In this document: in pieces, positions 1-64,000 of the stretch
How the letters are laid out: each line of letters opens with the position of its first letter
Position numbering within the stretch: the stretch's first letter is position 1
Assembly (NCBI GenBank): GCA_030390025.1
Contig: CM059431.1
Span: 114,268,001-114,332,000 of the forward strand
DNA: 64,000 nucleotides
Source: Squalus acanthias
Taxonomy: Eukaryota
Direction: 5' to 3'
Made by a program: the position numbers and the translations under genes
Notes under the pieces: model-generated
What the model was told of the DNA's origin: nothing
Seen by the model: the letters and a program-made list of their open reading frames with translations, nothing else
Database searches by the model: none

Positions 1-3000
1 TGTACAGGCATTAAGCACAGGTAACTGTAATGTAGAGGCATTGATTGCAGGTACCTGCAATTTACAGGAATTGAGTGCAGGTACCTGTAATGTACAGGCA
101 TTGAGTGCAGGTAACTGTAATGTACAGGCATTGATTGCAGGTACCTGTAATATACAGGGGCTGAGTGCAGGTACCTGTAATGTACAGGCATTGACTGCAG
201 GTACCTGTAATGTAGTGGCATTGAGTGAAGGGACTTGTAATGTACAGGCATTGAGTGCAGGTTTCAGTGATACATAGTCACTGAATACAGGTACCTTTAG
301 TGTACATCATTGACTGCAGGTACCTGTAATGTACAGGCATTGAGTGCAGATAACGGTAATATAGAGTCATTGAGTGCTGGTACCTGTAACATGCAGGGAT
401 TGAGTTCAGGTACCTGTAATGTACAGGCATTGAGTGCAGGTAACTGTATTGTACAGGCGTTGAGCGCAGGTACCTGTAATGTACCAGCATTGAATGCAGG
501 TGCCAGTAATGTATAGGCAGTGAGTGCAGGTGTCAGTAATATATAGTCACTGAATGCAGGTACCTCTAGTGTACAGTCATTGACTGCAGGTACCTGTACT
601 GTACAGGCATTGAGTGCAGATAACGGTAATATAGAGGCATTGAGTGCTGGTACCTGTAACATACAGGCATTGCGTTCAGGTACCTGTAATGTACAGGCAT
701 TGAGTGCAAGTACCTGTAATATGCAGACATTGAGTGCCGGTACCTGTAATGCAGTGGCATTGAGTGAAGGGACTTGTACTGTACCGGCATTAAGTGCAGG
801 TGCCAGTAATGTATAGGCAGTAAATGCAGGTACCTGTAATGTACAGGCATTGAGTGCAGGTGTCAGTAATATATAGTCACTGAATGCAGGTACCTCTAGT
901 GTACAGGCATTGACAGCAGGTACCTGTAATGTACAGGCATTGAGTGCAGATAACGGTAATATAGAGGCATTGAGTGCTGGTACCTGTAACATGCAGGGAT
1001 TGAGTTCAGGTACCTGTAATGTACAGGCATTGAGTGCAGGTAACTGTATTGTACAGGCGTTAATGCAGGTACCTGTAATGTACAGGTATTGAGTGTAAGT
1101 ACCTGTAATATACAGGCATTTACTGCAGGTACCTGTAATGTACAGGCATTGATTGCAGGTACCTGTAATATACAGGCACTGAGTGCAGGTACATGTAATA
1201 TACTGGCATTGAGTGCAGGTAACTGTAATGTACAGGCATTGATTGCAGCTACCTGTAATGTACAGGCATTGAGTGCAGATACCTGTAATGTACAGGCATT
1301 GAGTGCAGGTACCTGTAATGTACAGGCATTGACTGCAGGTACCTGTAATATACAGGCATTGAGTGCAGGTACATGTTATTTTCAGGCATTGTGTGCAGGT
1401 ACTGTAATGCACAGGGATTGAGTGCGGGGACCTGTAATATACAGGCATTGCATGCAGGTACCTGTAATGTACAGGCATTGAGTGTAGGTACATGTATTTT
1501 ATAGGAATTGAGTGCAGGAAACTTTAATGTACAGGCATTGAGCGCAGGTACCTTTAGTATAATGGCATTGAGTGCAGTTACCTGTAATGTTCAGGCACTG
1601 AATGCAGGTACATGTAGTGTACAGGCATTGAGTGCAGGTACCTAATATACAGGCATTGCGTACAGGTACCTGTTATATACAGGCATTGAGTGCAGGTACC
1701 TGTAGTGTACAGGCATTGAGTGCAAGTACTTGTCTTATGAAGGCATTTTGTACAGGTACCTGTAATGTTTAGGCATTGAGTGCAGGTACCTGTAATTTCA
1801 GGCATTGAGTGCAGGAACCTGCAATTTACAGGCATTGAGTGCAGTTACATGTATTATTCAGTCATTGAGTGCAGGTGACTGTAAAATACAGGCATTGAGT
1901 GCAAGTACCTGTTATATACAGGCATTGAGTGCAGGCATCTGTATTGTACAGTCATTGAGTGCAGTTACCTGAAATATACTGGCATTGAATGCAGGTACTT
2001 GTATTATAAAGGCATTGAATACAGATACCTCTAATGTACAGGCATTGAGAGCAGATCACTGATATATACAGGTAATGAGTGCAGGTAACTGTTATATCCT
2101 GGCATTGAGTGCAGGTACATGTAATGTACATGCATTGTGTGCAGGTAACTGTAATGTACAGGCATTGATTGCAGGTACCAGTAATTTTCAGCCATTGATT
2201 GCAGGTACCTGCAATTTACAAACATTGAGTGCAGGTACTTGTATTATTCAGGCTTTGATTGCAGGTACCTGTAATATACAGGCACTGAGTGCAGCTGCAT
2301 GTAATATACTGGCATTGAGTGCAGGTAACTGTAATGTAGAGGCGTTGATTGCAGGTACCTGTAATGTAGTGGCATTGAGTGAAGGGACTTGTAATGTACA
2401 GGCATTGAGTGCAGGTTTCAGTGATACATAGTCACTGAATACAGGTACCTTTAGTGTACATCATTGACTGCAGGTACCTGTAATGTACAGGCATTGAGTG
2501 CAGATAACGGTAATATAGAGTCATTGAGTGTTGGTACCTGTAACATGCAGGGATTGAGTTCAGGTACCTGTAATATACAGTCATTGAGTGCAGGTACCTG
2601 TGGTGTACATTCATTGAGTGCAGGTACTTGTATTGTATAGGCATTGAGTGCATGTACCTGAAATATGGAGGCATTGAGTGCAGTTACCTGTACTTTACAG
2701 TCATTGAGTGCAGATTCCTGTAATGTACAGGCATTGATTGCAGGTACCTGTAATGTACAGTCATTGAGTGCTGGTATCTGTGGTGTACAGTCATTGAGTG
2801 CAGGTACTTGTATTGTACAGGCATTGCGTGCAGGTACCTGAAATATACAGGCATTGAGTGCAGGTACCTGTACTTTACATTCATTGAGTGCAGATACCTG
2901 TAATGTACAGGCATTGATAGCAGGTACCTGTAATGTATAGGCATTGCGTGTAGGTACATGTATTTACAGGAATTGAGAGCAGGAACCTTTAATGTCCAGG

Positions 3001-6000
3001 CACTGAATGCAGGTACCTGTAGTGTACAGGCATTGAGTACAGGTACCTAATATACAGGCATTGAGTTCAGGTACCTGTTATATACAGGCATTGAGTGTAG
3101 GTACCTTTAATGTACAGGCATTGAGTGCAAGTACTTGTCTTATAAAGGCATTGTGTACAGGTACCTGTAATGTTTAGGCATTGAGTGCAGGTAACTGTAA
3201 TTTACAGGCATTGAGTGCAGGTACCTGTAATGTACAGGGATTGAGTGCAGGTACCTGTAATATACAGTCATTGAGTGCAGGTACTTGTAATGTACAGGCA
3301 TTGAGTGCAGATAACTGTAATATACAGGCATTGAGTGCTGATACTGGTAACGTGCAGGCATTGAGTCAGATAATATACTGTGATTGAGTGCAGGTACCTG
3401 TAATGTACAGGCACTGATTGCAGATAATTGTAATATAGAGTCATTGCGTGCTGATACAGGTAACATGTAGGCATTGAGTGCAGATAACTGATATATACAG
3501 GCATGGAGTGCAGGTACCTCTGATTTACAGGCATTGAGTGCAGGTAGATGTAGTGTACAGGCATTGGGTGCTGGTATGAGCAATATACACGTATTGAGTG
3601 CAGGAGCCTGTAATATACAGGCGATGAATACAGGTAACAGTAATATACAGGCATTGAGCGCAGGAGCCTGTAATGTACAGGCATTGAGTGCAGTTACCTG
3701 TAATTTCAGGCATTGAGTGCAGGTACCTGTAATATATAGGCATTGAGTGCAGGTACCTGTAATATACAGGCACTGAGTGCAGGTACCTGTAATATATAGG
3801 CATTGAGTGCAGGTACCTGTAATGTACAGGCATTGAATGTAGGAGCCAATAAAGTATAGGCACTGAATGCAGGTATCAGTAATATACAGACATTGAGTGC
3901 AGGTACCTGTAATATACAGGCACTGAGTGCAGGTACCTGTAATATATAGGCATTGAGTGCAGGTACCTGTAAAGTACAGGCATTGACTGCAGGTGCCAAT
4001 AATGTATAGGCATAGAATGTAGGTAACTGTACTGTACAGGCATTGAGTGCAGATAATTGTAATATACAGGCATTGAGTGCTGGTACCTGTAACATCCTGG
4101 CATTGAGTGCAGATAACTGTATTATACAGGCACTGAGTGCAGGCACCTGTAATGTACAGGCATTGAGTGCTGGTGCCAGTAATTTATAGGCACTGAATGC
4201 AGGTACATATAATCTACAGGCAACGAGTGCAGGTTTCAGTAATGTATAGGTACTGACTGCAAGTACCTCTATTGTGCAGGCATTGAGAGCAGGTACGTGT
4301 AATATACAGGCATTGAGTGCATGTACCTGTAATGTACAGGCATTCAGTGCAGGTAACACTAATGTACTCGCATTGAGTGCAGGTACCTGTAAATTTCATG
4401 CTTTGAGTACATGTCCCACGAATATACAGGCATTGAGTGGATACAACTGTAATAGACAGGCATTGAGTGCAGGTTCCTGTAATATACAGGCATTGAGTGC
4501 AGGTACCTGTAATGTACAGGCATTGAGTCCAGGTACCTGTAGTGTACAGGCATTGAGTGCAGGTACCAGTAATATACAGGCATTGAGTACAGGTACCTGT
4601 AATATACAGGCATTGAGTGCATGTATCTGTAATATACACGTATTGAGTGCAGGTACCTGTAAAATACAGGCATTTTGCACAGTTGCCTGTAACATACAGG
4701 CATTGAGTGCATTTACCTGTAATGTAGTGGCATTGAGCGCAGGTACCTGTAATATACAGGCATTGAGTGCAGGCAATTGTAATGTTCAGGCATTGACTGC
4801 AGGTAACTGTAGTGTACAGGCATTGAGTGCAGGTAACAGTAATATACAGGCATTGAGTGCAATTACCTGTAATATACAAGCATCGATTGCAGGTACCTGT
4901 AATGTACAAGCATTGAGTGCAGGTACTTGTAATATACAGGCATTGAGTGCAGCTACCTGTAATGTATAGGCATTGAGTACAGGTAACCGTAATATACAGG
5001 CATTGAGTGCAATTACCTGTAATATACAAGCATCGATTGCAGGTACCTGTAATTTCAGGCATTGAGTGCAGGTACATGTTTATTCAGGCATTAGGTGCAG
5101 GTAACTGTAATATACAGTTATTGAGTGCAGGTAGCTGTAAAATATATGCATTGAGCACAGCTGCTGTAATATACAGGCATTGATAGCATTTACCTTTAAA
5201 TTACAGGCATTGAGTGCAGATATCTGTAATATACAGGCATAGATTGCAGCAACATGTAATGTACAGGCATTGAGTGCAGCAACCTGTAATCTACAGGCAT
5301 TGAGTGCAGGTATTTGTACTGTACAGGCATTGAGTGCAGGTACCAATAATGTACAGGCATGGAGTGCAGGAAGCTGCAATGCACAGGCATTGAGTGCAGG
5401 TACCTGTAATGTACAGGCATTGAGAGCTGATAACCGTAACATACAGGCATTGATTGTAGGTACCTGTAATCTACAGCCAATGAGTGCAGGTACCTCTATT
5501 GTGCAGGAATTGAGTGCAGGTAGCTGTATTGTGCAGGCATTGTTTGCAGGTACCTGTAATGTACAGGCATTGACTAGAGGTACCTGTCATGTATAGTCGT
5601 TGAGTGCAGATAACTGTAATATACATGCATTGATTGCTGGTACCGGTAACGGGCAGGCATTGAGTGCAGGTAATTGTAATGTACAGGCATTGAGTATTGG
5701 TACCTGTAATTTACAGGCATTGACTACAGGTGTCAGTAATGTATAGGCACTGAATACAGGTACCTGTATTGTAGAGGCATTGACTGCATGTACCGGTACT
5801 TTACAGACATTGAGTGCAGATAACTGTCATATACAGTCATTGAGTGCTGGTACCTGTAAAGTGCCGGCATTGAGTGCAGATAAATGTAATATACAGGCAC
5901 TGAGTGCAGGTACCTTTAATGAACAGGCATATAGTTCAGGTACGTGTAATATAGAGGCATTGAGTGCAGCTAGCTGTAATATCCAGGCATTGAGTGCAGG

Positions 6001-9000
6001 TACCATTAATATACAGGGTTTGAGTGCAGGTACCTGTAATTTATAGGCATTGAGTGCAGGGAACTGTAATGTACAGGCATTGAGTGCAGGTACTTTTAAT
6101 TACAGGCATTGATTGCAGGTACCTGTAATGTAAATGCATTGAGTGCAGGTACCTGTAATATACAGGCATTGATTGCAGGTACCTATAATGTATAGGCATT
6201 GAATGCAGGTACATGCATTATACAGGCATTGATTGGAGGCACCAGTAATATACAGGCATTGAGTGCAGGTAGCTGTAATATACAGGCATTGAGTGCAGGT
6301 ACCTGTAATATAGAGAGATTGCGCACAGTTGCCTGTAATGTACAAGCATTGAGCGCAGAGACCTGTAATATAAAGGCATTGACAGCAGGTACTTGTAATG
6401 TACATGCATTGAGTGCAGGTAGCTGTAATGTACAGGCATTGAGTGCAATTAACTTTAATTAACAGGCATTGAGTGCAGGTACCTGAAATGTACAAGCATT
6501 AATTGCAGGTGACTGTAATGTACAGGCATTGACTGCAGGTAACATTAATTAACAGGCATTGATTACAGGTACCTGTAATCTACAGGCATAGAGTGCAGGT
6601 ACATGTGTTGTACAGGCATTGAGTGCAGGCACCGGTAATATACAGTCATTGAGTGCAGCACCCTGTAATATAGAGGCTTTGAGTGCAGATATCTGTAATA
6701 TACAGGCATTGAGTGCAGGTACCTATAATATACAGACATTGAGTGCAGGTACCTGTAATGTACAGGCATTGAGTGCAGGTACATGTAATGTACAGGCATT
6801 GAGTGTAGGTACCTGTAATGTACAGGCATTGAGTGCAGGTATCAGTAATATACAGACATTGAGTGCAGGTACCTGTAATGTACAGGCATTGAGTGCAGGT
6901 AACTGTAATGTACAGGCATTGAGTGCAGGTAACTGTTATATACAGGCATTGAGTGCAGGTACCTGTAATGTACAGGCATTAAGTCTAGGTACCTGTAATG
7001 TACAGGCATTGAGTGCAGGTACCTCTAATGTACAGGCATTGAAAGCAGGTAACTTTAATTAACAGGCATTGAGTGCAGGTACCTGTAATGTATGGGCATT
7101 GACTGCAGATACCTGTAAAATACAGGCATTGATTGCAAATATCTTTAATTAGCAGGTATTGAGTGCAGGTACCTGTAATCTATAGGCATTGAGTGCAGGT
7201 ACCTGTAATGTACAGGCATTCAGTGCAGATAACTGTAATGTACAGGCATTGAGCGCTGCTACCTGAAATGTACAGGCATTGAGTGCAATTAACTGTGAAG
7301 TACAGTCATCAAGTGCAAGTATCTCTAATTTCAAGCCTTGAGTGCAGGTACCTGTAATTTACAGGCATTGAATGCAGGGACATGCATTATACAGGCATTA
7401 ATTGCAGGTACCTGTAATATACAGGCATTGAGTGCAGGTAACTGTTATATACAGGCATTAAGTGCAGGTACATGTAATGTACAGGCATTGAGTGCAGGTT
7501 CCTGTAATGTACAGGCATTGAGTGCAGGTAACTGTAATGTACAGGCATTGAGAGCAGTTATCCGTTATATACAGGCATTGAGTGCAGGTAACTGTAATGT
7601 ACAGGCATTGAGTGCAGTTAACTTTTATATACAGGCATTGAGTGCAGGTACATGTAATGTACAGGCTTTGAGTGCAGATAACTGTAATATACAGGCATTT
7701 AATGCAGGTTCCTGTAATGTACAGGCTTTGAGTGCAGATAACTGTAATATACAGGCATTTAATGCAGGTTCCTGTAATGTACAAGCATTGAGCGCAGAGA
7801 CCTGTAATATAAAGGCATTGACAGCAGGTACTTGTAATGTACATGCATTGAGTGCAGGTAGCTGTAATGTACAGGCATTGAGTGCAAGTAAATTTAATTA
7901 ACAGGCATTGAATGCAGGTATCTGTATTGTACAGGCATTGAGCGCAGATAACCGTAATATACAGACATTGAGTGGAGGTACCTGTAATGTACAGGCATTG
8001 AGTGCAGCACCCTGCAATATACAGGCATTGAGTGCAGATAACCGTAATGTACATTCATTGAGTGCTGGTACATGTTAAGTGCAGGTGTTGCATGCAGGTA
8101 CCTGTAATACACAGGCATTGAGTGCAGTGACTTGAAATATAAAGGCATTGAGAGCAGGAACCTGTAATGTACAGGCATTGAGTGTGGATAACTTTAATAT
8201 ACAGGCATTGACTGCAGGTACCTGAAATGTACAAGCATTAATTGCAGGTGACTGTAATGTACAGGCATTGACTGCAGGTAACATTAATTAACAGACAGTG
8301 ATTACAGGTACCTGTAATCTACAGGCATAGAGTGCAGGTACATGTGTTGTACAGGCATTGAGTGCAGGCACCTGTAATATACAGTCATTGAGTGCAGCAC
8401 CCTGTAATATAGAGGCTTTGAGTGCAGATATCCGTAATATACAGGCATTGGGTGCAGGTACCTATAATATACAGACATTGAGTGCAGGTACCTGTAATGT
8501 ACAGGCATTGAGTGCAGGTACCTGTAATGTACAGGCATTGAGTGCAGGTACATGTGTTGTACAGGCATTGAGTGCAGGCACCTGTAATATACAGTCATTG
8601 AGTGCAGGCACCTGTAATATAGAGGCTTTGACTGCAGATATCCGTAATATACAGGCATTGAGTGCAGGTACCTATACTATACAGACATTGAGTGCAGGTA
8701 CCTGTAATGTACAGGCATTGAGTGCAGGTACATGTAATGTACAGGCATTGAGTGTAGGTACCTGTAATGTACAGGCATTGAGTGCAGGTATCAGTAATAT
8801 ACAGACATTGAGTGCAGGTGCCTGTAATGTACAGGCATTGAGTCTAGGTACCTGTAATGTACAGGCATTGAGTGCAGGTACCTCTAATGTACAGGCATTG
8901 AGAGCAGGTAACTTTAATTAACAGGCATTGAGTGCAGGTACCTGTAATGTATGGGCATTGACTGCAGATACCTGTAAAATACAGGCATTGATTGCAGATA

Positions 9001-12000
9001 TCTTTAATTAGCAGGTATTGAGTGCAGGTACCTGTAATCTACAGGCATTGAGTGCAGGTACCTGAAATGTACAGGCATTGAGTGCAATTAACTGTGAAGT
9101 ACAGTCATCAAGTGCAAGTATCTCTAATTTCAAGCCTTGAGTGCAGGTACCTGTAATTTACAGGCATTGAATGTAGGGACATGCATTATACAGTCATTAA
9201 TTGCAGGTACCTGTAATATACAGGCATTGAGTGCAGGTAACTGTTATATACAGGCATTAAGTGCAGGTACATGTAATGTACAGGCATTGAGTGCAGGTTC
9301 CTGTAATGTACAGGCATTGAGTGCAGGTAACTGTAATGTACAGGCATTGATTCAGTTATCTGTTATATACAGGCATTGAGTGCAGGTAACTGTAATGTAC
9401 AGGCATTGAGTGCAGTTAACTTTTATATACAGGCATTGAGTGCAGGTACATGTAATGTACAGGCTTTGAGTGCAGATAACTGTAATATACAGGCATTTAA
9501 TGCAGGTTCCTGTAATGTACAGGCATTGAGTGCAGGTACCTGTAAAGCACAGGCATTGAGTCCAGGTACCTGCAATGTACAGGCATTGACTGCAGGTACC
9601 TCTAATGTACAGGCATTGAGAGCAGGTAACTTTAATTAACAGGCATTGAGTGCAGGTACCTGTAATGTACAGTCATTGACTGCAGATACCTGTAAAATAC
9701 AGGCATTGAATGCAGGGACATGCATTATACAGGCATTAATTGCAGGTACCTGTAATGTACAGGCATTGAGTCCAGGTACCTGTAATGTACAGGCATTGAG
9801 TGCAGGTACCTCTAATGTACAGGCATTGAGAGCAGGTAACTTTAATTAACAGGCATTGAGTGCAGGTACCTGTAATGTATGTGCATTGACTGCAGGTACC
9901 TGTAATGTACAGGCATTGAGTGCAGGTACCTGTATTGTACAGGCATTGAGTGCAGCTCCCTGTAATATACAGGCATTGAGTGCTGATAACTGTAATGTAC
10001 AGGCATTGCGTGCTTCTTCCTGTAATGTACAGCATTGAGTGCAGGTATCTGTAATATAAAGGCATTGGGTACAGATCCTGTAGTCTACAGGCATTGAGTG
10101 CAGGTAATGGTAATTAACAGGCATTGAGAGCAGATATCTGTAATATGCATCATTGAGTGCAGGTAACTGTAATGTACAGGCATTGAGTGCAGTTATCTGT
10201 TATATACAGGCATTGAGTGCAGGTAACTGTAATGTACAGGCATTGAGTGCAGTTAACTTTTATATACAGGCATTGAGTGCAGGTACATGTAATGTACAGG
10301 CTTTGAGTGCAGATAACTGTAATTTACAGGCATTTAATGCAGGTTCCTGTAATGTACAGTCATTGAGTTCAGGTACCTGTAATGTACAGGCATTGAGTCC
10401 AGGTACCTGTAATGTACAGGCATTGAGTGCAGGTACCTCTAATGTACAGGCATTGAGAGCAGGTAACTTTAATTAACAGGCATTGAGTGCAGGTACCTGT
10501 AATGTACAGTCATTGACTGCAGATACCTGTAAAATACAGGCATTGATTGCAGATAACTTTAATTACCAGGCATTCAGTGCAGGTATCTGTAATGTAAAGG
10601 CATTGAGTGCAGGTACCTGTAATTTACAGGCATTCAGTGCAGATAACTGTAATGTACAGGCATTGAGAGCTGCTACCTGAAATGTACAGGCATTTAGTGC
10701 AAGTAACTGTGAAGTACAGGCATCAAGTGAAGGTACCTCTAATTTCAAGCCTTGAGTGCAGGTACCTGTAATTTACAGGCATTGAATGCAGGGACATGAA
10801 TTATACAGGCATTAATTGCAGGTAGCTGTAATATACAGGCATTGAGTGCAGGTACATGTAATATACAGGAATTGCACAGAGATGCCTGTAATAGACTGGC
10901 ATTGAGCGCATATACCTGTAATATACAGGCATTAAGTGCAGGTATTTGTAATATACAGGCATTGAAAGCAGGTAACTGTAATGTACATGCATTGAGTGCA
11001 GGTAATTGTAATGTACAGGCATTAAGTGCAGGTACCGGTAATATACAGGCATTCAGTACAAATAACTAATATACCGGCATTGAGTGCAGGTACCTGTAAT
11101 GCATAGGCATTGACTGCAGGTAACTGTAATTAACGGACATTGAGTGCAGATAACTGTAATCTACGGGCATTGAGTGCAGGTACCTGTATTGAACAGGCAT
11201 TGAATGCAGGTACCTGTACTGTACAGGCGTTGAGTGCAGGTACCTGTAATATACAGGCATTGAGTGCACAAAAATGTAATATACATGTATTGAGTGTTGG
11301 TAACTGTAACCTAAATCATTGAGTGCAGGTATCTGTAATATACACACATTGAGTGCAGGTGCATGTAATGTACATTCAATGAGTGCAAGTACCTGTAATA
11401 TACAGGCATTGAGTGCAGGTACTTGTAATGTATCGACATTGAGTGCAATTAACTGTAATGTACAGGCATTGAGTGCAAGTAACTGAAATATACAGGCATT
11501 GAATGCAGGTACCTGTAATGTACAGGCATTGAGTGCAGGTACCTGTAATATACAGGGATTGAGTGGAGGTATCTTTAATATACACGCATTGAGTGCAGGT
11601 AAATATAATGTACAGGCATTGATCGGAGGTCACTGTAATGCACCGGCATTGAGTGCATGTACCTGTAATATACAGGGATTGAGTGCAGGTACCTGTAATG
11701 TACAGGCATTGAGTGCAGGGACCTGCAATGTACAGGCATTGATTGCAGGTAACATTAATTAACAGGCATTGAGTGCAAGTACCTGTAATATGCAGGCATT
11801 GAGTGCAGGTACCTGTAATGTAGTGGCATTTAGTTTAGGGACTTGTAATGTACTGGCATTGAATGCAGGTGCCAGTAATGTATAGGCAGTAAATGCAGGT
11901 GTCAGTAATATATAGTCACTGAATGCAGGTACCTCTAGTGTACAGGCAATGACAGCAGGTACCTGTACTGTACAGGCATTGAGTGCAGATAACGGTAATA

Positions 12001-15000
12001 TAGAGGCATTGAGTGCTGGTACCTGTAACATGCAGGCATTGAGTTCAGGTACCTGTAATGTACAGGTATTGAGCTCAGGTAACTGTATTGTACAGGCGTT
12101 GAGTGCAGATAACGGTAATATAAAGGAATTGAGTGCTGGTACCTGTAACATGCAGGCATTGAGTGCAGGTACCTGTAATGTGCAGGCATTGATGCAAGTA
12201 CCTGTAATATGCAAGAATTGAGTGCAGGTACCTGTAATGTAGTGGCATTGAGTGAAGGGACTTGTAATATACAGGCATTGAGTGCAGGTTTCAGTAATGT
12301 ATAGTCACTGAATACAGGTACCTCTAGTGTACAGGCATTGACTGCAGGTACCTGTAATGTACAGACATTGAGTGCAGGTAACCGTATTGTACAGGCGTTG
12401 AGCGCAGGTACCTGTAATGTACAGGCATTGAGTGCAAGTACCTGTAATATACAGGCATTTACTGCAGGTACCTGTAAAGTACAGGCATTGCTTGCAGGTA
12501 CCTGTAATATACAGGCACTGAGTGCAGGTACAGGTAATATACTGGCATTGAGTACAGGTAACTGTAATGTAGAGGCATTGAGTGCAGGTACCTGTAACAT
12601 GCAGGGATTGAGTTCAGGTACCTGTAATGTACAGGCATTGAGTGCAAGTACCTGTAATATACAGGCATTTACTGCAGGTACCTGTAAAGTACAGGCATTG
12701 CTTGCAGGTACCTGTAATATACAGGCACTGAGTGCAGGTACAGGTAATATACTGGCATTGAGTGCAGGTAACTGTAATGTAGAGGCATTGAGTGCAGGTA
12801 CCTGTAACATGCAGGGATTGAGTTCAGGTACCTGTAATGTACAGGCATTGAGTGCAAGTACCTGTAATATACAGGCATTTACTGCAGGTACCTGTAATGT
12901 ACAGGCATTGATTGCAGGTACCTGTAATATACAGGCACTGAGTGCAGGTACATGTAATATACTGGCATTGAGTGCAGGTAACTGTAATGTACAGGCATTG
13001 ATTGCAGGTATCTGTAACTTACAGGAATTGAGTGCAGGTACTTGTAATATACAGGCACTGAGTGCAGGGACATGTAATGTACAGGCATTGAGTGCAGGTA
13101 CCTGTAATGTAGTGGCATTTAGTGCAGGGACTTGTAATGTACCAGCATTGAACGCAGGTGCCAGTAATGTATAGGCAGTGAGTGCAGGTGTCAGTAATAT
13201 ATAGTCACTGAATGCAGGTACCTCTAGTGTACAGGCATTTACTGCAGGTACCTGTACTGTACAGGCATTGAGTGCAGATAACGGTAATATAGAGGCATTG
13301 AGTGCTGGTACCTGTAACATGCAGGGATTGAGTTCAGGTACCTGTAATGTACAGGCATTGAGTGCAGGTAACTGTATTGTACAGGCGTTGATCGCAGGTA
13401 CCTGTAATGTACAGGCATTGAGTGCAGGTACAGGTAATATACTGGCATTGAGTGCAGGTAACTGTAATGTAGAGGCATTGAGTGCAGGTACCTGTAATGT
13501 ACAGGCATTGAGTGCAAGTACCTGTAATATACAGGCATTTACTGCAGGTACCTGTAATGTACAGGCATTGAGTGCAGATAACGGTAATATAGAGGCATTG
13601 AGTGCTGGTACCTGTAACATGCAGGGATTGAGTTCAGGTACCTGTAATGTACAGGCATTGAGTGCAAGTACCTGTAATATGCAGGCATTGAGTGCAGGTA
13701 CCTGTAATGTAGTGGCATTGAGTGAAGGGTCTTGTACTGTACCAGCATTAAGTGCAGGTGCCAGTAATGTATAGGCAGTGAATGCAGGTGTCAGTAATAT
13801 ATAGTCACTGAATGCAGGTACCTCTAGTGTACAGGCATTGACAGCAGGTACCTGTAATGTACAGGCATTGAGTGCAGATAACGGTAATATAGAGGCATTG
13901 AGTGCTGGTACCTGTAACATGCAGGCATTGAGTTCAGGTACCTGTAATGTACAGGCATTGAGTGCAGGTAACTGTTATATACAGGCATTGAGTGCAGGTA
14001 CATGTAATGTACATACATTGAGAGCAGGTAACTTTAATTAACAGACATTGGGTGCAGGTACCTGTAATGTACAGGCATTGGGTGCAGGTACCTGTAATGC
14101 ACAGGCATTGACTGCAGGTACCTGTAATGTACAGGCATTGAGTGCAGGTACCTGTAATGCACAGGCATTGACTGCAGGTACCTGTAATATACAGGCATTG
14201 AGCGCATATACCTGTAATATACAGGCATTAAGTGCAGGTACTTGTAATGCACAGGCATTGGGTGCATTTACCTGTAATATAGAGTCATTGGGTGCAGGTA
14301 CCTTTAATTTACAGGCATTGAATGCAGGTACCTGTAATGTAGTGGCATTGAGTGCCGGTACCTATAATGTACAGGCATTCAGTGCAGATAACTGTAATAC
14401 ACAGGCATTGAGTGCAGCTATCTGTAATTTACAGGCCTTGACTACAAGTACATGTAATATACAAGCATCAAGTGCAGGTTCCTCTAATTTCAAGAATTGT
14501 GTGCAGGTAACTGCAATTTACAGACATTGAATGCAGGTACATGCATTATACAGGAATTGATTGCAGGTATCTGTAATGTACCGGCAGGTACCTGTAATGT
14601 ACAGGCATTGAGTCCAGGTACCTGTAATGTACAGGCATTGAGTGCAGGTACCTCTAATGTACAGGCATTGAGAGCAGGTAACTTTAATTAACAGGCATTC
14701 AGTGCAGGTACCTCTAATGTACAGGCATTGAGTGCAGGTACCTGTAATGTACAGGCATTCAGTGCAGATAACTGTAATGTACAGGCATTGAGCGCTGCTA
14801 CCTGAAATGTACAGTCATTGAGTGAAAGTAACTGTGAAGTACAGCCATCAAATGAAGGTACCTCGAATTTCAAGCCTTGAGTGCAGGTACCTGTAATGTA
14901 CAGGCATTGAATGCAGGGACATGCATTATACAGGCATTAATTGCAGGTAGCTGTAATGTATAGGCATTGATTGCAGGTACCTGTAAAATAAAGGCATGAT

Positions 15001-18000
15001 TGCAGGTGACTTTAATTAACAGGCATTGAGTGCAGGTACCTGTAATGTACAGGCATTGAGTGCAGGTAACTGTAATGTACAGGCATTGAGTGCAGGTAAC
15101 TGTTATAAACACGCATTGAGTGCAGGTACATGTAATGTACAGGCATTGAGAACAGGTAACTTTAATTAACAGGCATTGAGTGCAGGTACCTGTAATGTAC
15201 AGGCATTGAGTGCTGGTACCTGTAATGCAAAGGCATTGAGTGTAGGTACCTATAATGTACAGGCATTGAGTGCTGTTAACTGTAATGTACAGGCATTGAG
15301 TGCTGCTACCTGTAACGTACAGAAATTGAGTGCAGTTACCTGTAATATACAGGAATTGGGTGCAGGTACCTGTAATTTACAGGCATTGAGTGCAGGTTCC
15401 AGTGTTTTACAGGCAGTGAGTGCACGTTCCTGTAATGTACAGGCATTGAGTGAAGATAACTCTAATTAACAGGTATTGAGTGCAGATCCCTGTAGTCTAC
15501 AGGCATTGAGTGCAGGTACCTGTAATGTACAGGCATTGAGTGCAGGCACCTATATTGTACAGGCATTCAGTGCAGATAAATGTAATGCACAGGCATTGAG
15601 TGCAGGTACCTGTAATGTACAGGCCTTGACTACAAGTACATGTAATATACAGGCATCAAGTGCAGGTTCCTCTAATTTCAAGAATTGAGAGCAGGTCCCT
15701 GCAATTTACAGACATTGAATGCAGGTACTAGCATTATACAGGCATTGATTGCAGCTATCTGTAATATACAGGCATTGAGTGCAGGTAGCTGTAATATACA
15801 GGCATTGAGTGCAGGTACCTGTAATATACAGTGATTGCGCACAGATGCCTGTAATGGACTGGCATTGAGCACATATACCTGTAATATACAGGCATTAACT
15901 GCAGGTATTTTTAATATACAGGCATTGACAGCAGGTACCTGTAATGTACAGGCATTAAGTGTAGCTACCTGTAATGTACAGGCATTGAGTTCGGGTACCG
16001 GTAATGTACAGGCATTCAGTGCAAATAACTGTAATGTACAGGCATTGAGTGCAAGTAACTGTGAAGTACAGGCATCAAGTGAAGGTACCTCTAATTTCAA
16101 GCCTTGAATGCAGGTACCTGTAATTTACAGGCATTGAATGCAGGGACATGCATTATGCAGGCATTAATTGCAGGTACCTGTAATATACAGGCATTGAGTG
16201 CAGGTAACTATTATATACAGGCATTAAGTGCAGGTACATGTAATGTACAGGCATTGAGTGCAGATAACTGTAATGTACAAACATTGAGAGCAGGTACCTG
16301 TAATGTACAGGCATTGAGTGCTGGTACCTGTAATGTACATGCATTGAGTCCAGGTACCTGTAATGTACAGGCATTGAGTGCAGGTACCTCTAATGTACAG
16401 GCATTGAGAGCAGGTAACTTTAATTAACAGGCATTGAGTGCAGGTACCTGTAATGTACAGGCATTGACTGCAGATACCTGTAAAATACAGGCATTGATTG
16501 CAGATAACTTTAATTAACAGGCATTCAGTGCAGGTATCTGTAATGTAAAGGCATTGAGTGCAGGTACCTGTAATGTACAGGCATTCAGTGCAGATAACTG
16601 TAATGTACAGGCATTGAGCGCTGCTACCTGAAATGTACAGGCATTGAGTGCAAGTAACTGTGAAGTACAGGCATCAAGTGAAGGTACCTCTAATTTCAAG
16701 CCTTGAGTGCAGGTACCTGTAATTTACAGGCATTGAATGCAGGGACATGCATTATACAGGCATTAATTGCAGGTAGCTGTAATATACAGGCATTGAGTAC
16801 AGGTACATGTAATATACAGGGATTGCACAGAGATGCCTGTAATAGACTGACATTGAGAGCATATACCTGTAATATACAGGCATTAAGTGCAGGTATTTGT
16901 AATATACAGGCATTGAAAGCAGGTAACTGTAATGTACATGCATTGAGTGCAGGTAATTGTAATGTACAGGCATTGAGTGCAGGTACCTGTAATGTACAGA
17001 CATTGACTGCAGATACCTGTAAAATACAGGCATTGATTGCAGATATCTTTAATTAGCAGGCATTGAGTGCAGGTACCTGTAATCTACAGGCATTGAGTGC
17101 AGGTACCTGTAATCTACAGGCATTGAGTGCAGGTACCTGTAATGTACAGGCATTCAGTGCAGATAACTTTAATGTACAGGCATTGAGCGCTGCTACCTGA
17201 AATGTACAGGCATTGTGTGCAAGTAACTGTGAAGTACAGTCATCAAGTGCAAGTACCTCTAATTTCAAGCCTTGAGTGCAGGTACCTGTAATTTACAGGC
17301 ATTGAATGCAGGGACATGCATTATACAGGCATTAATTGCAGGTACCTGTAATATACAGTCATTGAGTGCAGGTAACTGTTATATACAGGCATTAAGTGCA
17401 GGTACATGTAATGTACAGGCATTGAGTGCAGATAACTGTAATGTACAGGCATTGAGTGCAGGTTCCTGTAATGTACAGGCATTGACTGCAGGTACCTGTA
17501 ATGTACAGGCATTGAGTCCATGTACCTGTAATGTACAGGCATTGAGTGCAGGTACCTCTAATGCACAGGCATTGAGAGCAGGTAACTTTAATTAACAGGC
17601 ATTGAGTGCAGGTACCTGTACTGTACAGGCATTGACTGCAGATACCTGTAAAATACAGGCATTGATTGCAGATAACTTTAATTAACAGGCATTCAGTGCA
17701 GGTATCTGTAATGTAAAGGCATTGAGTGCAGGTACCTGTATTGTACAGGCATTCAGTGCAGATAACTGTAATGTACAGGCATTGAGCGCTGCTACCTGAA
17801 ATGTACAGGCATTGAGTGCAAGTACCTCTAATTTCAAGCCTTGAGTGCAGGTACCTGTAATTTACAGGCATTGAATGCAGGGACATGCATTATACAGGCA
17901 TTAATTGCAGGTAGCTGTAATATACAGGCATTGAGTGCAGGTACATGTGATATACAGGGATTGCACAGAGATGCCTGTAATAGACTGGCATTGAGCACAT

Positions 18001-21000
18001 ATACCTGTAATGTACAGGCATTGAGAGCGGGTACCGGTAATGTACAGGCATTCAGTACAAATAACTGTAATATACCGGCATTGAGTGCAGGTACCTGTAA
18101 TGTTCAGGCATTGACTGCAGGTAACTGTAATTAACGGACATTGAGTGCAGATAACTGTAATCTACGGGCATTGAGTGCAGGTAATGTATTGAACAGGCAT
18201 TGAATGCAGGTACCTGTAATGCACTGGCTTTAAGTGCAGGTACATGTAATGTACAGGCGTTGAGTGCAGGTACTGTAATATACAGGCATTGAGTGCACAT
18301 AAATGTAATATGCATGTATTGAGTGTTGGTAACTGTAACCTAAATCATTGAGTGCAGGTATCTGTAATAGGCACACATTGAGTGCAGGTACATGTAATGT
18401 ACATTCAATGAGTGCAGGTACCTGTAATATACAGGCATTGAGTGCAGGTACTTGTAATGTATCAACATTGACTGCAATTAACTGTAATGTACAGGCATTG
18501 AGTGCAGGTAACTGAAATATACAGGCATTGATTGCAGGTAACATTAATTAACAGGCATTGAGTGCAGGTACCTGTAATGTACAGGCATTGAGTGCAGGTA
18601 CCTGTAATGTACAGGCATTGAGTGCAGGTACCTGTATTGTACAGGCATTGAGTGCAGCTCCCTGTAATATACAGGCATTGAGTGCTGATAACTGTAATGT
18701 ACAGGCATTGAGTGCTTCTACCTGTAATGTACAGCATTGAGTGCAGGTACCTGTAATATACAGGCATTGGGCACAGGTCCTGTAATTTACAGGCATTGAG
18801 TGCAGGTACCTGTGTTTTACACACACTGAGTGCATATATCTGTAGTCTACAGGCATTGAGTGCAGGTAATGGTAATTAACAGGCATTGAGAGCAGATACC
18901 TGTAATATGCAGGCCTTGAGTGCAGGTAACTGTAATGTACAAGCATTGAGTGCAGTTATCTGTTATATACAGGCTTTGAGTGCAGGTAACTGTAATGTAC
19001 AGGCATTGAGTGCAGTTAACTGTTATATACAGGCATTGCGTGCAGGTACCTGTAATGTACAGGCATTGAGAGCAGGTAACTTTAATTAACAGGCATTGGA
19101 TGCAGGTAATGTAATCTATAGGCATTGATTGCAGGTACCTGTAAAATAATGGCATTGATTGCAGGTAACTTTAATTAACAGGCATTGAGTGCAGGTACCT
19201 GTAATGTACAAGCATTGAGTGCATGCACCTGTAATGTACAGGCATTGAGTGCAGGTACCTGTAATGTACAGGCATTGAGTGCAGGTAATTGTAACGTACA
19301 GGTATTGAGTGCAGGTAACTGTAATGTACAGGCATTGAGTGCAGGTAACTTTAATTAACAGGCATTGAGTGCAGGTACCTGTACTGTACAGGCATTGACT
19401 GCAGATACCTGTAAAATACAGGCATTGATTGCAGATAACTTTAATTAACAAGCATTCAGTGCAGGTATCTGTAATGTAAAGGCATTGAGTGCAGGTTCCT
19501 GTAATGTACAGGCATTCAGTGCAGATAACTGTATTGTACAGGCATTGAGCGCTGCTACCTGAAATGTACAGGCATTGAGTGCAAGTACCTCTAATTTCAA
19601 GCCTTGAGTGCAGGTACCTGTAATTTACAGGCATTGAATGCAGGGACATGCATTATACAGGCATTAATTGCAGGTTGCTGTAATATACATGCATTGAGTG
19701 CAGGTACATGTAATATACAGGGATTGCACAGAGATGCCTGTAATAGACTGGCATTGAGCGCATATACCTGTAATATACAGGCATTGAGTGCAGGTAATGT
19801 ATTGAACAGGCATTGAATGCAGGTACCTGTAATGCACTGGCTTTAAGTGCAGGTACATGTAATGTACAGGCGTTGAGTGCAGGTACCTGTAATATAAAGG
19901 CATTGAGTGCACATAAATGTAATATACATGTATTGAGTGTTGGTAACTGTAACCTAAATCATTGAGTGCAGGTATCTGTAATATGCACACATTGAGTGCA
20001 GGTACATGTAATGTACATTCAATGAGTGCAGGTAGCTGTAATATACAGGCATTGAGTGCAGGTACTTGTAATGTATCGACATTGACTGCAATTAACTGTA
20101 ATGTACAGGCCTTGAGTGCAGGTAACTGTAATGTACAAGCATTGAGTGCAGTTATCTGTTATATACAGGCTTTGAGTGCAGGTAACTGTAATGTACAGGC
20201 ATTGAGTGCAGTTAACTGTTATATACAGGCATTGCGTGCAGGTACCTGTAATGTACAGGCATTGAGAGCAGGTAACTTTAATTAACAGGCATTGGATGCA
20301 GGTAATGTAATCTATACGCATTGACTGCAGATACCTGTAAATACAGGCATTGATTGCAGATAACTTTAATTAACAGGCATTCAGTGCAGGTATCTGTAAT
20401 GTAAAGGCATTGAGTGCAGGTACCTGTAATGTACAGGCATTCAGTGCAGATATCTGTAATGTACAGGCATTGAGCGCTGCTACCTGAAATGTACAGGCAT
20501 TGAGTGCAAGTACCTCTAATTTCAAGCCTTGAGTGCAGGTACCTGTAATTTACAGGCATTGAATGCAGGGACATGCATTATACAGGCATTAATTGCAGGT
20601 AGCTGTAATATACAGGCATTGAGTGCAGGTACATGTATTATACAGGGATTGCACAGAGATGCCTGTAATAGACTGGCATTGAGCGCATATACCTGTAATA
20701 TACAGGCATTAAGTGCAGGTATTTGTAATATACAGGCATTGAAAGCAGGTAACTGTAATGTACATGCATTGAGTGCAGGTACTTGTAATGTACAGGCATT
20801 AAGTGCAGGTACCTGTAATGTACAGGCATTGAGAGCGGGTACCGGTAATGTACAGGCATTCAGTACAAATAACTGTAATATACCGGCATTGAGTGCAGGT
20901 ACCTGTAATGTACAGGCATTGACTGCAGGTAACTGTAATTAACGGACATTGAGTGCAGATAACTGTAATCTACGGGCATTGAGTGCAGGTAATGTATTGA

Positions 21001-24000
21001 ACAGGCATTGAATGCAGGTACCTGTAATGCACTGGCTTTAAGTGCAGGTACATGTAATGTACAGGCGTTGAGTGCAGGTACCTGTAATATACAGGCATTG
21101 AGTGCACATAAATATACATGTATTGAGTGTTGGTAACTGTAACCTAAATCATTGAGTGCAGGTATCTGTAATATGCACACATTGAGTGCAGGTACATGTA
21201 ATGTACATTCAATGAGTGCAGGTACCTGTAATATACAGGCATTGAGTGCAGGTACTTGTAATGTATCAACATTGACTGCAATTAACTGTAATGTACAGGC
21301 ATTGAGTGCAGGTAACTGAAATATACAGGCATTGATTGCAGGTAACATTAATTAACAGGCATTGAGTGCAGGTACCTGTAATGTACAGGCATTGAGTGCA
21401 GGTACCTGTAATGTACAGGCATTGAGTGCAGGTACCTGTATTGTACAGGCATTGAGTGCAGCTCCCTGTAATATACAGGCATTGAGTGCTGATAACTGTA
21501 ATGTACAGGCATTGAGTGCTTCTACCTGTAATGTACAGCATTGAGTGCAGGTACCTGTAATATACAGGCATTGGGTACAGGTCCTGTAATTTACAGGCAT
21601 TGAGTGCAGGTACCTGTGTTTTACACGCACTGAGTGCATATATCTGTAGTCTACAGGCATTGAGTGCAGGTAATGGTAATTAACAGGCATTGAGAGCAGA
21701 TACCTGTAATATGCAGGCCTTGAGTGCAGGTAACTGTAATGTACAAGCATTGAGTGCAGTTATCTGTTATATACAGGCTTTGAGTGCAGGTAACTGTAAT
21801 GTACAGGCATTGAGTGCAGTTAACTGTTATATACAGGCATTGCGTGCAGGTACATGTAATGTACAGGCATTGAGAGCAGGTAACTTTAATTAACAGGCAT
21901 TGGATGCAGGTAATGTAATCTATAGGCATTGATTGCAGGTACCTGTAAAATAATGGCATTGATTGCAGGTAACTTTAATTAACAGGCATTGAGTGCAGGT
22001 ACCTGTAATGTACAAGCATTGAGTGCATGCACCTGTAATGTACAGGCATTGAGTGCAGGTACCTGTAATGTACAGGCATTGAGTGCAGGTAATTGTAACG
22101 TACAGGTATTGAGTGCAGGTAACTGTAATGTACAGGCATTGAGTGCAGGTAACTGTTATATACAGGCATTGAGTGCAGGTACATGTAATGCACAGGCATT
22201 GAGTGTAGGTATCTATAATGTACAGGCATTGAGTGCTGTTAACTGTAATGTACAAACATTGAGTGCTGCTACCTGTAACGTACAGGCATTGAGTGCAGTT
22301 ACCTGTAATATACAGGGATTGGGTGCAGGTACCTGTAATTTACAGGCATTGAGTGCAGGTTCCAGTGTTTTACAGGCATTGAGTGCACGTTCCTGTAATA
22401 TACAGGCATTGAGTGAAGGTAACACTAATTAACAGGCATTGAGTGAAGATAACTCTAATTAACAGGTATTGAGTGCAGATCCCTGTAGTCTACAGGCATT
22501 GAGTGCAGGTATCTGTAATGTACAGGCATTGAGTGCAGGCACCTATATTGTACAGGCATTCAGTGCAGATAAATGTAATGCACAGGCATTGAGTGCAGGT
22601 ACCTGTAATGTACAGACCTTGACTACAAGTACATGTAATATACAGGCATCAAGTGCAGGTTCCTCTAATTTCAAGAATTGAGAGCAGGTCCCTGCAATTT
22701 ACAGACATTGAATGCAGGTACAAGCATTATACAGGCATTGATTGCAGCTATCTGTAATATACAGGCATTGAGTGCAGGTAGCTGTAATATACAGGCATTG
22801 AGTGCAGGTACCTGTAATATACAGGGATTGCGCACAGATGCCTGTAATGGACTGGCATTGAGCACATATACCTGTAATATACAGGCATTAACTGCAGGTA
22901 TTTTTAATATACAGGCATTGACAGCAGGTACCTGTAATGTACAGGCATTAAGTGTAGCTACCTGTAATGTACAGGCATTGAGTTTGGGTACCGGTAATGT
23001 ACAGGCATTCAGTGCAAATAACTGTAATGTACAGACATTGAGAGCAGGTAACTTTAATTAACAGGCATTGGGTGCAGGTGCCTGTAAAATAAAGGCATTA
23101 ATTGCAGGTAACTTTAATTAATAGGCATTGAGTGCAGGTACCTGTAATGTACAGGCATTGAGTGCAGGTACCTGTAATGCACAGGCATTGACTGCAGGTA
23201 CCTGTAATGTTCAAGCATTGGTTGCAGGTACCTTTAATTTACAGGCAGTGAGTGTAGGTACCTACAATGTACAGGCATTGAGTGCTGTTAACTGTAATGT
23301 GCAGGCATTGAGTGCTGCTACCTGTAACGCACAGGCATTCAGTGCAGTTACCTTTAATATACAGTCATTGGGTGCAGGTACCTGTAATTTACAGGCATTG
23401 AATGCAGGTTCCAGTGTTTTACAGGCATTGAGTGCTGGTACCTGTAATGTACAGGCATTGAGTGCACGTTCCTTTAATATACAGGCATTGAGTGAAGACA
23501 ACTCGAATTAACAGGCATTGAGTGCAGGTCCCTGTAGTCTACAGGCATTGAGTGCAGGTACCTGTAATATACAGGCATTGAGTGCAGATACCTATAATGT
23601 ACAGGCATTCAGTGCAGATAACTGTAATACACAGGCATTGAGTGCAGGTATCTGTAATGTACAGGCCTTGACTACAAGTACATGTAATATACAAGCATCA
23701 AGTGCAGGTTCCTCTAATTTCAAGAATTGAGTGCAGGTACCTGCAATTTACAGACATTGAATGCAGGTACATGCATTATACAGGCATTGATTGCAGGTAT
23801 CTGTAATGTACAGGCATTGAGTGCAGGTACCTGTAATGTACAGGCATTGAGTCCAGGTACCTGTAATGTACAGGCATTGAGTGCAGGTACCTCTAATGTA
23901 CAGGCATTGAGAGCAGGTAACACTAATTAACAGGCATTGAGTGCAGGTACCTGTAATGTACAGGCATTGGCTGCAGATACCTGTAAAATACAGTCATTGA

Positions 24001-26207
24001 TTGCAGATAACTTTAATTAACAGGCATTCAGTGCATGTACCTGTAATGTACAGGCATTGAGTGCAGGTACCTGTAATGTACAGGCATTCTTGCAGATAAC
24101 TGTAATGTACAGGCATTGAGCGCTGCTACCTGAAATGTACAGTCATTGAGTGCAAGTAACTGTGAAGTACAGGCATCAAGTGAATGTACCTCTAATTTCA
24201 AGCCTTGAGTGCAGGTACCTGTAATTTACAGGCATTGAATGCAGGGACAAACATTATACAGGCATTAATTGCAGGTAGCTGTAATGTACAGGCATTGAGT
24301 GCAGGTATGTAATGTACAGGCATTGAGAGCAGGTAACTTTAATTAACAGGCATTGGGAGCAGCTAGTGTAACGTATAGGCATTGATTGCAGGTACCTGTA
24401 AAATAATGGCATTGATTGCAGGTAACTTTAATTAACAGGCATTGAGTGCATGCACCTGTATTGTACAGGCATTAATGAGGGTACCTGTAATGTACAGGCA
24501 TTCAGTGCAGGTAACTGTAATGTACAGGCATTGAGTATCGGTAACTGTTATATACAGGCATTGAGTGCAGGTACCTGTAATGTACAGGCATTGAGTGCAT
24601 GTACCTGTAATGCACAGGCATTGAGTGTAGGTATCTATAATGTACAGGCATTGAGTGCTGTTAACTGTAATGTACAGGCATTGAGTGCTGCTACCTGTAA
24701 CGTACAGGCATTGAGTGCAGTTACCTGTAATATACAGGGATTGGGTGCAGGTACCTGTAATTTACAGGCATTGAGTGCGGGTTCCAGTGTTTTACAGGCA
24801 TTGAGTGCACGTTCCTGTAATATACAGGCATTGAGTGAAGGTAACTCTTATTAACAGGCATTGTGTGCAGATCCCTGTAGTCTACAGGCATTGAGTGCAG
24901 GTACCTGTAATGTACAGGCATTGAGTGCAGGTACCTATAATGTACAGGCATTCAGTGCAGATAACTGTAATGCACAGGCATTGAGTGCAGGTACTTGTAA
25001 TGTACAGGCCTTGACTACAACTACATGTAATTTACAGGTATCAAGTGCAGGTTACTCTAATTTCAAGAATTGAGTGCAGGTCCCTGCAATTTACAGACAT
25101 TGAATGCAGGTACATGCATTATACAGGCATTGATTGCAGCTATCTGTAATATACAGGCATTGAGTGCAGGTAGCTGTAATATACAGGCATTGAGTGCAGG
25201 TACCTGTAATATGCATGGATTGCGCACAGATGCTTGTAATGGACTGGCATTGAGCACATATACCTGTAATATACAGGCATTAACTGCAGGTATTTGTAAT
25301 ATACAGGCATTGACAGCAGGTACCTATAATGTACAGGCATTAAGTGCAGGTACCTGTAATGTACAGGCATTGAGTTCGGATACCAGTAATGTACAGGCAT
25401 TCCGTGCAAATAACTGTAATGTACAGGCATTGAGTGCAGGTAAATGTATTATACAGAAATTGAGTGCAGGTACCTGTAGTCTACAGGCATTGAGTGCAGG
25501 TAATGGTAATTAACAGACATTGAGTGCAGCTACCTGTAATCTACGGGCATTGAGTGCAGGTACCTGTATTGAACAGGCATTGAATGCAGGTACGTGTAAT
25601 ATACAGGCATTGAGTGCAGATAACTAATATTCATGTATTGAGTGCTGGTAACTGTAATCTACATAATTGACTGCATGTATCTGTAATATACAGGCATTGA
25701 GTGCAGGTACACATAATGTACAGGCATTGAGTGCAGGTAAATGTAATGTACAGGCTTTGAGTGCAGGTACCTGTAATGTACAAGCATTGTGTACAGTTAC
25801 CTGTAATGTATAGGTATTGAATGCAGGTAACTGTAATATTCAGGCATTGAGTGCAGGTACCTCTAATGTACAGGCATTGCTTGCAGGTAACTGAAATATA
25901 CAGGCTTTGAGTGCAGGTACCTGTAATTTACAGGCATTGATTGTAGGGCACTGTAATGTACAGGCATTGAGTGCAGGTATCTGTAATATAAAGGCATTGA
26001 GTGCAGGTTCATGTAATATGCAGGCATTGAGTGCAGGTACCTGTAATGTACAGGCATTAAGTGCAGGTACCTGTAATGTACAGGCATTAAGTGCAGGTAC
26101 TTGTAATGTAAGGCATTGAGTGCAGGTAAATTTAATTAACAGGCATTGAGTGCACGTACCTGTAATATGCAGGGATTGAATGCAGGTACCTGTAATGTAC
26201 AGGCATT
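1..26207. repeat. 30-bp tandem satellite array, left segment (continues beyond window start)
   Basis: Head-to-tail copies of TGTAATGTACAGGCATTGAGTGCAGGTACC with scattered substitutions and occasional 1-2 bp indels. Same orientation throughout. The 10-aa periodicity of the ORF track (CNVQALSAGT etc.) confirms the period. Confidence 0.99.
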
Positions 26208-26222
26208 GGGGAAATATTCAGT
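26208..26222 (+). repeat. Left terminal inverted repeat of element A
   Basis: GGGGAAATATTCAGT matches the reverse complement of 27082-27096 at 14/15 positions. Confidence 0.85.
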
Positions 26223-27081
26223 TGGTTTGCACCTCCTGTTAGCGCCTTAAGAGGGCGCTAATGGGGCGCAAAGCAACTTGCGCCTGTGTGCAGCGATGTT
26301 TGCGCCACTCATGAAATTAACTAGACATTTTGCAGCGGCGCTAAACACTACCCCACGATCTTTTACGCCAGCAGATCGTGACGTCAGTCAAGTGTGCAAC
26401 GCCCCGGTAGTGCCCCGGACCGGATATTGAGTGGCGGCCCCTGCCTTGCCACCTGCCGCTAGCAACGACATGTTGAGGGGAGCGTTTTGCAGTAAGGAAG
26501 GGACTGGGGGAGCGCTATTTAAAGGTGAACGCTTTCTGTTTTTTTTTGTTGGTGACATTTTTGCACCACGCATTCTGAGAGAGAGAGAGGAGACTTCTGG
26601 AGAGATTCAACGCTGTGCGAAGGAGTTTTGGGTACTGAGCTGCACTTTGCAGTTTCATTTTGAATTGCCCTTCCTTGTATCGATTTAGAAGAGACTGTGG
26701 TGGCTGCACTCTGAGCTCTTTCCCTGGTTCTCTCCATTGTTCTTTCCAACAGATTTGATGTACAGGTCTCTCCAGGCTGAGATTCAAGATTGCAATGAGC
26801 AGGATGTGGATGGAGAGCAAGGTCAACCCTCCCCTTTAAGAAATGGCGGCGCCATTGTGTCTGTGTTCAATTGCTGACTGACATCACATGAGCTTCGCCA
26901 GCGCTCTGAGGAAGCGCCTCACTCCTTGGCCTTTGTGCCTTAAGACAGGTGTGAAGGGCCTGATTTAGCGCTGCAATCACCTCCAGGGGCGATAAAAGCC
27001 AGTTTGCAGGCGAAGGTGATAATTAGCGCCAGGTGCTCATTTTTGCGCCCGGCCGATATTTTGCACACCAAATGGAGCGAT

Positions 27082-27097
27082 ACTGAATTTTTCCCCC
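27082..27097 (-). repeat. Right terminal inverted repeat of element A
   Basis: ACTGAATTTTTCCCCC; its reverse complement matches the left end with one mismatch and one extra G. Confidence 0.85.
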
Positions 27098-30000
27098 ACT
27101 GATGTACAGGCATTGATTTGAGGTACCTGTAATATACAGGCATTGAGTGCAGGTACCTGCAGTGTACAGGCATTGAGTGCAGGTACCTGAAATGTACAGG
27201 CATTGAGTGCAGCTCCCTGTAATATACAAGCATTGAGTGCTGATAACTGTAATGTACAGGCATTGAGTGCTGCTACCTGTAACGTACAGGCATTAAGTGC
27301 AGGTACCTGTAATATACAGGCATTGAGTGCAGGTACCTGTAATTTACAGGCATTGAGTGCAGTTACCGGTGATTTACAGGCATTGAGTGCAGATACCTAT
27401 AATGTACAGGTATTGAGTGTAGGAACCTGTAAATTACAGGCATTGAGTGCAGGTACATGTAATGTATAGACATTGAGTGCGGGTAACTGTAATGTACAGT
27501 CATTGAGTGCAGGTACCTGTCATGTACAGGCATTAATTGCGGCTACATGTAATAAACAGGCAATGACAGCAGGTACCTGTAATATACATGCATTGAGTGC
27601 AGGCATTCAGTGCAGGTACCTGTAATGTACTGGAATTGAGTGCAGATAACTGTAATATACAGGCATTGACTGCAGCTACCTGTAATGTACAGGCACTGAG
27701 TGCAGGTACCTGCAATGTACAGGCATTCATTGCAGGTAACTGTAATATACAGGCATTGAGTGCAGGTAATTGTAATGTACAGGCATTGAGTGCAGGTAAC
27801 AGTAATTAACAGGCATTGAGTGCAGATAACTGTAATATAGGGGGATTGAGAGCAGATAACTGCAATATACAGGCATTGGGTGCAGGTACCTATAATTTAC
27901 AGGAATTGATTGCATGTTCCTGTAATGTACAGGCATTGAGTGCAGGTACCTGTAATGTACAGGCATTGAGTGCAGGTACCTGTAATGTACAGGCATTGAG
28001 TGCAGGTAACTGTTATATACAGGCATTGAGTGCAGGTACATGTAATGTACAGGCATTGAGTGCAGGTAACTGTAATGTACAGGCATTGAGTGCAGGTACC
28101 TGTAATGTACAGGCATTGAGAGCAGCTAACTTTAATTAACAGTCATTGATTGCAGTTACCTGTAATGTACAAGCATTGATTGCAGGTACCTGTAAAATAT
28201 AGGCATTGATTGCAGGTAACTTTAATTAACAGGCATTGAGTGCAGGTACATGTAATGCACAGGCATTGAGTGCAGGTACATGTAATGCAAAGGCATTGAG
28301 TGCAGGTACCTGTAATGTACAGACATTGAGTGCAGGTACCTGTAATGTACAGGCATTCAGTGCAGATAACAGTAATGTACAGGCATTGAGTGCTGCTACC
28401 TGTAATGTACAGGCATTTAGTGCAAGTAACTGTGAAGTGCAGCCATCAAGTGTAGGTACCTCTAATTTCAAGAATTGAGTGCAGGTACCTGCAATTTACA
28501 GGCATTGAATGCAGGTACATGCATTATAGAGGCATTGATTGCAGGTACCTGTAATATACAGGCATTGAGTGCATGTAGCTGTAATATACAGGCGTTGCAT
28601 GCACGTACCTGTAATATACAGGCATTGCACACAGATGCCTGTAATGGACTGGCATTGAGTGCATATACCTGTAATATACAGGCATTAAGTGCAGGTATTT
28701 GTAATATACAGGCATTGACAGCAGGTACCTGTAATGTACAGGTATTGAGTGCAGGTAACTGTAATATACAGGCTTTGAGAGCAGGTACCTGTAATGTACA
28801 AGCATTGATTGTAGGGCACTGTAATGTACAGGAATTGAGTGCAGGTATCTGTAATATACAGGCATTGAGTGCAGGTACCTGTAATGTACAGGCATTGACT
28901 AGAAGTACATGCACTTTACAGGCATTGAGTGCAGGTACCTGTAATGTGCAGGTACCTGTAATGTACAGGCATTGAGTGCAGGTTCCTGCATTATACAGGC
29001 TTTAATTTCTGGTTCCTGTAATGAATGGGCATTGAGTGCAGTTACCTGTAATCTACAGGCATTGTGTGCAGGTACCTATATTCTACAGGCATTGAGTGCA
29101 GGTACCTGTAATATAGAGGCATTGAGTGCAGATAACTGTAATATACAGGCATTGAGTGCAGTAACCAGAAATGTACAAGCATTGACTGCAGGTACATGTA
29201 ATGTACAGGGATTGAGTGCAGGTTCCTGTCTTATACAGGCTTTGATTTCAGGTTCCAGTAATGTACAGACAGTGAGTGCAGCTACCTGTAATGTACAGAG
29301 ATTGAGTGCGGCTTTTAGTAATACAAAGGCATTGAGTGCAGATAACTTTAATATACAGGCATTGAGTGCAGATAACTATAATATATAGGCATTGAATGCA
29401 GGGACCTGTAATGTACATGCATTGAATACAAGTACCTGTAATGTTCAGGCATTGAATTCAGGTACATTTAATATACAGGCATTGCGTGTGGGTACGTGTA
29501 ATATTCAGGCATTGACTAACAATACCTGTAATATACAGTTATTGATTGCAGGTACCTGTAATGTACAGGCATTGAGTCCAGTTACCTGTAATGTACAGGA
29601 ATTGAGTGCAGATAACTGTAATGTACAGGCATTGTGTCCAGTTACCTGCAATATACAGGCATTGAGTGCAGGTACCTGTAATGTACAGGCATTGAGTGCA
29701 GGTAACTGTAATTTACAGGCATTGAATGCAGATAACTTTAATATACAGGCATTGACTGCAGCTACCTGTAATAGGCAGGCATTGTTTGCATTCACCTGTA
29801 ATGTATAGGCATTGAGTGCAGTAACCTGAAATGTACAGGCATTGACTGCAGGTAACTTTAATTAACAGCCATTGAGTGCAGGTACCTGTAATGTACAGTC
29901 ATTGAGCGCAGGTAACTGTAATATACAGGCATTGAGTGCAAGTACCTGTAATATACAGGCTTTCAGTGCAGCAACCTGTAATATACAGGCATTGAGTGCA

Positions 30001-33000
30001 GGTACCTGTAATGTACAGGCATTGTGTGCAGGTACCTGTAATATGCAGGTATTGGGTGCTGGTACCTGTAATATATAGGCATTGAGTGCAGGTTCTTGTA
30101 TTATACAGGCGTTGATTTCAGGTTCCTGTAATGTACAGGCATTCAGTGCAGGTATCTGTAATGTACAGGCATTGAGGGCAGGTATCTGTAATGTAAAGGC
30201 ATTGAGTGCAGTTACCTGTAATGTACAGGCAGTGAGAGCAGTTACTGGAATGTAGAGGCATTGAATGCTGGTACCTGTAATGTACAAGCATTGACTACAA
30301 GTACATGTAATGTACAGGCATTGAGTGCAGCTCCCTGTAATAAAAAGGCAATGAGTACAGATAAATTTTAATATACAGGGATTGAGTGCAGTTACCTGTA
30401 ATGTACAGGCATTGAGTGCAGGTCACTGTAAAATACAGTCAGTGAGTGCAGATAACTGTAATGTAAAGGCATTGAATGCAGGTACCTGTAATGTACAGGC
30501 ATTGACTACAAGTACCTGTAATGTACAGGCATTGAGTTCAGGTACCTTTAATATACAGGCATTGAGTGTGGGTACGTGTAATATTCAGGCATTGACTGCC
30601 AGTACCTGTAATGTACAGGTATTGATTGCAGGTATCTGTAATGTACAGGCATTGACTGCAGGTACCTGTAATGTACAGGAATTGAGTGCAGGTGTTGGAA
30701 TGTACAGGCATTGAGTGCAGGTACCTGTAATATACAGGTATTGAGTGCAGGTAGCTGTGATATACAGGCATTGACTGCAGGTACCTGTAATAGGCAGGCA
30801 TTGTTTGCAGATACTTGTAATGTACAGGCAGTGAGTGCAGTTACTGGAATGTACAGGCATTGAATGCAGGTACCTGTAATGTACAAGCAATGACTACAAT
30901 TACCTGTAATGTACAGGCATTGAGTGCAGCTCCCTGTAATACAAAGGTAATGAATGCAGATATCTCTAATATACGGGATTGAGTGCAGTTACCTGTAATG
31001 TACAGGCATTGAGTGCAGGTCACTGTAAAATACAGGCAGTGAGTGCAGATAACTGTAATGTAAAGGCATTGAATGCAGGTACCTGTAATGTACAGGCATT
31101 GACTACAAGTACCTGTAATGTACAGGCATTGAGTTCAGGTACCTTTAATATACAGGCATTGAGTGTGGGTACGTGTAATATTCAGGCATTGACTGCCAGT
31201 ACCTGTAATGTACAGGTATAGATTGCAGGTACCTGTAATGTACAGGCATTGACTGCAGGTACCTGTAATGTACAGGAATTGAGTGCAGGTGTTGGAATGT
31301 ACAGGCATTGAGTGCAGGTACCTGTAATATACAGGTATTGAGTGCAGATAGCTGTGATATACAGGCATTGACTGCAGGTACCTGTAATACACAGGCTTTG
31401 AGTGCAGGTACCTGTAATGTACTGGCATTGAGTGCAGTAACCTGAAATATACAGGCATTGACTGCAGGTTACTTTAACTAATAGGCATTGATTGCAGGTA
31501 CCTGTTATGTACAGGCATTGAGCGCAGATAACTGTAATATGCAGGCATTGAATGCAGGTAATTGTAATATACAGGAATTCAGTACAGGTACATGTAATAT
31601 ACAGGCATTGAGTGCAGGTACCTGTAATGTACAGGCATTGAGTGCAGGTAACTGTAATGTACAGGCATTGTTTGCAGTTACCAGCAATATACAGGCATTG
31701 AGTGCAGGTACCTGTAATATGCAGCCATTCTGTTCAGTTACTTGTAATATACAGGCATTGAGTGCAGGTACATGTAATGTACAGGCATTGAGTGCAGGTA
31801 ACTGTAATATACAGGCATTGAATGCAAGCACCTGTAATGTACAGGCATTCACAACAAATACCTGTAATGTACAGGCATTGAGTGCAGGTACCTGTAATGT
31901 ACAGGCAGTGAGTGCAGTTACTGGAATGTACAGGCATTGAGTGCAGGTACGTGCAGTGTACAGGCACTGAGTGCAAATAACTGTAATATACAGGCATTGA
32001 CTGCAACTACCTGTAACAGGCAGGCATTGTTTGCAGATTCCTGTAATGTATAGGCACTGAGTGCAGTAACCTGAAATGTACAGGCATTGACTTCAGGTAA
32101 CTTTAATTAACAGGCATTGAGTGCAGGTACCTGTAATGTACAGTCATTGAGCGCAGGTAACTGTAATATACAGGCATTGAGTGCAAGTACCTGTAATATA
32201 CAGGCTTTCAGTGCAGCTACCTGTAATATACAGGCATTGAGTGCAGGTACTTGTAATGTATAGGCATTGAGTCCAGGTAACTGTAATGTACAGGCATTGT
32301 GTGCAGTTACCTGTAATATGCAGGTATTGGGTGCTGGTACCTGTAATATACAGGCATTGAGTGCAGGTTCTTGTATTATACAGGCGTTGATTTCAGGTTC
32401 CTGTAATGTACAGGCATTCAGTGCAGGTATCTGTAATGTACAGGCATTGAGGGCAGGTATCTGTAATGTAAAGGCATTGAGTGCAGTTACCTGTAACATG
32501 CAGGCATTGAGTGCAGATAACGTTAATATACAGGCATCGAATGCAGTAACCAGAAATTTACAGGCAATGATTGCAGGTAACTTTAATTAACAGCCATTGA
32601 GTGCTTTAACTGTAATGTACCGGCATTGAATGCAGATAACTGTAATATACAAGCATTGAGTGCAGGTACCTGTAATATACAGGCATTGAGTGCAGGTACC
32701 TGTAATATACAGCCATTGAGTGCAGCGCCCTGTAATATACAGGCATTGCGCACAGATAACTGTAATATGCAGGCATTGAATGCAGGTACCTGTAATATAC
32801 AGGAATTCAGTGCAGGTACATGTAATATACAGGCATTGAGTGCAGGTACCTGTAATGTACAGCCATTGAGTGCACTTAGCTGTAATGTACAGGCATTGTG
32901 TGCAGTTACCTGCAATATACATGCATTGAGTGCACGTACCTGTAATATGCAGCCATTCTGTTCAGTTACTTGTAATATACAGGCATTGTGTGCAGGTACC

Positions 33001-34087
33001 TGTAATGTACAGGCATTGAGAACAAACAAATACCTGTAATGTACAGGCATTGAGTGCAGGTACCTGTAATGTACAGGCAGTGAGTGCAGTTACTGGAATG
33101 TACAGGCATTGAGTGCAGGTACGTGCAATGTACAGGCACTGAGTGCAGATAACTGTAATATACTGGCATTGACTGCAGCTACCTGTAATAGGCAGGCATT
33201 GTTTGCAGATGCCTGTAATGTATAGGCATTGAGTGCAGTAACCTGAAATGTACAGGCATTGACTGCAGGTAACTTTAATTAACAGGCATTGAGAACAGGT
33301 ACCTGTAATGTACAGTGATTGAGCGCAGGTATCTGTAATATACAGGCATTAAGTGCAAGTATCTGTAATATACAGGCTTTCAGTGCAGCTACCTGTAATA
33401 TACAGGCATTGAGTGCAGATACCTGTAATGTATAGGCATTGAGTCCAGGTAACTGTAATGTACAGGCATTGTGTGCAGTTACCTGTAATATACAGGCATT
33501 GAGTGCAGTTTCTTGTATTATACAGGCGTTGATTTCAGGTTCCTGAAATGTACAGACATTCAGTGCACGTATCTGTAATGTACAGGCATTGAGGACAGGT
33601 ATCTGTAATGTAAAGGCATTGAGTGCAGTTACCTGTAACATGCAGGCATTGAGTGCAGGTACCTGTAATATACAGGCATTGAGTGCAGCGCCCTGTAATA
33701 TACAGGCATTGCGCGCAGATAACTTTAATATACTGGCATTGAGTGCAGGTAACTGTAATAAACAGGCGTTTGGTGCAGATACCTATATTGTACAGGCATT
33801 GAGTGCAGGTACCTGTAATGTACAGGCATTGAATGCAGGTACCTCTAATGTACAGGCATTGAGTGCAGGTACCTGTAATATACAGGGAATGAGTGCAGGT
33901 TCCTGTATTATACAGGCTTTGATTTCAGGTTCCTGTAATGAAAAGGCATTGAGTGCAGGTACCTGTAATGTACAGGCTTTGAGTGCAGCTCCCTGTTATA
34001 TACAGATTTTGAGTGCAGATAACTTTAATATACAGGCATTGAGTGCAGATACCTGTAATGTACATGCGCTGAGTGCAGATACATATT
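27098..34087. repeat. 30-bp tandem satellite array, central segment
   Basis: Same monomer and orientation as the left segment, resuming directly after element A. Confidence 0.99.
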
Positions 34088-34309
34088 GGCCCAGAGTTTA
34101 AGCTCCCTGGCTTCCCGTGGGTGCAAGGATCCCGCGTGCACATACCTACCGCGCCTGCCATTGACGGCTGGGCCCACGGGGACTTCAGCTCCTGGGCCTG
34201 CCCCAACTGCCGGCGCGCAGTGCTTGCATGTCCCAGGTGCGTAGTTAGTGCGATGCGTCCCCTGGGATCCCGTGGGCCATGGAGAGCCAATGGCAGCAGA
34301 CCATCTTTC

Positions 34310-34349
34310 ATTCATAGATTTGACAGGAAGACCTGTCAAATCTATGAAT
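34310..34349. other. Perfect 18-bp inverted repeat with 4-nt loop in B1
   Basis: ATTCATAGATTTGACAGG-aaga-CCTGTCAAATCTATGAAT. Confidence 0.95.
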
Positions 34350-34800
34350 TGAAATCGGCCCCAAAACAACACCTAAACTTCAAATAAATTTTTTTTTAAA
34401 TCACATTTTTAAAATAACTATAAGTTAAATAAATTAACTACTTTACAACAAAAATTTAAATTTTTGAAAAAATTAAAATACTTTTTAACAGTGCTAAAAA
34501 TAAACTTACCTTTCTTTAAAGTATCTAAAAAAGATAAACCTGTTGAAATTCTTTTTAAATTACACTTAATTAACCTCTTACCTTGTTGAAAATGGGTCTT
34601 GCACCTCCTTTTTAAAAGTGCAGGTTCTTCAATACTTACCCTCCCGGAGAAACCAGAAAAAAAAACTAAGTTTGCTGCGTGCGCACAGCCTCTACCGCGC
34701 ATGCGGTTCACCTCTGAACCGCTCCCTTCACGAGACCAGAAGTTCCGATTTCCCGCGCATGCGCAGTGCATGCAGGAAACCGGCACTTCAGGAGGTCTTA

Positions 34801-34829
34801 CGGGTGAGTACACAGTGCGTACTCACCCG
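34801..34829. other. Subterminal 11-bp inverted repeat in B1
   Basis: CGGGTGAGTAC-acagtgc-GTACTCACCCG. The homologue in B2 at 35601-35629 is 10/11. Confidence 0.9.
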
Positions 34830-34851
34830 GCAACTGCCGAATTTTTGGCCC

Positions 34852-34897
34852 ATAATGTACAGGCATTGAGTGCAGGTACCTGTAATGTAAAGGCATT
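34852..34897. repeat. 46-bp satellite remnant (~1.5 monomers) between elements B1 and B2
   Basis: ATAATGTACAGGCATTGAGTGCAGGTACCTGTAATGTAAAGGCATT matches the monomer consensus. Confidence 0.97.
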
Positions 34898-35108
34898 GGC
34901 CCAGAAATTAAACATCGATGGTTCCCGCGGGGGTAAGGATTCCCCGCGATATCACACTCCGCGCCTACCTTTTTGTTTGGGGCCCACACGAACTTTAGTT
35001 TCCCTGTTGCAACCGTGCAGTGCTTGCGTATCGCAGAGGCGCAATTAGTTCGTGCGAGCTCTGGGATCACGTGATTCAGTTAGAGCCAATGGCAGCACAC
35101 CATCTTTC

Positions 35109-35148
35109 ATTCATAGTTTTGACAGCAAGGGCTGTCAAAGCTATGAAT
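35109..35148. other. Homologous 18-bp inverted repeat in B2
   Basis: ATTCATAGTTTTGACAGC-aagg-GCTGTCAAAGCTATGAAT (17 Watson-Crick pairs plus one T.G). Confidence 0.95.
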
Positions 35149-35553
35149 ACTACAAACCCCCAAAAGAACAGCTAAACCTCAATAAAAAATTTTAAAAAGC
35201 CATCACATTAATAAAATAACTATAGTTAAATAAATTAACCACTTTAAACAAAAAATTTAATTTTTGAAAAAATTTAAAATCTTTTTAAAAGTTATAAAAA
35301 TAAACTTACCTTTCTTTAAAGTCTCTAAAAAAGATAAACCTGTTGAAATTTTTTTTAAATAACACTTAATTAACAACTTACCTTGTTAAAAGGGGGTCCT
35401 ACACCTGCTTTCTTTATGTGTAAAATCTTCACCACTTACCTGCGCGTTCAAACCTGAAAAAAAAACTAAGTACACTGCGTGCGCACAACCTGTAGTGCGC
35501 ACGCGGTTCACTTAGGAACCGCCCCCTTTGCAATTCATGAAGTGCCGGTTTCC

Positions 35554-35565
35554 TGCGCATGCGCA
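35554..35565. promoter_or_regulatory. NRF1-type palindrome TGCGCATGCGCA (motif match only)
   Basis: Exact match to the known NRF1 consensus. B1 has GCGCATGCGCA at 34755-34765. Function not shown. Confidence 0.35.
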
Positions 35566-35651
35566 GTGCATGCAAGAAGCCGGCAATTAGGGAACTAATA
35601 CGCGCGAGTACACAGTGCGTACTCTCGCGGATTCGGTTTAATTTTGGGGCC

Positions 35652-38600
35652 ATTGAGTGCAGGTACCTGTAATGTACAGGCATTGTGTGCAGCTACCTGT
35701 ATTCTACAGGCATTGAGTGCAAGTACCGGTGATACACATGCACTGAGCGCAGGTAATTGAAATATACAGGCATTGATTGAAGGTACCTGTAATGTACAGA
35801 CATTGAGTGAAGGTCACTGTAATATACAGGCATTTAATGCAGGTACCTGTAATTTACAGGCATTGACTACCAGTACCTGTAATGTAGAGGTATTGATTGC
35901 AGGTACCTTTAATGTACAGGCATTGACTGCAAATACCTGTAATGTACAAGTATTGATTGCAGGTACCTGTAATGTACAGGCATTGAGTGCAGGTAAACTG
36001 ATATATAAAGGCATTGAGTGCAGGTAACTAATGTACAGGCATTGTGAGCAGTTACTGTGATATACAGGCATTGAGTGCAGGTATCTGTAATATACAGGCA
36101 TTGAGTGCAGGTAACTAATATACAGGCATTGACTGCAGATACCTGTAATACACAGGAATTGAGTGCAGGTACCTGTAATTTACAGGCAGTGAGGGCAGGT
36201 ACTGGAATGTACAGGCATTGAGTGCAGGTACCTGTAATGTACAGGCATTGAGAGCAGGTAATTGTAATATACAGACAGTGACTGCAGATACCTGTAATAC
36301 ACAGGCATTGACTTCAGTTACCTGTACTATACAGGCATTGAGTGCAGCTCCCTGTAATATGTAGGCATTGAGTGGAGATAACTTTAATATACAGGCATTG
36401 AGTGCAGGTACCTGTAATATACATGCATTGAGTGCAGGTACCTGTAATGTACTAGCATTGAGTGCAGGTACGTGTAATATACAGTCATTGAGTGTGAGTA
36501 CGTGTAATATACTGACATTGACTACCAGTACCTGTAATGAACAGGTATTGATTGCAGGTACCTGCAATGTACAGGCATTGAGTGCAGGTAACTGTAAAGT
36601 ACAGGCATTGTATGCAGTCACCTGTAACATACAGACATTGAGTGCAGGTACCTGTAATATACAGGCATTGAGTGCAGGTAACTGTAATACACAGGCATTG
36701 TGTGCATTAACCAGAAATTTACAGGCATTGAATGCAGGTAACTTGAATTAACAGGCATTGAGTGCAGGTACCTGTAATGTACAGGCATTGAGAGCAGATA
36801 ACTGTAATATACAGTCATTGAGTGCAGGTACCCGTAATCTACAGGCATTGACTACAAATACTTGGAATGTACAGGCATTGAGTGCAGGTACCGGTAGTTT
36901 ACAGGCATTGAGTGCAGGTACTGGAATGTACAGGCATTGAGTGCAGGTACCTGTAAAGTACAGGCATTGAGTGAAGATAATAGTAATATACAGGCATTGA
37001 CTGCAGATACCTGTAATACACAGGCATTGAGTGCAGGCACCTGTAATGTACAGGCATTGAGCACAGGTACCTGTATTGTACAGGCTTTGAGTGGAGATAC
37101 CTGTAATATACAGGCATTCACTGTAGTTACCTGTAATATACAGGCATTGAGCGCAGGTAACTGTAATATACAGGCATTGTGAGCTGCTACCTGTAATGCA
37201 CAGATATTGAGTGAAGGTACCTGTAATATACAGGCATTGACTGCAGGTACCTGTACTATACATGCATTGAATGCAGGTACATGTAATGTACAGGCATTGT
37301 TTGCAGGTACCAGTAATGTACTAGCATTGAGTGCAGGTACCTGTAATATTCAGTCATTGAGTTTTGGTACGTGTAATATACAGACATTGACTACCAGTAC
37401 CTGTGATGTACAGGCATTGAGTGCAGGTAAACTGTAATATACAGGCATTGAGTGCAGGGAACTGTAATGTACAGGCATTGTATGCAGTCACCTGTAATAT
37501 ACAGGCATTGAGTGCAGGTACCTGTAATATACAGGCATTGAGTGCAGGTACCTGTAATATACAGGCATTGAGTGCAGGTAACTGTAATATACAAGCATTG
37601 AATGCAGGTACCTGTAATGTACAGGCATTGACTGCAGGTTCCTGTAATACACAGGCATTGAGTGCATTAACCAGAAATTTACAGGCATTGAATGCAGGTA
37701 ACTTTAATTAACAGGCATTGAGTGCAGGTACCTGTAATGTACAGGCATTGAAAGCAGATAACTGTAATATACAGTCATTGAGTGCAGGTACCTGTAATCT
37801 ACAGGCATTGACTACAACTACTTGTAATGTACAGGCATTGAGTGCAGGTACCAGTAATTTACAGGCAGTGAGTGCAGGTATTGGAATGTACAGGCATTGA
37901 GTGAAGATAATTGTAATATACAGGCATTGACTGCAGATACCTGTAATACACAGGCATTGAGTGCAGGCACCTGTAATGTACAGGCATTGAGCGCAGGTAC
38001 CTGTATTGTACAGGCATTGAGTGGAGATACCTGTAATAAACAGGCATTCACTGTAGTTACCTGTAATATACAGGCATTGAGCGCAGGTAACTTTAATATA
38101 CAGGCATTGCGAGCTGCTACCTGTAATGCACAGATATTGAGTGAAGGTACCTGTAATATACAGGCATTGAGTGCAGGTAAACTGTAATATAGAGGCATTG
38201 AGTCAGGTAACTGTAATGTACAGGCATTGTGTGCAGTTACCTGTAACATACAGGCATTGCGTGCAGGTACCTGTAACATACAGGCATTGCGTGCAGGTAC
38301 CTGTAACATACAGGCATTGCGTGCAGGTACCTGTAACATACAGGCATTGCGTGCAGGTACCTGTAACATACAGGCATTGAGTGCAGGTACCTGTAATATA
38401 CAGGCATTGACTGCAGGTTCCTGTAATACACAGGCATTGAGTGCAGGTAACTTTAATTAATAGGCATTGAGTGCTGTACCTGTAATGTACAGGCATTGAG
38501 AGCATATAAATATAATATACTGGCATTGAGTGCAGATACCTGTAATCTATAGGCATTGATTGCAGGTACCTGTATTGCACAGGCATTGAGAGCAGGAAAC

Positions 38601-41600
38601 TGTAATGTACAGGCATTGAGTGAAGGTAGCTGTAATATACAGGCATTGAGTGCAGCACCCCGTAATATACAGGCATTGAGTGCTGATAACTTTAATATAC
38701 AGGCATTGAGTGCAGATACCTGTAATGAACAGGGTTTTAGTACAGATACCTATAATGTACAGGCATTGAGTGCAGGTACCTGTAAAATACAGGCATTGAG
38801 TGCAGTAACCTGTAATGTACAGGCATTGAGTGCAGCTCCCTGTAATATACAGGCATTGACTGCAGATAACTTTAATATACAGACATTGTGTGAAAGTACC
38901 TGTAATGTACATGCATTGAGTGCAGATACCTATAATGTACAGGCATTGAGTGCAGGTACTAGTAATGTACATGCATTGAGTGCAGGTACCAGTAATGTAC
39001 AGGCATTCAGTGCAGGTTCCTGTAATATACAGGCATTAAGTGCAGGTACATGTAATGTACAGGCATTGTTTGCAGGTACCTGTATTGTACAGACATTGAG
39101 TGCAGGTACTAGTAATGTACATGCATTGAGTGCAGGTACCAGTAATGTACAGGCATTCAGTGCAGGTTCCTGTAATATACAGGCATTAAGTGCAGGTGCA
39201 TGTAATGTACAGGCATTGGTTGCAGGTACCTGTATTGTACAGACATTGAGTGCAGGTACCTGTGATACAAATGCATTGAGTGCAGGTAACTGAAATATAC
39301 AGGCATTGAGTACAGATAAGTGTAATATACAGGCATTGAATGCAGGTACCTGTAATGTAAAGGCACTGAGTACAAATACATGTAATGTACAGGCATTCTG
39401 TGCAGGTACTGGAATGTACAGGCATTGAGTGCAGGTACCTCTAATGTACAGGCATTGAATGCAGTTAGGTGTAATGTACAGGCATTGATTGCAGATATCT
39501 GTAATATACAGGCCTTGACTGCAGGTACCTGTAATACACAGCCATTCAGTGCAGATACCTGTAATGTATAGGCATTGAGTGCAGTAACATTAAATGTACA
39601 TGCATTGACTGCAGGTAACTTTAATTAACAGGCATTGAGTGCAGCTACCTGTAATGTACAGGCATTGAGCGCAGATAACTGTAATATACAGGCATTGAGT
39701 GCAGTTACCTGTAATATGCAGGCATTCAGTGCAGTTACCTGTAATATACAGGCATTGGGTGCAGGTACCTGTAATATACTGACATTGATTGCAGGTTCCT
39801 GTATTATACAGGCTTTGATTTCAGGTTCCTTTAATGTACAGGCATTGAGTGCAGTAGCCTATAATATACAGGCATTGAGTGCAGGTACCTGTAATGTACA
39901 TACATTGAGTGCAGGTTCCTGTAATGTACAGGCATTCAGTGCAGAGACCAATAATGTACAGGCATTGAGTGCAGGTACATATACTGTTCAGGCATTGACT
40001 GCAGGTACCTGTAATGTACAGGCATTGAGTGCATGTACATGTAATGTACAGGCATTGAGAGCAGATAACTGTAATATACAGGCATTGAGTGCAGTAACCA
40101 GAAATTAACAGGCATTGACTGCAGGTAACTTTAATTAACAGGCATTGAGTGCTGTACCTGTAATGTACATGCATTGAGAGCAGATATCTGTAATATACAG
40201 GCATTCAATGCAGGTACCTGTACTCTACAGGCATTGAGTGCAGTTAACTGTATTGTACATGCATTGAGTGCAGGAAACTCTAATGTACAGGCATTGAGTG
40301 CATGTACCTATAATATACAGGCATTGAGTGCAGTGCCCCATAATATACAGGCAATAAGTGCTGATAACTTTAATATGCAGGCATTGAGTGCAGGTACCTG
40401 TAATGTACAGGCATTGAATGCAGTTACCTGTAATATACAGGCATTGTGTGCAGGTACCTGTAATATACAAGTACTGAGTGCAGGTAACTGTAATATACAG
40501 GCATTGAATGCTGGTCCCTGTAATGTACAGGCATTGACTAAAAGTATCTGTAATGTACAGAAATTGAGTGCAGGTACCTGTAATATACAGGCAGTGAGTG
40601 CAGGTACTGGAATGTATAGGCATTGAGTGCAGCTACCTGTAATGTACAGGCATTGAGCGCAGATAACTGTAATATACAGGCATTGAGTGCAGTTACCTGT
40701 AATGTACAGGCATTCAGTGCAGTTACCTGTAATATACAGGCATTGGGTGCAGGTACCTGTAATATACTGACATTGATTGCAGGTTCCTGTATTATACAGG
40801 CTTTGAATTCAGGTTCCTTTAATGTACAGGCATTGAGTGCAGGTACCAGTAATGTACAGGCATTGAGTGCAGGCACCTGTAATATACAGGCATTAAGTGC
40901 AGGTATATGTAATTTTAAGGCATTGTTTGCAGGTACCTGTATTGTACAGGCATTGATTGCAGGTACCTGTAATGTACAGGCATTGAGTGCAGATATCTGT
41001 AATATACAGGCCTTGACTGCAGGTACCTGTAATACACAGGCATTGAGTGCAGACACCTGTAATGTATAGGCATTGAGTGCAGTAACCTTAAATGTACGTG
41101 CATTGACTGCAGGTAACTTTAATTAACTGGCATTGAGTGCAGCTACCTGTAATGTACAGGCATTGAGTGCAGATGACTGTAATATACAGGCATTGAGTGC
41201 AGTTACCTGTAATGTACAGGCATTCAGTGCAGTTACCTGTAATATACAGGCATTGGGTGCAGGTACCTGTAATATACTGACATTGATTGCAGGTTCCTGT
41301 ATTATACAGGCTTTGAATTCAGGTTCCTGTAATATACAGGCATTGAGTGCAGGTCCCTGTAATTTACAGGCATTCAGTGCAGAGACCAATAATGTACAGG
41401 CATTGAGTGCAGGTACCTATCCTGTTCAGGCATTGACAGCAGGTGCCTGTAATATACAGGCATTGAATGCAGTTAACTGTATTGTGCAGGCATTGAGTGC
41501 AGGAAACTGTAATGTACAGACATTGAGTGCAGGTACCTATAATATACAGGCATTGAGTGCTTTGCCCCATAATATACAGGCAATAAGTGCTGATATCTTT

Positions 41601-44600
41601 AATATACAGGCATTGAGTGCAGGTACCTGTAATGAACAGGCGTTTAGTGCAGCTCCCTGTAATATACAGGCATTGAGTTCAGATAACTTTAATATACAGG
41701 CATTGAGTGCAGGTACCTGGAATGTACATATCTTTGAGTGCAGATACGTATAATGTACATGCATTGAGTGCAGGTACCAGTAATGTACAGGCATTGAGTG
41801 CAGGCACCTGTAATATACAGGCATTAAGTGCAGGTATATGTAATTTTAAGGCATTGTTTGCAGGTACCTGTATTGTACAGGCATTGAGTGCAGGTACCTG
41901 TGATACACATGCATTGAGTGCAGGTAACTGAAATATACAGGCATTGAGTGCAGGTGCCTGTAATGTACAGGCATTGAATACAAGTATGTGTAATGTACAG
42001 GCATTGAGTCCAGGTACCTTTAATGTACAGGCATTGGGTGTGGGTACCTGTAATATACAGACATTGACTACCAGTACCTGTAGCATACAGGTATTGATTG
42101 CAGGTACCTGTAATGTACAGGCATTGAGAGTAGGTACCTGTAATGTACAGGCGTTGTGTGCAGGGACTGGAATGTACAGGCATTGATTGCAGGTACCTGT
42201 AATGTACAGGCATTGAGTGCAGGTTACTGTAATATACAGGCATTGAATGCAGGTGCCTGTAATGTACAGGCATTGAGTGCAGGTTACTGTAATATACAGG
42301 CATTGAATGCAGGTGCCTGTAATGTACAGGCATTGAGTGCAGGTATCTGTAATATACAGGCATTGAGTGCAGGTAACTAATATACAGGCATTGACTGCAG
42401 ATACCTGTAATACACAGGAATTGAGTGCAGGTACCTGTAATTTACAGGCAGTGAGGGCAGGTACTGGAATGTACAGGCATTGAGTGCAGGTACCTGTAAT
42501 GTACAGGCATTGAGAGCAGATAATTGTAATATACAGACAGTGACTGCAGATACCTGTAATACACAGGCATTGAGTGCAGGTACCTGTAATGCACAGGCAT
42601 TGAGTGCAGCAACCTGAAATGTACAGGCATTGAATGCAGGTAACTTTAATTAACAGGCATTGAGTGCAGGTACCTGTAATGTACAGGCATTGAGCGCAGG
42701 TACCTGTATTGTACAGGCATTGAGTGCAGGTACCTGTAATATACAGGCATTGACTTCAGTTACCTGTACTATACAGGCATTGAGTGCAGCTCCCTGTAAT
42801 ATGTAGGCATTGAGTGGAGATAACTTTAATATACAGGCATTGAGTGCAGGTACCTGTAATATACATGCATTGAGTGCAGGTACCTGTAATGTACTAGCAT
42901 TGAGTGCAGGTACGTGTAATATACAGTCATTGAGTGTGAGTACGTGTAATATACTGACATTGACTACCAGTACCTGTAATGAACAGGTATTGATTGCAGG
43001 TACCTGCAATGGACAGGCATTGAGTGCAGGTAACTGTAAAGTACAGGCATTGTATGCAGTCACCTGTAACATACAGACATTGAGTGCAGGTACCTGTAAT
43101 ATACAGGCATTGAGTGCAGGTAACTGTAATACACAGGCATTGTGTGCATTAACCAGAAATTTACAGGCATTGAATGCAGGTAACTTGAATTAACAGGCAT
43201 TGAGTGCAGGTACCTGTAATGTACAGGCATTGAGAGCAGATAACTGTAATATACAGTCATTGAGTGCAGGTACCCGTAATCTACAGGCATTGACTACAAA
43301 TACTTGGAATGTACAGGCATTGAGTGCAGGTACCGGTAGTTTACAGGCATTGAGTGCAGGTACTGGAATGTACAGGCATTGAGTGCAGGTACCTGTAATG
43401 TACAGGCATTGAGTGAAGATAATTGTAATATACAGGCATTGACTGCAGATACCTGTAATACACAGGCATTGAGTGCAGGCACCTGTAATGTACAGGCATT
43501 GAGCACAGGTACCTGTATTGTACAGGCTTTGAGTGGAGATACCTGTAATATACAGGCATTCACTGTAGTTACCTGTAATATACAGGCATTGAGCGCAGGT
43601 AACTTTAATATACAGGCATTGCGAGCTGCTACCTGTAATGCACAGATATTGAGTGAAGGTACCTGTAATATACAGGCATTGACTGCAGGTACCTTTACTA
43701 TACAGGCATTGAATGCAGGTACATGTAATGTACAGGCATTGTTTGCAGGTACCAGTAATGTACTAGCATTGTGTACAGGTACCTGTAATATACAGTCATT
43801 GAGTTTGGGTACGTGTAATATACAGACAATGACTACCAGTACCTGTAATGTACAGGTATTGATTGCAGGTACCTGTTATGTACAGGCATTGAGTGCAGGT
43901 AAACTGTAATATAGAGGCATTGAGTCAGGTAACTGCAATGTACAGGCATTGTGTGCAGTTACCTGTAATATACAGGCATTGAGTGCAGGTACCTGTAACA
44001 TACAGGCATTGCGTGCAGGTACCTGTAACATACAGGCATTGCGTGCAGGTACCTGTAACATACAGGCATTGCGTGCAGGTACCTGTAACATACAGGCATT
44101 GAGTGCAGGTACCTGTAATATACAGGCATTGACTGCAGGTTCCTGTAATACACAGGCATTGAGTGCAGGTAACTTTAATTAATAGGCATTGAGTGCTGTA
44201 CCTGTAATGTACAGGCATTGAGAGCATATAAATATAATATACTGACATTGAGTGCAGATACCTGTAATCTATAGGCATTGATTGCAGGTACCTGTATTGC
44301 ACAGGCATTGAGAGCAGGAAACTGTAATGTACAGGCATTGAGTGAAGGTAGCTGTAATATACAGGCATTGAGTGCAGCACCCCGTAATATACAGGCATTG
44401 AGTGCTGATAACTTTAATATACAGGCATTGAGTGCAGGTACCTGTAATGAACAGGGTTTTAGTACAGATACCTATAATGTACAGGCATTGAGTGCAGGTA
44501 CCTGTAAAATACAGGCATTGAGTGCAGTAACCTGTAATGTACAGGCATTGAGTGCAGCTCCCTGTAATATACAGGCATTGACTGCAGATAACTTTAATAT

Positions 44601-47600
44601 ACAGACATTGTGTGAAAGTACCTGTAATGTACATGCATTGAGTGCAGATACCTATAATGTACAGGCATTGAGTGCAGGTACTAGTAATGTACATGCATTG
44701 AGTGCAGGTACCAGTAATGTACAGGCATTCAGTGCAGGTTCCTGTAATATACAGGCATTAAGTGCAGGTACATGTAATGTACAGGCATTGTTTGCAGGTA
44801 CCTGTATTGTACAGACATTGAGTGCAGGTACTAGTAATGTACATGCATTGAGTGCAGGTACCAGTAATGTACAGGCATTCAGTGCAGGTTCCTGTAATAT
44901 ACAGGCATTAAGTGCAGGTGCATGTAATGTACAGGCATTGGTTGCAGGTACCTGTATTGTACAGACATTGAGTGCAGGTACCTGTGATACAAATGCATTG
45001 AGTGCAGGTAACTGAAATATACAGGCATTGAGTACAGATAAGTGTAATATACAGGCATTGAATGCAGGTACCTGTAATGTAAAGGCACTGAGTACAAATA
45101 CATGTAATGTACAGGCATTCTGTGCAGGTACTGGAATGTACAGGCATTGAGTGCAGGTACCTCTAATGTACAGGCATTGAATGCAGTTACGTGTAATGTA
45201 CAGGCATTGATTGCAGATATCTGTAATATACAGGCCTTGACTGCAGGTACCTGTAATACACAGCCATTCAGTGCAGATACCTGTAATGTATAGGCATTGA
45301 GTGCAGTAACATTAAATGTACATGCATTGACTGCAGGTAACTTTAATTAACAGGCATTGAGTGCAGCTACCTGTAATGTACAGGCATTGAGCGCAGATAA
45401 CTGTAATATACAGGCATTGAGTGCAGTTACCTGTAATATGCAGGCATTCAGTGCAGTTACCTGTAATATACAGGCATTGGGTGCAGGTACCTGTAATATA
45501 CTGACATTGATTGCAGGTTCCTGTATTATACAGGCTTTGATTTCAGGTTCCTTTAATGTACAGGCATTGAGTGCAGTAGCCTATAATATACAGGCATTGA
45601 GTGCAGGTACCTGTAATGTACATACATTGAGTGCAGGTTCCTGTAATGTACAGGCATTCAGTGCAGAGACCAATAATGTACAGGCATTGAGTGCAGGTAC
45701 ATATACTGTTCAGGCATTGACTGCAGGTACCTGTAATGTACAGGCATTGAGTGCATGTACATGTAATGTACAGGCATTGAGAGCAGATAACTGTAATATA
45801 CAGGCATTGAGTGCAGTAACCAGAAATTAACAGGCATTGACTGCAGGTAACTTTAATTAACAGGCATTGAGTGCTGTACCTGTAATGTACATGCATTGAG
45901 AGCAGATATCTGTAATATACAGCCATTCAATGCAGGTACCTGTACTCTACAGGCATTGAGTGCAGTTAACTGTATTGTACATGCATTGAGTGCAGGAAAC
46001 TCTAATGTACAGGCATTGAGTGCAGTGCCCCATAATATACAGGCAATAAGTGCTGATAACTTTAATATGCAGGCATTGAGTGCAGGTACCTGTAATGTAC
46101 AGGCATTGAATGCAGTTACCTGTAATATACAGGCATTGTGTGCAGGTACCTGTAATATACAAGTACTGAGTGCAGGTAACTGTAATATACAGGCATTGAA
46201 TGCTGGTCCCTGTAATGTACAGGCATTGACTAAAAGTATCTGTAATGTACAGAAATTGAGTGCAGGTACCTGTAATATACAGGCAGTGAGTGCAGGTACT
46301 GGAATGTATAGGCATTGATTGCAGGTACCTGTAATGTACAGGCATTGAGTGCAGATATCTGTAATATACAGGCCTTGACTGCAGGTACCTGTAATACACA
46401 GGCATTGAGTGCAGACACCTGTAATGTATAGGCATTGAGTGCAGTAACCTTAAATGTACGTGCATTGACTGCAGGTAACTTTAATTAACTGGCATTGAGT
46501 GCAGCTACCTGTAATGTACAGGCATTGAGTGCAGATGACTGTAATATACAGGCATTGAGTGCAGTTACCTGTAATGTACAGGCATTCAGTGCAGTTACCT
46601 GTAATATACAGGCATTGGGTGCAGGTACCTGTAATATACTGACATTGATTGCAGGTTCCTGTATTATACAGGCTTTGATTTCAGGTTCCTTTAATGTACA
46701 GGCATTGAGTGCAGGTACCTGTAATGTACAGGCATTGAGTGCAGGTCCCTGTAATGTACACACATTGAGTGCAGGTTCCTGTAATATACAGGCATTGAGT
46801 GCAGGTCCCTGTAATTTACAGGCATTCAGTGCAGAGACCAATAATGTACAGGCATTGAGTGCAGGTACCTATCCTGTTCAGGCATTGACAGCAGGTGCCT
46901 GTAATATACAGGCATTGAATGCAGTTAACTGTATTGTGCAGGCATTGAGTGCAGGAAACTGTAATGTACAGACACTGAGTGCAGGTACCTATAATATACA
47001 GGCATTGAGTGCATTGCCCCATAATATACAGGCAATAAGTGCTGATATCTTTAATATACAGGCATTGAGTGCAGGTACCTGTAATGAACAGGCGTTTAGT
47101 GCAGCTCCCTGTAATATACAGGCATTGAGTTCAGATAACTTTAATATACAGGCATTGAGTGCAGGTACCTGGAATGTACATATCTTTGAGTGCAGATACG
47201 TATAATGTACATGCATTGAGTGCAGGTACCAGTAATGTACAGGCATTGAGTGCAGGCACCTGTAATATACAGGCATTAAGTGCAGGTATATGTAATTTTA
47301 AGGCATTGTTTGCAGGTACCTGTATTGTACAGGCATTGAGTGCAGGTACCTGTGATACACATACACTGAGTGCAGGGAACTGAAATATACAGGCATTGAG
47401 TGCAGGTGCCTGTAATGTACAGGCATTGAATACAAGTATGTGTAATGTACAGGCATTGAGTCCAGGTACCTTTAATGTACAGGCATTGGGTGTGGGTACC
47501 TGTAATATACAGACATTGACTACCAGTACCTGTAGCATACAGGTATTGATTGCAGGTACCTGTAATGTACAGGCATTGAGAGTAGGTACCTGTAATGTAC

Positions 47601-50600
47601 AGGCGTTGTGTGCAGGGACTGGAATGTACAGGCATTGATTGCAGGTACCTGTAATGTACAGGCATTGAGTGCAGGTTACTGTAATATACAGGCATTGAAT
47701 GCAGGTGCCTGTAATGTACAGGCATTGAGTGCAGGTAACTGTAATATACAGGCATTGTGAGCTGCTACCTGTAATGCACAGATATTGAGTGAAGGTACCT
47801 GTAATATACAGGCATTGACTGCAGGTACCTGTACTATACAGGCATTGAATGCAGGTACATGTAATGTACAGGCATTGTTTGCAGGTACCAGTAATGTACT
47901 AGCATTGAGTGCAGGTACCTGTAATATTCAGTCATTGAGTTTGGGTACGTGTAATATACAGACATTGACTACCAGTACCTGTGATGTACAGGCATTGAGT
48001 GCAGTCACCTGTAATATACAGGCATTGAGTGCAGGTACCTGTAATATACAGGCATTGAGTGCAGGTAACTGCAATATACAAGCATTGAATGCAGGTACCT
48101 GTAATGTACAGGCATTGACTATAAGTACCTGTAATATACAGGCATTGACTGCAGGTAACTTTAATTAACAGGCATTGAGTGCAGGTACCTGTAATGTACA
48201 GGCATTGAGAGCAGATAACTGTAATATACAGTCATTGAGTGCAGGTACCTGTAATCTACAGGCATTGACTACAACTACTTGTAATGTACAGGCATTGAGT
48301 GTAGGTACCAGTAATTTACAGGCAGTGAGTGCAGGTACTGGAATGTACAGGCATTGAGTGAAGATAATTGTAATATACAGGCATTGACTGCAGATACCTG
48401 TAATACACAGGCATTGAGTGCAGGCACCTGTAATGTACAGGCATTGAGCGCAGGTACCTGTATTGTACAGGCATTGAGTGGAGATACCTGTAATAAACAG
48501 GCATTCACTGTAGTTACCTGTAATATACAGGCATTGAGCGCAGGTAACTTTAATATACAGGCATTGCGAGCTGCTACCTGTAATGCACAGATATTGAGTG
48601 AAGGTACCTGTAATATACAGGCATTGACTGCAGGTACCTGTACTATACAGGCATTGAATGCAGGTACATGTAATGTACAGGCATTGTTTGCAGGTACCAG
48701 TAATGTACTAGCATTGTGTGCAGGTACCTGTAATATACAGTCATTGAGTTTGGGTACGTGTAATATAAAGACAATGACTACCAGTACCTGTAATGTACAG
48801 GTATTGATTGCAGGTACCTGTAATGTACAGGCATTGAGTGCAGGTAAACTGTAATATAGAGGCATTGAGTCAGGTAACTGTAATGTACAGGCATTGAGTG
48901 CAGTTACCTGTAATATACAGGCATTGAGTGCAGGTACCTGTAATATACAGGCATTGACTGCAGGTTCCTGTAATACACAGGCATTGAGTGCAGGTAACTT
49001 TAATTAATAGGCATTGAGTGCTGTACCTGTAATGTACAGGCATTGAGAGCAGATAAATATAATATACTGGCATTGAGTGCAGATACCTGTAATCTATAGG
49101 CATTGAGTGCAGGTACCTGTATTGCACAGGCATTGAGAGCAGGTAGCTGTAATATACAGGCATTGAGTGCAGCACCCCGTAATATACAGGCATTGAGTGC
49201 TGATAACTTTAATATACAGGCATTGAGTGCAGGTACCTGTAATGAACAGGGTTTTAGTACAGATACCTATAATGTACAGGCATTGAGTGCAGGTACCTGT
49301 AAAATACAGGCATTAAGTGCAGTAACCTGTAATGTACAGGCATTGAGTGCAGCTCCCTGTAATATACAGGCATTGACTGCAGATAACTTTAATATACAGA
49401 CATTGTGTGCAAGTACCTGTAATGTACATGCATTGAGTGCAGATACCTATAATGTACAGGCATTGAGTGCAGGTACTAGTAATGTACATGCATTGAGTGC
49501 AGGTACCAGTAATGTACAGGCATTCAGTGCAGGTTCCTGTAATATACAGGCATTAAGTGCAGGTACATGTAATGTACAGGCTTTGGTTGCAGGTACCTGT
49601 ATTGTACAGACATTGAGTGCAGGTACTAGTAAAGTACATGCATTGAGTGCAGGTACCAGTAATGTACAGGCATTCAGTGCAGGTTCCTGTAATATACAGG
49701 CATTAAGTGCAGGTGCATGTAATGTACAGGCATTGGTTGCAGGTACCTGTATTGTACAGACATTGAGTGCAGGTACCTGTGATACAAATGCATTGAGTGC
49801 AGGTAACTGAAATATACAGGCATTGAGTACAGATAAGTGTAATATACAGGCATTGAATGCAGGTACCTGTAATGTAAAGGCACTGAGTACAAATACATGT
49901 AATGTACAGGCATTCTGTGCAGGTACTGGAATGTACAGGCATTGAGTGCAGGTACCTCTAATGTACAGGCATTGAATGCAGTTACGTGTAATGTACAGGC
50001 ATTGATTGCAGATACCTGTAATATACAGGCCTTGACTGCAGGTACCTGTAATACACAGCCATTGAGTGCAGATACCTGTAATGTATAGGCATTGAGTGCA
50101 GTAACATTAAATGTACATGCATTGACTGCAGGTAACTTTAATTAACAGGCATTGAGTGCAGCTACCTGTAATGTACAGGCATTGAGCACAGATAACTGTA
50201 ATATACAGGCATTGAGTGCAGTTACCTGTAATATGCAGGCATTCAGTGCAGTTACCTGTAATATACAGGCATTGGGTGCAGGTACCTGTAATATACTGAC
50301 ATTGATTGCAGGTTCCTAATTATACAGGCTTTGATTTCAGGTTCCTTTAATGTACAGGCATTGAGTGCAGTAGCCTATAATATATAGGCATTGAGTGCAG
50401 GTACCTGTAATGTACATACATTGAGTGCAGGTTCCTGTAATGTACAGGCATTCAGTGCAGAGACCAATAATGTACAGGCATTGAGTGCAGGTACATATAC
50501 TGTTCAGGCATTGACTGCAGGTACCTGTAATGTACAGGCATTGAGAGCAGATATCTGTAATATACAGGCATTGAGTGCAGTAACCAGAAATTAACAGGCA

Positions 50601-53600
50601 TTGACTGCAGGTAACTTTAATTAACAGGCATTGAGTGCAGTTAACTGTATTGTACATGCATTGAGTGCAGGAAACTCTAATGTACAGGCATTGAGTGCAT
50701 GTACCTATAATATACAGGCATTGAGTGCAGTGCCCCATAATATACAGGCAATAAGTGCTGATAACTTTAATATGCAGGCATTGAGTGCAGGTACCTGTAA
50801 TGTACAGGCATTGAATGCAGTTACCTGTAATATACAGGCATTGTGTGCAGGTACCTGTAATATACAAGTACTGAGTGCAGGTAACTGTAATATACAGGCA
50901 TTGAATGCTGGTCCCTGTAATGTACAGGCATTGACTAAAAGTACCTGTAATGTACAGAAATTGAGTGCAGGTACCTGTAATATACAGGCAGTGAGTGCAG
51001 GTACTGGAATGTATAGGCATTGATTGCAGGTACCTGTAATGTACAGGCATTGAGTGCAGATATCTGTAATATACAGGCCTTGACTGCAGGTACCTGTAAT
51101 ACACAGGCATTGAGTGCAGACACCTGTAATGTATAGGCATTGAGTGCAGTAACCTAAAATGTACGTGCATTGACTGCAGGTAACTTTAATTAACAGGCAT
51201 TGAGTGCAGCTACCTGTAATGTACAGGCATTGAGTGCAGATGACTGTAATATACAGGCATTGAGTGCAGTTACCTGTAATGTACAGGCATTCAGTGCAGT
51301 TCCCTGTAATATACAGGCATTGGGTGCAGGTACCTGTAATATACTGACATTGATTGCAGGTTCCTGTATTATACAGGCTTTGAATTCAGGTTCCTTTAAT
51401 GTACAGGCATTGAGTGCAGGTTCCTGTAATATACAGGCATTGAGTGCAGGTCCCTGTAATTTACAGGCATTGAGTGCAGGTCCCTGTAATTTACAGGCAT
51501 TGAGTGCAGAGACCAATAATGTACAGGCATTGAGTGCAGGTACCTATCCTGTTCAGGCATTGACAGCAGGTGCCTGTAATATACAGGCATTGAATGCAGT
51601 TAACTGTATTGTGCAGGCATTGAGTGCAGGAAACTGTAATGTACAGGCATTGAGTGCAGGTACCTATAATATACAGGCATTGAGTGCTTTGCCCCATAAT
51701 ATACAGGCAATAAGTGCTGATATCTTTAATATACAGGCATTGAGTGCAGGTACCTGTAATGAACAGGCGTTTAGTGCAGCTCCCTGTAATATACAGGCTT
51801 TGAGTTCAGATAACTTTAATATACAGGCATTGAGTGCAGGTACCTGGAATGTACATATCTTTGAGTGCAGAAACGTAAAATGTACATGCATTGAGTGCAG
51901 GTACCAGTAATGTACAGGCATTGAGTGCAGGCACCTGTAATATACAGGCATTAAGTGCAGGTATATGTAATTTTAAGGCATTGTTTGCAGGTACCTGTAT
52001 TGTACAGGCATTGATTGCAGGTACCTGTGATACACATGCATTGAGTGCAGGTAACTGAAATATACAGGCATTGAGTGCAGGTGCCTGTAATGTATAGGCA
52101 TTGAATACAAGTATGTGTAATGTACAGGCATTGAGTCCAGGTACCTTTAATGTACAGGCATTGGGTGTGGGTACCTGTAATATACAGACATTGACTACCA
52201 GTACCTGTAGCATACAGGTATTGATTGCAGGTACCTGTAATGTACAGGCATTGAGAGTAGGTACCTGTAATGTACAGGCGTTGTGTGCAGGGACTGGAAT
52301 GTACAGGCATTGATTGCAGGTACCTGTAATGTACAGGCATTGAGTGCAGGTTACTGTAATATACAGGCATTGAATGCAGGTGCCTGTAATGTACAGGCAT
52401 TGAGTGCAGGTTACTGTAATATACAGGCATTGAATGCAGGTGCCTGTAATGTACAGGCATTGAATACAAGTATGTGTAATGTACAGGCATAGAGTCCAGG
52501 TACCTTTAATGTACAGGTATTGGGTGAGGGTACCTGTAGTATACAGACATTGACTACCAGTACCTGTAGCATACAGGTATTGATTGCAGGTACCTGTAAT
52601 GTACAGGCATTGAGAGTAGGTACCTGTAATGTACAGGCATTAAGTGCAGTAACTTGAAATGTACAGGCATTGACTGCAGGTAAATATAATGAACAAGCAT
52701 TGAGTGCAGGTACCTGTATTATACAGGAATTCAGTGCAGGTACCTATAACATACAGGTATTGATTGCAGGTACCTGTAATGTACAGGCATTGAGTGCAGG
52801 TACCTGTAATGTACAGGCATTGAGTGCAGATAACTGTAATATACAGGCACTGAGTGCAGGTACCTATATTATACAGGAATTCCGTGCAGGTACCTGTAAT
52901 ATACAGGCATTGAGTGCAGGTAGCTGTAATGTACAGTTATTGAGTGCAGGTAACTGTAATGTTCAGGCATTGTGTGCAGTTACCTGTAATATACAGGTAC
53001 TGGAATGTAGAAGCATTGAGTGCAGGTACCTGTACTCTACATGCATTGAATGCAGTTAACTGTATTGTACATGCATTGAGTGCAGGAAACTCTAATGTAC
53101 AGGCATTGAGTGCATGTACCTATAATATACAGGCATTGAGTGCAATGCCCCATAATATACAGGCAATAAGTGCTGTTAACTTTAATATACAGGTATTGAG
53201 TGCAGGTACCTGTAATGTACAGGCATTGAATGCAGTTACCTGTAATATACAGGCATTGAGTGCAGGTATCTGTAATATACAAGTACTGAGTGCAGGTAAC
53301 TGTAATGTACAGAAATTGAGTGCAGGTACCTGTAATATACAGGCAGAGAGTGCAGGTACTGGAATGTATAGGCATTGATTGCAGGTACCTGTAATGTACA
53401 GGCATTGAGTGCAGATATCTGTAATATACAGGCCTTGACTGCAGGTACCTGTAATACGCAGCCATTGAGTGCAAATACCTGTAATGTATAGGCATTGAGT
53501 GCAGTAACCTTAAATGTACATGCATTGACTGCAGGTAACTTTAATTAACAGGCATTGAGTGCAGCTACCTGTAATGTACAGGCATTGAGTGCAGATGACT

Positions 53601-56600
53601 AATATACAGGCATTGAGTGCAGTTACCTGTAATGTACAGGCATTCAGTGCAGTTACCTGTAATATACAGGCATTGGGTGCAGTTACCTGTAATATACTGA
53701 CATTGATTGCAGGTTTCTGTATTATACAGGCTTTGATTTCAGGTTCCTTTAATGTACAGGCATTGAGTGCAGGTACCTATCCTGTTCAGGCATTGACAGC
53801 AGGTGCCTGTAATATACAGGCATTGAGTGCATGTACATGTAATGTACAGGCATTGAGAGCAGATAACTGTAATATACAGGCATTGAGTGCAGTAACCCGA
53901 AATTTACAGGCATTGATCGCAGGTAACTTTAATTAACAGGCATTGACTGCTGCACCTGTAATATACATGCATTGAGAGCAGATAACTGTAATATACAGGC
54001 ATTAAATGCAGGTACCTGTACTCTACATGCCTTGAATGCAGTTAGATGTATTGTGCAGGCATTGAGTGCAGGAAACTGTAATGTACAGGCATTGAGTGCA
54101 GGTACCTATAATATACAGGCATTGAGTGCAGTGCCCCATAATATACAGGCAATAAGTGCTGATACCTTTAATATACAGGCATTGAGTGCAGGTACCTGTA
54201 ATGAACAGGCGTTTAGTGCAGATACCTATGATGTACAGGCATTGAGTGCATGTACCTGTAAAATACAGGCATTGAGTGCAGGTACCTGTAATGTACAGGC
54301 ATTGAGTGCAGCTCCCTGTAATATACCGGCATTGAGTTCAGATAACTTTAATATACAGGCATTGAGTGCAGGTACCTGTAATGTACATGCATTGAGTGCA
54401 GATACATATAATGTACGGTCATTGAGTGTAGGTACCAGTAATGTACATGCATTGAGTGCAGGTACCAGTAATGTACAGGCATTGAGTGCAGGTACCTGTA
54501 ATATTCAGGCATTAAGTGCAGGTATATGTAATTTTAAGGCATTGTTTGCAGGTACCTGTATTGTACAGGCATTGAGTGCAGGTACCTGTGATACACATGC
54601 ATTGAGTGCAGGTAACTGAAATATGCAGGCATTGAGTGCAGGTACCTGTAATGTACAGGCATTGAGTGCAGGATACTGTAATATACAGGCATTGAATGCA
54701 GGTGCCTGTAATGTATAGGCATTGAATACAAGTACGTGTAATGTACAGGCATTGAGTCCAGGTACCTTTAATGTACAGGCTTTGGGTGTGGGTACCTGTA
54801 ATATACAGACATTGACTACAAGTACCTGTAGCATACAGGTATTGATTGCAGTTACCTGTAATGTACAGGCATTGAGAGTAGGTACCTGTAATGTACAGGC
54901 ATTAAGTGCAGTAACTTGAAATGTACAGGCATTGACTGCAGGTAAATATAATGAACAAGCATTGAGTGCAGGTACCTGTATTATACAGGAATTCAGTGCA
55001 GGTACCTATAACATACAGGTATTGATTGCAGGTACCTGTAATGTACAGGCATTGAGTGCAGGTACCTGTAATGTGCAGGCGTTGTGTGCAGGGACTGGAA
55101 TGTACAGGCATTCATTGCAGGTACCTGTAATGTACAGGCATTGAGTGCAGGTACCTGTAATGTACAGGCATTGAGTGCAGATAACTGTAATATACAGGCA
55201 CTGAGTGCAGGTACCTGTATTATACAGGAATTCCATGCAGGTACCTGTAATATGCAGGCATTGAGTGCAGGTAGCTGTAATGTACAGTTATTGAGTGCAG
55301 GTAACTGTAATGTTCAGGCATTGTGTGCAGTTACCTGTAATATACAGGTACTGGAGTGTACAGGCATTGAGTGCAGGCAGCTGTAATATACAGGCATTGA
55401 GTGCAGTGCCCCGTCATATACAGGAATTTAGTGCTGATAACTTTAATGTACAGGCATTGAGTGCAGGTACGTGTAATGAACAGGCTTTTAGTACAGATAC
55501 CTATAATGTACAGGCATTGAGTGCAGGTACCTGTAAAATACAGGCATTGAGTGCAGCTCCCTGTAATATACAGGCATTCAGTGCAGGTTCCTGTAATATA
55601 CAGGCATTGAGTGCAGATAACTGTAATATACAGGCATTGAATGCAGGTACCTGTAATGTACAGGCATTGAGTACAAGTACATGCAATGTACAGGCATTGA
55701 GTGTAGGTACCTTTAATGTACATGCATTGAGTGTGGGTATGTGTAATATACAGACATTGACTACCAGTACCTGTAATGTACAGGCATTCTGTGCAGGTAC
55801 TGAAATGTACAGGCATTGAGTGCAGTTACCTGTAATGTACAGGGATTGAGTGCAGTACCTGAAATGTTCAGGCATTGACTGCAGGTAACTATAATTAACA
55901 GGCATTGAGTGCAAGTAACTGTAATGTACAGGCATTGAGTGCAGGTACCTATAATATACAGGCATTGAGTGCAGTGCCCCATAATATACAGGCAATAAGT
56001 GCTGATATCTTTAATATACAGGCATTGAGTGCAGGTACCTGGAATGTACATATCTTTGAGTGCAGATACGTATAATGTACGGGCATTGAGTGCAGGTACC
56101 AGTAATGTACAGGCATTGAGTGCAAGCACCTGTAATATACAGGCATTAAGTGCAGGTATATGTAATTTTAAGGCATTCTTTGCAGGTACCTGTATTGTAC
56201 AGGCATTGAATGCAGTTACCTGTAATATACAGGCATTGAGCGCCGGTACCTGTAATATACAAGTACTGAGTGCAGGTAACTGTAATATACAGGCATTGAA
56301 TGCCGGTCCCTGTAATGTTCAGGCATTGACTAAAAGTACCTGTAATGTACAGAAATTGAGTGCAGGTACCTGTAATATACAGGCAGTGAGTGCAGGTACT
56401 GGAATGTATAGGCCTTGACTGCAGGTACCTGTAATACACAGGCATTGAGTGCAGATACCTGTAATGTATAGGCATTCAGTGCAGTAACCTTAAATGTACA
56501 TGCATTGACTGCAGGTAACTTTAATTAACATGCATTGAGTGCAGTTACCTGTAATGTACAGGCATTGAGCGCAGATAACTGTAATATACAGGCATTGAGT

Positions 56601-59600
56601 GCAGGTACCTGTATTATACAGGAATTCCATGCAGGTACCTGTAATATACAGGCATTGAGTGCAGGTAGCTGTAATGTACAGTTATTGAGTGCAGGTAACT
56701 GTAATGTTCAGGCATTGTGTGCAGTTACCTGTAATATACAGGTACTGGAATGTAGAGGCATTGAGTGCAGGTACCTGTACTCTACATGCATTGAATGCAG
56801 TTAACTGTATTGTACATGCATTGAGTGCAGGAAACTCTAATGTACATGCATTGAGTGCAGATACCTATAATGTACAGGCATTGAGTGCAGGTACCAGTAA
56901 TGTACAGGCATTCAGTGCAGGTTCCTGTAATATACAGGCATTAAGTGCAGGTACATGTAATGTACAGGCATTGGTTGCCGGTACCTGTATTGTACAAACA
57001 TTGAGTGCAGGTACCTGTGATACAAATGCATTGAGTGCAGGTAACTGACATATACAGGCATTGAGTGCAGATAACTGTAATATACAGGCATTGAGTGCAG
57101 TGCCCCATAATATACAGGCAATAAGTGCTGATAACTTTAATATACAGGTATTGAGTGCAGGTACCTGTAATGTACAGGCATTGAATGCAGTTACCTGTAA
57201 TATACAGGCATTGAGTGCAGGTATCTGTAATATACAAGTACTGAGTGCAGGTAACTGTAATATACAGGCATTGAATGCCGGTCCCTGTAATGTACAGGCA
57301 TTGACTAAAAGTACCTGTAATGTACAGAAATTGAGTGCAGGTACCTGTAATATACAGGCAGAGAGTGCAGGTACTGGAATGTATCGGCATTGATTGCAGG
57401 TACCTGTAATGTACAGGCATTGAGTGCAGATATCTGTAATATACAGGCCTTGACTGCAGGTACCTGTAATACGCAGCCATTGAGTGCAAATACCTGTAAT
57501 GTATAGGCATTGAGTGCAGTAACCTTAAATGTACATGCATTGACTGCAGGTAACTTTAATTAACAGGCATTGAGTGCAGCTACCTGTAATGTACAGGCAT
57601 TGAGTGCAGATTACTGTAATATACACGCATTGAGTGCAGTTACCTGTAATGTACAGGCATTCAGTGCAGTTACCTGTAATATACAGGCATTGGGTGCAGG
57701 TACCTGTAATATACTGACATTGATTGCAGGTTTCTGTATTATACAGGCTTTGATTTCAGGTTCCTTTAATGTACAGGCATTGAGTGCAGGTACCTATCCT
57801 GTTCAGGCATTGACAGCAGGTGCCTGTAATATACAGGCATTGAGTGCATGTACATGTAATGTACAGGCATTGAGAGCAGATAACTGTAATATACAGGCAT
57901 TGAGTGCAGTAACCCGAAATTTACAGGCATTGATCGCAGGTAACTTTAATTAACAGGCATTGACTGCTGTACCTGTAATATACATGCATTGAGAGCAGAT
58001 AACTGTAATATACAGGCATTCAATGCAGGTACCTGTACTCTACATGCATTGAATGCAGTTAACTGTATTGTGCAGGCATTGAGTGCAGGAAACTGTAATG
58101 TACAGGCATTGAGTGCAGGTACCTATAATATACAGGCATTGAGTGCAGTGCCCCATAATATACAGGCAATAAGTGCTGATATCTTGAATATACAGGCATT
58201 GAGAGCAGTAACCTGAAATGTACAGGCATTGACTGCAGGTAAATATAATGAACAGGCATTGAGTGCATGTACTGTAATGTACAGGCATTGAGTGCAGATA
58301 ACTGTAATATACAGGCACTGAGTGCAGGTACCTGTATTATACAGGAATTCAGTGCAGGTACCTGTAATATACAGGCATTGAATGCAGGTAGCTGTAATGT
58401 ACAGTTATTGAGTGCAGGTAACTGTAATGTTCAGGCATTGTGTGCAGTTACCTGTAATATACAGGAACTGTAATGTACAGGCATTGAGTGCAGGTACCTA
58501 TAATATACAGACATTGAGTGCAGTGCCCCATAATATACAGGCAATAAGTGCTGATATCTTTAATATACATGCATTGAGTGCAGGTACCTGTAATGAACAG
58601 GCGTTTAGTGCAGATACCTATGATGTACAGGCATTGAGTGCATGTACCTGTAAAATACAGGCATTGAGTGCAGGTACCTGTAATGTACAGGCATTGAGTG
58701 CAGCTCCCTGTAATATACAGGCATTGAGTTCAGATAACTTTAATATACAGGCATTGAGTGCAGGTACCTGGAATGTACATATCTTTGAGTGCAGATACGT
58801 ATAATGTACGGTCATTGAGTGCAGGTACCAGTAATGTACATGCATTGAGTGCAGGTACCAGTAATGTACAGGCATTGAGTGCAGGTATATGTAATTTTAA
58901 GGCATTGTTTGCAGGTACCTGTATTGTACAGGCATTGAGTGCAGGTAACTGAAATATACAGGCATTGAGTGCAGGTACCTGTAATGTACAGGCATTGAGT
59001 GCAGGTTACTGTAATATACAGGCATTGAATGCAGGTGCCTGTAATGTACAGGCATTGAATACAAGTACGTGTAATGTACAGGCATTGAGTCCAGGGACCT
59101 TTAATGTACAGGCATTGGGTGTGGGTTCCTGTAATACACAGACATTGACTACCAGTACCTGTAGCATACAGGTATTGATTGCAGGTACCTGTAATGTACA
59201 GGCATTGAGAGTAGGTACCTGCAATGTACAGGCGTTGTGTGCAGGGACTGGAATGTACAGGCATTGATTGCAGGTACCTGTAATGTACAGGCATTGAGTG
59301 CAGTTTCCTGTATTATACACAAATTCTGTGCAGGTACATGAAATATACAGGCATTGAGTGCAGGTAGCTGTAATGTACAGTTATTGAGTGCAGGTAACTG
59401 TAATGTTCAGGCATTGTGTGCAGTTACCTGTAATATACAGGTACTGGAATGTACAGGCATTGAGTGCAGGCAGCTGTAATATACAGGCATTGAGTGCAGT
59501 GCCCCGTAATATACAGGCATTTAGTGCTGATAACTTTAATGTACAGGCATTGAGTGCAGGTACCTGTAAAATACAGGCATTGAGTGCAGCTCCCTGTAAT

Positions 59601-62600
59601 ATACAGGCATTGAGTGCAGATAACTTTAATATACAGACATTGCGTGCAAGTACCAGTAATGTACATGCATTGAGTGCAGATACCTATAATGTACAGTCAT
59701 TGAGTGCAGGTACCAGTAATGTACAGGCATTCAGTGCAGGTTCCTGTAATATACAGGCATTAAGTGCAGGTACATGTAATGTACAGGCATTGGTTGCCGG
59801 TACCTGTATTGTACAAACATTGAGTGCAGGTACCTGTGATACAAATGCATTGAGTGCAGGTAACTGACATATACAGGCATTGAGTGCAGATAACTGTAAT
59901 ATACAGGCATTGAATGCAGGTACCTGTAATGTACAGGTATTGAGTACAAGTACATGCAATGTACAGGCATTGAGTGTAGGTACCTTTAATGTACATGCAT
60001 TGAGTGTGGGTATGTGTAATATACAGACATTGACTACCAGTACCTGTAATGTACAGGCATTCTGTGCAGGTACTGAAATGTACAGGCATTGAGTGCAGGT
60101 ACCTCTAATGTACAGGCATTGAATGCAGTTACCTGTAATGTACAGGCATTGAGTGCAGTACCTGAAATGTTCAGGCATTGACTGCAGGTAACTATAATTA
60201 ACAGGCATTAAGTGCAGGTAACTGTAATGTACAGGCATTGAATGCAGTTACCTGTAATATACAGGCATTGAGTGCCGGTACCTGTAATATACAAGTACTG
60301 AGTGCAGGTAACTGTAATATACAGGCATTGAATGCCGGTACCTGTAATGTTCAGGCATTGACTAAAAGTACCTGTAATGTACAGAAATTGAGTGCAGGTA
60401 CCTGTAATATACAGGCAGTGAGTGCAGGTACTGGAATGCATAGGCATTGATTGCAGGTACCTGTAATGTACAGGCATTGAGTGCAGATATCTGTAATATA
60501 CAGGCCTTGACTGCAGGTACCTGTTATACACAGGCATTGAGTGCAGATACCTGTAATGTATAGGCATTGAGTGCAGTAACCTTAAATGTGCATGCATTGA
60601 CTGCAGGTAACTTTAATTAACATGCATTGAGTGCAGCTACCTGTAATGTACAGGCATTGAGCGCAGATAATTGTAATATACAGGCATTGAGTGCAGTTAC
60701 CTGTAATATACAGGCATTCAGTGCAGTTACCTGTAATATACAGGCATTCGGTGCAGGTACATGTAATATACTGACATTGATTGCAGGTTCCTGTATTATA
60801 CAGGCATTGATTGCAAGTTCCTGTATTATACAGGCTTTGATTTCAGGTTCCTGTAATGTACAGGCATTGAGTGCAAAAGCCTATAATGTACAGGCATTGA
60901 GTGCAGCACCCCGTAATATACAGGCATTGAGAGCTGATAACTTTAATATACAGGCATTGAGTGCAGGTACCTGTAATGTACAGGCTTTTAGTACAGATAC
61001 CTATACTGTACAGGCATTGAGTGCAGGTACCTGTAAAATACAGGCATTGAGTGCAGTAACCTGTAATGTACAGGCATTGAGTGCTGTACCTGTAATGTAC
61101 ATGCATTGAGAGCAGATAACTGTAATATACAGGCATTCAATGCAGGTACCTGTACTCTACAGGCATTGAGTGCAGTTAACTGTATTGTACATGCATTGAG
61201 TGCAGGAAACTCTAATGTACAGGCATTGAGTGCCTGTACCTATAATATACAGGCATTGAGTGCAGTGCCCCATAATATACAGGCAATAAGTGCTGATAAC
61301 TTTAATATACAGGCATTGAGTGCAGGTGCCTGTAATGTACAGGCATTGAATGCAGTTACCTGTAATATACAGGCATTGAGTGCAGGTACCTGTAATATAC
61401 AAGTACTGAGTGCAGGTAACTGTAATATACAGGCATTGAATGCCGGTCCCTGTAATGTACAGGCATTGAATGCAGTTACCTGTAATATACAGGCAGTGAG
61501 TGCAGGTACTGGAATGTATAGGCATTGAGTGCAGGTACCTGTAATATACAGGCATTAATTGCAGGTACATGTAATTTAAAGGCATTGTTTGCAGGTACCT
61601 GTATTGTACAGGCATTGAGTGCAGGTACCTGTAATACACATGCATTGAGTGCAGGTAACTGAAATATACAGGCATTGAGTGCAGGTACCTGTAATGTACA
61701 GGCATTGAGTGCAGGTTACTGTAATATACAGGCATTGAGTGCAGGTACCTGTAATGTACAGGCATTTAGAGTAGTTACCTGTAATATACAAGTACTGAGT
61801 GCAGGTAACTGTACTATACAGGCATTGAATGCCGGTCCCTGTAATGTACAGGCATTGACTAAAAGTACCTGTAATGTACAGAAATTGAGTGCAGGTACCT
61901 GTAATATACAGGCAGTGAGTGCAGGTACTGGAATGTATAGGCATTAATTGCAGGTACCTGTAATGTACAGGCATTGAGTGCAGATATCTGTAATATACAG
62001 GCATTGACTGCAGGTACCTGTGATACACATCCATTGAGTGTGGGTATCTGAAATATACAGGCATTGAGTGCAGGTACCTGGAATGTACATGCATTGAGTG
62101 CAGGTACCAGTAATGTACAGGCATTGAGTGCAGGTACCTGTAATATACAGGCATTAATTGCAGGTACATGTAATTTAAAGGCATTGTTTGCAGGTACCTG
62201 TATTGTACAGGCATTGAGTGCAGGTACCTGTAATACACATGCATTGAGTGCAGGTAACTGAAATATACAGGCATTGAGTGCAGGTACCTGTAATGTACAG
62301 GCATTGAGTGCAGGTTACTGTAATATACAGGCATTGAGTGCAGGTACCTGTAATGTACAGGCATTTAGAGTAGTTACCTGTAATGTACAGGCGTTGTGTG
62401 CAGGGACTGGAATGTACAGGCATTAAGTGCAGTAACCTGAAATGTACAGGCATTACATGCAGGTAAATATAATGAACAGGCATTGAGTGCAGGTACCTCT
62501 AATGTACAGGCATTGAGCGCAGATAACTGTAATATACAGACACTGAGAGCAGGTTCCTGTATTATACAGGAATTCTGAGCAGGTACCTATAACGTACAGG

Positions 62601-64000
62601 TATTGATTGCAGGTACCTGTAATGTACAGGCATTGAAAGCAGTAACCTGAAATGTACAGGCATTGACTGCAGGTAAATATAATGAACAGGCATTGAGTGC
62701 AGAAACCTGTAATATACAGGCATTAAATGCAGGAAACTGTAATGTACAGGCATTATGTGCAGTTACCTGTAATATACAGGTACTGGAATGTACAGGCATT
62801 GAGTGCAGGTACCTGTAATGTACAGGCATTGAGTGCAGATAACTGCAATATACAGTCATTGACTGCAGGTACCTGTAATACACAGGCATTGAGTGCAGTT
62901 TCCTGTAATATACAGACATTGAGTGCAAGTACATGTAACATACAGGCATTCAGTACAAGTACCTGTAATATACAGACATTGAGTGCAGGTACATGTAATG
63001 TACATGCATTGAGTCCAGGTAACTGTAATGTACAGGCATTGTGTGCAGTTACATATAATATACAGGCATTGGGTGCAGGTACCTGTATTATGCAGGCTTT
63101 GATTTCAGGTTCCTGTAATGTACAGGCATTGAGTGCAGGAGCCGATAATGCACAGGCATTGAGTGCAGGTACCTGTAATTTACACACATTGTGTGCAGGT
63201 ACCTGTAATGTACAGGCAGTGAGTGCAGATAACTGCAATATACAGGCATTGAGTGCAGGTACCTGTAATATACAAGTACTGAGTGCAGGTAACTGTAATA
63301 TACAGGCATTGAATGCCGGTCCCTGTAATGTACAGGCATTGACTAAAAGTACCTGTAATGTACAGAAATTGAGTGCAGGTACCTGTAATATACAGGCAGT
63401 GAGTGCAGGTACTGGAATGTATAGGCATTGATTGCAGGTACCTGTAATGTACAGGCATTGAGTGCAGATATCTGTAATATACAGGCATTGACTGCAGGTA
63501 CCTGTGATACACATCCATTGAGTGTGGGTATCTGAAATATACAGGCATTGAGTGCAGGTACCTGGAATGTACATATCATTGAGTGCAGATACATATAATG
63601 TATGGTCATTGAGTGCAGGTACCAGTAATGTACATGCATTGAGTGCAAGTACCAGTAATGTACAGGCATTGAGTGCAGGTACCTGTAATATACAGGCATT
63701 AATTGCAGGTACATGTAATTTAAAGGCATTGTTTGCAGGTACCTGTATTGTACAGGCATTGAGTGCAGGTAACTGAAATATACAGGCATTGAGTGCAGGT
63801 ACCTGTAATGTACAGGCATTGAGTGCAGGTTACTGTAATGTACAGGCATTGAGTGCAGGTACCTGTAATGTACAGGCATTTAGAGTAGTTACCTGTAATG
63901 TACAGGCGTTGTGTGCAGGGACTGGAATGTACAGGCATTAAGTGCAGTAACCTGAAATGTACAGGCATTGAATGCAGGTAAATATAATGAACAGGCATTG
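35652..64000. repeat. 30-bp tandem satellite array, right segment with multi-kb higher-order duplications (continues beyond window end)
   Basis: Same monomer. Near-identical variant strings recur, e.g. 36368/42810, 38556/44278/49103, 41133/46495/51200. Confidence 0.99.

Follow-up and report, generated by a model that had tools for sequence, protein, structure and literature searches.

Internal hairpins with paired changes in two copies of a likely Harbinger-type MITE

Two MITE copies in a satellite array

The window analysed here, a 64,000-nt stretch of DNA, is filled almost entirely by a 30-bp satellite, and masking of this satellite left three inserts, one at 26208-27097 and two neighbouring elements, B1 and B2, which carry the hairpins described below (Table 1). 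B1 and B2 could be aligned end to end with 581 of 751 columns identical (77%), and both are bounded by 16-bp terminal inverted repeats starting with GG. Removal of an element together with 3 bp recreated a satellite-like empty site with 61 matches for B1 and 1456 for B2, compared to 0-1 and 0-2 matches, respectively, for other lengths, which singled out a 3-bp target duplication, exact in B2 and 2/3 in B1. The longest stop-free frame spans 134 codons in B1 and 73 in B2, indicating non-coding elements, and the ORFs of at least 100 aa overlapping them (5/5 searched) matched 0 Pfam families. Parts of the stretch were contained in 20 public runs (8 studies, 7 organisms), four of which (3 organisms) were analysed. 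The contigs mapping to the element in these four runs numbered 20411, 6271, 4181 and 1125, figures that do not represent a copy count; coverage reached 30/30 bins in 4/4 runs, and at the right end of B1 the flanks of 62 contig ends were unlike one another, indicating that the element is dispersed. Based on the termini, the 3-bp duplication, the non-coding character and the high copy number, B1 and B2 are decaying copies from two subfamilies of an abundant, non-coding MITE that is likely of the PIF/Harbinger type. An autonomous partner (a DDE transposase plus a Myb/SANT gene sharing these ends) was not found within the window. The hairpins had been flagged by a first-pass annotation as the best candidate for an undescribed system, which was not borne out: real as they are, these hairpins belong to the interior of a transposon, a Harbinger-type MITE, rather than to a separate system.

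The two copies share one orientation, occupy different satellite positions and, as two independent insertions only 46 bp apart, suggest a local hot spot. The 62 transitions and 108 transversions by which they differ are clustered in the linkers between stems, a transversion-rich pattern unlike plain CpG decay. The satellite unit itself contains a 10-bp palindrome and a 6-bp hairpin and has a strong G skew, and the array displays longer-period duplications (300-bp blocks, 99% identical, 597 bp apart).

Table 1. Positions of the elements, hairpins and splice-like signals within the window
Feature	B1 or single position	B2 position	Strand	Description
MITE copy B1	34088-34851			764 bp; terminal inverted repeats 10/16 matching; flanks ATT / ATA
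MITE copy B2		34898-35651		754 bp; terminal inverted repeats 14/16 matching; target duplication ATT / ATT
Satellite spacer	34852-34897			46 bp of 30-bp satellite between B1 and B2
Hairpin (i)	34310-34349	35109-35148		B1: 18 bp, inverted TGACAG words, two double changes vs B2; B2: 17 Watson-Crick pairs + one T.G
Hairpin (ii)	34801-34829	35601-35629		B1: 11 bp, loop ACAGTGC, 22 bp from right end; B2: 10/11 pairs in copy, 11/11 with family letter
Hairpin (iii)	34703-34722	35503-35522		7-8 bp; overlaps (v) by 2 nt
Hairpin (iv)	34116-34136	34926-34948
Hairpin (v)	34677-34704	35477-35504		Decayed in B1, perfect 10 bp in B2
Hairpin (vi)	34739-34789	35539-35589		16-bp outer + 6-bp inner stem (34757-34773); RCAGTGC at loop
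Hairpin (vii)	34231-34267	35031-35066		8 bp + inner 4 bp (34240-34257)
Hairpin (viii)	34600-34622	35400-35422		5 bp, 13-nt loop
Splice-like cassette	34500-34670	35300-35470	minus	In AT-rich core; GTAAG donors, CAG/G acceptors
Putative donors GTAAG	34640, 34582, 34510	35440, 35382, 35310	minus
Putative acceptors CAG/G	34655, 34541	35455, 35341	minus

Hairpins and their paired changes

Approximately nine internal hairpins are common to B1 and B2, including four stems beyond the first-pass annotation ((vi) plus inner stem, (vii) plus inner stem, (viii)). B1 contained 2 stems of at least 10 bp against 0.13 expected (0/150 shuffles), and in B2 alone the counts of perfect 8-10 bp stems were unexceptional (12-25 of 150 shuffles). 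Folding z-scores, computed for each strand under RNA or DNA parameters with 30 shuffles each, ranged from -4.8 to -6.8 for the right ends and from -3.5 to -9.3 for the segment of stem (i); the left ends folded barely better than shuffles (-0.1 to -2.3), and the AT-rich core no better.

The evidence for covariation comprises two phased copies (B1 and B2) and unphased family letters, defined as the majority bases in public contigs, which are depth-weighted and may mix subfamilies. Among 173 variant positions 40 were listed, 32 of which were applied and 8, being mixed, were left out. On the raw copies, 84 stem pairs comprised 66 unchanged, 12 singly changed and 6 doubly changed pairs (6/18 changed; P = 1e-3). 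With family letters these became 72, 4 and 8, respectively, so that doubles accounted for 8/12 changed pairs, 7 of them Watson-Crick on both sides (P = 2e-8), and control registers slid along the stems yielded 0-4 doubles. Fourteen of the 40 listed variant letters fall within stems, where 10 restore a pair that the copy has as broken or wobbled, 2 (34603 and 34619) switch together and 2 break a pair whose partner position is absent from the listed ones. Most of the broken pairs are repaired by family letters; the stems were thus intact in the source lineages, where their arms changed together, and are decaying in B1 and B2. RNAalifold on the two copies returned both sides changed in 4/45 and 6/63 pairs, several of which are long-range and not trusted. 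Searches for further phased copies returned 6 loci in a metagenome scan and 5 in a viral scan, all 11 of them chance matches to the short pattern, over no more than 28 bp, with additional chance hits of up to 36 bp.

It is very improbable that chance, CpG decay and the choice of stems together account for these changes. Only two copies are phased, and an unbiased scan of helices paired in both copies found 2 doubles against 0.96 expected on the raw sequence (52/200 shuffles, not significant); with family letters the same scan found 7 against 0.92 (0/200 shuffles). Two of these 7 doubles are CpG transitions, producible by two deaminations, but five lie outside CpG, and three of the five are transversions. 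B1 itself carries a double of this kind at 34603:34619, and one of the two, in stem (v), would vanish if C at 35496 (the majority base in 3/4 runs) goes with G at 35485. Chance is also opposed by the raw copies of stems (i) and (ii), in which all 8 changed positions fall into 4 pairs (P = 1.2e-5; 2/4 of these pairs remain Watson-Crick), and by the tenfold repair versus twofold breakage of pairs by family letters. Arm symmetry was thus maintained in the source lineages, the paired changes being stronger with family letters.

Both changes claimed for stem (i) were found, namely a closing pair altered from G-C to C-G, and A-T altered to T.G at 34318:34341 / 35117:35140, position 35117 being absent from the 40 listed of 173 variant positions. 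Loose contig ends hint at a third variant of this stem, with C to G at 35136 and an unphased partner. For stem (ii), the reported G-C to C-G change at 34803:34827 / 35603:35627, the identical loop (7/7) and the perfect 11 bp of B1 were confirmed, but B2 forms only 10 of 11 pairs, and a T-A to C.T change at 34805:34825 / 35605:35625 had gone unreported. In 4/4 runs, A makes up 98-100% of the depth at position 35605, so the B2-type pair is A-T, a second compensatory change; with family letters, stem (ii) therefore displays two transversion doubles between subfamilies around an invariant loop, and 11/20 flanking bases differ between the copies. Loops of (i), (iii) and (v) differ.

Doubles were not observed in stems (iii), (iv) and (vi). 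Stem (iii) was located where annotated, with 7 pairs unchanged and no covariation. For stem (iv), the 28-bp spacing to the left end, shared by B1 and B2, was confirmed, and no compensatory change is present. The T.G pair of stem (iv) in B1 reflects decay of that copy, as 34118 is C in 96-100% of contig depth, and 34132, which is G in 60-84%, would break a pair unless its partner (not among the listed positions) also differs. Stem (v) was present in B2 as claimed; its description as degenerate in B1 holds, but the degeneracy is largely decay of this copy according to the family letters (34702 is C in 97-99%, 34685 is G in 56-94%). Four singles remain in stem (vi), where family letters at 34748, 35575 and 35579 restore pairs. 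Stem (vii) carries a G-C to A-T double at 34237:34261 / 35037:35060, and family letters at 34238, 34242 and 35033 restore pairs in it. Stem (viii) has one double on raw copies and two with family letters.

Sequence conservation, strand symmetry and motifs

Stem sites, with stems defined from B1 alone, differed at 12/88 positions compared to 91/264 in the unpaired ends (Fisher p = 1.4e-4), corresponding to a per-site stem divergence of 12-14% versus ~34% unpaired; the AT-rich unpaired core (49/299) was nearly as slow as the stems. Slow stem arms indicate that sequence is conserved as well as pairing. The proposal that pairing rather than sequence is maintained was therefore right about the paired changes, which are real, but overstated, given the slow arms and the invariant loop of (ii), and B1 and B2 are themselves decaying. 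Within the satellite, the 10-bp palindrome had 45 doubles against 50.5 expected and 1119 singles (968 distinct units), and the 6-bp hairpin 41 against 32.7 and 1197 singles (946 distinct units). Background arm-to-arm conversion was thus not evident in satellite palindromes, whose short stems make a weak control.

The element ends are CpG-rich and contain words that we take to be promoter-like: NRF1-like words at 34697, 34755 and 34764, CCAAT at 34285, TGACAG, and a GC-box-like word at 34726. These words, which the arms carry, would fit a reading in which pairing is functionless, selection on sequence keeps promoter-like or protein-binding words in the arms, and each round of gap-repair copying re-matches the arms mechanically, as folded single strands undergo mismatch repair or template switching. 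We regard this as possible though doubtful. It accords with the Watson-Crick-only, strand-symmetric stems, and the transversion-rich, clustered differences between B1 and B2 would fit error-prone copying. Stem pairing can be fixed in one event by template switching, according to the available text of PMC8794818. Such re-matching predicts, however, that stem divergence approaches the unpaired level, far above the value seen; moreover, an 18-bp arm exceeds a factor site, no inverted loop separates B1 from B2, and the satellite controls, together with the single-sided decay in B1, speak against re-matching by ordinary replication.

With family letters, 163/168 pairs were Watson-Crick with one wobble per strand, a count in which wobble is under-represented because the stems were found by a Watson-Crick search. 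The folding z-scores were similar on both strands, with no strand bias. An Rfam scan at E <= 1 gave no match, and a looser scan gave 5 weak matches (best E = 0.82; 14-19 bits versus gathering scores of 39-130), so that the suggested Rfam check for a structured RNA matched no family; ARAGORN reported no tRNA. Three specific RNAs were considered and rejected. An iron-responsive element, whose loop the CAGTGC loops resemble, lacks support in that the closing pair and C bulge are absent and no Rfam match was obtained; as a microRNA precursor the stems are too short and the scores weak; and an RNA-guided (Fanzor-like) right-end RNA, for which we saw no evidence, is extremely improbable.

The hairpins might instead be structured RNA within a transcript, either a minus-strand spliced leader or an outward right-end transcript, made from the element or from its parent and kept because being transcribed benefits one or the other, a reading that we consider rather unlikely. 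The minus strand of the AT-rich core contains a splice-like cassette (Table 1) with micro-exon-like pieces of 14 and 30 nt as well as a piece of 43 nt that resembles a mini-intron. Position 34655 is T in 98-100% of contig depth, which restores the acceptor broken in B1, and the family letters at 34655 and 34576 leave the splice-like signals intact in the family, suggesting that an RNA-level constraint may exist. Stem (viii) sits between two putative donors, and slow stems with doubles are typical of RNA. Against such a transcript, the 168 pairs contain one wobble per strand, folding has no strand preference, loops (i), (iii) and (v) are unconserved, the best Rfam score is far under the gathering scores, the promoter-like words that surround the right-end stems place these stems upstream of the cassette, and the first acceptor has no conserved donor before it. 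None of 15 listed of 42 contig joints fits the cassette, the contigs being strandless, and a 109-nt skip among the joints is also present in DNA runs. The splice-like signals could instead be repeated AGGT protein sites.

Each copy contains the word RCAGTG, a motif chosen afterwards, at 4 places where 0.7 would be expected (4 and 2 of 500 shuffles). Its extended form RCAGTGC occupies three conserved places on the plus strand (34217, 34763 and 34812; 35017, 35563 and 35612 in B2), one lying near the left end of each copy and the other two at hairpin loops, those of (ii) and (vi), and it is a candidate protein site. In both copies, hairpin (iv) keeps a fixed distance of 28 bp to the left end, and hairpin (ii) one of 22 bp to the right end. 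The enrichment and fixed distances, together with the role of ORF1 of PIF/Harbinger as a DNA-binding partner in the accessible part of PMC2836001, would accord with dyad sites for a dimeric helper in duplex DNA, whose half-sites co-changed as subfamilies adapted to different partners. This remains improbable, as the nine stems have no arm sequence in common, and the doubles lie outside the shared words, with TGACAG and RCAGTGC unchanged.

A possible role of folded DNA, and related elements

The short list of causes in the first-pass annotation (structured RNA, ssDNA or cruciform, arm-to-arm conversion) was well chosen, and the paired changes behind it are real. Slow stems with mostly paired changes are most simply accounted for by selection on pairing, and stems that are Watson-Crick-only and strand-symmetric point to DNA rather than RNA. 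A MITE is selected only through being copied, from which we infer that the stems would act in cis. We therefore tentatively favour, as a reading still short of probable, that selection acted on base-pairing within the DNA of those source elements that continued to jump. The element ends would fold transiently, as supercoiled cruciforms while the transposition complex assembles or, alternatively, as single strands during the gap repair that fills the donor site again. Folding would hold the subterminal hairpins at their set end distances (28 and 22 bp), and the folded ends may present the repeated RCAGTGC loop to a Myb-like helper protein or a host factor. Double changes would arise in one step by template switching, and after insertion the stems would be lost through single mutations.

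Internal sequence alters the mobility of the PIF/Harbinger MITE mPing in cis, without a shared promoting sequence and with nucleosome occupancy pointed to instead, and in the available text of that study the terms "hairpin" and "secondary structure" occur 0 times (PMC9921582). Homology-directed repair can copy the MITE, as far as the accessible text of PMC10288884 goes, and the available portions of PMC11872487 and PMC3016246 contain nothing on internal hairpins. None of PMC9921582, PMC10288884 and PMC8794818, in their accessible portions, shows a role of folding in a Harbinger.

In a further version that we judge quite unlikely, the family amplifies via a single-stranded intermediate, either DNA or an RNA scaffold, which is folded and whose shape the family's proteins recognise; the subterminal hairpins at fixed end distances and the shared loop word would then be read as in IS200/IS605 or Helitrons. 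If true, a cut-and-paste superfamily would contain a replicative step that reads structure, and the copy numbers of MITEs would become easier to explain. IS200/IS605 and Helitron-type elements have subterminal hairpins at fixed short distances from their ends, and B1 and B2 likewise have hairpins near both ends and a conserved loop. Those elements move as single strands by HUH enzymes, without terminal inverted repeats and target duplication; B1 and B2 have both, and identity with a Helitron or an IS200/IS605-like element was rejected.

The closest counterparts are Tourist-like MITEs of PIF/Harbinger (mPing; Harbinger3N_DR), which, as described in the available parts of PMC2836001 and PMC9921582, resemble B1 and B2 in being short and non-coding with short terminal inverted repeats, a 3-bp target duplication, very many copies and a possibly cis-acting interior. 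B1 and B2 differ in their greater length (~760 bp versus 100-500), in the duplication ATT and in nine internal hairpins with paired changes; such hairpins are not mentioned for mPing in the accessible text of PMC9921582. In the available text of PMC4482050, the Pangu group of the PHIS superfamily combines a 5'-ANT-3' duplication with GG-starting termini, which fits B2 (ATT) and roughly B1 (ATT/ATA), but no vertebrate host is listed, and the group is defined together with its transposase; the ATT target was seen here in two insertions within one satellite, which cannot define a target rule. Hairpin maintenance by template switching, as far as the accessible text of Monttinen and Loytynoja (2022, PMC8794818) describes it, resembles the present case in its Watson-Crick-keeping doubles without wobble intermediates and concerns rRNA and microRNA genes; here, the stems belong to a DNA transposon, and no inverted loop is present.

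The element itself is of an ordinary kind. No description of many co-changing internal stems in such an element was found among the titles and abstract beginnings in the literature searched, and subscription papers, Repbase and Dfam, which were outside this search, may contain one. To our knowledge, such elements are not known to need folding of their own DNA. The family bears on how cut-and-paste elements that encode no protein become so numerous and on the role of their interiors: subfamilies differing by paired changes in many stems offer a direct test case for folding in jumping. If pairing matters, secondary structure would be a cis-signal in a DDE transposon; if it is irrelevant, the family would cleanly document, in nature, how one arm is copied onto the other as the element transposes, and would caution against equating compensatory changes in repeats with a structured RNA.

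Two minor observations concern the termini and the remaining insert. At position 15, the terminal repeats of B1 carry G on either side (34102 and 34837) and those of B2 carry A (34912 and 35637), so that here, too, both ends changed together. The insert at 26208-27097 is an unrelated Harbinger-like element of ~890 bp with termini GGGG..CCCC, which has no real similarity to B1 and B2; it occupies the same satellite position as B2 (after CAGGCATT), and its left end contains three short hairpins with folding z-scores of -3 to -7.
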